The notes beneath the pieces were generated by a model that was given only the letters and a program-made list of their open reading frames with translations, did no database searches and was not told the DNA's origin. From NCBI GenBank assembly GCA_001817345.1, contig MHIE01000003.1:29423-80958 (forward strand): a stretch of DNA of 51,536 nt, in the 5' to 3' direction. Below, one piece after another: positions 1-51,536 of the stretch. Source of the stretch: Candidatus Buchananbacteria bacterium RIFCSPHIGHO2_01_FULL_44_11. Lineage in GTDB: Bacteria > Patescibacteriota > Patescibacteriia > Buchananbacterales > UBA6539. How positions within the stretch are numbered: position 1 is the stretch's first letter; the number at the start of each line of letters is the position of its first letter. The translations under genes were made by a program, and so were the position numbers.

Positions 1-159
1 GGTTACCACATCATTAAAGTTGAAGAATTGCTAACTGATGAAGAAAATCAGACAACCCAAGTTAGAGCCAGCCATATTTTAATCAGGGCTTTAGACTTGG
101 AAACTTATTTGGAAGAATTAAAAAAAGAGTCGAATATTTGGCGACTCATAAAAATATAA
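1..159 (+). CDS. C-terminal part of a parvulin-type peptidyl-prolyl isomerase (PrsA/SurA-like), truncated by the window start
   Basis: Frame 1 reads GYHIIKVEE...QVRASHILIR...WRLIKI-TAA; GYHIIKV and ASHILI are parvulin motifs. Confidence 0.8.
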   Translation, partial: GYHIIKVEELLTDEENQTTQVRASHILIRALDLETYLEELKKESNIWRLIKI

Positions 160-187
160 CCAACTAAGCTACTGTCCGACTGGCCTC

Positions 188-260
188 AGCCACCTCTCGG
201 GCTTGAACCGAGAACCTACGGTTTACGATACCGTTGCTCTACCAATTGAGCTAAGGTGGC
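188..260 (-). tRNA. tRNA-Thr(CGT)
   Basis: Reverse complement GCCACCTTAGCTCAATTGGTAGAGC...; anticodon arm ACGGT-ATCGTAA-ACCGT; T arm CTCGG-TTCAAGC-CCGAG; no encoded CCA. Confidence 0.93.
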
Positions 261-316
261 AAGGTCAGGCGACCGCCGTCGTTATTCTGACCAAAAAAGT
301 GGAAATTTTAGCAAAC

Positions 317-387
317 AGCAGGATACGGGAATCGAACCCGTCTCTCCACCTTGGGAAGGTGGCGTTAAACCGCTTAACTAATCCTGC
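317..387 (-). tRNA. tRNA-Gly(CCC)
   Basis: Acceptor GCAGGAT/ATCCTGC; anticodon arm CCACC-TTCCCAA-GGTGG; T loop TTCGATT. Confidence 0.9.
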
Positions 388-397
388 CCAATTTAAA

Positions 398-498
398 TCC
401 TCGCTGCTAGCAATTATATGATTAGATCATGAAATTGCGTCGCTTGGCTCAAATTAACACAAATGTTAATTTGACTCCTCGCTAGCAATTATAGATTA
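398..498 (-). repeat. Short imperfect direct repeat containing TATAAT on the minus strand, upstream of the tRNA pair
   Basis: TCCTCGC(TGC)TAGCAATTATA(T)GATTA at 398-424 and 476-498. Confidence 0.5.
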
Positions 499-527
499 TT
501 AAAGATAAATTATCAAGCTTTGCCACA

Positions 528-1208
528 ATGATTATTTTCAAAAACATTACAAAATTTTACCCTCCCGATACTTTTGCTTTAAAAAACGCCAGTCTCCACA
601 TTAAGCCAAAAGAATTCGTTTCGATTGTCGGCCGCAGCGGCACCGGAAAAACCACGATGGTCAAAATCATGACGGCTGAAGAATCACCAACCGAGGGTCG
701 GGTAATTATCGGCGGCTGGGACATTACTGAAATTAGAATGAGCGAAGTGCCGGTGCTGCGGCGGCAAATCGGCGTAGTTTTTCAAGACTTTAAGCTACTA
801 GGCAAAAAAACAGTTTTTGAAAATATCGCCTTTGCCCTTCAGACCTGCGGCACCAGCCGGCAAAGGATTATTGATATTGTTCCGCAAGTTTTAAAGATTG
901 TTGGCTTGTCCGGCAAAGAAAATCGCTATCCAGTTCAGCTTTCCGGTGGTGAGCAGCAAAGAGTCGCCATTGCCCGATCACTGGTTCATCGGCCAAAAAT
1001 TCTGATCGCCGATGAGCCGACCGGTAATTTGGACTCGATTAACTCCAAAGAAATTATTGACCTATTGGTTAAAATAAATGAATTCGGGACGACGGTATTA
1101 TTGGTAACCCATAATCGAGAAATTGTCAACGCTTTAAATAAAAGAGTAATTACTCTAGATAACGGCAAAATTATCTCTGACCAAAAAAGAGGTAGGTACC
1201 TGCTATGA
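528..1208 (+). CDS. ftsE: Cell division ABC ATPase FtsE
   Basis: Walker A GRSGTGKT, IGVVFQDFKLL, LSGGEQQRVAIAR, ADEPTGNLD; coupled to ftsX by an ATGA overlap. Confidence 0.95.
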   Translation: MIIFKNITKFYPPDTFALKNASLHIKPKEFVSIVGRSGTGKTTMVKIMTAEESPTEGRVIIGGWDITEIRMSEVPVLRRQIGVVFQDFKLLGKKTVFENIAFALQTCGTSRQRIIDIVPQVLKIVGLSGKENRYPVQLSGGEQQRVAIARSLVHRPKILIADEPTGNLDSINSKEIIDLLVKINEFGTTVLLVTHNREIVNALNKRVITLDNGKIISDQKRGRYLL

Positions 1209-2122
1209 GTTTATCATCAATTTATCAAATCATTGTTTTTGCCGGCCAAAGTTTTTGGCGTAACTTTTGGTTATCAATTGTGACCATCACAATCATTGTT
1301 TTGGCTTTACTTTCCATTAATTGTTTGATTATTTTGAACGTCATTACTGACACGGCGGTCAACATTGTCAAAGAAAAAGTTGATGTCAGTGTCTATTTCC
1401 GGCCAGCCGCAACGGAAAACCAAGTTCTAGAAGTCCAAACCTATCTTTCTTCTTTAACCAAGGTTAAAGAGATTAGCTATATTTCCCAGCAACAAGCACT
1501 GCAAAATTTCAGACAAAAACATCAAAGTGATCCGGTCATTATTCAATCCCTCGAAGAACTTGATAAAAATCCGCTGGGCGCCACCCTAATCGTTAAAGCA
1601 AAAAACATTGAGGATTATCCAGAAATCCTTCAGGTGCTGAATAATTCCAAATATAACGAATTGATTTCGGATAAAAATTTTGATGATAACAAAATTTACA
1701 TCGGCAAAATTAAAAAAGTGTCTGATAATATCAACTGGATCGGACTTTTGGCCTCAAGTATTTTTATCTTTATTGCGGTTTTAATTGTCTTTAACACTAT
1801 TCGAGTCGCTATTTACACTCACCAAAAAGAGATAGCGATAATGAAATTGGTTGGCGCCGCCAACTGGTTTATTCGCAGTCCGTTTTTGGTTGAAAGTATT
1901 TTTTATGGTACTATTGCTTGGTTAATTGCCGTCGGCCTGATCTATCCGTTGCTTAATTTGCTGCAGCCGTTTTTGACCAATTTTTTCTTAACTGACAGCT
2001 TTAACATCATCAGTTACTTCAAAGATAATTTCTGGTCGCTTTTTGGCTTGGAATTATTACTGGTTGTTTTCCTGAATATTGTCAGCAGTAGCGTTGCCAT
2101 CAGACGATACCTTAAAGTTTAA
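1205..2122 (+). CDS. ftsX: Cell division permease FtsX
   Basis: Four-TM topology, NTIRVAIY..EIAIMKLVGA..FIRSPF motif, directly after ftsE. Confidence 0.95.
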   Translation: MSLSSIYQIIVFAGQSFWRNFWLSIVTITIIVLALLSINCLIILNVITDTAVNIVKEKVDVSVYFRPAATENQVLEVQTYLSSLTKVKEISYISQQQALQNFRQKHQSDPVIIQSLEELDKNPLGATLIVKAKNIEDYPEILQVLNNSKYNELISDKNFDDNKIYIGKIKKVSDNINWIGLLASSIFIFIAVLIVFNTIRVAIYTHQKEIAIMKLVGAANWFIRSPFLVESIFYGTIAWLIAVGLIYPLLNLLQPFLTNFFLTDSFNIISYFKDNFWSLFGLELLLVVFLNIVSSSVAIRRYLKV

Positions 2123-2157
2123 TCCACCCTAGCCTAAAAATCATATTTTTGATTGAG

Positions 2158-2186
2158 TTGACAAATTATCAATTTTTGTCTAAATT
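2158..2186 (+). promoter_or_regulatory. Sigma70-type promoter for the tRNA-Gln locus
   Basis: TTGACA-17 bp-TAAATT. Confidence 0.6.
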
Positions 2187-2215
2187 GATTAATCGGCCCG
2201 AATCCCGCCTTGCCC

Positions 2216-2592
2216 TCGAGGATCGTCTAATGACAGGACCCCGCGCTAAAGTCCTAATGATATTGTCTAAATTCAGTGCTCGAAAACGCCTTCGGTTTAC
2301 TTATCAAAATAATTTAATTCTTTCCAAAGACTTAGCGCGGGGCAGGCAGCGGTCGGAGCTTGTCCCGCACCAAAACTCGGGGATCGTCTAATGGTAGGAC
2401 AGCGGCCTTTGGAGCCGTCAATCCTGGTTCGAATCCAGGTCCCCGAGTTTTGGTGCGGGGGGGCAGTCAATCCTGGTTCTCCGCCAACCTAAATTTTTTT
2501 GAGGGCGTGCGCCAGAGGCCAGTCAAAGGCGCTGGCAGGCACATCAGCCTCTGGCTGAGATCCGCCTTTGGTGGAGAATCCATGTCCCCGAG
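2216..2592 (+). pseudogene. Fragmented relic copy of tRNA-Gln, interrupted by three hairpin insertions
   Basis: Collinear pieces matching the intact tRNA at 2216-2239 (21/24), 2348-2359 (TTT deleted), 2466-2479 (14/14), 2576-2592 (16/17). Confidence 0.7.
2377..2447 (+). tRNA. tRNA-Gln(TTG)
   Basis: TCGGGGA/TCCCCGA acceptor; anticodon arm GCGGC-CTTTGGA-GCCGT; T arm CCTGG-TTCGAAT-CCAGG. Confidence 0.93.
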
Positions 2593-2644
2593 GTTAGTGA
2601 GGGATAACCGTTAAATTTAAAGTTTAACCAATATTTAAAGTGAT

Positions 2645-3391
2645 ATGGAAATTTTAAATCTCGTCTGGGATCAGTATCTATACATCCCGCTTTTTAATCT
2701 TCTAATTTGGCTCTACCTAAATTTTTCCTTTTTCAACTTGGGTATAGCCGTGATCATTTTAACGATTATTTTAAGAATCGTTCTTCTGCCCTTGTCTTAC
2801 ATGACTGAGAGGGCAAAAATTGTCCGCCAGCAGCTTGACGATAAAGTCGATGAGATAGCCATTGACTTTGCCAATGACCCGGTGAAAAAAAAGCTGGCGA
2901 TCCGGCGGTACTTAAAAACCAAAAGAATCCATCCCTGGGCTAAAACGCTATCCTTGGTCATCCAGGGCCTGGTCTTAGTCTTACTTTATCAGGTCTTTGT
3001 CGGCGGCATTAACAGCCAGGCCAAGCTGCACCTGCTTTATGCCAGTATGGCCCGGCCGGATTTCATCAACACCAATTTTTTGTGGTTTGATATCAGTAAG
3101 ACCAACCTACTTGCCGCCAGCATCGTTGCCGCCTACATCTTTGGCGAAATTTTAATTGAACAATTTGAGAAAAAAAATAAAGAAAAGCAAAATGCCACCC
3201 GGCGGGAGCTGTTTTACATCCTTTTTTTTCCAGCTGGTGTCTTCCTGACTCTGGCCTTGTTGCCGGCCGTTAAATCCATTTTCATTTTGACATCTTTGAT
3301 GTTTTCAACTATAATATCATTAATAACCTTTTCTATCGTTCGGGCAAAAAAGATAGCTAAACCTCAGGGCGATAAAAAGATGAATCATTAA
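2645..3391 (+). CDS. yidC: YidC/Oxa1 family membrane protein insertase (short form)
   Basis: LYIPLFNLL..NLGIAVIILTIILRIVLLPL motif and FLWFDISK segment; multi-TM. Confidence 0.75.
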   Translation: MEILNLVWDQYLYIPLFNLLIWLYLNFSFFNLGIAVIILTIILRIVLLPLSYMTERAKIVRQQLDDKVDEIAIDFANDPVKKKLAIRRYLKTKRIHPWAKTLSLVIQGLVLVLLYQVFVGGINSQAKLHLLYASMARPDFINTNFLWFDISKTNLLAASIVAAYIFGEILIEQFEKKNKEKQNATRRELFYILFFPAGVFLTLALLPAVKSIFILTSLMFSTIISLITFSIVRAKKIAKPQGDKKMNH

Positions 3392-3407
3392 TTATTCACT
3401 ATTTTAT

Positions 3408-3980
3408 ATGGCAGAAGGCATAGATAAACTAATGTATTCGTTTGTTGTTGATGACGTCCTCAAAGGATTTTTTATCCATGTCCCGCCGGGTTATGTCGCC
3501 TGCGTCTACGATCTGGGTCGGGGAGTGCTAAAAAAAATCTATAAGCCGGGCCTGCATTTAAAGGTCCCTTTCTGGCAAAGAGCGACCTTGTTCAACACCC
3601 AGACCCTGGAATATAACATCAATAAAAAGTTTAACCCGGACAAGCCAGAACTGTTGGGTGATCTACCGATTACCGCCAACACCGAGGAAGGTAAAAAAAT
3701 AGACATTGAAGGAACGATTTTATTACGCCTAGATTCAGAACAAATACCGGAAATTTGGCAAAGCATCGGCGAAAAATTTGTGGAAAAAATTATTCGGCCG
3801 ACGATTCAAAGCCGAGTCCGGATGATTGCCGCTAAATATAATTTTGACGAAGTCAGTAAAACCAAAAGAAATGAAGTGGAAATAGACGCCAGAAAGGAAC
3901 TGGAAAGAATTCTTTATCCTCGCGGTATTTTTGTTGAAAATGTCTTGTTAAGCGAAATTAACCTTAGCCACGTCAAATAG
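3408..3980 (+). CDS. SPFH/Band 7/prohibitin domain protein
   Basis: VPPGYV...PGLHLKVPFWQ, IIRPTIQSRVR, GIFVENVLLSEI. Confidence 0.85.
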   Translation: MAEGIDKLMYSFVVDDVLKGFFIHVPPGYVACVYDLGRGVLKKIYKPGLHLKVPFWQRATLFNTQTLEYNINKKFNPDKPELLGDLPITANTEEGKKIDIEGTILLRLDSEQIPEIWQSIGEKFVEKIIRPTIQSRVRMIAAKYNFDEVSKTKRNEVEIDARKELERILYPRGIFVENVLLSEINLSHVK

Positions 3981-3987
3981 AAAATCA

Positions 3988-4022
3988 GGCTATTCTTGAG
4001 GGCAAAAAAGAATAGCTTTTTT
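3988..4022 (+). terminator. Intrinsic terminator
   Basis: GGCTATTCTT/AAGAATAGCT stem followed by a T run. Confidence 0.6.
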
Positions 4023-4125
4023 GTTTCTAAATTTCCGGTTCTAACCCGCAGAATATCATACACAACCAGACTCTTGCCAAAACTAAAAACCCCTGTTAAA
4101 CTAAGACCATCGTATTATATTAATT

Positions 4126-5817
4126 ATGATTTCCGAGCGTAAAAAACTTAAAATCACCTTTCTTGTCATCGTCATTTTGGCCACCACCTCGACTTTTTTA
4201 GTGGCTTCAGAATTCCTGAGTAGCCAGGGGGTAAAAGTCCCTGGGTTTTTGAATAAGCCATTCAGCCTCGGGCTGGATCTTCAAGGTGGCTCTCACTTAC
4301 TTTACCAAGCCGACTTAAGTCAAATTCCAGCCGAAGACCACCAAAGTTCAATTGACGGCGTTAGAGACGTGATTGAAAAAAGAGTCAATGCTTTTGGTAT
4401 TGCCGAACCGGTAATTCAAACAACTAAAAGCGGGGAGAACTGGCGAGTGATTGTTGAACTAGCCGGAATTTTTAACGTTAATGACGCCATTAAAATGATC
4501 GGCGAAACTCCGCTCTTGGAATTCAAAGAGCCAAATCCCGATCCCCAAACAACCCTCACCGATGAACAAAAACAGCAACTGGCAACCTACAACCAGGAAG
4601 CGGAAACAAAGGCGGAAAACGTTTTAAAAGAAGTATTAAAGCCCGAGGCCGATTTTGCCACCCTGGCTAAAGAAAACAGCACCGATCCGGGCAGTAAGGA
4701 CGCCGGCGGTGACTTGGGCTTTTGGCCGCGCGGTCAGCTCGTGCCGGAATTTGAAAAATCATGTTTTGATGAACTCAAGCCGGGTGAAATAACCCAAAAT
4801 TTGGTTCAAAGTGATTTCGGCTATCACATTATCAAAAAAATAGAAGAACAAGGGGCAGGGGACAGTTACCAAGCCCATTGCGCCCATATTCTGATAGGTA
4901 CAAAAGCTGAAGCCGATTTTATCACCGCCGATCAGCAATGGAGTTACACCGGCCTAACCGGTAAACAACTGAAAAAAGCGAGACTGGAATTTAATCCTAA
5001 CACCCAGGAACCGATCGTCTCTCTTGAGTTCGACCAGGAAGGCAGCGATTTATTTGGCCAAATCACCACCAGAAACATCGGCAAACCAGTGGCGATATTT
5101 CTTGACGGCCAACCCATTAGCGTACCGACAGTTCAGGAAGCGATTACCGCCGGGCAAGCCGTCATCAGCGGCAATTTCAACATCCAGGAGGCTAAAACCT
5201 TGGTTCAACGGTTAAACGCCGGCGCTTTGCCAGTGCCGATTCAACTGATTTCTCAGGAGACCGTCGGCGCTTCCCTAGGCAATAAATCAATTCAAGACAG
5301 TCTGCGGGCCGGTTTATTTGGTTTATTAGCCGTAGCGTTATTCATGATTATCTATTACCGTTTGCCCGGAATCGTTTCAGTCTTTGCCTTGGTTATTTAC
5401 GGTCTTTTAGTTTTAGCGATATTTAAAATAATCTCGGTAACTTTAACTCTGGCCGGGATTGCCGGTTTCATTCTATCTATCGGTATGGCCGTGGACGCCA
5501 ATGTTTTAATTTTTGCCCGGCTGAAAGAAGAGCTAAAAAACGGAAAGATTCTCAGCCTGGCAATTAAAGACGGCTTTAAACGAGCCATGCCTTCAATTGT
5601 CGCCAGTAATGTTTCTTCTTTGATCACCTGTTTAATTTTAATGACTTTTTCAACCAGTATTGTTAAGGGTTTTGCCATCACCCTAAGTGTTGGCATATTG
5701 ATATCGATGTTTTCCGCGGTATTTATTACTCGGGTTTTTCTGGAATTACTTCCAACCAATAAACTGGCGTCGCAGCTATGGCTTTTTGGCGTGAGAAAAA
5801 ATAAAATGACGAATTAA
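4126..5817 (+). CDS. secD: Protein translocase subunit SecD with an inserted parvulin PPIase domain
   Basis: LGLDLQGG, RVNAFGIAEP, LNAGALPVP, SIGMAVDANVLI; inserted DFATLAKENSTDPGS..GGDLG..FGYHIIK. Confidence 0.95.
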   Translation: MISERKKLKITFLVIVILATTSTFLVASEFLSSQGVKVPGFLNKPFSLGLDLQGGSHLLYQADLSQIPAEDHQSSIDGVRDVIEKRVNAFGIAEPVIQTTKSGENWRVIVELAGIFNVNDAIKMIGETPLLEFKEPNPDPQTTLTDEQKQQLATYNQEAETKAENVLKEVLKPEADFATLAKENSTDPGSKDAGGDLGFWPRGQLVPEFEKSCFDELKPGEITQNLVQSDFGYHIIKKIEEQGAGDSYQAHCAHILIGTKAEADFITADQQWSYTGLTGKQLKKARLEFNPNTQEPIVSLEFDQEGSDLFGQITTRNIGKPVAIFLDGQPISVPTVQEAITAGQAVISGNFNIQEAKTLVQRLNAGALPVPIQLISQETVGASLGNKSIQDSLRAGLFGLLAVALFMIIYYRLPGIVSVFALVIYGLLVLAIFKIISVTLTLAGIAGFILSIGMAVDANVLIFARLKEELKNGKILSLAIKDGFKRAMPSIVASNVSSLITCLILMTFSTSIVKGFAITLSVGILISMFSAVFITRVFLELLPTNKLASQLWLFGVRKNKMTN

Positions 5818-5821
5818 ATTT

Positions 5822-6745
5822 ATGATTGCGATTATTAAAATTAGAAAAATCTGGTACACTTTTTCGGCACTGGCGTTTATTGCTGCTATTGTTGCTACTA
5901 TTCTTTGGGGCTTAAATTTCGGCATTGATTTTACCGGCGGCGGGCTGATGGAAGTTTCTTTTACCGAGCAGCGGCCAACTCATCAAGCAGTGACTGATGC
6001 CCTGGTTTCAATCGGCTTGAATAACACGTCAATCCAGCCGGTCGGCGATCAAGGCCTGATTTTAAGGTTTAAAGACGTTGACGAAGAAACCCATCAAAAA
6101 ATTCTCACGACGTTAGAAGAGGCTTTTGATAAAAACACAGACGGCAGTGATCGAGGCACTTTTGAAGAAAAAAAATTCTCCTCCATCGGACCAATCATGG
6201 GTCAGGAGTTAAAAACAAAAACCATCTGGGCTTTAATTCTGGCAAATATTGCCATTATTATTTACGTCGGCCTGGCCTTCAGAAAAGTATCCCGACCAGT
6301 GGCTTCTTGGAAATACGGCGTTATTGCCGTCATCGCTTTAATCCATGACGTTTTCATCACCGTTGGTTTTTTTGCCTTCTTCGGTCATTTTTACGGCATT
6401 GAAATTAATGCCCCATTTATTGCCGCTCTCTTGACGATCTTGGGCTTTTCAGTCCATGACACGATTGTCGTTTTTGACAGAACCAGAGAAAATTTAACCA
6501 AGCAGCACGGAGAAGACTTTGAGGCCATTGTCGAAAAAAGCGTTAATCAGACTATCACCCGGTCAATCAACACTTCCTTGACGGTGTTATTGACTCTTTT
6601 TTCCATTATGATTTTTGGCGGACCAACCATCAGGGATTTTGTTCTGGCCCTAATCATCGGCGTCACTTTCGGCACCTACTCATCCATCTTTGTCGCCAGC
6701 CCGCTTTTGGTTACCTGGGAAAGATTCAGCGCCAAAAAATCATAG
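5822..6745 (+). CDS. secF: Protein translocase subunit SecF
   Basis: LNFGIDFTGG, GFSVHDTIVVFDRTRE, TRSINTS, GTYSSIFVA. Confidence 0.96.
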   Translation: MIAIIKIRKIWYTFSALAFIAAIVATILWGLNFGIDFTGGGLMEVSFTEQRPTHQAVTDALVSIGLNNTSIQPVGDQGLILRFKDVDEETHQKILTTLEEAFDKNTDGSDRGTFEEKKFSSIGPIMGQELKTKTIWALILANIAIIIYVGLAFRKVSRPVASWKYGVIAVIALIHDVFITVGFFAFFGHFYGIEINAPFIAALLTILGFSVHDTIVVFDRTRENLTKQHGEDFEAIVEKSVNQTITRSINTSLTVLLTLFSIMIFGGPTIRDFVLALIIGVTFGTYSSIFVASPLLVTWERFSAKKS

Positions 6746-6907
6746 CTTAAAAATTCAAAGTTAGGGGAAGAATAATTAGTTTACAGCTGACTAATTTTTT
6801 ATTATACCTTAAACGACTTGACTAGTTTTGAATTTTATGCTATATTTAAAAAAGTAAGAATGACTTAAGCTAAAAATAGCTTATTTTAGCAAAATTTAAA
6901 TCATGAT

Positions 6908-8071
6908 ATGGCTAACCAAAATTCAATTTTAGACAAAATAATTCAAAGTAAGCAAATGGAAGAAGCGACTCAGTTCAATCCAACCGAGGTAGTTTCTAAT
7001 CTTCTGAGAAACCTCTCAACAAAAGAAAGGGAGATTATCACCAAGCGCTTTGGCCTTTTTGGCAAACCAAAAGAAACTCTGGAACAAATTGGCAAGCAAT
7101 ACCAGATTACCCGGGAAAGAATCAGGCAAATTGAGGTCGGAACAATCAGAAAAATCAAAGAATTTCCGGAATTTTCAATCCAGATTGAGCCAACCGAGCA
7201 CAACGTTATGCATCTACTGGAAAATTACGGCGGGTTTATGGAAGAAAACCACCTGATTGACGAACTTTTGACCTACCCAGATCCTAACCCGATTAACCGT
7301 CAGGCTTCATTGTTTATTCTCGCTAACCTGCTGAATGACAAGTTGGAAAGGATTAAGTCAGACAACGAAGTTTTAATGGGCTGGAAATTGCCGGCCATCT
7401 CTCTTGATACCGTCAGACAAGCAATCAACGAGTTGGTGAGAATAATTGAGGAACAAAATAAATTGCTGCCGACAGAAAAAATAATCAGCGAGTTTAAGCA
7501 AAAAGATTTTTTCCAAAAAAATCAAGAACAAATCGTCAGCGTTAAGCTGGGCACTAGCCAAGGCAACCTAACCGACGAGGAAATTGATAAAATCGTCTTC
7601 TCCTTTTTGAAAATCAGTTACCATATCAATCAAAACATCCTGGGCGAATGGGGTTTGTCTCATTGGCAAACAGTTTCGCCAAAAAGAATGAGCGATAAGG
7701 CCTACTTAGTCTTGCGAAAAACCGGTAAACCGCTGCATTTCACCGAGATTACCGACTTAATCAATCAAACTCAGTTTGACAAAAAAATGGCTTACCCGGC
7801 CACCATCCACAATGAATTAATTTTAGACGATCGCTACGTTTTAGTCGGTCGCGGCATCTATGGCCTGCAAGAGTGGGGTTACAAGACCGGCACGGTCATT
7901 GACGTTATCATTGACATCTTAAAAAGTTCAGATCAACCGCTGAGTAAAGAAGAAATCGTTAAAAAAGTGCTGGAACAAAGAATTGTCAGAAAAAGTACGA
8001 TTTATTTGGCTCTGACCAACAAAGAAAAAATTAAAAAGCTACCGGACGGTAAATATACCCTGAATCAATAA
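6908..8071 (+). CDS. Sigma70 region-4-like HTH protein with C-terminal winged-helix (HARE-HTH/RpoE-delta-like) domains
   Basis: EREIITKRFGL..TLEQIGKQYQITRERIRQIE; KPLHFTEI..HNELILDDRYVLVGRGIYGL; no sigma region 2 seen. Confidence 0.75.
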   Translation: MANQNSILDKIIQSKQMEEATQFNPTEVVSNLLRNLSTKEREIITKRFGLFGKPKETLEQIGKQYQITRERIRQIEVGTIRKIKEFPEFSIQIEPTEHNVMHLLENYGGFMEENHLIDELLTYPDPNPINRQASLFILANLLNDKLERIKSDNEVLMGWKLPAISLDTVRQAINELVRIIEEQNKLLPTEKIISEFKQKDFFQKNQEQIVSVKLGTSQGNLTDEEIDKIVFSFLKISYHINQNILGEWGLSHWQTVSPKRMSDKAYLVLRKTGKPLHFTEITDLINQTQFDKKMAYPATIHNELILDDRYVLVGRGIYGLQEWGYKTGTVIDVIIDILKSSDQPLSKEEIVKKVLEQRIVRKSTIYLALTNKEKIKKLPDGKYTLNQ

Positions 8072-8142
8072 ATCCGATTCGACTCTTAACTCCGGCGGCC
8101 GATTTTGGCCGTTTGCGAAAAAAATAAAAATAAAAGATTTCT

Positions 8143-9498
8143 ATGGAGATTGTTATTGATTTCCCTAATTTAAACTCAAACCCACTGGTACTGATGTGGT
8201 GGTTTTTTAGAACTATCGGCTGGATTATTCCGGTCTTTTTCTTTGTTTTGGTATTAATTTTTGGCTGGCAGAGCTATATTCGCAACCACTACCGAACCAA
8301 AAGAAAATATATTTTGCTGGCTATTGATGTACCTAAAGACAATGAGCAAACCCCCAAGGCCGCCGAAAATATTTTTAACCATTTAGCTGGCGCCCATCAG
8401 CCGCTGGAATTCCATGACAAATGGTGGACCGGAGAAATACCCAACAGCTTTTCTTTGGAGATTGTCAGCTTAGGCGGGTATATCCAGTTTATAGTCCACT
8501 TAGTGGAAGAATACCGAGATATGGTTGAAGCGATGATTTACGCCCAATACCCGGACGCAGAAATTACCGAGGTGGAAGATTACACAAAAAAATGGAACAT
8601 CAAATTTCCCAACGAAGAATATAAATTCTGGGGTACGGAACTAAAGCTGAGGGCAAGCGAATTTTACCCAATTAGAACCTACACTGAGTTTGAAGACAAA
8701 GTTTCCAAAGAAGCTTACAAAGATTCAATGGCAGCGATGCTAGAATCAATGACTAGAATCGGTCCCGGCGAAGAAATTTGGGTCCAGTTAGTCATTACAC
8801 CGGCCGACAATGATTGGTATGAAGGCAGTGAATCTGTTATTGATAAAATTATTGGCGCCAAAGGCAAAGAGAAGCATAGTTTATTCAAATCAGCCGCTGA
8901 TTTTGTCGGTTATGTCGCTAATTCAGTGATTAGCACCACCGAAGCCAGCAGTAACCACGGCGGCGAAACGCCAAATCAGATGCTTTATCTGACACCTGGA
9001 AAGAAAGATGTGGTCGCGGCAATCGAAAAAAAAACCAGCAAGGTTGGCTACCACACAAAAATCAGGCTGGTTTATATTGCCGAAAAAGACAAATATAAAA
9101 AACGTATTCCTCACGGTGTTTATGGGGCATTTAAGCAGTTTAATACTTACGACCTAAACTCAATCAAGCCGGATTCTAAAACTTTAACCGGCGGGGTTGT
9201 CTTTTTTAAAAAAACCCGGCTGACCTGGCGGAGTAATAAAATGCTTTATCGCTATAAAAGCCGGGGTCACTGGTTGGAGCCGGGCTATTACGGTAAAGTG
9301 TTTAATACCGAAGAGCTAGCCACTCTTTATCATTTTCCAGTGTCGGCGTCAGTCAAAACGCCGTCAGTTCAAAGAACTGAAAGCAAAAAATCTCAGCCAC
9401 CAATCTCTCTACCGACCGAGGAGTTTCGGGTTGAGCCAGTAGATCAGTTTGAATTAAACACGGCCTCTGCCGCGCCACCCGAAGATCTTCCCACTTAA
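8143..9498 (+). CDS. Conserved single-pass membrane protein, partner of the downstream VirD4/HerA-like ATPase
   Basis: N-terminal TM; FSLEIVS, IYAQYPDAEITEVEDY, FNTEELATLYHFP motifs recalled from CPR proteins next to such ATPases. Confidence 0.7.
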   Translation: MEIVIDFPNLNSNPLVLMWWFFRTIGWIIPVFFFVLVLIFGWQSYIRNHYRTKRKYILLAIDVPKDNEQTPKAAENIFNHLAGAHQPLEFHDKWWTGEIPNSFSLEIVSLGGYIQFIVHLVEEYRDMVEAMIYAQYPDAEITEVEDYTKKWNIKFPNEEYKFWGTELKLRASEFYPIRTYTEFEDKVSKEAYKDSMAAMLESMTRIGPGEEIWVQLVITPADNDWYEGSESVIDKIIGAKGKEKHSLFKSAADFVGYVANSVISTTEASSNHGGETPNQMLYLTPGKKDVVAAIEKKTSKVGYHTKIRLVYIAEKDKYKKRIPHGVYGAFKQFNTYDLNSIKPDSKTLTGGVVFFKKTRLTWRSNKMLYRYKSRGHWLEPGYYGKVFNTEELATLYHFPVSASVKTPSVQRTESKKSQPPISLPTEEFRVEPVDQFELNTASAAPPEDLPT

Positions 9499-9515
9499 CC
9501 AAACCAAAAACAAAA

Positions 9516-11345
9516 ATGCCTGAAGAAAAAGAAAATTTGACGGCCAATCCGCCCAAAAAAAATGACATCGTTTTTTTAGCCGAAACCAATTTTCGCAATA
9601 AAAAAACGAAGTTTGGCATTAAAAGTGACGACCGGCGTCGCCACACTTATTTGATTGGTAAAACCGGCATGGGCAAATCAACGGTGATGGAAAACATGAT
9701 TATCCAGGATATTCGCAACGGTAACGGCGTCGCTCTGGTTGACCCTCACGGTGACTTCGCCGAAAATATACTAGATTTTGTCCCATCCAATCGGGTCAAT
9801 GACGTTGTTTATTTGAACCCGGCCGACTTTGAATATCCCATTGCCTTTAACGTCATGGAGTCGGTCTCTCAAGAACACAAACACCTAATTGCCTCGGGCT
9901 TAGTGGGCGTTTTTAAAAAACTCTGGGCTGATTCCTGGGGCCCAAGATTGGAATATGTTTTACGTAACACTATTTTAGCCCTACTGGATTACCCTGGCAG
10001 TACGTTACTGGGCGTCATGCGAGTTTTGGTGGATAAAAGCTACCGGGCCAAAGTCGTAGAAAAAATTAAAGATCCGGTGGTTAAATCGTTTTGGGTTGAA
10101 GAGTATTCTAAATATCCGCAACAGTTTCAAGCCGAAGCCATTGCGCCAATTCAAAACAAAGTCGGCCAATTCCTGTCAACGGCATTGATCAGAAATATTG
10201 TCGGCCAGGTCAAGTCGACGATAGACTTGCGGGATATAATGGATAACCAAAAAATATTAATCATGAACCTGTCCAAGGGTCGAATCGGTGAAGATTCTTC
10301 GGCTCTCCTGGGAGCGATGATGATCACTAAAATTCAATTGGCCGCCATGAGCCGAATTGATACGCCGGAAGAAAAACGAAAAGATTTTTATCTATATGTT
10401 GATGAATTTCAAAATTTTGCCACCGAATCTTTTGCTAATATTTTGTCTGAAGCGCGTAAATACCGCCTGGATTTAATTATCGGCCATCAATATATTGAGC
10501 AGCTGGATGAAACTGTCCAGCCGGCGGTTTTCGGCAACGTTGGTACTATTATGTGTTTTAGGGTCGGTGCGACCGATGCGGAATTTTTGGCCAAAGAATT
10601 TGCCCCTTACTTCACCGAAGAAGACTTGGTCAATTTGGCTAAATATAACATTTACATGAAGCTGATGATTAACGGCGTTGCTTCAAATCCATTTTCCGCC
10701 ACCACTCTACCGCCTTTGAGCACGGCCGACCATCAAACCAGCAATAAAGAAAAAATCATTAAAGTCTCAAGGGAACGTTACAGCAAGCCCCGAGAAGTTG
10801 TTGAAGATAAGATCACCCGCTGGAGCGGCGTGGAAATCAATAAAGCCGGAACCACTGAAAGTCCCAGTCAGCTGGTAAGCAGCAGCGATAGAAAATCAAA
10901 ACCAAGAAAGGGATCGGGCAGTGATGACAGAAAAAAGAATGTCTACACGGCTAATTGCTACGAATGCGGCAAACCGACGGAAGTCACCTTTAAACCAGAC
11001 GGGGTTAGGCCTATATACTGCCAAAGTTGCTTTCAAAAAATCAAAGAAAATCTGATTAGAGGCAAAATAGTGGAAGCAGAGCCGGAAGCAATTAATGAGC
11101 CGGAAATCAGCTTAAGCGAAGCCTTGACCAAAAAACCAGTCACCTTTGGCCAGGAGCTAAAAAAACAAGATCAAGATAGCGAAAACCGAAGGCCCCTTAG
11201 CCCGACACCCCAACCCAGAGCTTTAAACAGTGAAAATCTTCAAGAAAATACCACCAACGCGAGCAATAATCAACAAAACAGGGGAGAGGGCCAAAAAATC
11301 GGCGGGCTTAAAGATTTAAGCCCGGGCGAAGTGGTAAAATTTTAG
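9516..11345 (+). CDS. VirD4/TrwB/HerA-family P-loop ATPase with a C-terminal CxxC-x17-CxxC zinc ribbon
   Basis: HTYLIGKTGMGKS, VDPHG, YLYVDEFQNF, SEARKY, HQY; CYECG...PIYCQSC. Confidence 0.85.
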   Translation: MPEEKENLTANPPKKNDIVFLAETNFRNKKTKFGIKSDDRRRHTYLIGKTGMGKSTVMENMIIQDIRNGNGVALVDPHGDFAENILDFVPSNRVNDVVYLNPADFEYPIAFNVMESVSQEHKHLIASGLVGVFKKLWADSWGPRLEYVLRNTILALLDYPGSTLLGVMRVLVDKSYRAKVVEKIKDPVVKSFWVEEYSKYPQQFQAEAIAPIQNKVGQFLSTALIRNIVGQVKSTIDLRDIMDNQKILIMNLSKGRIGEDSSALLGAMMITKIQLAAMSRIDTPEEKRKDFYLYVDEFQNFATESFANILSEARKYRLDLIIGHQYIEQLDETVQPAVFGNVGTIMCFRVGATDAEFLAKEFAPYFTEEDLVNLAKYNIYMKLMINGVASNPFSATTLPPLSTADHQTSNKEKIIKVSRERYSKPREVVEDKITRWSGVEINKAGTTESPSQLVSSSDRKSKPRKGSGSDDRKKNVYTANCYECGKPTEVTFKPDGVRPIYCQSCFQKIKENLIRGKIVEAEPEAINEPEISLSEALTKKPVTFGQELKKQDQDSENRRPLSPTPQPRALNSENLQENTTNASNNQQNRGEGQKIGGLKDLSPGEVVKF

Positions 11346-11478
11346 CTTTTGACATTCCGGCCGGCCTTGGGTAAAATGGAGGCTGGATTATTTTTTTTAT
11401 TTTATGTAATGAAATCCAAACTTTTGCGTCTATTTTAGTGAAAGGTTCAAAATTAATCTTTATTTTTTAAGGTAAATT

Positions 11479-12783
11479 ATGAAAATAGCAATTATTGGTA
11501 CCGGTTACGTCGGCTTAACTACCGGGGTCTGCTTGGCCGATTTAGGACACCAGGTCGTCTGCATTGATCACAATCCAGACAAAGTGGCGAGACTAAAACA
11601 GGGGATATCGCCGATTTTTGAACCGGGAATTGAAGATTTAATTAAAAAAAATCTGAACAAAAATTTAGCCTTTGAAGTGGAAATTGCTCCGGCAGTAAAA
11701 AACTCCGAAGTAATTTTTATTTGCGTTAACACGCCGCCTAAACCCAATGGCCAGGCTGATTTAAAATATATTGAAAAAGCAGCTAGGGAAATCGCCCAAT
11801 TTATGAACAGCGATTATAAAGTCATTGTTGACAAAAGTACGGTGCCGGTCAGGACCGCGGAAAAAGTCAAAGAAACGATTATGGCTTATGCGACCGAAAA
11901 AACGAAATTTGACGTCGTCTCTAACCCGGAATTTCTTCGAGAAGGCAGCGCCATTAAAGACACCTTAAACCCCGATCGGATTGTCATTGGCGTAGACAGT
12001 GACCAAGCCAAAGAAAAAATGCTAGAGGTATATAAACCCTTGATTGAAAAAGAAAATTCCATCGTTAAAATCGTTTCAGTTCGCAGTGCCGAACTGATCA
12101 AGCATGGCGCCAACACCTTCCTGGCGACCAAAATTTCTTTTGCTAACCTCATGGCCGAAACCTGCGAAGCCGCCGGCGCTGACGCCCTGGAAGTTCTGGA
12201 AGCAATCGGTCTGGACAAAAGAATCGGCCACCAATTTCTTAGCCCAGGCATTGGTTTTGGCGGTTCTTGCTTTCCCAAAGACATTGCCGCCTACAAAAAA
12301 ACGCTGGAAATTCTGGGCATCGACTACTCTTTTGTCAGCGCCGTTGAAGAAATCAACCGTCGCGCCCAGGAAAATTTTCTCCATAAAATCGAAAAAGAAC
12401 TGTGGGTTTTAGACGGCAAACAAATCGGAATCTTAGGCCTGGCCTTCAAGCCCAATACCGACGACATCCGCAATGCCCCAGCTCTAAAAATTATTGAAAA
12501 ACTGAAAAATGACGGCGCCAAAATTAAAGTCTATGATCCTCAAGCCATGGCAAACGTTAAAAAACTTTTTTCAGACATTGAATATTGTGACAACCCATAT
12601 CTGGCCGCCCAAGACGCCGAAGCGTTACTGATTTGCACTGAGTGGGACGAGTTTAAGAATTTAGATTTAGCAAAAATCAAAAAAATAATGTTAACACCAG
12701 TTATTTTTGACGGCCGGAACATTTTTAACCCCCAGACAGTCAGAGACATGGGATTCAAGTACTCCGGCATTGGCCGACCCTAG
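11479..12783 (+). CDS. ugd: UDP-glucose/GDP-mannose 6-dehydrogenase
   Basis: GTGYVG, KSTVPV, NPEFLREG, GFGGSCFPKD, GLAFKPNTDDIR, DGRN. Confidence 0.93.
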   Translation: MKIAIIGTGYVGLTTGVCLADLGHQVVCIDHNPDKVARLKQGISPIFEPGIEDLIKKNLNKNLAFEVEIAPAVKNSEVIFICVNTPPKPNGQADLKYIEKAAREIAQFMNSDYKVIVDKSTVPVRTAEKVKETIMAYATEKTKFDVVSNPEFLREGSAIKDTLNPDRIVIGVDSDQAKEKMLEVYKPLIEKENSIVKIVSVRSAELIKHGANTFLATKISFANLMAETCEAAGADALEVLEAIGLDKRIGHQFLSPGIGFGGSCFPKDIAAYKKTLEILGIDYSFVSAVEEINRRAQENFLHKIEKELWVLDGKQIGILGLAFKPNTDDIRNAPALKIIEKLKNDGAKIKVYDPQAMANVKKLFSDIEYCDNPYLAAQDAEALLICTEWDEFKNLDLAKIKKIMLTPVIFDGRNIFNPQTVRDMGFKYSGIGRP

Positions 12784-12811
12784 CTTCCGGAAGATCAAGT
12801 AAAATCTATGG

Positions 12812-12847
12812 ATTAGACCCGAACGTTCAACTCGGGTCTAATTTTTT
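12812..12847 (+). terminator. Intrinsic terminator after ugd
   Basis: ATTAGACCCGA/TCGGGTCTAAT stem plus T run. Confidence 0.7.
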
Positions 12848-12887
12848 CACTAAATCACCTAGGCTAAATTGATATCAAGCGGCTGAC

Positions 12888-12915
12888 TTGACAGCCTAAA
12901 AATTTATGCTACAAT
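12888..12915 (+). promoter_or_regulatory. clpB promoter
   Basis: TTGACA-16 bp-TACAAT with an extended -10 TG. Confidence 0.75.
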
Positions 12916-12919
12916 CAAG

Positions 12920-12946
12920 TTAGCACTCTCAGTACTAGAGTGCTAA
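12920..12946 (+). promoter_or_regulatory. CIRCE operator (HrcA binding site)
   Basis: Exact TTAGCACTC-N9-GAGTGCTAA just downstream of the promoter and upstream of clpB. Confidence 0.95.
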
Positions 12947-13035
12947 CTCCGTTAAAAACCCAAACAAAATAAATTTTAGACGATCTGACTGCCACAATAA
13001 AGGGTACCCACCGCAGAGCTTGCTCTATGAGTGGT

Positions 13036-13190
13036 CCCCGTTAGAGTTGACGGCGCAACAGTAATGGTGGAATTTATTAAACTCTAACGGGGCTCACTCG
13101 ATCCGCCTTAGGCGGATACTCGCTCCGTTCGGCAATAAATAATTTTCTCTGATATAATGTATCTAGTCGGCTAATTGGTTTCTAACGGGG
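13036..13190. repeat. Cluster of GC-clamped palindromes in the clpB leader
   Basis: CCCCGTTAGAG...CTCTAACGGGG, ATCCGCCTTAGGCGGAT and a second TCTAACGGGG. Confidence 0.7.
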
Positions 13191-13209
13191 CTAATTAAAC
13201 CCACAAAAT

Positions 13210-15819
13210 ATGAACCCACAAAAACTCACTCTTAAAGCCCAGGAGGCACTCCAAAAATCTTTGGAAATTGCCGCGGAAAGGGGTCAGCCAGAAATCACCC
13301 TAACCCATCTGCTCTCGGCCCTCCTGGAGCAGGCGGAGGGAATTATTCCGGCGGTTTTTAAAAAATTGGAAATTGATTTAAACCAGCTGGAAAAACAACT
13401 CTCAGTTAGGCTGGATAAATTGCCTCAGGTCAGCGGCGGCGGGCTGGCCCAACAAATCATGAACCCGGAATTCCAAAAGGTTTTATTCCAGGCGGAAAAA
13501 GAAGCAAAAAAAATCCATGATGAATATATCAGCACGGAGCATTTTTTGCTGGCACTAATTGAAGTACCCTCGGAAATGGCAAGCCTACTTGAATCGCTAG
13601 GCATTAACTACGACAACGTCTTAAAAGTCCTTCAGGAAACCCGCGGCAGCCACCTGATCACCGATCCGGAACCGGAGAGTAAATACCAAGCTTTAGCTAA
13701 ATACGGCATCAACCTGACTCAAGCGGCTAAAGACGGCAAACTGGACCCGATTATCGGCCGCGACCAGGAAATCAGACGCATTATGCAGGTACTGTCGCGC
13801 CGAACCAAAAATAATCCCGTTTTAATCGGCGAACCCGGCACGGGTAAAACCGCTGTGGCTGAAGGTTTGGCTCAAAGAATCACTAGCGGGGATGTGCCGG
13901 AAAGCCTTAAAGGTAAAGAAGTAATTGCCTTAGATATTGGCAGCTTAGTAGCCGGAACAAAATTCCGCGGTGAATTTGAAGACCGACTCAAAGCGGTGCT
14001 CAAAGAAATTGAAGCGGCCGCCGGCCGAGTAATTCTGTTTATTGATGAACTCCATTTGGTAGTCGGCGCCGGCGGCGCTGAAGGCGCGGTAGACGCAGCC
14101 AATATGCTCAAACCGGCCTTAGCTCGGGGTACGCTTCATGCTATTGGCGCTACCACCCTTAAAGAATACCAAAAGTACATTGAAAAAGACGCTGCCTTAG
14201 AACGACGGTTCCAACCGGTCTATGTTGGCGAGCCAAGCATTGAAGACACGATTGCCATCCTTCGTGGAATTAAAGAAAAGTACGAGATCCATCACGGCGT
14301 AAAAATTACCGATTCGGCGATTTTAGCGGCCGCTAACTTATCCTCACGCTACATTACCGACCGCTTTTTGCCGGATAAAGCGATTGACCTGATTGACGAA
14401 GCTAGTTCCGCCTTACGAATGGAAATTGATTCAATGCCAGAGGATTTAGATATCTTAAAAAGAAAAATTACCCAACTCGAGATTGAAAAGCAAGCCTTAA
14501 AAAAAGAAAAAAACAAAACCAGCCTGGAAAAACTCAAGCAGCTGGAAAAACAGCTGGCCGACTTTAAAGAAAAAAGCAATCAAATAGAAATCCAGTGGCG
14601 CAATGAAAAAGATTTGATCAAAAAAATCCAGGATTACAAAAACCAAATCGATCAACTGAAGATCGAGTCCGAGAAGCTGGAAAGAAAAAGCGAACTGGAA
14701 AAAGTGGCGGAAATAAAATACGGCAGAATTCCGGAACTAGAAAAAGCCGTTAAAGAAACCGCCAAAAAACTGGCGACGGTCCAAAAAAATAAAAAAATAT
14801 TGAAAGAAGAAATCAACGAAGAGGATATTGCCGCCGTAGTTTCTCGCTGGACCAGGATTCCGGTGACTAAAATGTTAGGCAGTGAAATCGAAAAATTAGC
14901 CCACCTAGAAGATGAATTGAACAAAAGAGTGGTCGGCCAAGACAAAGCTTTGAAGTCAATTGCCAACGCCGTCCGGCGCTCCCGGGCCGGCATTGCTGAA
15001 ACCGATAAGCCAATCGGATCATTTCTTTTTTTGGGGCCAACCGGCGTAGGCAAAACCGAAACCGCCAAGGCTCTGGCCGAAAACATGTTTAATGACCAAA
15101 AAGCGCTGGTCCGACTGGATATGTCCGAATACATGGAAAAGCACAGCGTTTCAAAAATCATGGGCTCACCGCCCGGTTATATTGGCTACGAAGAAGGCGG
15201 ACAGCTGACCGAAATCATCCGTCGCCGGCCTTATTCGGTAATTTTATTCGATGAAATAGAAAAGGCCCATCCTGACGTCTATAACATTTTACTCCAAATT
15301 TTAGACGATGGTCGGCTGACTGACGCCAAGGGTCGGGTGGTAAACTTTAAAAATGCCATCATTATTATGACCTCCAACTTAGGCAGCGAGGTAATTAAAG
15401 AATACTCACTGGGCTTCACCGACCAAAAAAGGCAGGAGACAATTGACCAAAAAGAGATGACTGAACGGATCACCACGATTCTTAATCAATCATTCAGACC
15501 GGAATTTTTGAATCGGATTGACGAAATTATCGTCTTTTCCGCTCTGCAAAAAGAAGAAATAAAACAAATTGTTAATCTCCAGCTGACAACCGTCAAACAA
15601 AGATTGGGTGAAAAAAATATTCAGATTCAATTCACCGATCGCCTGAAGGATTTTTTGGCCGAAAAGGGTTTTGACCCAATTTACGGCGCCCGGCCCCTGA
15701 AACGGCTGATTCAAAACCAGGTTTTGGATCAATTGGCCATGAAAATTATTGAGGGCAAAATCAAAGAAGATAAAAAAGTAACAATTGACGTGAACAAAGA
15801 AAAGGTGATAATCAATTAA
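13210..15819 (+). CDS. clpB: ATP-dependent disaggregase ClpB
   Basis: Two AAA+ modules ([16 protein letters not shown]), long middle coiled coil, GARPLKR. Confidence 0.96.
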
Positions 15820-15825
15820 AGCCAA

Positions 15826-15867
15826 TAAAAAAGTAGAGAGTCCCAACTGGTCGTCTCTACTTTTTTA
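15826..15867. terminator. Bidirectional intrinsic terminator
   Basis: TAAAAAAGTAGAGA/TCTCTACTTTTTTA between convergent genes. Confidence 0.75.
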
Positions 15868-15879
15868 TGGTTGTTTTAA

Positions 15880-16011
15880 TTACATTGCGTTATCATCGCC
15901 GCCTTCGTCGCCGGCAGCTTCTTCTTCGCCTTCGCTTTCTCCACCAACTTCTTCTACGTCTTCGTCATCGTCAGTTGGTTTAGACATCGCGTCATCATCT
16001 TGAAAAATCAT
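15880..16011 (-). CDS. 43-aa highly acidic small protein, absent from the ORF track
   Basis: MIFQDDDAMSKPTDDDEDVEEVGGESEGEEEAAGDEGGDDNAM; SD GAGGAG; own promoter and terminator. Confidence 0.7.
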   Translation of the reverse strand: MIFQDDDAMSKPTDDDEDVEEVGGESEGEEEAAGDEGGDDNAM

Positions 16012-16109
16012 GTTGATTTCTCCTCTGATTCTGGCTAAATAAGCTTAAAAAACTTTAATCGTCCCTTAAGCAGCTAGCCAAAATTAATTATTAATTATAA
16101 ATCAAATAC

Positions 16110-16138
16110 ATCATAGCAGGCGGAGATATCAGTGTCAA
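16110..16138 (-). promoter_or_regulatory. Promoter of the acidic small ORF
   Basis: TTGACA-17 bp-TATGAT with an extended -10 TG on the minus strand. Confidence 0.7.
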
Positions 16139-16201
16139 GGCGGGTTGTGGACTTTTTGTTGACTCTTTCCCTGAATCCGAATAATATACTATGATAAAAA
16201 T

Positions 16202-17287
16202 ATGGCTAAGACTATTGGAAAGAAAACTAGGGTCTGCATTGCCATGTCCGGCGGGGTTGACTCCTCGGTCGCGGCCGCTTTGCTCAAAAGCCAGGGCTAT
16301 GACTGCATTGGCGCCTTTTTTATTACCTGGACCAAGGACGCCAAAGGTCTAACTAAGTGTCCCTGGGAACAAGACGTTTTTGACGCCCGGCGCGTTTGTG
16401 CTAAATTAGACATCCCGCTTTACGTCTTTAATTTTGAAAAAGATTATAAAAAAAGAGTGGTTGATTATCTTTTTGCGGAATATCGCCAGGGCCGCACGCC
16501 CAATCCAGACATTATGTGTAATAAAGAAATTAAATTTAAGCTTTTTTTAAACAAAGCTAAAGAGATTGGCGCTGATTTTATTGCCACCGGCCATTATGCT
16601 CAGATTAAAAAAAATCAAGGCGGCTATGATCTAGTTAAAGGCAAAGATAAAAATAAAGACCAATCGTATTTTTTGTATACCTTAAATCAAAATCAGCTGA
16701 AGCATACTTTATTTCCGATCGGCCACCTGATAAAACCCCAGGTCCGCCAGCTGGCCAAAAAATTCCGCCTGCCCAACTGGAACAAAAAGGACAGCCAAGG
16801 CATTTGTTTTCTGGGGAAGGTCAAACTGACGGATTTTCTCAAAACAAAGATACCGGTTAAAATCGGCAAAATTGTTGATACCCAAGGCAAGGTGCTGGGC
16901 CAGCACCAGGGCACGGCTTTTTACACCATTGGCCAGCGCCACGGCCTTAATGTCGGCGGGCTAAACGCGCCGTATTATGTGGTTAAAAAAATTAGAAAAA
17001 CCAACACTCTAGTCGTCGGTTTAGACCGGACTAAAGAGTTATTCGCCAAAACTTTGACTGTCGGTAGTCTCAGTTGGGTTAATCAAGCGCCAAAAATTCC
17101 TGGTAATTACCAAGCGAAAATCCGTTACCGCCAGCCGGACCAGAAAGTGAGGATTGCGGCTAAAACCAAAAAAGAAATTAAAGCCGTATTCCCAAAGCCG
17201 CAAAGAGCAGCGGCCCTGGGGCAATCGGTGGTTTTTTACTCCGGCAAAAAGGTTTTGGGTGGGGGCATCATTAATAAAATAAATTGA
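16202..17287 (+). CDS. mnmA: tRNA 2-thiouridine(34) synthase MnmA
   Basis: AMSGGVDSS, TPNPDIMCNKEIKF, ATGHYA, KDQSYFL, KKDSQGICF. Confidence 0.96.
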   Translation: MAKTIGKKTRVCIAMSGGVDSSVAAALLKSQGYDCIGAFFITWTKDAKGLTKCPWEQDVFDARRVCAKLDIPLYVFNFEKDYKKRVVDYLFAEYRQGRTPNPDIMCNKEIKFKLFLNKAKEIGADFIATGHYAQIKKNQGGYDLVKGKDKNKDQSYFLYTLNQNQLKHTLFPIGHLIKPQVRQLAKKFRLPNWNKKDSQGICFLGKVKLTDFLKTKIPVKIGKIVDTQGKVLGQHQGTAFYTIGQRHGLNVGGLNAPYYVVKKIRKTNTLVVGLDRTKELFAKTLTVGSLSWVNQAPKIPGNYQAKIRYRQPDQKVRIAAKTKKEIKAVFPKPQRAAALGQSVVFYSGKKVLGGGIINKIN

Positions 17288-17372
17288 CATCATTAATAAA
17301 ATCCGCTAGGATAACGAGGCTTTCAAGTAAAGCTAAATGTCAGTTGAATTGATTCTGAAAGGAGAATCTAAC

Positions 17373-17543
17373 ATGAGCACTAATGATGCTCGACTGCCTG
17401 GCGATCCTGGCCAAAGGCTCAACGAAAGACAGACCATACACCTGGTCACCGCCCTGCCCTGGGGTAGCGGCGGCCGGGAAGCCTGGATCAAAGCCCACCC
17501 GGATAAACCGGTGCCCAACACGGTCGGCGAAAAGTCGACGTAA
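17373..17543 (+). CDS. 56-aa hypothetical protein in its own transcription unit
   Basis: SD AAAGGAG before ATG 17373; promoter TTGACA-17-TAGGAT (17284-17312); hairpin plus T run at about 17587-17613. Confidence 0.5.
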   Translation: MSTNDARLPGDPGQRLNERQTIHLVTALPWGSGGREAWIKAHPDKPVPNTVGEKST

Positions 17544-17649
17544 CCAAACCGACAGCAAAAAACCAAGATGATCTTTCCAAAGACCGGTGCCTGGAAAACC
17601 AGGTACTTTTTTTCTTGCAAAAAATTGCATTTTTGTTATAATACGACGT

Positions 17650-19563
17650 ATGATAACCGCTAAAGAGCTTAAAGAAAAGTATCTGGAATTTTTCAGAAAA
17701 AGGGGACACACAATTGTCGCCTCCGCTTCTTTGATTCCGGAGAATGATCCAACTGTGCTTTTTACCACCGCTGGCATGCATCCATTGGTGCCATACCTGA
17801 CCGGTCAAAAACACCCCGGCGGTAAAAGACTGGCCGATGTCCAAAAATGCATCCGAACCGGCGATATTGACCAAGTCGGTGATTCGGTTCACCTGACATT
17901 TTTTGAAATGCTGGGCAACTGGTCGCTAGGGGATTATTGGAAAAAAGAAGCCATTGTTTGGAGTTTTGAATTCCTGAATCAGGAATTGGGCATACCGGTT
18001 GATAAACTGGCGGTTTCTTGTTTTGCCGGCGACAAAGCCGTGCCAAAAGACGACGAATCCGCTCAAATTTGGCAAAGCGTCGGTTTGCCGAAAGAAAAAA
18101 TATTTTTTTACGGCCGAGATCAAAACTGGTGGGGACCAGCCGGCCAAACCGGCCCCTGCGGCCCAGATACGGAAATGTACTACGACACTGGTAAACCTGA
18201 GTGCGCTAACTGTAAAGCTAATGGTCCAGCCTGCGACTGCCATAAATATGTCGAGATCTGGAACGACGTGTTTATGCAATACAACAAAACGGCTGATGGC
18301 CGCTACGAAGAACTCAGCCAAAAAAACGTTGACACCGGTATGGGCGTGGAACGAACCGTAGCCGTCTTGAATGGTCAGGCTAGCGTCTTTGAGATTGAAA
18401 GCTTTCAACCGATAGTAAATAAAATATTAGAGCTGGCCAAATCCGATAACGAGCGATCGGTCCGGATTATTGCCGACCATCTGCGGGCCGCCACATTCAT
18501 TTTGGGTGATGAAAGGGGAATCGTGCCTTCCAATGTCGAACAGGGTTATGTCCTACGCCGGCTGATTCGCCGCGCTATCCGCTACGGCAAAGAACTCGGT
18601 ATTACCGATATGTTTACTGCCAAAGTTGCTGAGACGATAATTTCTCAGATGAGTAATGATTATCCCGAGCTGCAACAGAATAAAGACTTTATTTTTGAAC
18701 AATTAATCCAGGAGGAGGAAAAATTTAAAATCGCCATTGAAGAAGGGCTAAAGGCGGCCGAAAAAATATTTGCATCGAAAAAACCTATCGATCGCGATAA
18801 GTTTGTAAAAGTCATGCAGCATGAAGGCAAAAAGCGGATTATTCACAGCATCTTCGAAAATAAAAGACAGAATTTACCGTACGACCTTAAAGAATTCGGC
18901 ATTACTAAAGATGAATTTGATAATGCGTCACTTTCCGGCGAAGAAGCTTTCTACTTATATCAGTCGTTTGGGCTACCAATAGAAATGATTTTGGAGTTGG
19001 CCCGTGAAAAAAACATATTTATGTCAAAAACTGTTTTTGAGAATGAAGCTTTAAAGCATCAAGAGCTGTCTCGAAGCTCTACCACTGGCAAATTCAAAGG
19101 CGGACTGGCTGACCACTCCGAAGCGACCACCAGGCTGCACACAGCTAACCACCTCACTTTAGCCGCCTTGCGCCAGATTTTGGGCGATCACGTCTTTCAG
19201 AAGGGTTCAAACATTACGGCCGAACGGCTGCGCTTTGATTTTTCTCACCCCGAAAAAATGACGCCGGAGCAAATCAAAAAAGTTGAAGCTATTGTCAATG
19301 AGCAAATTCAAAAGGCTTTACCAGTCTCTTGGGTGGAAATGCCTTTGGAAAAAGCCAAGGAGCTAAAGGCGATGGGCGTTTTTGAATCAAAATACGGCCA
19401 GATGGTCAAAGTTTACACTATTGGCGACCCCAATCAGCCATTTTCCAGGGAAATTTGCGGCGGACCCCACGTCCAAAACACCAAAGAACTGGGCCATTTC
19501 CAAATCAGCAAAGAGGAGGCGAGCAGCGCCGGCGTCAGGCGAATTAAAGCGGTTTTGGTCTAA
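17650..19563 (+). CDS. alaS: Alanine--tRNA ligase, short form without the C-Ala domain
   Basis: LFTTAGMHPL, HLTFFEMLGNWS, GPCGP, VDTGMGVER, HTANHL, EICGGPHV, SAGVRRIKA; start placed at ATG 17650. Confidence 0.96.
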   Translation: MITAKELKEKYLEFFRKRGHTIVASASLIPENDPTVLFTTAGMHPLVPYLTGQKHPGGKRLADVQKCIRTGDIDQVGDSVHLTFFEMLGNWSLGDYWKKEAIVWSFEFLNQELGIPVDKLAVSCFAGDKAVPKDDESAQIWQSVGLPKEKIFFYGRDQNWWGPAGQTGPCGPDTEMYYDTGKPECANCKANGPACDCHKYVEIWNDVFMQYNKTADGRYEELSQKNVDTGMGVERTVAVLNGQASVFEIESFQPIVNKILELAKSDNERSVRIIADHLRAATFILGDERGIVPSNVEQGYVLRRLIRRAIRYGKELGITDMFTAKVAETIISQMSNDYPELQQNKDFIFEQLIQEEEKFKIAIEEGLKAAEKIFASKKPIDRDKFVKVMQHEGKKRIIHSIFENKRQNLPYDLKEFGITKDEFDNASLSGEEAFYLYQSFGLPIEMILELAREKNIFMSKTVFENEALKHQELSRSSTTGKFKGGLADHSEATTRLHTANHLTLAALRQILGDHVFQKGSNITAERLRFDFSHPEKMTPEQIKKVEAIVNEQIQKALPVSWVEMPLEKAKELKAMGVFESKYGQMVKVYTIGDPNQPFSREICGGPHVQNTKELGHFQISKEEASSAGVRRIKAVLV

Positions 19564-19597
19564 ATTATTGGTTTATCCTGGATTTCAAAAACCGCTC

Positions 19598-19626
19598 TTG
19601 ACATTATCCACAGTATTATGTAATAT
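19598..19626 (+). promoter_or_regulatory. infA/alpha-operon promoter with a consensus DnaA box in its spacer
   Basis: TTGACA-17-TAATAT; TTATCCACA at 19604-19612. Confidence 0.6.
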
Positions 19627-19768
19627 AGGTATTGACTATTTACAATAAAAAAACTAAGATATTCTACAGTTGTTAAAAGTAAAAAATAAAACATTTAAGC
19701 CATTTTAAATGAAATTCTAGCAAGGCTTGCTTGCTCAGAATTTTATTTTTTCTCAATATCGTTAGGTT

Positions 19769-20005
19769 ATGGCCCAAAACAAAAATACCTCTCCCAGCAA
19801 AGAATTCATCGAAATCGATGGTGAGGTGACAGAACTATTACCCGCCGCCAGTTTCAAAATCAAATTGGAAAATGGCCACGAAATCCTCGCCCATTTGTCC
19901 GGCCGAATGAGAATGAACCAGATCAGAATTTTGCCTGGCGACAAAGTTAAAGTCCAAATGACCCCTTATGATTTAACCAAAGGGAGAATCACTTATCGTT
20001 ATTAA
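19769..20005 (+). CDS. infA: Translation initiation factor IF-1
   Basis: [33 protein letters not shown]. Confidence 0.97.
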
Positions 20006-20008
20006 AAT

Positions 20009-20122
20009 ATGAAAGTTAGAGCTTCGGTAAAAAAAATGTGCGCCAACTGTAAAGTCGTCCGCCGCAAAAAACGAGTTTATATCATTTGTAAAAATCCTAA
20101 GCATCATCAAAGACAGGGATAA
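20009..20122 (+). CDS. rpmJ: 50S ribosomal protein L36, absent from the ORF track
   Basis: [37 protein letters not shown]. Confidence 0.97.
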
Positions 20123-20146
20123 TAATTTGTATTGAGTAAAACATTT

Positions 20147-20536
20147 ATGGCTAGAATCGCTGGCATCAACTTACCAAAAGATAAAAGAGTGGAGATTGGT
20201 CTAACCTATATTTTTGGTATTGGTCGCCACTTGTCCGATCAAATTTTAAAACAAGTCCAGATCGACAAAAATAAAAAGGTTCAAGATTTAGACGATCAGG
20301 AAGTCAGCCGACTTCGGGAAATTATTGAAAAAAATTATAAGGTTGAAGGAGAGTTAAAAAGAGAGGTCTTGCTGAATATTAAAAGATTAAAAGAAATCGG
20401 TTCTTACCGCGGCTCTAGGCACGCGAAGAATTTACCAGTCAGAGGCCAAAGAACCAAAACCAACAGCCGAACCGTCAGGGGTAACGTCCGCAAAACCATG
20501 GGTTCCGGCCGCAAACCGACTGCCCAAAAAACCTAA
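20147..20536 (+). CDS. rpsM: 30S ribosomal protein S13
   Basis: [29 protein letters not shown]. Confidence 0.97.
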
Positions 20537-20559
20537 GCCGACTAATCAATAATTTAATT

Positions 20560-21030
20560 ATGGCCGAACCAATTACTCAAAATCCAACCATCGCAAAAGT
20601 CGCCGAAACAAAAGAAGCGACTGCCGTGGCGTCAGAAAAACCCAAAGCCGCCACTACCGGCAAAAAAAATAAAGTTAGAAGGCAGGTAGCGCTTGGTAAC
20701 GCTTATGTTCAAGCGACTTATAATAACACCATCATTTCTTTTACCGATGTCAACGGCGACACGCTCACTCAATGTTCAGCCGGACAAGCTGGTTTCAAAG
20801 GGCCAAAGAAATCAACGCCTTACGCCGCTGGCGTGATTGTTAAAAATGCCGCGGAAAAAGCCAAGGCCTGGGGCTTAAGAGAAGTCAGTGTTTTTGTTAA
20901 AGGTGTGGGTTCGGGCCGAGAAGCGGCAATTCGCGCTATTAGTGCCAACGGCATTAACGTCATCGGCATTAAGGATATCACCCCGATTCCTCACAACGGT
21001 TGCCGCGCACGTAAACCGCGACGTGTCTAA
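20560..21030 (+). CDS. rpsK: 30S ribosomal protein S11 with an N-terminal extension
   Basis: ATYNNTII, GFKGPKKSTPYAA, DITPIPHNGCR. Confidence 0.97.
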   Translation: MAEPITQNPTIAKVAETKEATAVASEKPKAATTGKKNKVRRQVALGNAYVQATYNNTIISFTDVNGDTLTQCSAGQAGFKGPKKSTPYAAGVIVKNAAEKAKAWGLREVSVFVKGVGSGREAAIRAISANGINVIGIKDITPIPHNGCRARKPRRV

Positions 21031-21045
21031 ATTACTTAATGATTT

Positions 21046-21648
21046 ATGAAAAAATATACAGCTAAAAATTACCGCCGTCTAGGTCTTAGACGAACCGACT
21101 CGCCCAAGGATCCGACTGCTCGCCGGAATTATCCGCCCGGTATCCATGGACCAAAAGGTCACAAACGTTTAACCCAATACGGCAGTCAAATGGCGGAAAA
21201 GCAAAAAGCCAAAGTGATTTATAATATTTTAGAAAGACAGCTGAAAAAATACTACAACAAAGCGATCAAGCAAAAAGGGGATACCGGAATAATCCTGGGT
21301 CAATTAATTGAAATGCGCTTGGATAACGTTATTTACCGCAGCGGACTGGCCAAAACCCGACCCCAGGCTCGTCAACTGGTCAGCCACGGTTTCTTTTTTG
21401 TTAACAACAAAAAGGTGAATATCCCTTCTTACCAAGTTGCAGTTAAAGACGAAATTACAATCCGGCCGAATAAACTGAAGACAAAAATCATTGAGGAAAT
21501 AAAAAAGAACCTGGAAAAACACGTCTGTCCGACTTGGATTTATTTGGAACCAAAAATGCTGACGGTCAAAATCCTGGAAAAACCAAAAGCCGAAGAAATG
21601 GACCAGCGTTTTAGCACCCGACTCATCGTTGAATTTTATTCCCGATAA
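21046..21648 (+). CDS. rpsD: 30S ribosomal protein S4
   Basis: YPPGIHG, EKQKAK, EMRLDNVIYR, ARQLVSHG, IVEFYSR. Confidence 0.97.
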   Translation: MKKYTAKNYRRLGLRRTDSPKDPTARRNYPPGIHGPKGHKRLTQYGSQMAEKQKAKVIYNILERQLKKYYNKAIKQKGDTGIILGQLIEMRLDNVIYRSGLAKTRPQARQLVSHGFFFVNNKKVNIPSYQVAVKDEITIRPNKLKTKIIEEIKKNLEKHVCPTWIYLEPKMLTVKILEKPKAEEMDQRFSTRLIVEFYSR

Positions 21649-21662
21649 TTATTTAAAAATAT

Positions 21663-22538
21663 ATGGAAAATATATCGCTCCCGGCTAAAATTGAATTCAA
21701 GCCAACTGAGAAAAAAAATGAATCGGTGATTATGATTCAACCCTGCCACCCTGGTTTTGGCACAACCCTGGGCAACGCTTTAAGGCGGGTTCTGCTTTCC
21801 TCTTTGCCCGGTGCCGCGGTGACCGCTTTTAAAATCAAAGGTGTCCAGCATGAATTTAGCGCCATTAATAACATCAAAGAAGACGTGGTTCAAATTTCTT
21901 TGAACTTAAAGCAGCTCCGCGTCAAAGTCTACAGCGCTGAACCAGTCAAATTAGTCTTAAAAGCCAAGGGAGAAAAGAAGGCCACCGGTAAAGACATTGA
22001 GCCTAACGCCAGTGTTGAAGTGATTAATAAAGACCTGGTGATCGCCAACTTAACCGGCAAAGACGCCGAGTTAGAAATGGAACTGACCGTCAGCCAGGGC
22101 CGGGGCTACTTGACGGCCGAAAATCAAGACAAGGACGAATTAGAAATCGGCATGATCGCTATTGACTCAATCTTTAGCCCGATCGTTAATGTCGGCTTTA
22201 AAATTGAAAGCGTCCGGGTTGGCCAGATGACTAACTATGAAAATTTGATTTTGACTATTGAGACTGACGGCACAATCAGTCCGGATGACGCTTTAAAACA
22301 AAGTGCCGATATTCTGATAAACCACTTCAATTTTATCCTCAACCAAAATAACAAAACCGCCGATCTCGCCATTGATGACAAAACGTCCGAAGAACTTGAC
22401 GAGGCCAAGCTGGCAGAAAAAGCCGCGAAAAAAGAGGCGAAGAAAAAAGAAAAAGAAGAAAAGGCTAAATTGACGGCCGCGAAAAAAGAGGCGAAGAAAA
22501 AAGAAAAAGAAGAAAAGGCTAAAGAGGAAAAAGAGTAA
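21663..22538 (+). CDS. rpoA: RNA polymerase alpha subunit; NTD intact, CTD replaced by a Lys/Glu/Ala-rich tail
   Basis: GFGTTLGNALRRVLLSSLPG, HEFS, GRGY, IDSIFSP; no CTD motif. Confidence 0.95.
   Translation: MENISLPAKIEFKPTEKKNESVIMIQPCHPGFGTTLGNALRRVLLSSLPGAAVTAFKIKGVQHEFSAINNIKEDVVQISLNLKQLRVKVYSAEPVKLVLKAKGEKKATGKDIEPNASVEVINKDLVIANLTGKDAELEMELTVSQGRGYLTAENQDKDELEIGMIAIDSIFSPIVNVGFKIESVRVGQMTNYENLILTIETDGTISPDDALKQSADILINHFNFILNQNNKTADLAIDDKTSEELDEAKLAEKAAKKEAKKKEKEEKAKLTAAKKEAKKKEKEEKAKEEKE
22422..22523 (+). repeat. Exact 48-bp direct repeat (period 54) in the 3' end of rpoA
   Basis: 22422-22469 equals 22476-22523, encoding AAKKEAKKKEKEEKAK. Confidence 0.9.
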
Positions 22539-22547
22539 TCTATTACC

Positions 22548-22898
22548 ATGAGACACCAAAAAAAGGGAAAAACTTTAGACCGTAAAGCCGCCAGCCGCAA
22601 AGCGCTGTTGCGCGGTTTAGCCAATAATTTTATTATTTACGAAAAAATGAAAACCACCAAGGCGAAAGCTAAGGCGGTCAGGCCACTAGTGGAAAAATTG
22701 ATTACTTTAGCTAAAAAAAATGACTTAAACTCCCGCCGAAGATTAATTAAAGTTTTATACCATAAAAAAGCGGTCAGTAAAGCCCTGGAAGTTCTGGGAC
22801 CGCGTTACCTTGAGAGAAAAGGCGGCTACACCCGAATTATCAAAATTGGCCGCCGCGATGGCGACGCCGCCGAGATGGTCCAAATTGAATTTGTTTAA
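22548..22898 (+). CDS. rplQ: 50S ribosomal protein L17
   Basis: MRHQKK..EKLITLAK..GGYTRIIK..GDAA. Confidence 0.97.
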   Translation: MRHQKKGKTLDRKAASRKALLRGLANNFIIYEKMKTTKAKAKAVRPLVEKLITLAKKNDLNSRRRLIKVLYHKKAVSKALEVLGPRYLERKGGYTRIIKIGRRDGDAAEMVQIEFV

Positions 22899-22900
22899 AT

Positions 22901-23299
22901 ATGATCAAGTTGAAGAATAAAACTAAAAAAATCTCAAAAAAACCGGTTATTAACCGGCAGCATCATAAAATTGACGCCACTAACCTTGCCGTCGGCCGGC
23001 TGGCGACCCAGGTGGCTAGTTTACTGCGGGGCAAAACCAGACCTGATTTTCTACCGCACGTTGACATGGGCGACAATGTCTTGGTGGAAAACATTAAAAA
23101 TTTGAAATTCACCGGCAGAAAACTAGGCCAAAAAGTTTACTACCATCACACCAGCTACCCGGGCGGGCTTAAAACCCAAAAACTGAATGAACTTTTTGCT
23201 AAAAATCCGGCCGAGGTTTTAAAAAAAGCCGTCTGGAACATGCTGCCTAAAAATAAACTCCGGGACAAAATGATTAAAAGATTAACTATCAAAAAATAG
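22901..23299 (+). CDS. rplM: 50S ribosomal protein L13
   Basis: IDA..GRLATQVA..LRGK..PHVDMGD..YPGGLK..MLPKNKL. Confidence 0.96.
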   Translation: MIKLKNKTKKISKKPVINRQHHKIDATNLAVGRLATQVASLLRGKTRPDFLPHVDMGDNVLVENIKNLKFTGRKLGQKVYYHHTSYPGGLKTQKLNELFAKNPAEVLKKAVWNMLPKNKLRDKMIKRLTIKK

Positions 23300-23349
23300 C
23301 TGATTAGGTAACTGCCTACAAGCTACCAGTAATAGCTACAAGCGCAAAT

Positions 23350-23847
23350 ATGGCTAGATCCAAAAAAACTGAGGAAGAAAAAAAAACACCAAAAGCTACG
23401 GTGCCTAAAAAAACCGCTGAACTTGAGAGTAAGCCAGGACAAAAAAAACGGGTTCACTGGACCTATATTTTTGCCGTTGGCCGAAGAAAAAAATCAGTGG
23501 CTCGCGTTCGTCTTCATAAAAACGGCACCGGCAAAATTACTATCAATCAAAAAGATTTTCAACAATACTTTCCAACCCTTGAATTGCAAAGTATCGTCAA
23601 ACAACCACTGGTTGTCACCAGTAAACTCGAAAATTTTGATTTCACCGTTAAAGTAGCCGGCGGCGGCAGTCACGGTCAGGCCGAAGCCTGCCGTCATGGC
23701 ATTGCTCGGGCTTTATTCGCCTTTGATCAGGAATTAAAACCGGCTTTAAAGGCAGAAAAATTACTACGACGCGATCCTCGACGCAAAGAACGAAAAAAAC
23801 CGGGTCTCAAACGAGCGCGGCGGGCACCGCAGTGGTCCAAACGTTAG
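23350..23847 (+). CDS. rpsI: 30S ribosomal protein S9
   Basis: GRRKKSVARV, GGGSHGQA, RDPRRKERKKPGLKRARRAPQWSKR. Confidence 0.97.
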   Translation: MARSKKTEEEKKTPKATVPKKTAELESKPGQKKRVHWTYIFAVGRRKKSVARVRLHKNGTGKITINQKDFQQYFPTLELQSIVKQPLVVTSKLENFDFTVKVAGGGSHGQAEACRHGIARALFAFDQELKPALKAEKLLRRDPRRKERKKPGLKRARRAPQWSKR

Positions 23848-23853
23848 ACTTTC

Positions 23854-23879
23854 AAAACGGGGCGATTGCCCCGTTTTTT
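23854..23879 (+). terminator. Intrinsic terminator of the ribosomal protein operon
   Basis: AAAACGGGGC-GATT-GCCCCGTTTTTT. Confidence 0.85.
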
Positions 23880-23938
23880 GTTTTGACAAAAAAATAGCCG
23901 GGTGAGAAAATGATAGTGACGAAAACTAACTAAAATAT

Positions 23939-24832
23939 ATGAGAAAAATTATCCTGGCCGGCGTTGTCATCTTGCTGGTTATTGCCGGCTTAATCATCGC
24001 CAGAGGCAATGAAGACACCTGGCTTTGCGTTGACGGCCAATGGCTAAAGCATGGCAACCCGACTGCCCCTCAACCCAATACGCCTTGCGCTAAAGCCAAT
24101 ACCACTACACCGCTGGAAAACCAAGAAATTATCGTTGAAACTCCTCAAGCCAACCAAACCGTCAGTAGCCCGATAGAAATTAAGGGTCAGGCGCGCGGCA
24201 ATTGGTATTTTGAAGCTTCATTCCCAATTCAACTGGTTGACGAAAACGGCCAAGAGATTGCCACTGCCATTGCCCAAGCCCAAAGTGACTGGATGACGAC
24301 AAGTTTTGTGCCTTTTGAGTTGAATTTAGATTTTAATGTCCCGACTCTAACGCCGGCAATTTTGATTCTAAAAAAAGACAACCCGTCAGGTTTGCCGGAG
24401 TATGACAAACAAATTGAAATACCCCTTCAACTAACAAAGACGGAAACCACGATTGTTAAGGTATTTTTCAATAATAGCCAGCTGGACCCGGAAGTATCCT
24501 GCAATAAAGTTTTTGGCGTTGAGCGCACTGTCCCAAAAACTCCAGCCGTCGCCCAAGCCGCGCTGACTGAACTGCTTAAAGGCACAACTGAGCAGGAAAA
24601 AACCGAAGGATTTTTTACCAGCATTAACCCGGGCGTAAAAATTCAAAAAATTACCATTGAAAACGGGGTAGCAAAAGTTGATTTTGATCAGCAGCTGGAA
24701 TATGCCATTGGCGGCTCATGCCGCGTGGCCGCGATCAGAGCTCAAATTACTGAGACTTTAAAACAATTTCCTAGTGTTCAGGTGGTAATTATCGCTATTG
24801 ATGGTCGGACTGAAGATATTCTCCAACCTTGA
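23939..24832 (+). CDS. Membrane-anchored protein with Gmad2 Ig-like and GerMN domains
   Basis: N-terminal TM; GQARGNWYFEASFP..KDNPSGLPE; AALTELLKG..GGSCRVAAIRAQITETLKQF. Confidence 0.8.
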   Translation: MRKIILAGVVILLVIAGLIIARGNEDTWLCVDGQWLKHGNPTAPQPNTPCAKANTTTPLENQEIIVETPQANQTVSSPIEIKGQARGNWYFEASFPIQLVDENGQEIATAIAQAQSDWMTTSFVPFELNLDFNVPTLTPAILILKKDNPSGLPEYDKQIEIPLQLTKTETTIVKVFFNNSQLDPEVSCNKVFGVERTVPKTPAVAQAALTELLKGTTEQEKTEGFFTSINPGVKIQKITIENGVAKVDFDQQLEYAIGGSCRVAAIRAQITETLKQFPSVQVVIIAIDGRTEDILQP

Positions 24833-24886
24833 AGTGTCTTGTGTATAAAACTAAAAAAAGGCTTAACCAAGCAAGATAAAAATCTC

Positions 24887-24915
24887 TTGACAAACATTAC
24901 AGAACGGAATAAGAT
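24887..24915 (+). promoter_or_regulatory. Sigma70-type promoter of the candidate ncRNA
   Basis: TTGACA-17-TAAGAT. Confidence 0.7.
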
Positions 24916-24923
24916 TAAGTTAT

Positions 24924-25133
24924 AAAGACTGCGACCGACTGAAGTTTAAATGAAGGGAATAGGGAAAAGAGATATGAGGTTATGGGTGATAGTCCTGGAT
25001 CTTTCGCTGAAGGATTTGGAACCATCACCCAACTAACTTCTTCTCTTCAACAAACAACCCCCCCCCATCCTATATTCTCCCTCCCCTCATGCCTTACGGC
25101 AACTTCTCTCGAAAAAACCTTCGCGGTCTTTTT
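24924..25133 (+). ncRNA. Candidate ~210-nt rod-shaped ncRNA (6S-like)
   Basis: 5' end AAAGACTGCGA pairs with 3' end TCGCGGTCTTT; long apical stem with G-U pairs on the + strand; starts at the predicted TSS. Confidence 0.5.
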
Positions 25134-25203
25134 CATTTGCCTAAAGATTAGGACTTAATTTTAAGGGGTTGGGTTCAGCGGCAAAATTAGGTATAATGAA
25201 GTC

Positions 25204-26634
25204 ATGACCAAAGGCATTCTAGCAAAAAATACGACTTACTTTACCGCCGCTTTAACCGTCCAGAAGATCCTGGCTTTTATTTACTTCTGGTTTATCTCTA
25301 ACGATTTGTTCCCCGGCCAACTGGGCCAGTACGTTTTTGCTTTGTCATTTACCACGTTATTTTCTATTTTGGTCGATTTGGGACTTTCACCGGTCTTGAC
25401 CAGGGAAGCCGCCAAAAATAAAGATCAGGCCAATAATTTTCTTAAAAGCGTCATTGCCTTAAAAATCCCCCTGAGCCTTTTGGCCTTAGCGGCCGCCTGG
25501 CTAGTCATCAACTTGACCGGCAAAGCCGATGAAGTGAAAATTTTAGTCTACCTGGCCAGCTTGATCATGATCCTGGATTCATTCTCTTTGAGTTTCTGGG
25601 TAGTTTTTCGGGCTTTACATAATCTGAAATACGAAAGTATTGCCACTATCCTCGTCCAGATAATTATTTTTGTTTTAGGTTTAACCGCCTTAAAAACTAC
25701 CGGCCAAATCAAACATTTAATCATGGCACTTTTTGTCGCCAGTATTTTCAATTTTTTACTTTCCGCTGGTTTATTGAAAAAAAAATTGAAGTTTTCCCTA
25801 AAACCAAAGTGGGACGCGAAAGTGATTGTTTATTTTTTAAGGATTATCCCGGCCTTTGCTTTGGCGGGAATTTTTGTCAAAATCTACAATACGGCCGATT
25901 CAGTTTTACTCAGTTATTTAGCCTCCGATGAAGCGGTTGGTTTTTTTGCCGTCCCGGCTAAAGTGGTTTATGCTCTCCAACAGATCATCCCAGCGGCGTT
26001 TGCGGCGGTGATTTTCCCAGCCTTCAGTTACTACTATGCCAACGCCAAGGAATTATTGGAACAAACTTTCAACCGAGCCATAAACTATCTACTGATCATC
26101 AGCCTGCCGCTCGCCGCTGGTATTACCGTCTTAGCCCAAACTATTGTCGCGACTGTCTGGCCAAATTATCTGAGCGTTGTGCCAACTTTTATCGTGATGA
26201 CCCTGGCAATTCCTTTTATTTTTTTGGCCTTTCCTACCGGTTATCTACTCAATGCCTGCGACCAGCAAAAAAAAACGACGTTAAACCGCGGTTTAATCAC
26301 CACTTTGGCCGTGGGGTTAAATATTATACTCATTCCTCAATACAGTTTTTTGGGCGCCGGCATCGCTTTTTTAATCACTAATGTGGCTTTATTATTTTTA
26401 GATTTTTTCTGGGTCAGAAAAGTCATCAATCTAAAATCCAGCCGACTGGTTATCGCCCTAGCTAAACCGCTGGGCGCTTCAGCGGTGATGGTAGCAATAT
26501 TAATAACATTCAAAGGATACCTAAACTTGACGATACTAATACCTCTAGGGGTCTTAACTTATTTCTGTACCCTGTATCTAGTCAAAGGGTTGCCGATTGG
26601 CGAAATTAAAAAAGTTTTTAATAGAGGAACTTAA
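25204..26634 (+). CDS. Polysaccharide flippase (Wzx/PST family)
   Basis: 12-14 hydrophobic segments, LVDLGLSPVLTREAA, D-x-VLLS..VGFF. Confidence 0.88.
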   Translation: MTKGILAKNTTYFTAALTVQKILAFIYFWFISNDLFPGQLGQYVFALSFTTLFSILVDLGLSPVLTREAAKNKDQANNFLKSVIALKIPLSLLALAAAWLVINLTGKADEVKILVYLASLIMILDSFSLSFWVVFRALHNLKYESIATILVQIIIFVLGLTALKTTGQIKHLIMALFVASIFNFLLSAGLLKKKLKFSLKPKWDAKVIVYFLRIIPAFALAGIFVKIYNTADSVLLSYLASDEAVGFFAVPAKVVYALQQIIPAAFAAVIFPAFSYYYANAKELLEQTFNRAINYLLIISLPLAAGITVLAQTIVATVWPNYLSVVPTFIVMTLAIPFIFLAFPTGYLLNACDQQKKTTLNRGLITTLAVGLNIILIPQYSFLGAGIAFLITNVALLFLDFFWVRKVINLKSSRLVIALAKPLGASAVMVAILITFKGYLNLTILIPLGVLTYFCTLYLVKGLPIGEIKKVFNRGT

Positions 26635-26638
26635 AAAG

Positions 26639-27823
26639 ATGCCAACTTTAATCAAAAAAAGTCTACTCATTACCCTTGAGTTCCCGCCGCAGACCGGCGG
26701 GGTAGGCAACTATTACTACAATATCTGCAAAAATTTGCCAGCGGATAAAATTGTCGTCATGGCCCCGGCTGGCGATAAAACCGAACTGTTTGATCGGGAA
26801 CAAAAATTTCCTATCATCCGGCTCAAAAAATTAACGGAAATCAATAGAATCATTAAAGCCGAGGCGGGATTTTTTAGCCGATTGGCTAAAAAATTCAGCT
26901 GGACCGGCTTACTGGGCGACATTAAAAAAATAGTGGTTGAACACAAAATTGAACTGATCCAGGTTGGCCAAATTCTGCCGCTGGGCACGCTGGCCTTAAT
27001 TATGAACAAAAAAACCAAGTTACCATATTTAGTCTATACCCACGGTTTAGACATATTGCTACCCCAGCAGTCTCAACACAAAAAAATAATAATAAAAAAA
27101 ATAATTGCCAAAGCCAAAAACCTCATTGCCAACAGCCAATTTACCGGCGATGAACTAATTAAGCTTGGCGCCGACTCGCAAAAAATCGTCATAGTCAACC
27201 CATGCCCTAATGTTGTTAGCCAAGAAATTTCTGAATGGAAAGTCAATGAAATCAAGGAAGATTATCACCTGAAAGACAAAAAGATTCTTTTAACTGTCGG
27301 CCGGCTGGTCAAAAGAAAAGGTCATGACCTAGTGATTGAAGCCCTGCCTAAAATTCTGGAAAAAGTGCCCGACACGGTTTATTTAATCATTGGCAACGGC
27401 CCCGAACAAAAAAGGCTGGAAACTCTGGCCAACCAAAAAAGTTTGCGCGACCAAGTCCAGTTTTTGACTAACATTACTGACGCCGACTTGCCGGCTTTTT
27501 ACAGCGCCTGCGATGTTTTTGTCATGCCGGCTCGACAAATCGGCCCAGACGTGGAAGGTTTTGGCACGGTTTACTTAGAGGCGAACTTATTCGGCAAACC
27601 AGTCATTGCCGGCCGCAGCGGCGGTATTCCAGAAGCGGTTATTGACCGACAAACTGGCTTATTGGTTGACCCAAAAGACGTAGAAGCCATTGCCGAAGCC
27701 GTGATTAATCTATTGACCAAACCGGAACTCAACGAAAAACTGGGTCTGCAGGGCATGGACCGGGTAATCCAAAACTTTGATTGGCAAAACCAGATAGAAA
27801 AAATTAAAAATATATTGGGTTAA
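26639..27823 (+). CDS. GT4 family glycosyltransferase
   Basis: EFPPQTGGV, LLTVGRLVKRKG, EGFGTVYLEA, SGGIPEAV. Confidence 0.92.
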   Translation: MPTLIKKSLLITLEFPPQTGGVGNYYYNICKNLPADKIVVMAPAGDKTELFDREQKFPIIRLKKLTEINRIIKAEAGFFSRLAKKFSWTGLLGDIKKIVVEHKIELIQVGQILPLGTLALIMNKKTKLPYLVYTHGLDILLPQQSQHKKIIIKKIIAKAKNLIANSQFTGDELIKLGADSQKIVIVNPCPNVVSQEISEWKVNEIKEDYHLKDKKILLTVGRLVKRKGHDLVIEALPKILEKVPDTVYLIIGNGPEQKRLETLANQKSLRDQVQFLTNITDADLPAFYSACDVFVMPARQIGPDVEGFGTVYLEANLFGKPVIAGRSGGIPEAVIDRQTGLLVDPKDVEAIAEAVINLLTKPELNEKLGLQGMDRVIQNFDWQNQIEKIKNILG

Positions 27824-27828
27824 AACTA

Positions 27829-28521
27829 ATGTATATGTCCGAAATTAGCATTGTCGTTCCCGCTTATAACGCCCAAAAAACAATCGCGATTTGCCTGGAT
27901 AGTATTTTTGACCAAACTTTTAAAGATTTTGAAATTATCGTTGTCAACGACGGTTCAACCGATCACACAGAACATATTCTCCAAACCTACCGGGATAAAC
28001 TAAAAATTATCAATCAAAAAAACCGGGGCGCGGCGGCGGCCAGAAATCAGGGCGCGGCGGCGGCCAGCTCGTCTTACATTATTTTCTTTGACGCCGATAT
28101 TATAGCTCAGCCGACTCTGCTGCAAAAAATGCACCAAACACTTTTAAATAACCCGCAGATTTCTTATGCTTATTCGGCTTTTAAATTCGGCTTAAAAACT
28201 TTCCGGCTTTGGCCTTTCGATCCAGCCCGGCTAAAAAAAATGCCTTACATTCACACCACGTCTTTAATCCGCCGCCGGGATTTTCCCGGCTTTGACGAAA
28301 GCCTAAAAAAATTTCAGGACTGGGATTTGTGGCTGACAATGCTAGAAAAAGAACGCATCGGCTGTTTTATTCCTGAGATTTTATTCAGCGTCAGGCCGGG
28401 CGGTGGGATGTCAAAGTGGCTGCCGAAATTTTTTTACCAGCTGCCTTGGTCTAAAAAAATTTCGGCCGTAGAAAGTTACCGCCAGGCCGAAAAAATCATT
28501 AAGCAAAAACATGATTTATGA
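27829..28521 (+). CDS. GT2 family glycosyltransferase
   Basis: SIVVPAYN, VNDGSTD, ARNQG, FFDAD, QDWDLW. Confidence 0.92.
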   Translation: MYMSEISIVVPAYNAQKTIAICLDSIFDQTFKDFEIIVVNDGSTDHTEHILQTYRDKLKIINQKNRGAAAARNQGAAAASSSYIIFFDADIIAQPTLLQKMHQTLLNNPQISYAYSAFKFGLKTFRLWPFDPARLKKMPYIHTTSLIRRRDFPGFDESLKKFQDWDLWLTMLEKERIGCFIPEILFSVRPGGGMSKWLPKFFYQLPWSKKISAVESYRQAEKIIKQKHDL

Positions 28522-28955
28522 GCGTTCAAAACCCGGATTATTTTCAAGTGTCGCTGAAAGTGCTGTTGACGGCTAAAAATAAATGTTTGATTCTCAAAGA
28601 CGTCTCAAAAAGCCGGTACTGGAAAGAAAAATACGATTTACCCGGCGGCCGGATCAATAAAAAAGAAATCGGCCTGGATTTTAGCCAACTAATTAACCGG
28701 GAAGTCCGAGAAGAGCTGGGGACAAAAGTTAGATACAAACTCCGGCACGATCCAGTCGCGCTGTCTAAATGCCGCTATCCAAAAGAACCCAGTAAACTTT
28801 TTATCCTGTTTGAAGCTAAGTATCTGGGCGGCGAAATCAAGATTTCCCCAGAACATTCAGGTTATAAATGGTTTAAAATTACCCGATTCAGCCTCCAAGA
28901 TAACTTCTCGACCGTTTTACAAAAACTCTTAACTAACTACTTAAATTGGAATTAA
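28518..28955 (+). CDS. NUDIX hydrolase
   Basis: DLPGG...REVREELG Nudix box; SPEHSGYKW. Confidence 0.85.
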   Translation: MSVQNPDYFQVSLKVLLTAKNKCLILKDVSKSRYWKEKYDLPGGRINKKEIGLDFSQLINREVREELGTKVRYKLRHDPVALSKCRYPKEPSKLFILFEAKYLGGEIKISPEHSGYKWFKITRFSLQDNFSTVLQKLLTNYLNWN

Positions 28956-28961
28956 CCGTTT

Positions 28962-29639
28962 ATGATGCGCTTACAAAAATTTTTAGCCAACGCCGGCATT
29001 ACCTCGCGCCGCAAAGCTGAAACATTGATTCAATCAGGCAAAATTGAAGTTAACGGCTCAATTGTTAGGGACCTGGGCACAAAAATTGATGAGAACAGTG
29101 ATACGGTCAAATTCGCCAATAGAATCGTCAAGCTAGAAAGTGACAAAATTTATATCGCCCTAAACAAACCAACCGGCTACATCAGCAGCACCGATAGCCA
29201 GCAGGGCAAAACAATTCTAGACATAATCAAAGTCAAAAACCGGGTTTACCCGGTCGGCCGGCTGGACAAAGATTCCAGCGGTTTAATTATTTTAACTAAC
29301 GACGGAGAATTCGCTAACCTGATTACCCACGCCCGCTACGGCTGCCAAAAAGAATACTTTGTGACTTTAGATCAAGATTTGCGGTCCGAGCATATTAAAA
29401 TTTTAGAAAAGGGGATGATTTTAGCCGGCCGCAAACTCCAGCCGGTCAGAGTGACAGCCGCTCAGAATAAATCGGCCAGGATGGTTTTGAGTGAAGGCTT
29501 AAACCGGCAAATCCGCCGGATGCTGGGCAAACTCGGCTATACGGTGATAAAATTAAAAAGAATCAAAATCGGCAAGCTGGAATTGGCGGATTTGGAGCCA
29601 GGCCAGTGGCGCCACATCAAACCCGAAAACGTCATCTGA
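28962..29639 (+). CDS. rRNA pseudouridine synthase (RsuA/RluB family)
   Basis: MRLQKFLA..SRRKAE S4 domain, LNKPTGY, VGRLDKDSSGL, EGLNRQIRRM. Confidence 0.92.
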   Translation: MMRLQKFLANAGITSRRKAETLIQSGKIEVNGSIVRDLGTKIDENSDTVKFANRIVKLESDKIYIALNKPTGYISSTDSQQGKTILDIIKVKNRVYPVGRLDKDSSGLIILTNDGEFANLITHARYGCQKEYFVTLDQDLRSEHIKILEKGMILAGRKLQPVRVTAAQNKSARMVLSEGLNRQIRRMLGKLGYTVIKLKRIKIGKLELADLEPGQWRHIKPENVI

Positions 29640-29664
29640 TTTCTGATTAATATTAATCTGAAGT

Positions 29665-30459
29665 ATGATTGATCTATCAATTGTTATTGTTTCTTGGAAC
29701 GTCAAAAGTCTACTTAAAAAATGTCTTGAATCAATCAAAAGAAACCAGGACAATTTAAAATTGGAAGTTTTTGTTATCGATAACGCCTCCACCGATGGGA
29801 CGGTGGAAATGGCTAAAGAAGATTTTGTTTCAACTAAAAAAACGCTGATTGAATTTGTCGCCAATAAAACTAACGTCGGCTTTGCCGTGGCTAGTAACCA
29901 GGGCATTTTACGCAGTGCCGGCCGCTATGTTTTACTTTTAAACCCAGACACCGAGATTTTGAACAATGCCCTAAAAAAAGCCGTGGACTTTTTGGACCAA
30001 AATCCCCGAGCCGGCGTTTTGGGTTGCCGACACTTAAACCCCGACTGGACGCTCCAACCTTCAGTTAGGCGGCTGCCGAAACTTTGGCCGATTATCCTGA
30101 TTCTGACTAAGCTAGCCAAAATCATCCCAAATTTAAAAAGTCTGAATTACTACTTAGCCAAAGATTTTGACTATAAAGTTAACCAGCCAGCCGAGCAGGT
30201 CGCCGGTTCCTTTTTTATGATTCGGCGCCAAACAATCGAAGAAATCGGCATTTTAGACGAAAACTTTTTTATCTGGTTTGAGGAAGTTGATTTTTGCCAA
30301 CGGGCCTTGGAAGCGAGCTGGCAAATTTGGTACAACCGCGATGCCGAAATTATTCATTACGGCGGTCAAAGCTTCGCTCAGGTAATGTCTTGGAAAAAAC
30401 AATCAATGTTTTGCAAAAGCGCCATCCATTATTTTCAAAAACATGGATTTTTTCACTAA
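29665..30459 (+). CDS. GT2 family glycosyltransferase (WbbL-like)
   Basis: SIVIVSWN, DNASTDG, NVGFA, LLLNPD, FEEVDFC, IIHYGGQS. Confidence 0.9.
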   Translation: MIDLSIVIVSWNVKSLLKKCLESIKRNQDNLKLEVFVIDNASTDGTVEMAKEDFVSTKKTLIEFVANKTNVGFAVASNQGILRSAGRYVLLLNPDTEILNNALKKAVDFLDQNPRAGVLGCRHLNPDWTLQPSVRRLPKLWPIILILTKLAKIIPNLKSLNYYLAKDFDYKVNQPAEQVAGSFFMIRRQTIEEIGILDENFFIWFEEVDFCQRALEASWQIWYNRDAEIIHYGGQSFAQVMSWKKQSMFCKSAIHYFQKHGFFH

Positions 30460-31882
30460 AACTTTTTGGCTGACTTTTTTTGGCCTACTCCTGATTGAGC
30501 TAGCCTCCTGGTTAGGCTTTCTGATACCACCATTTAATCAAGCGGTTTTTTTAGTGATTTTGGCCGCAACCGCCGTTCTGAGCTTAATTAAAATTGAATA
30601 CGGCCTTTACGCTGCCTTAACCGAGTTATTTCTCGGTTCGCTTGGCTATTTGTTTTTTTGGGAAATTAACGGCACCAAAATTTCAATCCGGCTGGGAATA
30701 TTTTTAGTAATTTTTGGTGCCGGACTTCTTAAAATTTTAAAAGAAAAAAAATGGCCCTGGCCTAAAAATCAGCTCAGCTATGCCTTTTTATTTTTGGCTC
30801 TGGTGTTTAGCCTTGGCTTAGGTCGGGGGATAAGCCGTAACGATTTTAGTAACGTCTTTTTTGACGTTAACAATTGGTTTTATTTTCTGCTCCTGCCGGT
30901 ATTTTTAATCGCCATTAAAAAAGAAAGTTTAAAAATCATCGGCCAAATTCTTCTGGCGGTAACCAGCTGGCTAAGCCTCAAAACCATTTGCCTGCTGTTT
31001 TTGTTCTCCCAGACTTGGGTTCAGGTTGGGGATAAATTTTACCACTGGTTGCGGGATAGCGGGTTTGGCGAAATCACCTATATCCAAGGCAGCTTGTTTA
31101 GAATTTTTTCCCAGTCCCAGATTTACATCCTGATTGGTTTTATTTTAGCCTTGGGTTTAATTCTAGCCAGTAATCAAATCGCTAAAACCCAAAAAAAATG
31201 GTTCTGGCTTTATCTTTACCTAACCAGCCTAACCTTAATCATTAGTCAATCCCGTAGTTTCTGGCTGGGCGGACTAGCCGGTTTGGTAATTTTAGCTTAT
31301 TTGGTCAAAACCAAGCTAGAGGTTAGATTCAAAAAAATAGCGGCCATAGGCGCTTTAGTGGTAATTATTGTCGCTTCCCATTTATTCACCATTCAATTAA
31401 TCACCGGTAACTTTTCCGGCAACCTAATCAGTGATCGATTTAAAGACTTGGAAAGCCAGGCGGCTGCCAGCAGCCGGCTCAACCAGCTTGAACCTTTGAT
31501 TTCTAACATCGGCCAAAGTCCTTTCTTCGGTTACGGTTTTGGTAAAGAGCTGACTTACCAAAGTAATGACCCGCGGATCCTCCAAAGTCATCCGGGCGGA
31601 CAATACACCACTTACGCCTTTGAATGGGGCTACCTGGATATTATTTTAAAAATTGGCATCTTAGGTTTAGCGGCCTATCTTTATTTAATCGGCGTCGTCG
31701 CTTATCAAATATTAAAAAAATTTCGAATTTCTAATTTTGAATTTCGAAATTATTACGTGGGTTTACTGGCCGGCTTAGCCGGCTTATTGGTGGTTAATAT
31801 TTTTTCGCCTTATTTGAATCATCCGCTGGGAATAGGCTATCTGCTCTTACTGGCCAGCTTGGCCAGCCTTGATAACGCTTAA
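30443..31882 (+). CDS. O-antigen ligase/polymerase (Wzy_C) family membrane protein
   Basis: Multi-TM; SQSRSFWLG, PFFGYGFG, GYLDIILKIGILG. Confidence 0.8.
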   Translation: MDFFTKTFWLTFFGLLLIELASWLGFLIPPFNQAVFLVILAATAVLSLIKIEYGLYAALTELFLGSLGYLFFWEINGTKISIRLGIFLVIFGAGLLKILKEKKWPWPKNQLSYAFLFLALVFSLGLGRGISRNDFSNVFFDVNNWFYFLLLPVFLIAIKKESLKIIGQILLAVTSWLSLKTICLLFLFSQTWVQVGDKFYHWLRDSGFGEITYIQGSLFRIFSQSQIYILIGFILALGLILASNQIAKTQKKWFWLYLYLTSLTLIISQSRSFWLGGLAGLVILAYLVKTKLEVRFKKIAAIGALVVIIVASHLFTIQLITGNFSGNLISDRFKDLESQAAASSRLNQLEPLISNIGQSPFFGYGFGKELTYQSNDPRILQSHPGGQYTTYAFEWGYLDIILKIGILGLAAYLYLIGVVAYQILKKFRISNFEFRNYYVGLLAGLAGLLVVNIFSPYLNHPLGIGYLLLLASLASLDNA

Positions 31883-32823
31883 CCTAAAACCTGGTTCACT
31901 ATATTGCTATACCCCCGCAAAAAGTCGGAAGCGGAAACTTCATTTTTACCTTCCAGCTGGAGCCGCTCAAGCTTAATTGCCCCGGTTTGGCAGGCAACGG
32001 CTAACTGCCCGCCTGCATCGATAAATACCGTACCTGAGGCTAAGTTGGCCTTAAAATCAGCCTCTAAAACGCTCAAATTTGCGATTTTAAGCCTTTTACC
32101 TTGCCACTGGGTATAAACCCCGGGCCAGGGACAAAAGGCCCGGAATTGCCGAGATATTTCCAAGGCGGTTTTTTGCCAATTAACTAGGCCATCGTCGCGT
32201 TTAATGATTTTAGTCAAAGTCGCTTGAGATTCAATTTGAGCCTGGGGCTTTAAGCTTTGATTAATAATTTGGGGTAAAGTTGAAAGCAGTAAGTCAGCAC
32301 CCACCACTGCCAAACGCTGATGCAAAGTCTGATTGGTGTCTATTGGTAAAATCACTATTTTTTTTTGAATAAAAACCGGACCGTGGTCCATTTTTCTATC
32401 CAGTTGCATGACACTAACGCCAGTTTCAGTTTCTCCGTTTAAAATTGCAGTCTGGACTGGAGAAGGTCCGCGATACATTGGGAGCAGGGAAGGGTGGACA
32501 TTAATAAAGCCGAACTTGGGAATGCTTAAGACTTTAGGGCTGATCATTTTGCCGTAAGCAACCAAAAGGCAAATGTCCGGCTGAGATTGAGTTAAAATTT
32601 CGTAAAGCTCGTCTTGGATCTTTGGCTGAGCCACGGCTAAGCCATGTTCCAGCGCCAGTAGTTTAACCGGCGGCGGCTGCAACTGCTGTTTTCGGCCGGC
32701 CGGCTCATCCGGCTGGGTAATGACTAAAACAGGCTTGTAGTCGCTGTCAACTAAAGCCTGCAAAAATGGCCGGGCAAATTCCGGCGTGCCAAGAAAGATT
32801 ATTTTTGGCTGAATCTCAAGCAT
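31879..32823 (-). CDS. fmt: Methionyl-tRNA formyltransferase
   Basis: FLGTPEFA, TQPD, VAYG, INVHPSLLPMYRGPSP, MDHG, PWPG. Confidence 0.96.
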   Translation of the reverse strand: MLEIQPKIIFLGTPEFARPFLQALVDSDYKPVLVITQPDEPAGRKQQLQPPPVKLLALEHGLAVAQPKIQDELYEILTQSQPDICLLVAYGKMISPKVLSIPKFGFINVHPSLLPMYRGPSPVQTAILNGETETGVSVMQLDRKMDHGPVFIQKKIVILPIDTNQTLHQRLAVVGADLLLSTLPQIINQSLKPQAQIESQATLTKIIKRDDGLVNWQKTALEISRQFRAFCPWPGVYTQWQGKRLKIANLSVLEADFKANLASGTVFIDAGGQLAVACQTGAIKLERLQLEGKNEVSASDFLRGYSNIVNQVLG

Positions 32824-32902
32824 AATTTGAATTATGAATATTGAATTATGAATTAAGAATCAAAGCTAATATTCCCTAATTCTTGATTCATAATTCCTAA
32901 TT
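32824..32902. repeat. AT-rich 7-bp periodic repeat arranged as an inverted pair
   Basis: AATTATG-AATATTG-AATTATG-AATTAAG ... AATTCTT-GATTCAT-AATTCCT. Confidence 0.75.
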
Positions 32903-33394
32903 CTAATCCCTCTGCCGATCACGTGGCGGGCCGCCGTAAATCTTTTTTGTCCGATCGATAAACAGAATACCGTTGATGTGGTCAACTTCGTGCTGAATGA
33001 CCCGGGCAAAAAAGCCCTTAGCGGTAAAAGATATTTTTTTGCCTTGCTGATTGTAAGCGGAAACTTTAATTTTAGTTAACCTTTTTACCAAGCCAAATTT
33101 GTCGGGAACGCTTAAGCAACCTTCTTCGCCTTCATTTTTCAGCCAAGATTTGCTTGTAATCTGAGGGTTGATTAAAACTAAAATGCCGTCCTGAGTTTCA
33201 ATCAAAGCCAGCTGCAATAATTTACCGACCTGGACGGCCGCCAAACCCACACCATTATTCGCCTTCATGGTTTGCTCCATATCACTAATCAATTGCTGAA
33301 TTTCAGGTTGAGTTATTTTGGCCACGGCAATCGGCTGAGATTTTTGATGCAGTAAAGGACTGGGCAGAATTGTCAGCGGTAAAACTTTAGCCAT
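32903..33394 (-). CDS. def: Peptide deformylase
   Basis: GVGLAAVQ, EGCLS, QHEVDH. Confidence 0.97.
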   Translation of the reverse strand: MAKVLPLTILPSPLLHQKSQPIAVAKITQPEIQQLISDMEQTMKANNGVGLAAVQVGKLLQLALIETQDGILVLINPQITSKSWLKNEGEEGCLSVPDKFGLVKRLTKIKVSAYNQQGKKISFTAKGFFARVIQHEVDHINGILFIDRTKKIYGGPPRDRQRD

Positions 33395-33577
33395 AAAATT
33401 ACACCAATATTATATCACAATTTCCGGTTTCTGACTTTGCTCGACGATTAAAACAGGAATTAACAATTATAGATGTAAATTGAGCTATTGTCAACCCAAA
33501 AAAATTTGACTTTAAAATGCTGAGGTGATAAAAATAAGCTATCACTATTGGGAGGTGTGCCATGAAAGGAGGCAACC

Positions 33578-33880
33578 ATGGCAAATCACCAGAAAGCCGA
33601 CAATGTCCAAATCTGGACAGTTCTGCTGGTACTGGCCTTGGTTTCATTGTTCACTATCGGTTTGACACTTTGCTCAGCCGAACTGCCGTATCATTACCTA
33701 CTGATTGGCAGGATCCTGCTGGCGCTACCCGTTATCTGGCTGGTTACCGGCTTTGTCTGTATCGGCCGAGACACTGGCTGGAATGTATTTAACTGGCAGA
33801 GTTTCGATTTCTACTTTGTCCTCTGGATAGTGCCAATACTGTTTCTCTTACTTTTTATGAGTAAAGAAAAGGAAGAGTAG
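33578..33880 (+). CDS. Small 3-TM hypothetical membrane protein in its own transcription unit
   Basis: SD AAAGGAGG; three hydrophobic stretches; terminator AAGACGGGA/TCCCGTCTT plus T run at 33935-33961. Confidence 0.6.
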   Translation: MANHQKADNVQIWTVLLVLALVSLFTIGLTLCSAELPYHYLLIGRILLALPVIWLVTGFVCIGRDTGWNVFNWQSFDFYFVLWIVPILFLLLFMSKEKEE

Positions 33881-34014
33881 AAAAACAACGCCACCAAGGG
33901 GATAAAAATTCCAAAACGTCAAACCAATCTGCTTAAGACGGGAATTTCCCGTCTTTTTTTTCTTGGTCTAAATTGCTATAATCTATAATACAGAAAAGTA
34001 TTGACCAAAAAACT

Positions 34015-34290
34015 ATGCCTATAGACAAAGGTTTTGAATCGTTCAAAGACATTCTGGAAAACAAAGTGACTAAAAAAGCGCCAGCCTACCCCTGGCAGGA
34101 TTTGGCTTTGGCGATTATTGACGAATTGGCGGTGCCCGGCTACAAACGCAACAGCGTATTTTTGGTCTGTAAACAGCACCCCCGGGCGTTTGTGGAAAAA
34201 TGCCTTAATGATACTAAAGAGCTTTGCCAAACAGACGAGAAGTGGAAATACTTTTTCAAGCTGGCGGCAAAAAGTGACGCCGCTAAATAA
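34015..34290 (+). CDS. Hypothetical 91-aa protein
   Basis: Clean ORF with host-like codon use; KAPAYPWQDLAL..WKYFFK resembles a small family recalled from CPR genomes. Confidence 0.7.
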   Translation: MPIDKGFESFKDILENKVTKKAPAYPWQDLALAIIDELAVPGYKRNSVFLVCKQHPRAFVEKCLNDTKELCQTDEKWKYFFKLAAKSDAAK

Positions 34291-34328
34291 GACTCGCAAA
34301 AACCGAGCTGGCCTTTCGGCCGGATTTT

Positions 34329-35348
34329 TTAATTATCCAAGGGCGCGCTGACCGGATCGCCAATGACATAATTGATAAAAAATGTCGGTGGAATGTCATC
34401 AATATATTTACTCCAGTTAGCGCCGTACATACTGACCGCGATTTCCGGACTGGTCACCCAGCGTAAGACCCCGCCCTGGTCAACGACGTAAGTTTTCGGA
34501 TCAGTTTCAATTTTAACCATCCGGCTGCCCGGCCGGTAAGTGACATTGCCGCCCAAAGGAATTTGGCTCATGATTGCTTCACCTAAAACCGTGACGTTAG
34601 AAAAATCCGGGTACCAAGAAGCGTAAACTTGGCTGGTCGGGAAAACATAACGCCTGGAATCCGCCCCGCAAAAATAAACTGACTTGGAGTCAGGCAGTTT
34701 GATTAAAGAACCAGCGGCGCATAAAGCTTTTCTGCTTGGATCAACCGTCAGGCCCTTGTCGTGATTAATTGTCGGCGCGCGCAATTTCGCCGCTGCCGGA
34801 TCAAAGGTGCCGCTTATAGTGGACTGCTTCAAAGATGGGTAAGGGTCAATCGCGACGCCAGATGGCGTCCGAATTTCAAAATGCAGATGCGAAGTTGTGC
34901 CTTCAGCATTGCCGCTGTCACCAACCCAGCCGACCAGTTGCCCCCGAATCACCGGAGTGCCGCGCTTAATTGTTCCAGGGAAAGCGTAGAGGCTGCCACC
35001 CAGGCCGTCATCAGTGCCGGGCGTGTCGTTATTAATATGCAAATAGCGGTAACTGTAGCCGTCCGCATCCCGAATAAAAACGCCAAAGCCCCAATCGCGC
35101 TCTTCAAAAGTTATCAACTGAACCGTGCCGTCCACGGCGGAAACTAAGGGCGTCATTTTGGCGGCAAAAATATCCACGCCTTCATGAATCCGGCCGCCGG
35201 AGCGCGGATCACCGAAACTGGTGGAATAATTATTTTCTCCGGCCACGGGAAACTCAATGTCGCGGATAATTGTTTCCGCGGCGCTGAGGGGCAGCGGCAG
35301 ACACAGCAGAGTTAAAAAAAATACGGTTAAAATCTTTCTAATAGCCAT
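34329..35348 (-). CDS. Secreted M23 family peptidase with C-terminal CPR-type surface repeats
   Basis: Signal peptide; HEGVDIFA, YLHINND, HLHFE; GSLIK..VYF..RRYVFP repeat. Confidence 0.88.
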   Translation of the reverse strand: MAIRKILTVFFLTLLCLPLPLSAAETIIRDIEFPVAGENNYSTSFGDPRSGGRIHEGVDIFAAKMTPLVSAVDGTVQLITFEERDWGFGVFIRDADGYSYRYLHINNDTPGTDDGLGGSLYAFPGTIKRGTPVIRGQLVGWVGDSGNAEGTTSHLHFEIRTPSGVAIDPYPSLKQSTISGTFDPAAAKLRAPTINHDKGLTVDPSRKALCAAGSLIKLPDSKSVYFCGADSRRYVFPTSQVYASWYPDFSNVTVLGEAIMSQIPLGGNVTYRPGSRMVKIETDPKTYVVDQGGVLRWVTSPEIAVSMYGANWSKYIDDIPPTFFINYVIGDPVSAPLDN

Positions 35349-35514
35349 ATATTTGCATTATAGCATAAAATCCCTCGTGAGGCGATCTTTATTTTGGCTA
35401 AAACATTGACAATTTCTCTAAAATTAGCTAAGGTGCAACCGCTGACAAACAGGCTCAACTGCCTTTTTGCCTATAGCGAAAAATGTATTCATCTCATTTC
35501 TCAAGGAGGGCAAA

Positions 35515-36678
35515 ATGAGAACGCTTCATCCCCGAGCCCGCGTTATTGAAGCTTTCCGGCGGACCTACGGCGCGAAACCAGAATTTCTCGTTCGGGCGCC
35601 GGGCCGGGTCAATTTGATCGGCGAACACATCGATTACAACGGCGGCCACGTTTTGCCCATGGCGATTGACTTTGGCATCTGGATCGCCTTGCGGCCGCGA
35701 CCCGACGACCAAGTTCATGTTATGTCGCTGGATTTTGAAGACAGCGACGTCTTTATCCTGAGCGACCTGGAAAAAGGCGAACCCGGCTGGATTGAGTACC
35801 TCAAAGGAGTGGCCTGGGCATTGCAAGCTAGCGGCCGGCGGTTGTGCGGCTGGGAGGGGACTATCGCCGGTAACGTGCCGATTGGCGCCGGACTCAGCTC
35901 TTCAGCCGCACTGGAGATCGCCACGATGTGAGCATTTCTGGCCGCGGCCAAGCAAACCGATAACCTCGATCCAAAGCTTTTGGCGGTTTACGCCCAGCAA
36001 GCCGAAAACCAATGGGTGGGCGTCAAGTGCGGTGTTATGGACCAGATGATTTCTGCTCTTGGCCAGCCGGGACATGCCCTGCTGATCGATTGCCACCCAA
36101 CGCTTGAAACTAGGTTGGTGCCGCTGCCGCAAGGAATCACCGTTGTCATCATGGACACGACAAAACGCCGCGAGCTAAAAGGTTCAAACTACAACGAACG
36201 CCGGGAAAGCTGCGAGCTGGCTGCCAAGCAACTCGGCGTCAAATTGCTCTGCGACCTTAACCTGACTGATTTCATGGCTCAGAGAGGCAGCATCAAGTCC
36301 GGCATGGTTTTCAAACGGGCACTTCACGTCATCGGCGAAAACGACCGTACCCTCAAAGCGGCCCAAGCTTTAACCGCCGGCGACACGGTCATATGCGGCC
36401 ACCTGATGAGCCAAAGCCACACCAGCCTGCGTGACGACTTTGAAGTTTCGTGTCCGGAGTTGGATGCGATGGTCCAAGCGGCCCAAAGCCATGCGGCCTG
36501 CTTAGGCGCGCGGATGACCGGCGCGGGTTTCGGCGGCTGCGCCGTGGCGTTGGTAGCTAATGACGGACTGCGTGATTTTATGCAGACCGTTTCAAACAAA
36601 TACTACCAGGTCACTAGGCTCGAGCCTAATCTGTATGCCTGCCAAGCGTCAGCCGGCGTGACCGTGGAAGCACTGTAA
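35515..36678 (+). pseudogene. galK: Galactokinase interrupted by one in-frame TGA (35929-35931)
   Basis: APGRVNLIGEHIDYN, GAGLSSSAA, CGVMDQ, GARMTGAGFGG; both ORF halves are in one frame; SD AAGGAGG, promoter 35406-35434, terminator 36719-36741. Confidence 0.85.
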
Positions 36679-36748
36679 TCAATCAGGCTTCGTTCTTTAC
36701 CAAACATTAATCTGCTCTGAGACCATGTGGTCTCTTTTTTTAGCAAAC

Positions 36749-36775
36749 AAAAAATCGCCCCGAGGGCGATTTTTT
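36749..36775 (-). terminator. Intrinsic terminator of the cold-shock gene
   Basis: AAAAAATCGCCC-CGA-GGGCGATTTTTT. Confidence 0.8.
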
Positions 36776-36797
36776 GAAAAACTCTTAATAGAACATC

Positions 36798-36998
36798 TTA
36801 GACTTTCTTAAGGTTGATAGCGGCTGGGCCCCGATCGCCTTGTTCAACTTCAAAAGTAACCGTATCGCCTTCTTTAAGATCCTCAAAATTGACCCCGTCG
36901 AGTTTGGCGCTACTGAAGAATACATCTTTTTCAACGCCTTCTTGGCCGATAAAACCAAATTTTCTTTCAGCCACGATTTTTTTTATGATTCCTTGCAT
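36798..36998 (-). CDS. Cold-shock domain protein
   Basis: KFGFI (RNP1), DVFF, LKEGDTVTFEVEQGDRGPAA; promoter TTGACA-17-TAGTAT at 37161-37189 gives a ~155-nt leader. Confidence 0.93.
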   Translation of the reverse strand: MQGIIKKIVAERKFGFIGQEGVEKDVFFSSAKLDGVNFEDLKEGDTVTFEVEQGDRGPAAINLKKV

Positions 36999-37253
36999 AA
37001 TTGATTTATGAATAAAATAAATTAACTTGCAATAGCAATTAGAAATTCGACTAAATTTCCAAATTAACTATATTCCGTAGCCTTACAGAAATAATATTTC
37101 AGTAAGCTCCGGAACCTTTAAGAAGAAAAGGTTGCTCTACCTTCTTAAGGTAGCAACGTAATACTATCACAAGCTCTTTTTAGTGTCAATGTAAAACGAT
37201 TAAAAAACCGCCCCTGAGGCGATTTTGAGAAAACGGCAGTAATCTGAAAAAAA

Positions 37254-37472
37254 CTAAAGTTGGAAAAACTTTAGCAACTCATAAACTAGAATAGCCGGCC
37301 AGACTATAGCTTTCAGAATGCCCAGTGCTCCGAGCCCAAACGTGTCAGCCTGGCCAAGATAATAAACCGCGGCGCCAATTAGCCCCAAGCCATAAACCGC
37401 GCTCGCAGTCCCGTCGGACTTGCCGTGGCAACACCATTTTTTCTTCTCAGGGGATAAATCTTGGTCAGTCAT
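37254..37472 (-). CDS. Small hypothetical membrane protein
   Basis: AVYGLGLIGAAVYY..GILKAIVWPAILVY, two hydrophobic helices. Confidence 0.75.
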   Translation of the reverse strand: MTDQDLSPEKKKWCCHGKSDGTASAVYGLGLIGAAVYYLGQADTFGLGALGILKAIVWPAILVYELLKFFQL

Positions 37473-37477
37473 ATTAT

Positions 37478-38275
37478 TTATTGAAACTTAAAGTTAACCA
37501 CCGCATAACCGACACCGAACGGACCTTCGTAAGATAAGACCTCCGGCACGACGTTGATAGTATCAATTATGCCCAGTAAAACAATAATGGAACGTAAGCC
37601 GCATTCCGACGCTTCACCGATCAACTTGGGATCAAGGTTTAAAATGCCCTGAATGTCTTTTTTAGCAATCAAATCAACCAACTTTTTATCAAACTCCGCC
37701 CCTTTGGCTGAATAGCCGGCCGGTGTGTCTTTAGTCAATTTGTGCGACAAGTCACCGGAGGCGATCACGCCATAGCGCTTATCCAGCCGCGAGAGCTGCT
37801 GATATAAAAATTGACCGAATTTAAAATGCTCGCTATAACTTAGAGCGCAAGGCGTAATGGGAATAATCGGCAAATCCTTGAGATGCTGGAGTAAATAATA
37901 AAGCGGCACGGCCGAACCGTGGTCAATTTCCGGTTCACTAGTTAAAACAATCGGCACCACCTTGTTAGTTTCGTCGCCAGCCCGGATTTCTTGAATTGAC
38001 AGATAGTCACTTTTGAATTTTAACGATAAAGAAAAATCGCCAAACTCTTTAAAGCTAGCGTTGTAGTCGGCACTCAAATTAATGCTGAAAGAATCTTCTA
38101 AAATTTTACCGTGGGGCGAAATCACCAACAAACTATCGGGCTTAGCCGCGTAAAGTTCTTTTTCCAAAGTCTCCAGCGCCGGCTTAGTTTCAGCCAGTTT
38201 GGTTAAATTTTCTTTGCCAATTTCTGGAATTAAAACCGGCGGATGGGGACTGATGCCGGCAAATACTAAAGGCAT
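37478..38275 (-). CDS. MEMO1/LigB-like (AmmeMemoRadiSam protein B / class III dioxygenase fold) protein
   Basis: SPHPP, ISPH, DHGSAVPL, ASGDLSH, ECG, YEGPFGVGY. Confidence 0.85.
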   Translation of the reverse strand: MPLVFAGISPHPPVLIPEIGKENLTKLAETKPALETLEKELYAAKPDSLLVISPHGKILEDSFSINLSADYNASFKEFGDFSLSLKFKSDYLSIQEIRAGDETNKVVPIVLTSEPEIDHGSAVPLYYLLQHLKDLPIIPITPCALSYSEHFKFGQFLYQQLSRLDKRYGVIASGDLSHKLTKDTPAGYSAKGAEFDKKLVDLIAKKDIQGILNLDPKLIGEASECGLRSIIVLLGIIDTINVVPEVLSYEGPFGVGYAVVNFKFQ

Positions 38276-38282
38276 ATAGTTT

Positions 38283-38476
38283 AATTTCTAATTTCTCCCG
38301 CTACTTAAATCTTTAATGTGATAAAGAAAGCGGGATCCCGCCGGAGGCGGTGATAAGTCCTAATTTCTAAATAAATTCCAAATTCTAAATCCCAATGTCT
38401 TAAACGGTTTGGGGTTTGGATAATTTAAACATTATAATTTGTTTAGGATTTCGATATTAGGGTTTAGGATTTATTA
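38283..38476. repeat. 7-bp periodic AT-rich element carrying an inserted GC-clamped hairpin
   Basis: TTTCTAA/TTCCAAA-type units, then TTTAGGA-TTTCGAT-ATTAGGG-TTTAGGA; CCCGCT...AGCGGG and CCGCCGGAGGCGG inside. Confidence 0.7.
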
Positions 38477-38479
38477 CTC

Positions 38480-39817
38480 TTACTCTATATCAGCGCCCAG
38501 CGGATGAATCGCCACGGCTTGAGGCGTAGTAGTAATTATATTATCCCATTTGTAGCTGAACCTGTCAAAAGCGGCTTCGGTTTTTAGCCAGCGCCTCTCG
38601 CCGTTAGAAATAACGTAAACTTTGGCATCGTCATTGGCCCGAATCAACTCACCGTCTTTGAATTTGACCGGCAAACCGCCCAGATAAGCATCAAGGATTT
38701 CCGGGCTGACCGCAGTTAAAACTTTACCGCTGAAATTAGCTTTCATGATTTCTCTAGAATAGATCGGGTACTTGATGCCGTTTTCCACAAAATAAACCCC
38801 GCCGCTTTGGTTATCCTGGAGCAAAGCACCGGTCGGATAAGTGCTTTCTAAAGTGATTTCTTGACCCATAATATAACCGGCTAAGTCAGCTTCTACTACC
38901 GGCTCAACTTCTTCATAATTAAAACCGATTTGACGGAAAACTTCCGGGGTGGTGATGTGGCGCAATTCATCATTAACTAACAAATAAATTTTGCCGTTCG
39001 GGGTGGCTAAAAGCGAATAGTTGTGAAATTTGATTGACGGACCGACTTCGTATTTTTCTAAATCGGTTTGGGAGACGGTTAAAATTTTTCTGGGATCAAA
39101 CCGGGAAAGTAAAACGCCCCAGGAGGTAATCAGTCGCCGGCCGCCGTATTGAACCAGCCAAACGCCCGGACTACCCGGCGCTTTAAGCAGTGAACCGTCC
39201 GGATAATCTTTGGCCCAATAATCCAGCCAAATTTTGGAAAAGCGGCTGTTGCCCGAATAGTGCGGCGTGTAATTATATAAAGACGCCGTGGCTTGATTGA
39301 CCGGCGCGATGATAAAGCCGTCAATTTCATATTGCTGTCCAGCTTGGTAAGTCCAGTCATGAGGGTTATCCAGGTACTGCCGGAATTGCCAGGCCGCGCC
39401 GTCAACTTGTTTGCCAAAATGCAAAGTGGAAACGTTGCAAGAACCGTCATCCGGACAGCGGTAACCCATGGCCCGGTCAAGCTGTTTTTGGCTGGGAAAA
39501 ATATTGCCAACCAAGCTCTGCTCTTTTTGCAGAGTGGCTAAAATCACTTTGGGATTAATTTTACTTTCCTGGGCCGCCTGCCAGATAATCTGCGAGGCCT
39601 TAACCACTTTACCCTGGTAGTCTTCCAAATACAGGGGAGCTAGGCCGCTATTTTGTTCTGTCAAAAACCGCTGAATCCCGACTAAAGACAAGGAATCATA
39701 GTCAGTCATCTCTTCGTCGGTAATGATAAAATGGGGATTAAAATAATACTCTGCCTTAACCGATAAAGGCGTCAGTAAAAAGCTGAAAATAATTAATAAA
39801 ACGACTATTTTTTTCAT
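38480..39817 (-). CDS. Secreted protein with a putative lysozyme-like N-terminal domain and CPR-type surface repeats
   Basis: Signal peptide; INPKVILATLQKEQSL..AMGYRCPD..LYNYTPH; four G-x-L-hydrophobic..VY repeats. Confidence 0.7.
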   Translation of the reverse strand: MKKIVVLLIIFSFLLTPLSVKAEYYFNPHFIITDEEMTDYDSLSLVGIQRFLTEQNSGLAPLYLEDYQGKVVKASQIIWQAAQESKINPKVILATLQKEQSLVGNIFPSQKQLDRAMGYRCPDDGSCNVSTLHFGKQVDGAAWQFRQYLDNPHDWTYQAGQQYEIDGFIIAPVNQATASLYNYTPHYSGNSRFSKIWLDYWAKDYPDGSLLKAPGSPGVWLVQYGGRRLITSWGVLLSRFDPRKILTVSQTDLEKYEVGPSIKFHNYSLLATPNGKIYLLVNDELRHITTPEVFRQIGFNYEEVEPVVEADLAGYIMGQEITLESTYPTGALLQDNQSGGVYFVENGIKYPIYSREIMKANFSGKVLTAVSPEILDAYLGGLPVKFKDGELIRANDDAKVYVISNGERRWLKTEAAFDRFSYKWDNIITTTPQAVAIHPLGADIE

Positions 39818-39870
39818 ATTAGCTTTAGTTGATTATAACATTTTTAATTGGTATAATTCAATCAGACCGT

Positions 39871-40425
39871 ATGAAAAATCGAGCTTTTATCGCCATTAAT
39901 CTGCCGCTGGAAATAAAAGCTAAGTTCGAAGAGCTTATCAGTCAACTTAAAGCCAGAAATTCCAGTCCTTTTTTAAGCTTTGTTAGGCCGGAAGGCGTTC
40001 ACCTGACCTTGCATTTTTTGGGCGAAATCGGACCGGAAACGACTAAGGCGATCAAAATTAGCCTAGCTGAGATGGTAAAAAATTTTTCTGGTTTTACCTT
40101 CACGCCGGTCACGATCTCGGCTTTTCCCGACTTGAGACGGCCGCGAGTCATCTTTTTATCTTTAAAGACCGATCAACTGACTGAACTAATGACACTTCAA
40201 AAGAGACTCGGCCAAAAGCTGAAAGCGATCGGTATTGTCACCGACGAGCGGCCTTGGCAGCCGCATTTGACCCTGGCGCGGGTTAAAGGGCCGGTTAATT
40301 TAAACGCCGAAGGCATAGAAATACCATCGGAAACCTTTATCACCAAAAGCGTAGAACTGATGTCAAGCGAGCTCAAACCAACCAGTGTCAAATATAGCGT
40401 TCTAGCCAGCTACCATTTGAAATAA
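39871..40425 (+). CDS. thpR: RNA 2',3'-cyclic phosphodiesterase (2H family)
   Basis: RAFIAI, two HxT motifs (HLTLHFLG, PHLTLAR). Confidence 0.9.
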   Translation: MKNRAFIAINLPLEIKAKFEELISQLKARNSSPFLSFVRPEGVHLTLHFLGEIGPETTKAIKISLAEMVKNFSGFTFTPVTISAFPDLRRPRVIFLSLKTDQLTELMTLQKRLGQKLKAIGIVTDERPWQPHLTLARVKGPVNLNAEGIEIPSETFITKSVELMSSELKPTSVKYSVLASYHLK

Positions 40426-40559
40426 ACTCGAAGCACTAAATTCGAAATCCTAAATAAATTCAAATAACCAAAATCTAAATAATAAAAAACATTCCAAGTT
40501 TTGGAAATTATAATTTAGATATTGTTTCGGATTTAGATATTCGGATTTAGAATTTACTA
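40426..40559. repeat. 7-bp periodic AT-rich inverted element, homologous to the one at 38.4 kb
   Basis: 40522-40559 matches 38439-38476 at 32/38; the left half is an imperfect reverse complement of the right half. Confidence 0.75.
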
Positions 40560-40563
40560 AGAT

Positions 40564-40707
40564 ATGCGCGAACATTCTTCCCGTCGCTATAATAAAAGTA
40601 AGGTCACCCGCTTTCGGACCAAAAGCAGTTTTAAAGCGGATAACCCGCAGCGGGTGCAGCGGCTGAAATATAGCCAGCCTCTGCCCCGGCCCAAAAAACT
40701 AATTTAA
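40564..40707 (+). CDS. Possible 47-aa basic small protein, absent from the ORF track
   Basis: MREHSSRRYNKSKVTRFRTKSSFKADNPQRVQRLKYSQPLPRPKKLI fills the gap and ends 9 bp before the next ATG. Confidence 0.45.
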   Translation: MREHSSRRYNKSKVTRFRTKSSFKADNPQRVQRLKYSQPLPRPKKLI

Positions 40708-40716
40708 TTTTTAACT

Positions 40717-41502
40717 ATGGATAAGGTTGAAATTCTAGGCGTTAAAATTGACAACTTGTCTTTGCAGGAAGTTTTGGAAAAAGTCGGCAATTTTTTAGAA
40801 TCAAAAAACAAATACTTTATTGTCACCGCCAATCCGGAATTTTTAGTCGCCGCTAAAAAAGACAAAAACTTTAAAGACATTTTAAACTACGCCGACATCG
40901 CCGTGGCTGACGGCGTGGGTCTGGTTTACGCCGCTAAATTTTTAGGTCATAAGCTCCAAAGAATCACCGGCGTTGATTTGTTCGGTTACCTGTGCGAGCT
41001 GGCCGAAAAAACTGACACGCCAGTTTACCTTTTGGGAGCGGGGGAGGGAGTGGCTCAACAAACCGCCGAAGTGTTAAAACAAAATTTTCCTAATTTGAAA
41101 ATTGTCGGAGCGGAAAGTGGCGGGCTGATTTTAAGTAACGGCGAGACACAAACCGCCAATGGCAACGCCGAGATTATCAACCGGATCAATTTAGCCAAAC
41201 CTAAAATCCTTTTTGTCGCCTTGGGCCAGGTCAAACAAGAAAAATGGATTTTTAAACATCTGGACCAACTCAGTTCGGTTAAAGTCGCGGTCGGCGTGGG
41301 CGGCACCTTTGATTTTGTCGCCGGCACGGTTGCCCGAGCGCCGGAACTGATGAGAAACTTAGGCCTGGAATGGCTTTATCGGCTGATTCAAGAACCCGGC
41401 CGGGCCAAAAGAATTTTTAACGCCACAGTTATTTTTTCTTTCAGCGTCTTAAAAAATAAAGTAATTAATAAAATAAAAAAAACCAATGCCGCAGAAGGTT
41501 AA
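40717..41502 (+). CDS. WecB/TagA/CpsF family glycosyltransferase
   Basis: TANPE, ADGVG, RITGVD, KQEKW, GVGGTFD, GLEWLYRL..EPGR. Confidence 0.93.
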   Translation: MDKVEILGVKIDNLSLQEVLEKVGNFLESKNKYFIVTANPEFLVAAKKDKNFKDILNYADIAVADGVGLVYAAKFLGHKLQRITGVDLFGYLCELAEKTDTPVYLLGAGEGVAQQTAEVLKQNFPNLKIVGAESGGLILSNGETQTANGNAEIINRINLAKPKILFVALGQVKQEKWIFKHLDQLSSVKVAVGVGGTFDFVAGTVARAPELMRNLGLEWLYRLIQEPGRAKRIFNATVIFSFSVLKNKVINKIKKTNAAEG

Positions 41503-42922
41503 AACCCGCTTTGCCCCCAGTCCGACCGGCTTTTTGCACGTCGGCGGACTACGCACCGCTTTATATGCCTATTTATTCGCCAAAAAAAATAAAGGCGAAT
41601 TTTTACTGCGGATTGAAGACACTGACCAAGAAAGGCAAGTGACCGGCGCCGTAGAAAATCTGCAAAAGGTCCTGCTTTTGTTTGACCTGAAATGGGACAA
41701 TAAAACCCTGGTCATTCAGTCCGAAAGGCTGGAACACTATCAAAAGGCGGCGCAGCAGCTGATTAGTGCCGGCCAAGCCTATTACTGTTTTTGCTCTAAA
41801 GAAAGACTGGACCAAGTCCGCCAAATTCAGCAGACTAGAGGCGTACCGCCAATGTATGACGGTCACTGCCGACACTTGAACCCGGATGAAATAAAAAATC
41901 AGCTGGCCGAAAAAGAACCTTACGTCATCCGCTTGGCCGTGCCCAAAACCGGCCAGACTAAATTCACCGATTTAATTAGGGGCAAAGTTATTTTTGACAA
42001 CCAATTAATTGACGACCAAGTGATTTTAAAGTCAGACGGCTTTCCGACTTATCACCTGGCGTCAGTGGTTGACGACAACGCCATGGCGATCAGCCACGTC
42101 ATCAGAGGCGAAGAATGGCTACCGTCAACACCCAAACACATTTTGCTTTATCAGGCCCTGGGCTGGACGCCTCCGGAATTTGCCCATCTACCGCTTTTGC
42201 TGAACCCAGACAAATCAAAACTGTCGAAGAGACAGGGTGATGTCGCGGTTGAAGATTACCTGAAAAAAGGTTACCTCAAAGAAGCGTTGCTCAATTTTAT
42301 TTTATTCCTGGGCTGGAATCCAAAAACCGACCAGGAAATTTTCAGCTTTGAAGAGATGGTTAAAGTCTTTGACCTGACTAAAGTTAATAAATCCGGTGCG
42401 GTGTTTGACACCCAAAAATTGGACTGGCTCAACGGCCACTATATCCGTCAAAAACCGTTAGGGGAGTTGACCAAACTCTGTCAAGGGTTTTTTCAACAAG
42501 CGGGTGTGGAAAAGTCTGTGGAAGAATTGGAGCCAATAGTCGCCACCGAGAAAAACCGCATTAAAAAGCTTGAAGATATCGTAGAAGCGACCAAATTCTT
42601 CTTTATCCAGCCCGAATACGAACCCGCGCTTTTACTCTGGAAAGACCTAACCAGCCAGCAAGCGGGTGAAAATTTAAAACTGCTGGGGAAAAAATTAAAC
42701 GAACTGCCGGCCAAAGATTTTGAGCAAAAAATTCTTGAGGATAAAATTATGGCTTTCCTGAAAGAAACCGGGAAAGGGACTGGGGAAATGCTTTGGCCGA
42801 TGCGGGTAGCATTGTCGGGTCAAAAAAATTCGCCCGGGCCGTTTGAAATCGCCAGCGCTTTAGGCAAGGCCGAATCAAATCTAAGAATAAAAAAAGCCAT
42901 TGCTCTCCTTGAAAAAAAGTAA
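41486..42922 (+). CDS. gltX: Glutamate--tRNA ligase
   Basis: RFAPSPTGFLHVGG, RIEDTD, SHVIRGEEW, KLSKR. Confidence 0.97.
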   Translation: MPQKVKTRFAPSPTGFLHVGGLRTALYAYLFAKKNKGEFLLRIEDTDQERQVTGAVENLQKVLLLFDLKWDNKTLVIQSERLEHYQKAAQQLISAGQAYYCFCSKERLDQVRQIQQTRGVPPMYDGHCRHLNPDEIKNQLAEKEPYVIRLAVPKTGQTKFTDLIRGKVIFDNQLIDDQVILKSDGFPTYHLASVVDDNAMAISHVIRGEEWLPSTPKHILLYQALGWTPPEFAHLPLLLNPDKSKLSKRQGDVAVEDYLKKGYLKEALLNFILFLGWNPKTDQEIFSFEEMVKVFDLTKVNKSGAVFDTQKLDWLNGHYIRQKPLGELTKLCQGFFQQAGVEKSVEELEPIVATEKNRIKKLEDIVEATKFFFIQPEYEPALLLWKDLTSQQAGENLKLLGKKLNELPAKDFEQKILEDKIMAFLKETGKGTGEMLWPMRVALSGQKNSPGPFEIASALGKAESNLRIKKAIALLEKK

Positions 42923-42944
42923 AAAAAGTGATATACTGAGAGTA

Positions 42945-44204
42945 ATGTCAAGAATAAACCAAAAACAAAAAACAAAAAAAATTATTCTGCCGGTTTTAAC
43001 CATTGCTGGCCTGATTTTGGCTAGTTTTTTTATTCTAGAATTAAACCCGGTTTCGGCCGAAGACCAAGTCCAGGAGCTTAATTCTGAAATCCAGGATAAG
43101 CAACAAGAGATTGACACCTTGCAAAAAGAAATCGATGCTTACCAAGAGCAGATCCAAATCAAACAAAAAGAATCTAAAAGCTTAAAAAACCAGCTGGCAA
43201 TTTTAGAAAACCAAATTGCTAAAATTGAACTGGATATTGAAGCCACCGGTAAAAAAATTGAACAAGCCAATTTAGAAATTCAAAATCTAAACCTGCAAAT
43301 CCAGGACAAAGAAGCGGAAATCAAAAACCAAAAAACTAAACTGTCAGAGTATATCCGGCTGATTGCCCAAAACGACCAGGTCAGCTACTTAGAGGTAATG
43401 CTTAATAACGATTCTTTTTCTGAATTTTTTGATTACATCAAGTACATTGAAGATATTCACGGAGATCTGAACAAAAACCTCAGCGAATTGAAAACTGCCC
43501 GGCAAGAACTGGAAATTCAAAAATCAAACCTGGAGGACAAGAAAAAACAAGAGGAAACTTTAAAAGACGATTTACTGAAACAAAAAGCAGATTTATCGGA
43601 AAAAACTTCCGCCCAAGGATTGCTGCTGGTCCAAAACCGCCTGACGGAAAGACAATACCAAGGCAATCTCTATCAGCTTCAACTGGAACAACAACAGATC
43701 AATTCCGAAATCGCCACCCTGGAAAAAACCGTTCGGGAAGAACTAGAACAGCGAGAGAAAGCCGAACGCTTCCAAGATTTCGGCCCGGCTCGGCTGAGCT
43801 GGCCGGTCAGTCCCGCTCGTGGCATAAGCGCGCTTTTCCACGATCCGGATTATCCTTTCCGCTACATTTTTGAACATCCGGCCATTGACATCCGGGCCGG
43901 TCAGGGCACGACGATTAAAGCGGCCGAAGGCGGCTACGTCGCTAAGGTTCAGTTCCGCGGCGACAAAAGTTACGCTTACATTATGTTAATTCATAATGAT
44001 GGTCTCTCCACAGTTTACGGCCACGTTTCCGGCGTCAGCGTTAAAACCGACGAATACGTCAGCAAAGGTCAGACGATCGGTAAAAGTGGGGGACTGCCCG
44101 GCAGCATCGGCTCAGGTAATTTGTCCACCGGCCCTCATCTTCACTTTGAAGTCCGGCTCAACGGCATTCCGGTTAATCCGCTGGAATACCTGCCGGCATT
44201 TTAG
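42945..44204 (+). CDS. Coiled-coil M23 domain protein (EnvC/murein hydrolase activator-like)
   Basis: N-terminal TM, long heptad coiled coil, HPAID, YGH, TGPHLHFE. Confidence 0.88.
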   Translation: MSRINQKQKTKKIILPVLTIAGLILASFFILELNPVSAEDQVQELNSEIQDKQQEIDTLQKEIDAYQEQIQIKQKESKSLKNQLAILENQIAKIELDIEATGKKIEQANLEIQNLNLQIQDKEAEIKNQKTKLSEYIRLIAQNDQVSYLEVMLNNDSFSEFFDYIKYIEDIHGDLNKNLSELKTARQELEIQKSNLEDKKKQEETLKDDLLKQKADLSEKTSAQGLLLVQNRLTERQYQGNLYQLQLEQQQINSEIATLEKTVREELEQREKAERFQDFGPARLSWPVSPARGISALFHDPDYPFRYIFEHPAIDIRAGQGTTIKAAEGGYVAKVQFRGDKSYAYIMLIHNDGLSTVYGHVSGVSVKTDEYVSKGQTIGKSGGLPGSIGSGNLSTGPHLHFEVRLNGIPVNPLEYLPAF

Positions 44205-44214
44205 TTAAGTTACT

Positions 44215-44646
44215 ATGGTGATTAAAAAAAGAAAAAGTAACAACGATTTAAACGATCTATTGGCCGTTTCTTTTTTTGCCCTGATCGCTTTACTCGCTTA
44301 CGACAAAGACAAAAACCCGGCGGAAATTATCGGCTCTATTGTTTCGGCCTCTTTTATTATTCTGATTATCATCAGCCTAGTGGTTGTCGCCTTACTGTTT
44401 CTTAGATCAGACAAAAACTTAAGATACCGCGGCGAAGAAAAAACTAAAGCCGAGACCCAATTTGTTGACCTGGAATGGGGTCAGGCCTTAAAACACGATT
44501 TGTTGACTTATTTTATTCCCGTCTTAATTTTGAGCCTGCCGATTTTAGCCGGCCAGGTGCCTGATTTTATTGACTTTTTCCAGGCTTTAACCGTATTTTT
44601 ATCTTTGGTTTACTTAAAAATGCTTTATTGGCAAAGAATTTTTTAA
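44215..44646 (+). CDS. Hypothetical 4-TM membrane protein
   Basis: Hydrophobic segments; C-terminal half resembles the next ORF. Confidence 0.7.
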   Translation: MVIKKRKSNNDLNDLLAVSFFALIALLAYDKDKNPAEIIGSIVSASFIILIIISLVVVALLFLRSDKNLRYRGEEKTKAETQFVDLEWGQALKHDLLTYFIPVLILSLPILAGQVPDFIDFFQALTVFLSLVYLKMLYWQRIF

Positions 44647-44651
44647 TTCCT

Positions 44652-44945
44652 ATGGGTCCGATCAAAATAACCTTTCTGACTATTCTGGTTTTGATGGTTG
44701 CCGGTACCGCGGTCTGGCTGAAAAATAAAATCAGAATTATCCAGTATCAGACTGGGCAACTTTCCGCCTCGGCGACGGACTTGCATTGGCGTAAATCTCT
44801 AAAGCATACCTTGATCATGTATCTGGGGCCGGCCCTGATTCTATTTATGCCTTTTATTCTGGCCCAGAAGCCCAATCTGATTGATGTTGGCCAGGCCGCT
44901 ATCGCTTATTTAGCTTTAAACTACTTAAAAAATATTTATCAGTAG
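44652..44945 (+). CDS. Hypothetical 3-TM membrane protein, apparent paralog of the upstream gene
   Basis: W..LKH.L..Y..P.LIL..P...Q.P..ID..QA....L.L.YLK..Y shared with 44215-44646. Confidence 0.65.
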   Translation: MGPIKITFLTILVLMVAGTAVWLKNKIRIIQYQTGQLSASATDLHWRKSLKHTLIMYLGPALILFMPFILAQKPNLIDVGQAAIAYLALNYLKNIYQ

Positions 44946-44986
44946 CGGTGGATAACTGGTCTTGACCGGTTTATTTTTTTATTTTA

Positions 44987-45018
44987 ATATTTAGATAGTT
45001 GTCTAAATATCTAAATAT
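44987..45018 (+). promoter_or_regulatory. Probable ArsR/SdpR autorepressor operator
   Basis: ATATTTAGATAGTTGTCTAAATAT imperfect palindrome plus a repeated TCTAAATAT directly upstream of the ArsR gene. Confidence 0.6.
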
Positions 45019-45047
45019 TCTACCGTTAATCACTAAAAAGAGGGGAT

Positions 45048-45323
45048 ATGCTACTCAATAAAACATGGGACGCCTTAGCCGACCCGACCCGGCGAAAAAT
45101 CCTGGAGCTGCTCAAAAAAAAGGATTTGTCAGTCCAAGAAATCGCCTTAAATTTTGAAATGACCTTGCCGTCACTGTCTCATCATTTGTCCGTTTTAAAA
45201 AATGCCAATCTAGTCACCAGTCTCAGGCGGGGACAGCAAATCATTTATTCGCTTAATCTCAGTGTCTTTGAAGAAGTGGCCAAGGATTTATACGACTTTT
45301 TTAACAAAGCTAAAAAAAGATAA
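45048..45323 (+). CDS. sdpR: ArsR-family autorepressor, SdpR-like
   Basis: ALADPTRRKILELL..SLSHHLSVLK..GQQIIYSLNLSVFEE; upstream of an SdpI gene. Confidence 0.8.
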   Translation: MLLNKTWDALADPTRRKILELLKKKDLSVQEIALNFEMTLPSLSHHLSVLKNANLVTSLRRGQQIIYSLNLSVFEEVAKDLYDFFNKAKKR

Positions 45324-45327
45324 AAAT

Positions 45328-46026
45328 ATGACCAGCCCAGTCAAACCAACTTTTAAAACCGAGGTTTTACCGCTCAGCCTGATTGCCTTGTCAGTGGTTG
45401 CCAGTTTTTATTTTTATGCCAATTTTCCCGACCAGGTGCCGATTCACTGGAATTACCAGGGAGAAATTGACGACTATGCCAGCAAAGAATTCGGCGCTTT
45501 CTTTTTTCCCGCTTTAATTTTAGGCATTTACCTGATGTTTTTATTCATTCCGTTTCTTGACCCCAAAAAAGAGCGCTATCAGGATTTTCGCAAGGCTTAC
45601 CATGTTTTCAAAGCGGCGATTATTATTTTCATGGTTTTAATTTATGGCTACACCGGCTTAGCCGGTTTGGGTTACGACATTCCGATCGCCACGGTTATCC
45701 CGTCAGCCGTCGGCATTTTATGTATCATCATCGGCAATTACCTGGGCAAAATAAAAACCAACTGGTTTATGGGTATTCGCACGCCCTGGACTTTATCTAA
45801 TGACGAAGTCTGGAATAAAACCAACCGGCTGGGCGGCAAAATGTTTATTGTCATGGGTTTAATCATGGTTTTTGCCCCGCTGCTCCAAATGAATAGCGAG
45901 ATTTTCTGGTGGATTTTTATCGTCAGCATCGCCGTTGTCGCCATTATTCCCATTGTTTATTCCTATATTTTATATCGAAAAATTGAAAAAAATACCTCAA
46001 ATCAGCCAAAAAACGACCAGCCATAG
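45328..46026 (+). CDS. sdpI: SdpI family immunity membrane protein (DUF1648 plus SdpI)
   Basis: PDQVPIHWNYQGEID, NWFMGIRTPWTLSNDEVWNKTNRLGG. Confidence 0.88.
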   Translation: MTSPVKPTFKTEVLPLSLIALSVVASFYFYANFPDQVPIHWNYQGEIDDYASKEFGAFFFPALILGIYLMFLFIPFLDPKKERYQDFRKAYHVFKAAIIIFMVLIYGYTGLAGLGYDIPIATVIPSAVGILCIIIGNYLGKIKTNWFMGIRTPWTLSNDEVWNKTNRLGGKMFIVMGLIMVFAPLLQMNSEIFWWIFIVSIAVVAIIPIVYSYILYRKIEKNTSNQPKNDQP

Positions 46027-46031
46027 GACTA

Positions 46032-46060
46032 TTGACAAAATGAAGATTTTGGTATATACT
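46032..46060 (+). promoter_or_regulatory. Sigma70-type promoter of the GC-rich orphan gene
   Basis: TTGACA-17-TATACT. Confidence 0.75.
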
Positions 46061-46238
46061 ACCATAATATTCAGCTAAAATACGCTAGAATACAAAAATT
46101 ACCGAGCTGGATAGAAAGGAGGAAAGCCAGCTCTTTTCACAAGACGCTACTGCGAAGTAGCAAGGGGAATACTTTTTTAGGAGTTAATTTAACTTCTAAA
46201 CAAAGGCAGTAATCCTTTGAGCCAAGAGGAGAGTCATC

Positions 46239-46778
46239 ATGCATCGAACCCGACTGTGTACCTTGGCCATTATGGCCCTTATTGCATTCACGACGAATTC
46301 CGCAACGACCACGGCGCGCGGCGCGACGACCGACGTCGGCATGACGACCCAACATTTGATCATCGGGTCCACCGACTCCGCCCGGCCCGGCACCGCTTCG
46401 ACTCACATGACCGCCTACGACGGCCTGACCCTGGCGTTCGGCACCGATGCCGAGAAGACGTATACCCACGTCAACAATTATGCCACGGCCGGCCAGACCA
46501 AGATCGACGATTACTTCATGTTCTCGACCGCGCCCGACTCCGGGCGAACCTACCAGATGACCGGCGCCATTATGACACCAACCGCGCTGGCCGTCGTTAC
46601 CGACAACCAGAACCTCTACCAATGGACCGGCGGTGACCGCGCCTGGGTGATCGCAACGGCCCGCATGACCGAATTGATCGCTCAACAGGAGCATTTTTCC
46701 GCCTTGGCCACGAGCCAATACGCCGTGTCCACCGGCACCTGCGTCGCCACCCCGACGCGACTCCCGCTCCGATGCTGA
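46239..46778 (+). CDS. GC-rich, Thr/Ala-rich hypothetical exported protein
   Basis: SD GAGGAG; signal-peptide-like N-terminus; strong third-position G/C bias in this frame; terminator 46854-46893. Confidence 0.65.
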   Translation: MHRTRLCTLAIMALIAFTTNSATTTARGATTDVGMTTQHLIIGSTDSARPGTASTHMTAYDGLTLAFGTDAEKTYTHVNNYATAGQTKIDDYFMFSTAPDSGRTYQMTGAIMTPTALAVVTDNQNLYQWTGGDRAWVIATARMTELIAQQEHFSALATSQYAVSTGTCVATPTRLPLRC

Positions 46779-46902
46779 CTGAATGAAGCATTATCCTCTC
46801 CGTCCCCGCTCACGCCATTAGTTAACGCCAAAGCGTTAACCTGACCTTAATCCGAGACGGACCTTACCCCCAAAGGCCCGTCTCTTTCTTTTTATTATTT
46901 TT

Positions 46903-47020
46903 CCCCTCCTTTTTAAGGAGGGGCTAGGCCTGCTTGCCGAAGCCAACGATTTTAGTGAGTTCGGCGCAGGCAAGGGTGGTTTATTAACCCCTCCTAACCT
47001 CCCCTTGAAAAGGGGAGGAA
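46903..47020. repeat. REP-like palindrome pair with an inserted GC-clamped hairpin
   Basis: CCCTCCTT-TTT-AAGGAGGG, GCCTGC..GCCGAA/TTCGGC-GCAGGC, CCTCCCCTT-GAA-AAGGGGAGG. Confidence 0.7.
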
Positions 47021-47043
47021 TTTTAACTTAATATTTTAACACC

Positions 47044-47075
47044 AAAAAAGAAAAGACTCGGGATTCGAGTCTTTT
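47044..47075 (-). terminator. Intrinsic terminator, strongest for minus-strand transcription
   Basis: AAAAGACTCG-GGATT-CGAGTCTTTT with an additional upstream A run. Confidence 0.75.
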
Positions 47076-47079
47076 GCAA

Positions 47080-47680
47080 GGTGCGAAGAAGATGGCCGCC
47101 GATGACTTAATTTCTGCTTTAGAGCAGGAAATTAAGTAATTCGGAAGTCAGCCGGATGACGGCGGCGGCAATCTCCAAGGTGAGCAAGTTCGCTACCAAT
47201 TCCTTATGATGTCTTAAGCTCCGCGGTTTGCTGATAAAGTCCATATGGTTTTGACTTAATAATAGCGGAGGGTAAGACCGCCAGGGGACTAGCCTGGGGG
47301 TAGCGAGTTAACTCGCCTGTTGTCCTCCTTTAACTACCGACTGGAATCGGCAGCTAGAGAAGGGCAACATTTTAGTTTTCAATGACCAAGCGGTAATCTT
47401 TGTCTCGGCCTAAAGAAGACGGCCGGCCGGTCAGGATATTACAATTTTTAGAAAGGCTGGGGAAAGCGCAGATACGCTTCCCCTAAGTGCAACGGCAGAA
47501 GAGAGCTCAATTGACCGTGGCTGGCCAGTTAGACGAACGGTGACCATTTTTCTTTCTAGCCACAAAACGACCGCGGTCGTAACCGCGGTTGATGGCTCAA
47601 TTGAATTGTCTGGTTTTAGTATAACACAACCCCGGTTACATCTTCTGCCTGTTGTCAAACAGCATAGACGTGCCAGTTTG
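47080..47680. ncRNA. Candidate large structured ncRNA (~600 nt), family not recognised
   Basis: Consecutive hairpins and multi-way junctions across the interval; no convincing ORF. Confidence 0.45.
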
Positions 47681-47806
47681 TGTTTATATTGTTTTGTTTT
47701 AGCGAATATTTTTAAATTTAGCTTATCTAACCTGCCTACCGATGAAGACGAAGAATCGCTGGAAAAGTTACAGCCCCAAAAACGGCTAATTGATAACAGT
47801 TAAATT

Positions 47807-48751
47807 TCAGTCTTTTTTTAAGGGATGAAATTTACCATGGGTTTCTTCGGCGTATCTGTCCGAAGCGTGGACATAACGGGTGGTGGTGTCCAGTGACTCG
47901 TGGCCCAATAAAATTTGGATCGCCGCCGGATTGGCGCCGTTTTCGGCTAAATAAGTCGCAAAACCGTGGCGCAGGCCGTGAGCCGAAATCGGAATGTTGA
48001 TTTTTAGTTTCTCCCGGTAAAACTTAATTCGTTCTTGCAAATAATTAGTCGAAATCCGTCGTTTATATGCGGCTTTATCATTAGCGTTACTACCGCGATA
48101 GGGAATAAACAGCGCCTGCAAATTATCAGTCCGGTGTTTCAGGTAACTATTGAGATGATTGAACGCCCGGGGTGTCATATAGACAAAACGCTGCTTTTTG
48201 CCTTTACCTTGGATAAAAATCCGACCGGTATGATCAATGTGGGCCCGATTCAGACTTAGCAACTCGGAAATACGCATGCCAGTTGAGAAAAGCATTTCCA
48301 GCATCGCTCGGTTTCGATCGGCCACCGCTTTATTATTTTCCAGAACGCTGGGTGATTCGATCAGTTTCACCAGTTCATCCATTTCAGCGACGTGAGCGTG
48401 CTTGCGTTCGGTTTTGACCAATTTAACTGCTTCGGGCGGAATTGGTGTTTTAATATCCATTTCAATCAAATACTTTAAATACGAACGTAAACTGGATAAA
48501 AAACGGTTTAAGGAATAGCTTTGCAGTTTTTTATGAGTCACTTGATCTTCGGCGGTTTTCCGGTCAATGGAATTTAAATAAGCTTTGTAGCGGTTAATCG
48601 CCTGCTTATCAACCTTAGAAAAGGGGATAGCCGTCTCTGTAAGGAAATTTTCAAAAACTTTCAAATCCCGTTCATAATTATAAACAGTTTCATCGGAATA
48701 ATGTTTATCCAAAAGATGCTGATGAAAACTGGCAAGGTAAGGTAAATTCAT
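47807..48751 (-). CDS. Xer-like tyrosine recombinase (downstream copy)
   Basis: N-terminal SAM-like domain; LFSTGMRISEL, GKGKKQR, HGLRHGFAT, LLGH, TTTRYVH (catalytic R-K-H-R-H-Y intact). Confidence 0.93.
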   Translation of the reverse strand: MNLPYLASFHQHLLDKHYSDETVYNYERDLKVFENFLTETAIPFSKVDKQAINRYKAYLNSIDRKTAEDQVTHKKLQSYSLNRFLSSLRSYLKYLIEMDIKTPIPPEAVKLVKTERKHAHVAEMDELVKLIESPSVLENNKAVADRNRAMLEMLFSTGMRISELLSLNRAHIDHTGRIFIQGKGKKQRFVYMTPRAFNHLNSYLKHRTDNLQALFIPYRGSNANDKAAYKRRISTNYLQERIKFYREKLKINIPISAHGLRHGFATYLAENGANPAAIQILLGHESLDTTTRYVHASDRYAEETHGKFHPLKKD

Positions 48752-48753
48752 AC

Positions 48754-49263
48754 TCAAAATGTTTCAAATTCAAGTAAAGTGCGCTCAGCCGGAATGCATA
48801 GAAAAATACAGTTCTTCATTGTCGAAAGATTAATCCACATCTTATAGATTGATACCGTCCCAACTTCGACATACAAGTCTTTTTTACCGTCATAAAATAC
48901 CCCCAAGTCGGCACGACCGTTATTTAAAATTGGTTCAGTTGTTACATCAAAACCCTGTGTCGTAAAATATGTATCAATCATATTCATCATACCCTGATGC
49001 CATTCTTTACCATGCTTATGCTTGGTATCACCCAATTTCGAAGATTCTCCCCAGAAATTAGCTTTGTAATTATCCAATTTACGTGCTTTAATTTTTCCAC
49101 TAACAATCATTAAAGCAATCTGTCGATAAGCAAATTCATCACAATGCTGACAACTATCACGACTACCCCACGAAGCAATAAGTTTTTTTAACCAGCTAAT
49201 TTCATCCGAAATCTTTTTTTCGACAATATGCCAAGGTAAATCTGTTCGTCTAACTTGATTCAT
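48754..49263 (-). CDS. Hypothetical protein with a PD-(D/E)xK-like nuclease motif
   Basis: H...GFDVTTE..GRADLGV...YVEVG pattern; CxxC (CQHC); AT-rich. Confidence 0.5.
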   Translation of the reverse strand: MNQVRRTDLPWHIVEKKISDEISWLKKLIASWGSRDSCQHCDEFAYRQIALMIVSGKIKARKLDNYKANFWGESSKLGDTKHKHGKEWHQGMMNMIDTYFTTQGFDVTTEPILNNGRADLGVFYDGKKDLYVEVGTVSIYKMWINLSTMKNCIFLCIPAERTLLEFETF

Positions 49264-49275
49264 TTCAATAGCTAA

Positions 49276-49743
49276 TTAAATTAATCTAAATAAAAAAAAT
49301 AAAACTAGGATAGAGCCAGAAACATACAAAAAGTTAATGAGATGAAAAATTGGATCACTAGCTTTGGGTTCTTTTTTGGTAATCTTTTTGTAGTCATTTG
49401 CCTCTGTTCCATCCAATTGTTCCCCTTGCTGAACTTTATAAAAAAAATAATATTTTCGTTTTAATTGAGACAATTCAAGAGATGAAATATACCAAAAATA
49501 TAATGGTATCGCAACAAAATTAATTGAAATCATTGCAAGTCCAACCAAAGCGAAATTTGAGACAGTGGTTATAAATTTTTGAACAACTAAAGTTATGATG
49601 CCCACCGCCTGAACTGTGCTAGTTGTATAAACTGAAATTAGAAACTTACGCCGCATATTGAGAGATTTCAAACCTATGTCGGCAATATCAGCAATATTTT
49701 TTTCAAGATTCTCATGATTAAAAGTATATAATTTATTGTTCAT
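49276..49743 (-). CDS. AT-rich hypothetical membrane protein (about 3 TM)
   Basis: Two adjacent hydrophobic helices plus a C-terminal one; composition differs from the core genes. Confidence 0.6.
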   Translation of the reverse strand: MNNKLYTFNHENLEKNIADIADIGLKSLNMRRKFLISVYTTSTVQAVGIITLVVQKFITTVSNFALVGLAMISINFVAIPLYFWYISSLELSQLKRKYYFFYKVQQGEQLDGTEANDYKKITKKEPKASDPIFHLINFLYVSGSILVLFFLFRLI

Positions 49744-49778
49744 ATAGTTTAGTACTTCTTTCAACCAATTACAAAAAA

Positions 49779-50750
49779 TTATTTTTTTAATTTCCTGCCA
49801 CTGTGAAAAGCCCGATGGACATCCCGCAAATGCTGGCTGGTGACATGCGTATAAATCTGTGTTGTCACAATATTGCGATGACCCAAAAATTCCTGAATGG
49901 TGCGCAAATCAACACCCTGCTCAAGCAGATCGGTGGCATAAGAATGTCGCAGCGTGTGCGGCGTTGTACTGATAGGTAAACCAGCAATTTTAACGTAGTC
50001 TTTGATTAAACGCTCCACCGAGCGTGTTGTCAACCGTTTCGTCTCGGCCTTTTTATCTTTGCGAAAATTTACAAACAATGCTGGATCAAAGTCTTTTCTA
50101 AGACTCAAATAGCGGTCAAGCGCCTCAAGTGCCCGTGGGGAGAAGTAAACGGTCCGGGTGTAGCCTCCTTTACCGGTAATGGGTAATTCTAAATCAGTGA
50201 CACCTCTTTTTTTGATATATTCAATATTAATTTGGTCTCGATTTAAAGCCACCAATTCACCAACACGCATTCCGGTACTAAATAATACTTCCAAAATTGC
50301 TCCGTCACGTAGATCAATAATTGTTTTTCCGGCAGGGGATAGGAGTAGGCGCTCGACCTGATCAATACTTAAAAAAGAGACTTTTTTGACACTTTTTTCA
50401 CGAACCAAAATTATTTTATCTGCCGGCAAAGCGACGATGTCCTTTGCGGCAAAGTATGTTAAAAGTGCTCGCAAAGCAATTAAATAATAATTTTGAGTCG
50501 TTTTTTTTAAATATCGTCCGTCCTTAGGGCTTTTGCTACGGGATAGAAAGAGGCGATAGCGATAAATGTGCTCACTAGTTAACTCGTGAGGTTTAAGGTT
50601 ATCCAAGCCTTCTTTAATTAGCCAATCGGTAAAACGTTTTAAAAATCGCCCATAATTCTCAACGCTGTTCGAAGACAACCCTTTAACAACATCACTATAA
50701 TCCAAAAAGTCCGTAATATGCTTTACTAGAGGAGTAGCAGATTTATTCAT
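49779..50750 (-). CDS. Xer-like tyrosine recombinase (upstream copy, XerC/D-like)
   Basis: LFSTGMRVGEL, TGKGG, TPHTLRHSYAT, DLRTIQEFLGH, TTQIYTHV. Confidence 0.94.
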   Translation of the reverse strand: MNKSATPLVKHITDFLDYSDVVKGLSSNSVENYGRFLKRFTDWLIKEGLDNLKPHELTSEHIYRYRLFLSRSKSPKDGRYLKKTTQNYYLIALRALLTYFAAKDIVALPADKIILVREKSVKKVSFLSIDQVERLLLSPAGKTIIDLRDGAILEVLFSTGMRVGELVALNRDQINIEYIKKRGVTDLELPITGKGGYTRTVYFSPRALEALDRYLSLRKDFDPALFVNFRKDKKAETKRLTTRSVERLIKDYVKIAGLPISTTPHTLRHSYATDLLEQGVDLRTIQEFLGHRNIVTTQIYTHVTSQHLRDVHRAFHSGRKLKK

Positions 50751-50752
50751 AT

Positions 50753-50780
50753 ACGTCTATTAACCTATATTATGCGACAT
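50753..50780. other. dif-like 28-bp recombination site (11-6-11)
   Basis: ACGTCTATTAA-CCTATA-TTATGCGACAT; arms are 7/11 inverted, with TAA/TTA flanking a 6-bp spacer; TTATGCG matches the E. coli dif XerC arm. Confidence 0.65.
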
Positions 50781-50787
50781 TACTATT

Positions 50788-50816
50788 ATTTTATAAAACA
50801 GCCCAAAATCAGTCAA
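50788..50816 (-). promoter_or_regulatory. Promoter of the recombinase operon
   Basis: TTGACT-17-TAAAAT on the minus strand; DnaA box TTATCCACA at 50823-50831. Confidence 0.7.
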
Positions 50817-50822
50817 CTGGAC

Positions 50823-51536
50823 TTATCCACATAAAGCCTGAATTTCTGATTCCAGACGAATTAATTTATTGCCCTCTAGACCCAAGCGCTTGAATTGATT
50901 CTGATAATTAAGCAGGTCTTTGCATAAAACCACACCTTGGCTTAAAAAATAGCGTTTCTGATCGTTATTTAAGGTCACTAGACTAGTCAACGGGTATAAA
51001 CCTTCAGCTTCGACAAAATTCTGCAAACTTGAGCCGGCCGGATAATCCCAGCTGGTAACTTTAACCCCGGCGCAAAGACCGTATTTTCTGACTTCACTGG
51101 TGACTTTGGTGTTAGTGACAAGCCAGCTTTGCAATTCCCCGCTTTGGGGCTTAGCCCCGATTTTACGTTTTGCGACCCATGCGTTATTAATATCCATGAA
51201 CCGAGCATGGGTGTATAAAATGTCTTTACTGCCGGTTTTAGCACCCGGTCTGACATGGAATTTACATTCAACGATGGCGTGGATGTTTTCTGCCGGAATT
51301 TCCGCGACGACGTCAATTTCATGGCTTAAACAGCGGCCCTGGAAAATCTGATTAATCTGAACCTGGTAACCTTGTTTTTCCAATAAAGCGGCAAAATATT
51401 TCTCAAACGGAAAGCCGCTTGGCCCCAAAGCCATAATCGCCCGCTTCAAATTATACCGAGCGGCATAATGAGCGCCGCTGGCTTTCAGCAAACTAAAAGC
51501 CAGCCGATAAATAGTAGATGTACTCATACCCGGCCG
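50823..51536 (-). CDS. Mrr-like restriction endonuclease family protein (probably ATP-cone fused), truncated by the window end
   Basis: LGPSGFPFEKY, HEIDVVA, VECKFH, LVTNT; the frame stays open to the window edge. Confidence 0.8.
   Translation of the reverse strand, partial: RPGMSTSTIYRLAFSLLKASGAHYAARYNLKRAIMALGPSGFPFEKYFAALLEKQGYQVQINQIFQGRCLSHEIDVVAEIPAENIHAIVECKFHVRPGAKTGSKDILYTHARFMDINNAWVAKRKIGAKPQSGELQSWLVTNTKVTSEVRKYGLCAGVKVTSWDYPAGSSLQNFVEAEGLYPLTSLVTLNNDQKRYFLSQGVVLCKDLLNYQNQFKRLGLEGNKLIRLESEIQALCG

Follow-up and report, generated by a model that had tools for sequence, protein, structure and literature searches.

A clamped tRNA-Gln gene nested inside a dead, hairpin-interrupted copy of itself in a Candidatus Buchananbacteria genome

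Introduction

Among the tRNA gene clusters of phages T4 and T6, a free-standing homing endonuclease of GIY-YIG type, SegB, has been described, which promotes the inheritance or segmental amplification of a block with a full tRNA gene, and the link between segB and tRNA genes is described as widespread in phages (PMC2330249, PMC13096335). The Ssn family is described as single-domain GIY-YIG proteins (cd10448) of about 90 aa that act as site-specific ssDNA nucleases, with hairpin repeats termed NTS/SRM (PMC11893778). In CPR bacteria, inserts that are not introns have been reported from rRNA genes, some with GIY-YIG ORFs and mostly located at the tips or bases of stem-loops (PMC11270868).

Here we describe a tRNA-Gln locus of Candidatus Buchananbacteria bacterium RIFCSPHIGHO2_01_FULL_44_11. 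It lies in a window, that is the whole stretch of DNA analysed, of 51,536 nucleotides (contig MHIE01000003.1, positions 29,423 to 80,958 of the forward strand; assembly GCA_001817345.1). Other arrangements also bear on it. Mobile ORFs of GIY-YIG type in fungal mitochondria bring a copy of the gene end that they displace, which gives a hybrid gene and leaves the former end next to it as a remnant. The multi-intron and split tRNA genes of archaea are interrupted in the D arm, anticodon loop and T loop, and GC-rich helices join the halves. Short palindromic or TIR-bounded multicopy repeats are known as REP/REPIN sequences, with their RAYT (Y1) transposases, and as MITEs. In the full texts that we searched, which include few subscription journals, nested tRNA genes that contain hairpin inserts or GIY-YIG cassettes were not described for Patescibacteria/CPR.

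Results

Layout of the locus

The interval lies between two genes that were assigned with Pfam, FtsX at 1205-2122 and a gene of YidC type at 2645-3391. The neighbours of the locus are FtsE-like, FtsX, YidC, Band_7 and SecDF genes, with no integrase among them. ARAGORN gave one tRNA-Gln(ttg) at 2376-2448, and Rfam matched the tRNA family RF00005 at 2377-2447 with 63.4 bits against a threshold of 29, with a cloverleaf and its anticodon. This is the sole tRNA-Gln called by ARAGORN in the assembly of the window's genome (G000; 943 kb, 78% complete). The parts in and around it are as follows.

2158-2186, plus strand: promoter-like site TTGACA-17-TAAATT, 5' of the entire module (10/12 consensus matches)
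2203-2215, plus strand: outer 5' clamp, degenerate, TCCCGCCTTGCCC; pairs with 2592-2604
2216-2239, plus strand: outer piece F1, the first 24 nt of tRNA-Gln (acceptor 5' strand and D arm)
2239-2342, plus strand: insert 1, 104 nt and hairpin-ended, with arms CCCCGCGCTAA/TTAGCGCGGGG and core CGAAAACGCCTTCGGTTTAC; base 2239 is common with F1
2343-2347, plus strand: CAGGC, which we take for the tail at the 3' end of insert 1; tails in the family have the form C[GA]AG[AG]C (flanks of nine copies compared by eye)
2348-2359, plus strand: outer piece F2, with position 26, the 5' strand of the anticodon stem and GGAGC; three loop nt missing
2360-2363, plus strand: TTGT linker 5' of the inner clamp (YTGT or TTAT in relatives, compared by eye)
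2364-2376, plus strand: inner clamp 5' strand, 13 bp, CCCGCACCAAAAC (inverted repeat, covariation)
2377-2447, plus strand: intact tRNA-Gln(UUG), without encoded CCA (ARAGORN, Rfam)
2447-2459, plus strand: inner clamp 3' strand, GTTTTGGTGCGGG; the discriminator G2447 is paired with C2376
2460-2479, plus strand: outer piece F3, from GGGGC through the 3' strand of the anticodon stem and the variable loop to the 5' strand of the T stem and TTC
2480-2575, plus strand: insert 3, a 96-nt palindromic element between T-loop C56 and G57 (inverted repeats)
2576-2592, plus strand: outer piece F4, from GAAT of the T loop through the 3' strands of the T stem and the acceptor stem to the discriminator
2592-2604, plus strand: outer 3' clamp, degenerate, GGTTAGTGAGGGA; pairs with 2203-2215

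The site at 2158-2186 is a consensus match and a candidate promoter; it was the only plus-strand promoter-like site in 2050-2720, as the initial annotation had claimed of a lone promoter upstream of all parts. No terminator-like site was found in 2050-2720. The three inverted repeats claimed for the insert ends were all recovered, at 2239-2249/2332-2342 (11 nt, 100%), 2364-2383/2440-2459 (20 nt, 100%) and 2477-2487/2568-2578 (11 nt, 91%, across TTC^GAA). The second of these consists of 13 clamp and 7 acceptor pairs, and bears out the view that the middle clamp encloses the intact tRNA and adds 13 perfect bp to its acceptor stem.

Next we compared the outer pieces with the inner gene. A second tRNA-Gln had been rebuilt from four collinear fragments; three of them (2216-2239, 2460-2479 and 2576-2592) were found as direct repeats, and the fourth (2348-2359) gave a weaker, gapped match. 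For F1 the repeat at 2215-2239 was 88% identical to 2376-2400 (22/25), and BLAST aligned query positions 1-18 with an E value of 2e-4. G4 is changed to A in this piece, so the pair with the outer 3' strand is lost. F2 is the weakest piece; it matches only with a 3-nt gap, was missed by the repeat search, and was identified by reading and from relatives, with homologous pieces in L045, L064 and L015. F3 is a 90% direct repeat of the inner tRNA (18/20) and shares the GGAGC overlap with F2. F4 was found in a 90% direct repeat at 2576-2595 (BLAST E 8e-4). The flanks together gave three separate diagonals of at least 14 nt with at most one mismatch to the inner tRNA. Among 1000 dinucleotide-preserving shuffles 998 gave no such diagonal, two gave one and none gave two or more, and chance does not explain the outer pieces. 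The interval also folded better than its shuffles (z = -4.56). ARAGORN, Rfam, the direct repeats and the shuffle test thus agree on an intact tRNA-Gln inside a fragmented copy, as first proposed.

When the inserts were removed in silico, the outer copy gave no tRNA at the default ARAGORN threshold with any of three boundary choices, and at a lowered threshold a spurious tRNA-Ala appeared in one of them. The outer acceptor stem keeps 6/7 pairs and the outer T stem 4/5. The outer clamp (2203-2215/2592-2604) has 10/13 positions paired, 8 Watson-Crick and 2 G·T, a degree of pairing that was equalled by 683/100000 random 13-mer pairs from the interval, and it starts and finishes like the inner clamp (TCCCGC...GGGA). 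The outer tRNA-Gln copy is dead and was formerly a clamped unit. As it has its own clamp remnant, the locus is a unit inside a unit.

Repeat families of the inserts

The initial annotation had treated the three inserts as one kind of clamp element. This did not hold: inserts 1 and 3 are separate families and insert 2 is a hairpin whose loop is the working tRNA gene, so that two repeat families at the least are represented. What did stand was that the inserts are hairpin-ended elements that recur elsewhere. Insert 2 is flanked by a 5-nt overlap, GGAGC, and no such overlap was seen at inserts 1 and 3, nor at the tRNA-Ala or tRNA-Thr nests. Rfam gave only chance-level miRNA or sRNA matches in 2100-2700 (E 0.14-4). 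No group I intron model matched; tRNA was the only family at gathering score in the window, and no intron match had E ≤ 5 in 2100-2700.

The family of insert 1 is about 105-116 nt long, with arms CCCCGCRC...GYGCGGGG and a conserved core CGCCTKCGGYTTAC, and nhmmer found nine full-length copies in the genome. With 11-bp arms and nine copies, insert 1 has the terminal inverted repeats and the several copies expected of a MITE. A homologue follows the D arm of a dead tRNA-Glu in another genome (G002, L070), which is the matching spot. Outside tRNA genes, 6/7 copies lie between a duplicated gene start of 6-13 codons and the full gene; judged from the first residues alone, these genes include response regulators and gatB-like and secA-like genes. 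Over 62 codons the old and new starts had 15 synonymous and 11 non-synonymous differences, and the gatB-like pair had 7 and 0 over 12 codons. Such largely synonymous differences are the pattern expected if the starts diverged as working genes in separate lineages, which suggests that one of the paired starts is an imported foreign allele, not an in-place copy. The idea that the elements bracket a copy of local sequence was therefore kept in part, and is better worded as elements that arrive with a replacement copy.

Insert 3 is 80% identical to the 93-nt insert at the equal position of tRNA-Gln(CTG) on contig C8 of the same genome. Its family, the palindrome GCCRRRGGC...GCCYYYGGC, was found at 13 loci in the genome. 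Y1_Tnp had three matches in the genome. The insert sits exactly at T-loop 56/57 in the outer copies of tRNA-Gln, tRNA-Ala and tRNA-Tyr and in the tRNA-Gln(CTG) on C8, and the same T-loop position was seen in G006, G002, G015:C71 and L064. The tRNA-Gln(CTG) on C8 is intact but for this insert and has no spare copy.

A pattern scan of the genome for T-loop-interrupted tRNAs gave five matches, all of them intact tRNAs joined to downstream 3' fragments, and it missed the gene on C8.

The acceptor-stem clamp

The clamp was aligned over 19 syntenic loci of tRNA-Gln(UUG), which come from 18 genomes in the family, that of the window among them. In 16/19 loci the clamp was kept with compensatory changes, so the 13-bp acceptor extension noticed in the initial annotation is shared by most relatives. 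Over the 19 loci, the 15 acceptor-extending positions were paired in 81.8% of cells, with both-sided changes at 13/15 pairs, and the entire structure was 92.4% paired as compared to 36-55% with a slid partner. The clamp was absent in three loci, two of which encode CCA, and none of the 16 clamped loci does. Among the cells of these 16 loci that were not Watson-Crick, G·T was found 27 times and A·C 7 times (binomial p 0.0008, overstated since the loci are kin). This excess suggests that the pairing matters on the transcribed strand. Together with the conservation and the compensatory changes, it indicates a probable further role of the clamp in the pre-tRNA. The genome encodes RNase P RNA, RNase III and an enzyme of CCA-adding type.

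Recurrence in the genome and in relatives

Nesting was found genome-wide and class-wide, and not in this one interval alone; at tRNA-Gln genes it recurs in further genera and families of this Parcubacteria-type class. Self-fragments within 400 nt were detected at 13/29 tRNA genes of the genome, two adjacent tRNA-Met genes that match each other being set aside, and 10/29 had a piece of at least 14 nt. In total 25/27 fragments were on the side expected from nesting, with 5' pieces upstream and 3' pieces downstream. By eye, blocks of the form (G)TCCCGA...TCGGGA(C) sit in or beside the anticodon loop of an older tRNA copy and enclose the intact gene, which in many cases has a long clamp; this was seen for tRNA-Ala, -Thr(GGU), -Glu, -Cys and -Tyr.

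Of the syntenic loci, 4/19 had self-fragments found with BLAST (G000, G016, G001 and G006); the latter three have partial or multi-level versions of the layout, and by eye the complete order of parts was seen at G015:C71. Nested layouts were also found at tRNA-Gln(CUG) or in other families (L047, L048, L051 and L053). In relatives, nested layouts were seen and not a simple tandem duplication, in line with the initial proposal. A pattern of a 5' tRNA-Gln piece with a CCCCG hairpin after it was found in 14/401 sampled genomes of the class, as compared to 2/401 in a backwards control. All 11 inspected pattern loci had an intact tRNA-Gln within about 350 nt of the fragment, upstream of it in two and downstream in nine. 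The cleanest example is L063. Its outer tRNA is almost complete, and a single hairpin of 13 bp in the D loop encloses both a GIY-YIG ORF and an intact, separately clamped tRNA-Gln. The non-syntenic locus L064, from another family, is colinear with 2337-2479 of the window at 78% over 143 nt.

Small GIY-YIG ORFs

The genome has 15 small GIY-YIG ORFs above the Pfam cut-off. Four that were examined have 84-90 aa and a single domain, and NCBIfam gave no family above cut-off for four small GIY-YIG proteins. ORFs of this kind (84-90 aa) occur in the tRNA-Glu and tRNA-Tyr blocks, the one beside tRNA-Glu at L067:219-479, and the proteins from tRNA blocks resemble solved UPF0213 proteins (PDB). A GIY-YIG ORF was found between fragment and intact gene in 4/11 inspected tRNA-Gln pattern loci, and in the RNase P RNA gene of the genome the same hairpin arms bound another, placed where a helix has its tip. 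Enrichment near tRNA genes was modest, with 4/15 small GIY-YIG ORFs within 400 nt of a tRNA or tRNA fragment as compared to 17/300 random loci.

No GIY-YIG gene was found in the interval or the window. Tblastn with 14 GIY-YIG proteins of the genome gave matches at chance level in the interval (E 0.075-9.8), and none with E ≤ 1e-3 across the whole window. The SRM pattern, taken as it is given in PMC11893778, matched nowhere in the interval; across the genome it had 11 matches, as compared to 5 in the backwards control.

Assembly

We used Logan contigs from four DNA runs of four studies (groundwater, soil) to check the assembly; the sample from which the window was assembled may be among them. 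Positions 2050-2405 were covered with 0 differences and positions 2394/2423/2457-2750 with two, 2462 G>A and 2465 A>C. With these two variants, F3 is 20/20 identical to 2411-2430. Every junction was carried by run contigs, except the middle of the inner tRNA, and no single contig spans the whole stretch. The contigs break inside the inner tRNA, where many organisms share sequence, and in run X1 the two contig pieces overlap there by 12 nt. The check called for at the outset thus succeeded for the junctions and fell short in the middle of the inner tRNA.

Discussion

We find it reasonably probable that the locus is an ORF-less relic of selfish cassettes that strike a gene and bring a replacement copy. 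Such small cassettes would be common in this class of ultra-small, Parcubacteria-type bacteria. They would land in the loops of structured-RNA genes or just inside the starts of protein genes, and each would carry a replacement for what it breaks. The host would retain the incoming copy, the resident copy would decay in place, and repeated insertion would lead to a Russian doll. At this locus a 13-bp GC-rich hairpin (arms TCCCGC...GCGGG) with a working tRNA as its loop would have entered the anticodon arm of an older tRNA-Gln. The small single-domain GIY-YIG nuclease of the fuller cassettes is the putative target-opening enzyme and would have acted here in trans. We infer mobility from the distribution of the cassettes only, since no filled-versus-empty allele pair was seen.

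Transcription from 2158-2186 would give a long precursor holding decoy half-tRNAs, in which the real tRNA is probably set apart by the conserved clamp and folds as a separate domain. The clamp would be opened or cut, possibly by the encoded RNase III, before RNase P, 3' trimming and CCA addition, and it may have been retained because it aids tRNA folding and maturation within the decoy-laden precursor.

A wider version, about which we are doubtful, is a general break-and-replace system of hairpin-bounded cassettes opened and moved by hairpin- or loop-specific single-domain GIY-YIG nucleases. The cassettes would enter tRNA and RNase P RNA genes at their loops and essential protein genes at their first codons, and each would bring a foreign replacement for the destroyed part. 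In this version the clamp would not just be a scar but a selected insulating helix, with which the real tRNA could fold and be excised from among the decoy half-tRNAs. As to the clamp's origin, a DNA strand ending at the tRNA 3' end may fold back on the acceptor stem and copy the leader, which would explain why clamp-bearing genes encode no CCA.

Some observations count against the cassette reading. The nuclease gene is absent from the locus and the hairpins are unlike the SRM pattern. The proximity of GIY-YIG ORFs to tRNA genes is modest (4/15 vs 17/300), and the junction details are inconsistent. A layout common to several families could also mean old age and constraint, not repeated invasion. 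Against a pure DNA relic, the clamp covariation and the G·T bias point to selection on the transcript.

The best surviving rival is that slippage or template switching at long hairpins duplicated the resident tRNA in place, and that REP/MITE-like palindromes settled later, with neither a horizontally moving cassette nor a nuclease involved. The locus has no nuclease gene, its outer pieces are very like the inner gene (22/25 and 18/20, or 20/20 for F3 in the run contigs), the three Y1-transposase-type genes of the genome could move palindromic repeats, and most syntenic relatives (15/19) have the clamp only and no fragments, all of which would fit. We still consider it unlikely, as independent slippage would not be expected to place 25/27 fragments on the nest side with halves abutting near the anticodon arm. 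Equal junctions also occur in non-syntenic loci of other families, the protein-gene starts differ synonymously as alleles do that diverged while functional, and fuller versions have GIY-YIG ORFs within the same hairpin arms.

A function at the RNA level appears quite improbable to us, whether the outer pieces served as exons of a tRNA that is split or has several introns, or the shell served as a scaffold for processing or regulation. Some features would suggest such a function: one promoter-like site ahead of all parts with no internal terminator-like site, the folding z of -4.56 against shuffles, the covariation and G·T bias of the clamp, and a layout common to several families. The tRNA-Gln(CTG) on C8, interrupted only in the T loop and with no spare, also speaks for it. 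Against it, the outer copy rebuilds no tRNA, its acceptor and T stems are mismatched and its anticodon loop lacks 3 nt, and in most syntenic relatives the shell is missing or cannot be recognised. No Rfam intron family matched. An archaeal-type intron or split tRNA was rejected, with 0 matches of the splicing endonuclease PF01974 at E ≤ 1 in the 78%-complete genome and with junctions that, read by eye, lie in continuous helices and not in a bulge-helix-bulge.

Crossover by tyrosine integrases frequently takes place in a tRNA gene at the anticodon loop or the T loop, and the island then supplies a replacement 3' part. The break points at this locus also fall in loops, and the fragments could accordingly be displaced att sites left by integration and loss of an island or prophage at tRNA-Gln. 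We regard this as very improbable, since displaced 5' and 3' pieces both flank a gene that is complete and bounded by a clamp, each insert has just some 100 nt, no integrase is among the neighbours, and perfect complementarity of leader and trailer is unexpected if an island gave the 3' part alone. That the nested layout is an artefact of a metagenome-assembled genome can practically be dismissed, as the contigs of four runs from four studies match it exactly in 2050-2405 and with two differences in 2394-2750 and many other assemblies show equal architecture, even if the inner tRNA is crossed by no single contig examined.

If the reading as cassettes with a replacement copy is true, essential tRNA genes of a large and poorly known bacterial radiation have been repeatedly overwritten by tiny selfish cassettes, which gain tolerance through the spare that they carry. 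The logic of homing elements and tRNA islands would then extend to units of about 100 nt, and would explain littered tRNA loci. For annotation, interrupted copies such as the tRNA-Gln(CTG) on C8 are missed by tRNA finders, and there is a risk of miscalled pseudo-pieces. How maturation proceeds when a 20-bp helix locks the tRNA is a testable question posed by the conserved clamp, and the small GIY-YIG proteins are candidate structure- or strand-specific nucleases of practical use.

Comparison with known systems

The mobile ORFs of fungal mitochondria act on organellar protein genes and displace one end, whereas here a whole tRNA would be replaced inside hairpin arms, and short elements without an ORF show the replacement habit. 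Unlike in archaeal split tRNAs, no bulge-helix-bulge was seen by eye at the junctions, no EndA was found in the 78%-complete genome, the exons rebuild no tRNA, and an intact copy lies inside. As in REP and MITE systems, there are short palindromic or TIR-bounded repeats in several copies and Y1_Tnp-type genes in the genome. To our knowledge, placement at T-loop 56/57 and duplicated gene starts beside the repeat are not features of REPs or MITEs.

As with SegB, the fuller cassettes have a GIY-YIG gene adjoining tRNA genes. SegB is a larger phage protein that acts in co-infection, whereas the present proteins are single domains of about 85 aa in cellular genomes. The available parts of the SegB sources (PMC2330249, PMC13096335) describe no nested hairpin-bounded units or dead shells, and the locus studied here has no nuclease ORF.

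The Ssn family shares with our cases GIY-YIG-only proteins of about 90 aa and many short hairpin repeats, although here the proteins were assigned by Pfam and by PDB UPF0213 only. The SRM search pattern was not matched by the hairpins here, and in the available text of PMC11893778 tRNA is mentioned 0 times. Hairpin recognition on one strand, as in Ssn, would fit inserts in loops.

The inserts in CPR rRNA genes interrupt a gene in single copy, whereas the broken gene here has a spare; tRNA is mentioned 0 times in the available text of PMC11270868. They come from the same bacterial radiation as the locus described here, and the insert in the RNase P RNA gene of the present genome looks alike.

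Interrupted RNA genes outside the window

Two further RNA genes of the source genome (G000) were found to carry inserts, both of them outside the window.

C8:8787-8953 (L002/L029), tRNA-Gln(CTG)
C3:248-965 (L069), RNase P RNA gene with insert, 120.4 bits

The only interruption of the tRNA-Gln(CTG) gene is a 93-nt palindromic insert (C8:8844-8936) that splits the T loop between C56 and G57, and ARAGORN detected the gene only after in silico excision of this insert. No second copy of tRNA-Gln(CTG) was found in the 78%-complete G000 assembly. Either the gene is a fresh pseudogene, or else the insert is removed or tolerated. The RNase P RNA gene, for which a second copy was also looked for in G000 and not found, is interrupted at the tip of a helix, between positions 136 and 137 of the model, by an insert of about 345 nt with the boundaries CCCCGCCC...GGGCGGGG, and inside this insert lies an 88-aa GIY-YIG ORF.

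GIY-YIG-like ORFs, here identified by eye only, were also seen at tRNA-Gln loci of two other genomes. In L046 (G031:C52), 372-nt tandem repeats lie upstream of an intact tRNA-Gln gene, each consisting of a small ORF of this kind and a pseudo tRNA-Gln whose anticodon loop contains a hairpin. In L054 (G030:C32) the tail of such an ORF is located between two intact tRNA-Gln(CTG) genes.

Three Y1-transposase-type genes (PF01797), two of which exceeded the PF01797 cut-off, are candidates for movers of the palindromic repeats in G000.

C18:8016, Y1-transposase-type gene
C28:211, Y1-transposase-type gene
C7:6295, Y1-transposase-type gene

Insert 1 family at protein genes

Copies of the insert 1 family, named after the hairpin-ended element at window positions 2239-2342, were found at six protein genes of G000.

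C6:30386, insert 1 family copy
C25:12882, insert 1 family copy
C15:175, insert 1 family copy
C20:9530, insert 1 family copy
C21:8372, insert 1 family copy
C21:28033, insert 1 family copy

At each site the copy separates a duplicated gene start (6-13 codons) from the complete gene. Divergence between the old start and the new one is largely synonymous, with synonymous changes in 15 and non-synonymous changes in 11 of 62 codons. In the interior of insert 1, window positions 2263-2282 are 80% identical over 20 nt to positions 2176-2195, the -10 region of the promoter-like site that lies upstream, and this -10-like repeat may be a relic of a promoter borne by the proposed selfish cassette.

Clamp and tRNA ends

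In L010 (G005) and L045 (G015:C71), a 13-nt stretch (TCGC.CTCA.AAT) lies between the tRNA and the 5' strand of the clamp, the helix that extends the acceptor stem. The stretch resembles the decayed 5' end of a tRNA and may represent an additional level of nesting. Among the 19 syntenic tRNA-Gln loci of alignment A1, clamp and encoded CCA were mutually exclusive: one locus had neither, two had CCA without a clamp, and 16 had a clamp without CCA.

Follow-up and report, generated by a model that had tools for sequence, protein, structure and literature searches.

The window, that is, the whole 51,536-nucleotide stretch of DNA analysed here, carries four co-directional minus-strand genes that follow one promoter-like site and encode, in this order, recombinase A, a 3-TM ORFan, a 169-aa protein and recombinase B. 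A dif-like site separates the promoter from the coding region and ends 2 bp before the start codon of recombinase A. The features of the region, with the evidence for each, are as follows:

47807 to 48757, minus strand: xerB-like tyrosine recombinase, B type, 316 aa (314 aa from the ATG at 48751); profile models, catalytic alignment, tree
48754 to 49263, minus strand: conserved 169-aa partner, N-terminal helical part and predicted C-terminal PD-(D/E)xK-type fold; homologues, invariant residues, structure model
49276 to 49764, minus strand: lineage-specific 3-TM ORFan, 162 aa (155 aa from the first ATG); family-less, inserted between xerA and the nuclease-fold gene
49779 to 50750, minus strand: xerA-like tyrosine recombinase, A type, 323 aa; profile models, catalytic alignment, closest solved relatives, tree
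50753 to 50780, no strand assigned: dif-like site, 28 bp; inverted arms, related sites in the leaders of relatives
50788 to 50816, minus strand: promoter-like site TTGACT-17-TAAAAT; best-scoring minus-strand site, ahead of the operon
50823 to 51536, minus strand: neighbour with ATP-cone, Mrr_cat and AF1548-like_C domains, outside the module; domain matches
46027 to 47806, no strand assigned: convergence zone; odd composition, hairpin terminator-like sites

The genes are closely packed. From the ORF coordinates, the gaps are 14 bp between A and the TM ORF (35 bp with the ATG start), 12 bp between the TM ORF and the 169-aa gene, and 2 bp between the 169-aa gene and B, which becomes a 4-bp overlap if the TTG start is used. 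The GC content is 40.6% in A, 29.0% in the TM ORF, 35.5% in the 169-aa ORF and 42.4% in B, against 44.1% for the genome. A four-gene operon with small gaps and AT-rich inner genes, as described in an earlier sequence-only reading of this DNA, is therefore borne out, and the Mrr-like nuclease gene that it placed upstream is indeed there, encoding an ATP-cone, Mrr_cat and AF1548-like_C protein of 283 aa that extends past the window to coordinate 51674. As to the single promoter of that reading, the site at 50816 to 50788 scores 10/12 and is the best in the region, but the scan returned 16 sites in total compared with 10.1 ± 3.1 in shuffled sequences and by itself is weak evidence. The leaders of related loci have the same order of elements, with a TTGACA-like hexamer, a -10-like hexamer, the dif-like site and the start codon. 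Short contigs from two other sequencing runs are identical to the window and span the junctions between B and the 169-aa gene and between the TM ORF and A; joints in other contigs, with sides of 21–34 letters and 85% likeness, were taken as belonging to other organisms.

Two diverged recombinases and a dif-like site

Both recombinases match the Phage_integrase and N-terminal SAM-like domains (E 1.3e-36 for A and 1.3e-31 for B), and their best NCBIfam models are XerD, XerC and XerA, all of which score under the curated equivalog cut-offs. The closest solved relatives of A are XerA of Pyrococcus abyssi (4a8e, E 1.2e-33) and XerD (1a0p), and that of B is XerD 1a0p (E 8.5e-22). In family alignments of 21 sequences, the catalytic residues R162, K194, H265, R268, H291 and Y300 of A are invariant, as are R160, K183, H258, R261 and H284 of B, whose Y293 is kept in at least 90%. 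The identity between A and B is 33% over 312 aa. The earlier description of two mutually diverged recombinases with full catalytic sets is confirmed by these values, as is that of a linked pair of diverged Xer-type recombinases within one operon, which is an unusual linkage, xerC and xerD being normally unlinked and away from dif.

In a quick, midpoint-rooted tree with long outgroup branches, A groups with the single A-type genes found at the same chromosomal slot in two relatives (G025 and G030), and B groups with the single slot recombinase of same-family relatives, to which it is 70–75% identical. The Patescibacteria B sequences nest within those of Dehalococcoidia in this quick tree, and B is 64–67% identical across the two phyla. 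A third recombinase type (A2), encoded elsewhere in the genome, is truncated here, and its copy in one other genome (G009) is interrupted by a stop codon.

The dif-like site consists of two imperfectly inverted arms of 11 bp with a 6-bp centre between them and reads ATGTCGCATAA TATAGG TTAATAGACGT on the minus strand. Its arms are asymmetric, with 7 of 11 positions pairing, and asymmetric arms are also seen in the A-only relatives. Allowing up to 6 mismatches, no second copy occurs anywhere in the 943-kb assembly, and related dif-like sites occur upstream of the A-type genes of relatives. Among the 42 assessable related loci, an inverted repeat with a 6–8 bp centre at most 150 bp upstream of the first gene was found in 27 under a strict palindrome rule (background 0.126 per scanned window), and a shared left-arm word is present in the leader of 18 (background 0.006 per scanned window). 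The union of these two mechanical rules places a dif-like site in 33 of the 42, with further ones recognised by eye.

Of the 14 single-gene relatives of B type, 12 have a near-perfect palindrome ahead of the gene. This palindrome was not found in the present assembly at up to 6 mismatches, and a comparison by eye for a B-type site remnant at the junction of the partner gene and B gave about 10/28 matches, which is the chance level. Related loci showed no positionally conserved second dif-like site inside or after the operon's conserved genes. In Dehalococcoidia, the leader site and A are nearly constant and B is deeply different, with two B types standing behind near-identical A sequences; between two such loci (L091 and L084), identity is 93% for A, 72% for the 169-aa partner and 56% for B. 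Because the site and A stay constant while B changes, the site appears to belong to A and not to the A/B pair.

The inner genes

The 169-aa protein has 76 homologues, and 49 of their genomic loci, from Patescibacteria and Dehalococcoidia, were studied. An A-type gene lies directly upstream and a B-type gene directly downstream, on the same strand, in 40 of these. Counted separately, a recombinase is directly upstream on the same strand in 48 loci (47 of A type) and directly downstream in 43 (41 of B type), and in none of the loci does the gene stand apart from recombinase genes. The 169-aa gene and the two recombinases form a rare but conserved triad that occurs in two phyla. In eight loci the partner is fused to a recombinase, seven of these being fusions to a degenerate, dead copy of A that remain intact single ORFs of 438–501 aa, and the other a single ORF of partner and B. 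Of 401 genomes sampled from the phylum, 2 have the partner gene, and it is absent from 40 relatives, save for one weak partial match of 36 positions (in G033); being found in so few genomes, it is therefore dispensable for Xer function in general. Among the triad genomes, three small ones have the A and B of the triad as their sole strong integrase-family matches (totals of two, three and three matches).

The structure model of the partner (pLDDT 88) has a nuclease-type fold at residues about 83–169. The fold matches include 9y1l (Z 6.2, rmsd 2.8, 86 residues aligned), VRR-NUC 4qbn (Z 5.9) and Hjc 1hh1 (Z 5.0), and from these moderate Z values residues 83–169 are predicted to adopt a PD-(D/E)xK-type fold. 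Invariant residues of the family are E110, D119 (in GRADLG), E133 and K141; the lysine of the canonical ExK motif is a glycine in the partner, and K141 lies eight residues past E133. PDDEXK_9 matches weakly in 15 of 24 family members, and PF28130 is the precomputed Pfam assignment for four homologues. Foldseek against the PDB returned nothing at E <= 0.001 (best E 0.03), a profile compared with PDB sequences found nothing at E <= 10, the ESM Atlas matches are unnamed clusters only, and the PHROGs matches of the inner proteins all have E > 0.1. A predicted complex of A, B and the partner scored 0.00 in both uncontrolled runs.

The TM ORFan has three hydrophobic stretches. It matches itself alone among 5.8 billion proteins, was not found by tblastn in any of the 49 related loci, and was assigned no family in domain, NCBIfam, PADLOC or PHROGs searches. 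A and the partner are 515 bp apart here, whereas 30 other loci have no more than 53 bp between them, and the ORFan may be a recent insertion into the operon that lies outside the recombination machine.

The sequence-only reading had proposed that the stretch between the recombinase genes acts as a cassette slot in which variable cargo, possibly defence genes, is exchanged by Xer-type recombination, in which case it would resemble integron cassettes or the pdif modules of Acinetobacter, which are flanked by Xer sites according to part of the text of PMC12907356. What speaks for such a slot is the ORFan itself, lineage-specific, 29% in GC and placed where other loci have at most 53 bp. Invariance of the inner genes across relatives had been set in advance as counting against the proposal, and in the 49 loci that encode a homologue of the 169-aa protein, its gene stood between A and B in 40, only the TM ORFan varied, and no other genes occupied the interval in any of the 49. 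The variable-cargo part of the proposal thus fails for the 169-aa gene, and the lineage-specific ORFan is what is left of it. Searches for direct or inverted repeats around the interval revealed nothing convincing, and the edges of the ORFan carry no dif-like or other repeat beyond an A/T-only 15-mer. The defence part is not upheld either, as neither inner protein nor the ATP-cone/Mrr neighbour matched any PADLOC defence model at E <= 1. An integron was rejected as well, since the integron-integrase model, with its cut-off at 265 bits, gives 92.4 and 82.4 and the inner genes have no repeated sites around them. A cargo slot is thus a very remote prospect.

Place in the chromosome and in related genomes

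Along the contig, 10-kb bins from 1 to 60 kb contain 7.8–10.3 kb of ORFs on the plus strand with no more than 0.5 kb on the minus strand, and bins from 80 to 140 kb contain 7.1–9.8 kb on the minus strand with no more than 1.5 kb on the plus strand. The switch falls at 60–80 kb, which is the place of the operon, and mean GC skew passes there from about 0 to about -0.05. Sitting where gene orientation flips, the operon occupies what looks like a replication terminus, a view based on the orientation of the genes and on a weak shift of skew along a single contig of 147 kb, in an assembly that is 78% complete. Across the 49 loci, 96% of upstream ORF bases in Patescibacteria and 79% in Dehalococcoidia are co-directional with the triad, and 83% and 84% of downstream ORF bases, respectively, are on the opposite strand. 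Within the window, the last plus-strand gene before the convergence zone is SdpI-like and ends at 46026. The zone itself has no family-assigned gene and contains terminator-like sites at 46998–47018 (plus strand) and 47075–47051 (minus strand); an Rfam search of 46000–51536 yielded no RNA family beyond chance-level matches.

The same slot can be followed in related genomes. Close relatives carry only A or only B there, each with its own dif-like site, and one (G027) has kept B together with a fragment of A. For 13 of the 14 single recombinase genes of B type and 4 of the 5 of A type, an adjacent gene is a Peptidase_M23, FtsQ-type or ATP-cone/Mrr gene with a homologue among the window's own neighbours. 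The ATP-cone/Mrr gene adjoins the slot recombinase in three instances (G002, G011 and L119) and is missing from most related loci. FtsK with a gamma domain was found in all five other triad genomes and in 38 of the 41 genomes of the relatives search, a set that includes the genome studied here, in whose own 78%-complete assembly FtsK was not found. The idea that the partner stands in for a missing FtsK gamma domain was dropped, since FtsK-gamma occurs in triad genomes.

Relatives with one or the other recombinase at the slot could also be read as pointing to two single-recombinase systems caught in the middle of a replacement, with A and its site working, B an outgoing orphan and the inner genes unrelated. 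The lack of a B-type palindrome in this assembly fits that picture, and B is broken or a remnant in at least seven related loci. Nevertheless, B is full length here with all its catalytic residues, the order and strand of A, partner and B are kept in 40 of 49 loci of two phyla, and the partner is fused to recombinases in eight. A replacement in progress is accordingly held to be highly improbable, because the triad and its fusions are too regular for a transient accident.

Relation to known systems and a proposed role

The preferred explanation is that the locus is probably the organism's Xer/dif chromosome-dimer-resolution system, in a rare three-protein form that consists of A, the nuclease-fold partner and B. 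After a crossover between sister chromosomes, A would act at the leader site to return the dimer to monomers, and it may pair with B in the manner of XerC and XerD. The nuclease-fold protein may join A in one complex as a regulatory or strand-processing subunit. With the leader site placed downstream of the promoter and ahead of the start codon, recombinase bound there probably also throttles transcription of the operon itself.

The nearest known counterpart is XerC/XerD-dif of E. coli and most bacteria, with which the locus shares two diverged Xer-group paralogues with full catalytic sets, a site of roughly 28 bp with two 11-bp arms (6–8 bp centre), a location consistent with the terminus and FtsK-gamma in related genomes. 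It differs in that both genes and the site are in one operon with a nuclease-fold gene between the recombinases, and in that, among Dehalococcoidia, the site goes with A and not with B. Archaeal XerA/dif is similar inasmuch as P. abyssi XerA is the closest solved relative of A, although both recombinases score below the cut-off of the XerA model (184 and 159 bits against 220). Archaeal XerA acts alone and works without FtsK, unlike the present case with FtsK-gamma in related genomes.

The XisH-type controlling factor for excision of the fdxN element is likewise a small restriction-endonuclease-fold protein encoded with a recombinase, and the XisH-like protein 2okf is among the fold matches of the partner, with a weak Z of 3.9 that ranks below many other nucleases; no sequence similarity to XisH was detected in the profile search of PDB sequences. 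In that system, XisH and XisI act together with a serine recombinase. Tandem tyrosine recombinases, some with a small extra protein, are also found in Tn554, which is composed of TnpA, TnpB and TnpC, as well as in RIT elements and the gamma-mobile-trio. Recombinase-in-trio (RIT) elements are mentioned in part of the text of PMC8138268. In contrast to such mobile elements, the triad has no cargo, no terminal repeats and recombinases of the Xer group, and it keeps a fixed slot at the orientation switch in two phyla; the GmtY and GmtZ models score far under their cut-offs. A multi-recombinase transposable element was thus rejected, given no flanking repeats, a constant slot and no real matches on plasmid or viral contigs.

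Modules in which the site is immediately beside the recombinase gene are described in portions of the texts on XerS/difSL (PMC5357621) and XerH/difH (PMC2731167), and likewise in part of PMC1914069. The adjoining site is a likeness to these systems of streptococci and lactococci (XerS/difSL) and Campylobacterota (XerH/difH), and close relatives of this genome have exactly the single-module form, one recombinase with a palindromic site upstream. The present locus has two intact recombinases and a third protein, so that a single-recombinase xer-dif module was rejected in spite of the adjacent site. A and B reach 112 and 87 bits on the XerS model, well under its cut-off of 267, and the structural-database match of XerH to B is weak (E 2.5e-11).

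Linked modules of this published kind (xerS/difSL, PMC5357621; difH, PMC2731167, both from partial text) also make it conceivable that the locus is a self-contained, horizontally moving Xer/dif replacement cassette, in which the site, A and the nuclease would arrive in a genome at its terminus and take the place of the Xer system already there. The nuclease would help the cassette to invade or to be kept, e.g., by cutting the resident site or as an addiction factor, and the module would later be pared to one recombinase. Its distribution is patchy: of the 401 sampled genomes, 274 have an A-clade protein but 17 have the B type and 2 the partner, and just 3 of the 16 other B holders are also in the A list. 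The partner is far rarer than either lone recombinase, as expected if it is needed only early. The presence of the module in two phyla, with Patescibacteria B placed inside Dehalococcoidia B, the alternation of A and B at one slot in same-family relatives, including the one with B and an A fragment, and the damaged A2 copies also favour this possibility. Nonetheless, the tree behind that placement is quick and midpoint-rooted with long outgroup branches, and A and B group with same-order relatives, which fits vertical descent with differential loss. There are no terminal repeats and no second site around the module, and viral contigs and plasmids gave no real matches. Furthermore, the fusions of partner and dead recombinase are intact in seven species, which suggests a lasting function. 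A replacement cassette is therefore regarded as unlikely, though far from negligible.

A bolder and rather doubtful reading is that the nuclease-fold protein is a catalytic third subunit of an Xer machine, docked on A, which would either cut the Holliday junction after a single pair of strand exchanges or cleave a resident dif-type site for invasion and replacement of the module across phyla. If it cut Holliday junctions, a tyrosine recombinase and a structure-specific nuclease would share one reaction, and either role would be a mode of Xer recombination, or of Xer-system turnover, for which no description was found in the literature. Likewise, no description of an Xer pair with an intervening nuclease-fold gene was found in the literature covered, which includes passages of PMC8138268, PMC3025954, PMC5357621 and PMC2731167.

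Xer/dif recombination is a well-studied housekeeping reaction, the known forms of which use one or two recombinases and FtsK, and the three-gene form brings a site, two recombinases and a nuclease-fold protein together in one operon. It comes with natural intermediates such as fusions of the partner to dead recombinases, A-only and B-only descendants with palindromic sites of their own, and two B types. The family is thus a compact and testable system for how Xer systems gain partners, switch sites and replace each other. In addition, the triad points to where replication probably ends in genomes of Patescibacteria and Dehalococcoidia, whose skew signals are weak.

The operon and its recombinases

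The operon encodes two Xer-like tyrosine recombinases, here called A and B, and between them an ORFan with three hydrophobic segments (the TM ORF) and a small nuclease-fold protein (the partner). The sequence-only reading of this operon was accurate as a description, and its gene order, gaps, recombinase domains, composition and upstream Mrr-type gene were all confirmed. The genes are as follows, in order of transcription after the upstream neighbour.

Upstream of the operon, extending beyond the window: 283-aa protein with ATP-cone, Mrr_cat and AF1548-like_C domains
49779-50750, minus strand: recombinase A, 323 aa
49276-49764, minus strand: TM ORF, 162 aa, three hydrophobic segments
48754-49263, minus strand: partner, 169 aa
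47807-48757, minus strand: recombinase B, 316 aa

Spacing along the operon is 14 bp (35 bp if the first ATG of the TM ORF is taken as its start), 12 bp and 2 bp, and GC content is 40.6% in A, 29.0% in the TM ORF, 35.5% in the partner and 42.4% in B, in a genome of 44.1%. The top-scoring promoter-like site is TTGACT-17-TAAAAT (50816..50788, minus strand), from a scan that as a whole barely exceeds shuffled sequences. A and B share 33% identity, and both have a Phage_integrase catalytic domain with conserved catalytic residues and an N-terminal SAM-like domain. Their top NCBIfam models are XerD, XerC and XerA, with all scores under the curated cut-offs, and both fall far under the cut-off of the integron-integrase model. 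Among solved structures, Pyrococcus abyssi XerA and E. coli XerD come nearest to them.

The organism's assembly (943 kb in 30 contigs, 78% complete, with the window in a 147-kb contig) holds five integrase-family genes, A and B included. The third adjoins a gene for a 23S-rRNA-IVP-type protein, and the fifth, on contig C6, is shortened by a TAA stop. On contig C13 (locus L002), a gene for a 296-aa tyrosine recombinase overlaps the start of an ORF of >483 aa, serine-recombinase-like when named by eye, and the two probably make up a mobile element of their own. Three small genomes with the three-gene unit of A, partner and B gave no strong integrase-family match other than the two recombinases of that unit. 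Neither the motor domain nor the gamma domain of FtsK was found in the organism's own assembly, which is most likely a gap of an assembly at this level of completeness; FtsK with its gamma domain is present in five of five genomes examined that have the three-gene unit, and in 38 of the 41 genomes in the search of relatives.

A conserved unit with a nuclease-fold partner

A confident AlphaFold model of the partner (pLDDT 88, pTM 0.82), made from a 24-sequence alignment, predicts a helical N-terminal part and a C-terminal alpha/beta domain. A Foldseek search with this model gave no match at E <= 0.001, and its list of weak matches consists nearly entirely of PD-(D/E)xK nucleases. In a broader structure comparison, residues 83-169 matched chains of nuclease fold at moderate Z values, among them 9y1l, a putative restriction endonuclease domain protein (Z 6.2, rmsd 2.8, 86 residues aligned), 4qbn, a VRR-NUC domain (Z 5.9), and 1hh1, the Holliday junction resolvase Hjc (Z 5.0). 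Four residues do not vary across the alignment, E110, D119 (part of a GRADLG motif that is itself invariant), E133 and K141, and 15 of the 24 family members have weak matches to PDDEXK_9.

The interval between the recombinases had been proposed to be a variable cargo slot, perhaps for defence genes. The first part of this proposal does not agree with the conservation of the partner, for which a large protein collection yielded 76 homologues (40-67% identity). When one genome per species was scanned, 49 loci encoding a relative of the partner were found, spanning many Patescibacteria lineages as well as Dehalococcoidia. In 48 of them a recombinase lies immediately upstream on the same strand (47 nearer A, one nearer B), and the remaining locus begins at a contig end. 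A recombinase lies immediately downstream in 43 (41 nearer B, two nearer A), and one of the six loci without it stops at a contig end. With A upstream and B downstream in 40/49 loci, the order A-partner-B is a conserved unit. B is split or a remnant in at least seven loci (L078, L098, L100, L108, L110, L113 and L121). The defence reading is not supported; the partner matched none of the defence-system models searched, and it has no real relatives on viral contigs and none on plasmids.

The sole variable element of the interval is the TM ORF, a single ORFan inserted downstream of A and ahead of the partner gene. A search of 5.8 billion proteins recovered nothing but the ORF itself, tblastn against the 49 partner loci gave no match, and the stretch from A to the partner gene measures 515 bp here and <=53 bp in 30 other loci.

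Gene fusions speak for joint action of the partner and the recombinases. An A-like part is continuous with a partner homologue in one ORF of 438-501 aa in seven loci (L081, L082, L083, L085, L101, L111 and L119), and a partner homologue is joined to B in one (L096). In the seven A-partner fusions the recombinase part is degenerate and the partner-family motifs are retained: the first catalytic Arg is replaced by Lys in five, the region of the beta-hairpin Lys is lost in five, and the His of HxxR is replaced by Glu in six. Two partner homologues of ~290 aa have an N-terminal part that resembles the end of a degenerate recombinase. The C-terminal tail of P0002, a partner homologue with 67% identity, is similar to the last residues of B, and from its sequence it looks as if B has been deleted to its last codons in this near relative.

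A dif-like site and the position on the chromosome

A dif-like site, ATGTCGCATAA TATAGG TTAATAGACGT (50780 to 50753, minus strand), separates the promoter-like site from the start codon of A. It has two 11-bp arms, complementary at 7 of 11 positions, around a 6-bp centre, and is single-copy in the organism's assembly, even allowing six mismatches. Under a strict palindrome rule, a site is present <=150 bp upstream of the first gene in 27 of 42 assessable loci (0.126 expected per window), and a shared left-arm word occurs upstream of the first gene in 18 of the 42, against 0.006 expected. By either rule 33/42 loci have a site, and most of the others show related inverted repeats by eye. A second conserved site was looked for within and after the three-gene unit and none was seen.

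The leader site of the Dehalococcoidia is a near-perfect palindrome of different sequence, and loci with a dead A fusion have a third type, the same palindrome that stands upstream of B in relatives with B only. In closely related Dehalococcoidia loci, A is 90-93% identical and the leader site is common, whereas the B types are only 54-56% identical, which argues that B is the exchangeable or fast-changing member and that the site follows A. The two B types are those of L084, L089, L097, L105, L106 and L122, and of L091, L103, L104 and others.

On the contig of the window, each 10-kb bin at 1-60 kb holds 7.8-10.3 kb of plus-strand ORFs and <=0.5 kb on the minus strand, and each bin at 80-140 kb holds 7.1-9.8 kb of minus-strand ORFs and <=1.5 kb on the plus strand. 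Gene orientation switches at 60-80 kb, with the operon (77.2-80.2 kb) inside, and mean GC skew, near 0 before the switch, is about -0.05 after it. Across the 49 loci, 96% of upstream ORF bases in Patescibacteria and 79% in Dehalococcoidia are co-directional with the unit, and 83% and 84% of downstream ORF bases, respectively, are on the opposite strand. Such a switch would be expected where the two arms of replication converge, which is also the location of dif sites.

Some further features of this region were observed. At the strand-switch point, 46137-46800 is an island of 62-65% GC, against 44% for the genome. Within it is a 179-aa ORF (46239-46778, plus strand) whose only Pfam match is not significant (E 0.054), and the island is not unique, as the assembly has 44 islands of >=58%. 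Within the gene-free zone, a segment of 37 nt (about 46945-46981) recurs on contigs C18 (97% identity) and C22 (83%) and may be a small dispersed repeat. Just past the window end, between the ATP-cone/Mrr and FtsQ-type genes (L006, about 1370-1420), there is a short N run within another GC-rich intergenic stretch (56-59% GC).

Relatives, evolution and proposed role

In 40 related genomes, the chromosomal place of the operon is occupied by a single recombinase. This slot was recognised by Pfam-named homologues of the window neighbours, a Peptidase_M23 gene on one side and FtsQ-type, D-Ala-D-Ala ligase and sometimes ATP-cone/Mrr genes on the other. The B type is present in 14 relatives (60-75% identity), with at least one marker neighbour at 13 of the 14 loci, and the A type in five (58-66%), with marker neighbours at four. 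One genome (G027; L056 8039-9329) has an intact B-type gene and, 62 bp on, a fragment of A (60% to residues 220-321), in the order B then A, with no partner gene between and with reversed orientation relative to the flanks. The partner gene was found in none of the 40 relatives except for one weak match of 36 positions. In 12 of the 14 B-only loci there is a near-perfect palindrome 20-550 bp upstream, which was not found in the organism's own assembly.

A third recombinase type, A2 (42-49% identity to A), lies away from the slot in 18 relatives. Eight of the nine A2 loci examined (L065-L072 and L004) have a tRNA-like sequence just downstream, and seven share an upstream word. In a quick tree of 96 recombinases, A2 falls with the A clade, and the organism's own C6 copy (L004), whose TAA stop lies just past the catalytic Tyr region, groups with A2 on a long branch; the A2 copy of genome G009 also has a stop. 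Of 401 genomes sampled from the phylum, two have the partner, 17 the B type (E <= 1e-70) and 274 an A-clade protein (E <= 1e-60; including one unpublished genome, G199, that no conclusion rests on). Only three of the 16 B holders other than the organism itself are also in the A list.

The same tree, a quick search that is midpoint-rooted and has long outgroup branches, separates an A clade from a B clade, and both clades contain sequences from Dehalococcoidia and Patescibacteria. The organism's B clusters with B-only genes of its own family and its A with A-only genes from two other families of the same order. This pattern fits an older three-gene unit that was repeatedly cut down to one recombinase. 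Because the partner is rare and B is similar across the two phyla (64-67%), horizontal spread is a possible alternative.

Linked recombinase-site modules are known for XerS/difSL (PMC5357621) and XerH/difH (PMC2731167), and PMC8138268 names a subgroup 'Cand' among the Xer-related recombinases, with members from candidate phyla. In the literature searched, no Xer pair was described in which a nuclease-fold protein is encoded between the recombinases or fused to one of them. We propose that A would act at the leader site, that the partner would act in complex with A, and that binding at this site may also regulate the operon. B may be either a XerD-like partner that shares the site or a recombinase whose own site has been lost. 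Taken as a whole, the locus is best explained as the organism's Xer/dif module for chromosome-dimer resolution, in a rare form that includes a third protein of nuclease fold.

Follow-up and report, generated by a model that had tools for sequence, protein, structure and literature searches.

A candidate chromosomal dif site of a single-recombinase Xer system in Patescibacteria (CPR)

The 28-mer at positions 50753-50780 of the window (the whole stretch of 51,536 nucleotides that was analysed) is, judging from sequence comparison, very probably the chromosomal dif site of a single-recombinase Xer system of Patescibacteria (CPR). It lies two bases from the ATG (50750) of rec1, a gene encoding an Xer-like tyrosine recombinase, and the order on the minus strand is Mrr_cat-like gene, site, rec1, p162, p169, and rec2. 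The sequence-only reading of this DNA had proposed the 28-mer as a candidate chromosome dimer resolution (dif-type) site, and had named conservation upstream of orthologous recombinases, position relative to the terminus, and uniqueness in the genome as the points on which the proposal should be judged. Both the conservation and the terminus position speak for the proposal. The features discussed below are the following.

50753..50780, minus strand: predicted dif-type core site, unique in the draft genome, 36.4-37.5 bits on the matrix made from ortholog loci
50780..50770, minus strand: left arm of the site, ATGTCGCATAA
50769..50764, minus strand: central region of the site, TATAGG
50763..50753, minus strand: right arm of the site, TTAATAGACGT
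50816..50788, minus strand: predicted sigma-70-type promoter, TTGACT-17-TAAAAT, 10/12 matches in the promoter scan
50823..51527, minus strand: Mrr_cat-like gene (Pfam Mrr_cat, 1.7e-4), ending 42 nt before the site
49779..50750, minus strand: rec1, Xer-like tyrosine recombinase of 323 aa (Pfam Phage_integrase, 1.3e-36, and a SAM-like N domain)
49276..49764, minus strand: p162, predicted membrane protein, about 30% GC
48754..49263, minus strand: p169, protein of unassigned family with a conserved GRADLG...YVEVGT motif
47807..48757, minus strand: rec2, second Xer-like tyrosine recombinase, 316 aa, of a distant clade (support 100/99)
46027..47806, no strand: convergence gap of 1.8 kb with plus-strand genes to the left and minus-strand genes to the right, a terminus-like junction

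On the strand of the gene the site reads ATGTCGCATAA-TATAGG-TTAATAGACGT (ACGTCTATTAACCTATATTATGCGACAT on the plus strand). This is an 11-6-11 build in which the arms, taken as inverted repeats, match at seven of the 11 positions and differ at four. A dif site is expected to consist of two imperfect inverted 11-bp arms around a central region of 6-8 bp, and the central region here is 6 bp. When up to three mismatches are allowed the 28-mer is found once in the window (0 matches in 100 shuffles) and once in the draft of the window's own genome (G000; 943,148 bases in 30 contigs, 78% complete). The one copy expected of dif is thus what the 78% complete draft contains, and the 28-mer is unique to this extent. 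The core pattern without mismatches is likewise single in four of five large relatives, while the fifth has a spacer variant that falls outside the pattern.

A matrix of 31 columns was made from the upstream regions of the rec1 ortholog loci. Its consensus, AACTTCGCATAATATAGATTAAGCGACGTTT, has information peaks on both arms. With all 80 loci included, the matrix gives the site 37.5 bits and the runner-up place in the G000 genome 16.7 bits; made from other genomes only, it gives 36.4 bits against 9.3 bits for the runner-up in the 51.5 kb of the window. The weaker matches at C15:4955, C19:37397, and C24:1810 of G000 are not dif copies. They have a promoter and a leader in common with one another and resemble the left arm only. 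The 12-mer GTGTCGTAAAAT at 48957-48968 on the plus strand ('Site B'), inverted relative to the main site, was considered as an inversion partner and rejected; the underlying codons are not conserved in five p169 homologs, and Site B is most simply a coincidence. A search of the window against Rfam gave three tRNAs only, all distant from the site.

More than 443 relatives of rec1 were found in a scan of species-representative genomes. The best 80 of these are 54-72% identical to rec1 and belong to genomes named Doudna-, Magasanik-, Falkow-, Komeili-, Staskawicz-, Wildermuth-, and Gribaldobacteria and Paceibacterota (CPR), and relatives of rec1 are also present in 39 of 41 genomes of its own family, order, and class. 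The highest-scoring matrix match is upstream of the ortholog in 76 of the best 80 loci (about 9 kb each); these matches score 17.8-40.8, and no second best match exceeds 11.5. The upstream DNA is cut off in three of the remaining loci (L070, L074, and L104), and L119 has a half-site only. When only half of the loci were used to make the matrix, it located the site upstream of the gene in all 38 loci that had been held out, and the window was never part of the training set. The conservation upstream of orthologs on which the sequence-only reading had staked its proposal is thus there. Examples of the upstream elements are GGTTCGCATAA-TTATAG-TTAAGCGAACA and ACGTCGTATAA-CATAGA-TTAAGAGACGT, and the loci of the nearest relatives of rec1, L051 and L052, share the right arm TTAATAGAC. 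The window type of site is not universal in the phylum as judged by a search with the loose pattern TCGYATAAN6TTAA. It matched 85 of 401 genomes, with a reversed control that was similar by eye and uncounted, and only about ten of the matches had a spacer that looked convincing by eye.

The resemblance extends outside the phylum. When the CPR matrix was run on both strands of an 8 kb stretch of the E. coli terminus, the top match was GGTGCGCATAATGTATATTATGTTAAAT at NC_000913.3:1590749-1590776. This is the 28-mer quoted in the sequence-only reading, and we take it to be E. coli dif, although the record carries no annotation at this place. Of its 28 positions 15 agree with the window site; the agreement rises to 18 for the CPR consensus and to 19 for the Falkowbacteria-type site.

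The outer positions of the arms vary in concert, as inverted repeats, across 67 distinct sites. For the pair 4-27 the combinations are GC in 27 sites, TA in 23, TC in 15, and GA in two, which makes 75% complementary as compared with 48% in shuffles, a level reached by none of 2000 shuffles. The pairs 1-30, 2-29, and 3-28 are likewise above shuffles (0.0015-0.025), and all these covariation figures overstate independence because the sequences are related. One asymmetry of the arms is fixed, namely A/A at the pair 9-22 (..CATAA on the left, TTAAG.. on the right). Such a pattern is what one would expect from one protein reading both arms. The site is conserved among relatives and evolves together with the recombinase, as a dif site is expected to do, and we read it as a palindrome for protein binding rather than as the relic of a promoter.

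The enzyme of the site is presumably rec1. On the NCBIfam models it scores 213.8 bits for XerD (TIGR02225, cut-off 329.6) and 205.6 for XerC (TIGR02224, cut-off 335.15), that is, below both equivalog cut-offs, so by these models rec1 is Xer-like without being filed as XerC or XerD. It scores 183.9 bits on the archaeal XerA model (cut-off 220) and 111.7 on the XerS model NF003462 (cut-off 267). The best relatives with a solved structure are XerA of P. abyssi (1.2e-33) and E. coli XerD, and the rec1 motifs MRVGEL, GKGG..R, HTLRH, LGH, and IYTH align with those of XerD (1a0p) and XerA (4a8e). Judged by the residues R-K-H-R-H/W-Y the protein is catalytically complete. A tree was made from a sample of 32 recombinases, from which ORFs lacking the H.LRH and LGH motifs were dropped. 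It places rec1 in a clade of 20 (support 99/96) that spans many CPR lineages, as sister to a Doudnabacteria protein, while the recombinases of the same family form the sister clade of the rec1 clade. The identity of rec1 to a Doudnabacteria protein, from another class, is 72%, as against 45-49% to the proteins of same-family genomes.

The sequence-only reading had seen in the differing arms an asymmetry meant for two recombinases. On such a model rec1 and rec2 would form a heterotetramer with one arm per protein, as XerC and XerD do. The window does hold two Xer-like genes that look catalytically complete in one co-oriented cluster, its arms differ at four of 11 positions, and the order rec1-p169-rec2 is found again in L071, L107, and L121. 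However, a second recombinase adjoins the rec1 ortholog in only four of 124 loci (L052, L071, L107, and L121), and in the tree rec2 falls in a third, distant clade together with the second recombinase of L071 (100/99). G024 has a 60% identical homolog of rec2 at a comparable junction. When PF00589 was searched for in six frames, the outcome was one tyrosine recombinase gene in all in each of G042 and G044 (about 1 Mb each), one gene and an 86-aa fragment in G041, and two genes each in G043 and G045; G000 has at least four further tyrosine-recombinase-like genes besides rec1 (rec2 and at least three more). The arms also co-vary as a palindrome, and the sites of L107 and L121, which have two recombinases, are as palindromic as the rest. 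Judged from this distribution rec2 is not a conserved partner of the site, the two-recombinase part of the earlier proposal is not supported, and the heterotetramer is an unlikely arrangement.

A single enzyme would probably be assisted by FtsK, because relatives carry an FtsK with a gamma domain. Such a protein was found in four of the five genomes checked (G041, G042, G043, and G012), while a search of the incomplete, 78% complete G000 draft gave no FtsK.

The other neighbours vary more. No homolog of p162 was found in 124 related loci, and for this reason it looks like lineage-specific cargo. A homolog of p169 lies directly downstream of the rec1 ortholog in five of 124 loci (L050, L071, L095, L107, and L121). 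The protein gave no match in Pfam, NCBIfam, PHROG, or PADLOC and only hypothetical clusters in Atlas; a PD-(D/E)xK fold is possible. The convergence gap contains an ORF of 60-64% GC (46239-46778, plus strand) and hairpin repeats.

The predicted -10 box upstream of rec1 ends 7 nt before the site, which puts the predicted transcription start near 50781, approximately at the first base of the site. The 28-mer is accordingly predicted to make up the first 28 nt of the transcript. That it lies between the predicted start and the ATG was part of the sequence-only reading, and the sequence, the ORF, and the promoter scan agree on this. A weaker predicted promoter, TTTATA-17-CATAAT, lies inside the site. 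The ten runs listed for this stretch include none from RNA. The layout was looked for in the 55 loci where site and gene have the same orientation, by scanning for TTGACA-16..18-TATAAT with the -10 box ending 3-14 nt before the site. A promoter with at least 10 of 12 matches is present in 34 of these 55 loci, and one with at least nine in 42. At control offsets of -60, -120, -180, and -240 the corresponding counts are 0/54 each and 1-6/54. The description of the site as the 5' UTR of the recombinase gene therefore has a counterpart in other genomes. A promoter within the site, with the CATAAT of the arm as -10 box, was rejected as an alternative; it reaches at least 9/12 in only eight of 55 loci and is weaker than the upstream promoter.

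Since the site would be the beginning of the transcript, it could be thought to act as an RNA hairpin in the mRNA leader. The fold of the predicted leader is no better than that of shuffles (-7.4 kcal/mol, z = -0.49), and sites that are inverted or distant from the gene are equally conserved, which makes a role as a hairpin extremely improbable.

A promoter-bound RNA polymerase usually covers a span that includes the first 28 nt of the transcript. As the site would be inside this span, a recombinase bound to it is expected to hinder initiation, and autoregulation of rec1 by bound recombinase is plausible, at chances that come close to even. It is a further step to regard the palindrome only as an operator at which rec1 or another protein represses the operon, with no recombination taking place. 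An operator would fit with the consensus promoter, which in most same-orientation loci stops 3-14 nt short of the site, with the median gap of 24 nt between site and ATG, and with an observation from the sister clade. There 18 of 24 loci have G[TC]GTC[GT]TA[AC]AAT, read on the gene strand, in the promoter of the own family's recombinase gene. In 16 of the 18 the motif is preceded by a -35 hexamer at a distance of 16-18 nt (17 nt in 15), so that in 16-18 of the 24 loci the arm-like 12-mer makes up the -10 region of this promoter. In 41 genomes the exact 12-mer GTGTCGTAAAAT has 0-3 copies each, as compared with two matches of the reversed control over all 41 (both strands). As a generic promoter element it was rejected for being too rare, and in G000 TGTCG precedes TAWAAT once in 3109 cases.

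The location of the sites argues against an operator as the sole function. In the 76 loci the site lies 5-1322 nt upstream of the gene, with the same orientation as the gene in 55 and inverted in 21. Where the orientations agree, the gap does not exceed 50 nt in 39 of 55 loci; where the site is inverted (21 loci), it ranges from 42 to 1102 nt. Several sites are 0.3-1.3 kb from the gene. The inverted sites mean that the conservation is not a promoter effect, and together with distances of up to 1.3 kb they mean that autoregulation cannot explain it. In addition the site has an 11-6-11 build with 15-19 of 28 positions in common with E. coli dif, its neighbour encodes a tyrosine recombinase that is catalytically complete by its motifs, and it lies at the terminus switch described below. 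A pure operator is therefore judged improbable, and the site is better read as a dif site whose occupancy could also affect the promoter.

The position of the gene/site pair in the chromosome was studied in the 63 loci that extend for 3.5 kb or more to either side. In 59 of them gene orientation switches convergently at the pair: upstream, the genes run in the direction of the recombinase (94% of ORF bases), and downstream they run against it (88%). Of the four exceptions one is up+/dn+ and three are up-/dn-. As a control, the same criterion was applied to the 574 genes in sixty 20-kb samples from three genomes, and 75 of them (13%) satisfied it. The gene calls behind these counts are longest-ORF heuristics.

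Large contigs were sampled at about half coverage, with the 120 kb around each site covered fully. On the 771 kb contig G041:C1 the GC skew is positive from approximately 102 to 569 kb and negative beyond. At the site (569,480) it goes from +0.084 to -0.163 at 5 kb resolution, and dnaA at 71.6 kb marks the opposite skew switch. On G042:C1 (809 kb) gene orientation flips exactly at the site (304,811), where the skew drops from about 0.09 to 0.03, becoming negative from 380 kb. The orientation flip on these two large contigs is the replication terminus by GC skew. The terminus location expected of dif is hence seen in the skew of G041, in the orientation of G042, and in 59 of 63 loci, which bears out the position that the sequence-only reading had proposed to check.

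On the window's own contig, C3 (147 kb), the long ORFs are almost all on the plus strand up to about 75 kb and almost all on the minus strand thereafter. The mean GC skew goes from about -0.01 to about -0.05 past the flip, that is, it falls without a change of sign. Cargo genes separate the flip from the window site, which lies 3-4.7 kb past it, and the first block that follows the flip is the rec1-rec2 cluster.

This arrangement brings up the other possibility named in the sequence-only reading, namely that the site is the att site of an integrated element or the end of a mobile cassette (rec1-p162-p169-rec2 and cargo) and not a dimer resolution site of the host. The convergent junctions of the same-family genomes G012 and G014 share flanking genes with G000. 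On one side these are an ArsR-like gene and a gene for a 254-aa membrane protein (60-75% identity), and on the other the Mrr-like gene and two more genes. In G012 and G014 the junction is about 1 kb long and lacks the genes of the rec1-rec2 cluster, while G000 has about 5 kb extra. The nearest relatives of rec1 are found in other classes (72% identity to a Doudnabacteria protein, as against 45-49% within the family), and the composition is odd, since p162 and p169 have 30-36% GC and the 46239-46778 ORF 60-64% as compared with 44% for the genome.

An integrated element or IMEX att site would be expected to have two flanking copies, and these are absent from the window. The window contains no second full or right-arm copy of the site, the cassette has no flanking second copy or half-copy, a repeat search gave no relevant match, and the runner-up matrix score in the window is 9.3 bits. 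The four ORFs that do not encode recombinases (p162, p169, the Mrr-like gene, and the 46239-46778 ORF) have no phage or defence family match. Moreover, the gene/site pair is at a convergent switch in 59 of 63 other genomes, and the ortholog is the only tyrosine recombinase in G042 and G044. The metagenome contigs of four DNA runs bridge the site over 44000-51536 with no alternative join. A dif-xer module that moves between lineages would, besides, still act as dif. An att site of a mobile element is consequently unlikely as the function of the site, while the cassette itself may have moved to G000. Among the contigs there is also one weak joint, from 50507 to 50750, with sides of 26-34 letters, which is below the advice for reliability.

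The same-family genomes indicate where such a cassette could have landed. They have another type of site (GTGTCGTAAAAT...) at the syntenic junction. In G014 the Mrr-like homolog, 55-58% identical, ends 31 nt before the GTGTCGTAAAAT-type site, in the same orientation as in the window. The terminus switch of G012, at about 144 kb, has a second GTGTCGTAAAAT-type copy within a long palindrome, and the recombinase gene of this genome is found at 720 kb, 576 kb from the switch. From the synteny with G012 and G014 it follows that the window site sits in the ancestral terminus slot. Compared with the slot of the family it has a different right arm, an attached recombinase gene, and about 5 kb of extra genes. 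The site type of the family and the distance in G012 imply that linkage between site and gene is not universal and that the cassette of G000 may have arrived recently. Two histories would account for the difference: the family's own site was replaced by a dif-xer cassette, or the linkage was lost in the relatives. A tentative joint reading, which we regard as possible though doubtful, is that of a self-contained, exchangeable dif-xer cassette in which Xer expression is tied to dif occupancy. It would be swapped between CPR lineages and would, in G000, have landed at the ancestral terminus junction of the family beside the Mrr-like gene. The relatives would keep the GTGTCGTAAAAT-type site there and have the recombinase gene elsewhere, with an arm-like half-site on its own -10 box.

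Classical XerCD/dif of E. coli resembles the system described here in the 11-6-11 build, the same catalytic motifs, and the FtsK gamma domain, which is present in relatives. It differs in that E. coli has two paralogous recombinases encoded far from dif, whereas here there is one, and it is linked. Site and gene are adjacent in single-recombinase Xer modules of the XerS and XerH type, as they are here. According to passages of the literature, the XerS/difSL system of streptococci and lactococci consists of one recombinase with the site immediately upstream of the gene in a terminus module (PMC1914069, PMC5357621), and it has been speculated by Le Bourgeois et al., in a passage of their paper, that the location of difSL in or after the promoter may autoregulate xerS or guard against insertions (PMC1914069). 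Both systems thus have a single recombinase with the site directly upstream, at the terminus. However, difSL is 31 bp with an 11-bp centre, while the window site is 28 bp with a 6-bp centre, and rec1 is nearer to the XerD and XerC models; neither its score nor its site fits XerS with its 31-bp site.

XerH/difH of Helicobacter and Campylobacter is described in the relevant passages as a single recombinase with a site near the gene and with FtsK present (PMC5357621). The length of XerH is 354-362 aa and its identity to XerCD about 26%, while rec1 is 323 aa and XerC/D-like, and the difH arms, quoted as AGTTATGAAAA and AAAAGTTTGA in a passage of PMC5357621, are unlike those of the window site. Linkage of site and gene is considered there a likely hallmark of single-recombinase systems (PMC5357621). 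Archaea have, according to passages of PMC2958812, a single XerC/D-like recombinase, XerA, and a conserved 28-bp site in the terminus region, and they lack FtsK. The likeness lies in the combination of one XerC/D-like recombinase with a 28-bp terminus site; on the other hand, these passages do not describe dif as adjacent to xerA.

Among the simple tyrosine recombinases a 'Cand' subgroup, Xer-related and from 'Candidate' phyla, has been recognized in passages of Smyshlyaev et al. 2021 (PMC8138268), and rec1 is probably a member. For this subgroup the passages of PMC8138268 describe neither a recombination site nor a genomic position or module structure, and no description of a window-type site was found in full-text literature on dif, Xer, or chromosome dimer resolution in CPR/Patescibacteria. 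The kind of system is already known from XerS/difSL and XerH/difH; the finding extends it to a new lineage and involves no new mechanism.

In the mechanism envisaged each site would be occupied by two rec1 monomers on its two near-palindromic 11-bp arms, after which two sister sites would synapse. Strand exchange across the 6-bp central region would turn a chromosome dimer into monomers at the replication terminus, probably with the assistance of FtsK. Site and gene would form one module in which the promoter fires into the site, and the bound recombinase could damp its own transcription.

CPR bacteria constitute a large share of bacterial diversity. Hardly any are in culture, and what is said of their chromosome biology is deduced from genomes only. 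A recognisable dif site would mark the replication terminus in CPR genomes, and such a marker helps in checking assemblies and in reading estimates of replication rate from coverage. The layout of promoter, site, and gene in a small, portable cassette makes the old autoregulation hypothesis for linked dif-xer modules testable. It is also suggested that minimal CPR cells may manage dimer resolution with one XerC/D-like enzyme and FtsK.

In the sister clade, made up of recombinases from genomes of the same family that are 45-49% identical to rec1, the Xer-like recombinase next to the candidate dif-type site, an arm-like half-site forms the -10 region of the recombinase promoter in 16-18 of the 24 loci compared (L008-L031). 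These promoters have the form TTGGCA-17-TAAAAT with GTGTCG preceding TAAAAT, and several of the genes look leaderless. L012 and L014 (genomes G013 and G012) have a leader of about 70 nt between promoter and ATG, carrying repeated GGTAG together with its complement CTACC; it may be structured. A separate arm-like copy is found at the terminus junction in L034 (G012:C1, about 144,320) and L035 (G014:C8, about 207,691). The former is an 80-nt palindrome in which two sites lie back-to-back, with putative spacers of 5 and 10 nt.

The family's arm-like 12-mer, GTGTCGTAAAAT, is characteristic of both its terminus sites and its recombinase promoters. Its only exact copy in the draft genome of the organism (G000) is found within the coding sequence of p169, one of the two genes between the two recombinase genes:

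48957-48968, + strand, GTGTCGTAAAAT copy

This copy, opposite in orientation to the main site, lies 200 nt upstream of rec2, the second recombinase gene. Because it is not conserved across the five p169 homologs compared, it is probably a chance occurrence. However, the 60% homolog of rec2 in G024 (L044) is likewise preceded by an inverted GTGTCGTAAAAT. Second copies of GTGTCGTAAAAT are also found inside tRNA gene clusters in L032, L033, L036, L041, and L042 (G003, G007, G018, G009, and G017, respectively). All five share the upstream context TTTAGCCAAAAATAA..., and none has an ORF directly downstream; in L033, L036, L041, and L042 the word lies 100-180 nt past the 3' end of a tRNA encoded on the other strand.

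The p169 protein itself (48754-49263, - strand) belongs to a family that recurs immediately 3' of the recombinase gene in L050, L071, L095, L107, and L121, and in three loci a member lies between the recombinase and a rec2-type recombinase. The core HG..WH ... EP....GRADLG ... LY[VI]E[VI]G[TK] is conserved in the window and in these five loci, which suggests a PD-(D/E)xK nuclease fold.

The convergence gap, where gene orientation switches, contains two further features:

46239-46778, + strand, 179-aa ORF with a hydrophobic N-terminus, 60-64% GC versus 44% for the genome
about 46772-47023, hairpin-rich stretch of the CCCCTCC...GGAGGGG type

The ORF is positioned exactly at the convergence point, has no family match in Pfam-independent libraries (NCBIfam, PHROGs, PADLOC), and looks horizontally acquired. 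In four metagenome runs the summed depth of contigs over the hairpin stretch is about 7-fold in excess. The contigs there have variable joints and numerous loose ends; a short repeat common to many genomes would be expected to look like this.

Elsewhere in G000, three loci have in common a promoter followed by GGGTTCGCATAATACTAGT(T/C)AG:

C15:4955, adjoining another tyrosine recombinase gene
C19:37397
C24:1810

The promoter of the C15 and C24 copies is TTGAAT-16-TAAAAT. The element may be a common leader, and it is similar in sequence to the left arm of the CPR dif consensus.

Several records with the CPR-type recombinase and site (L051, L053, L069, L070, L125, and others) bear the title 'Candidatus Udaeobacter sp.' or 'uncultured Gammaproteobacteria bacterium', and the taxonomic labels of the assemblies behind these look unreliable. 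In some of the orthologous loci (L048, L054, and L080; L067, L082, L085, and L090), the interval from the main site to the gene contains extra palindromes of arm-like words. Examples include tail-to-tail half-sites inside a longer hairpin and pairs of right arms, TTAAGCGAAC, in inverted arrangement. The palindromes may represent accessory binding sites.
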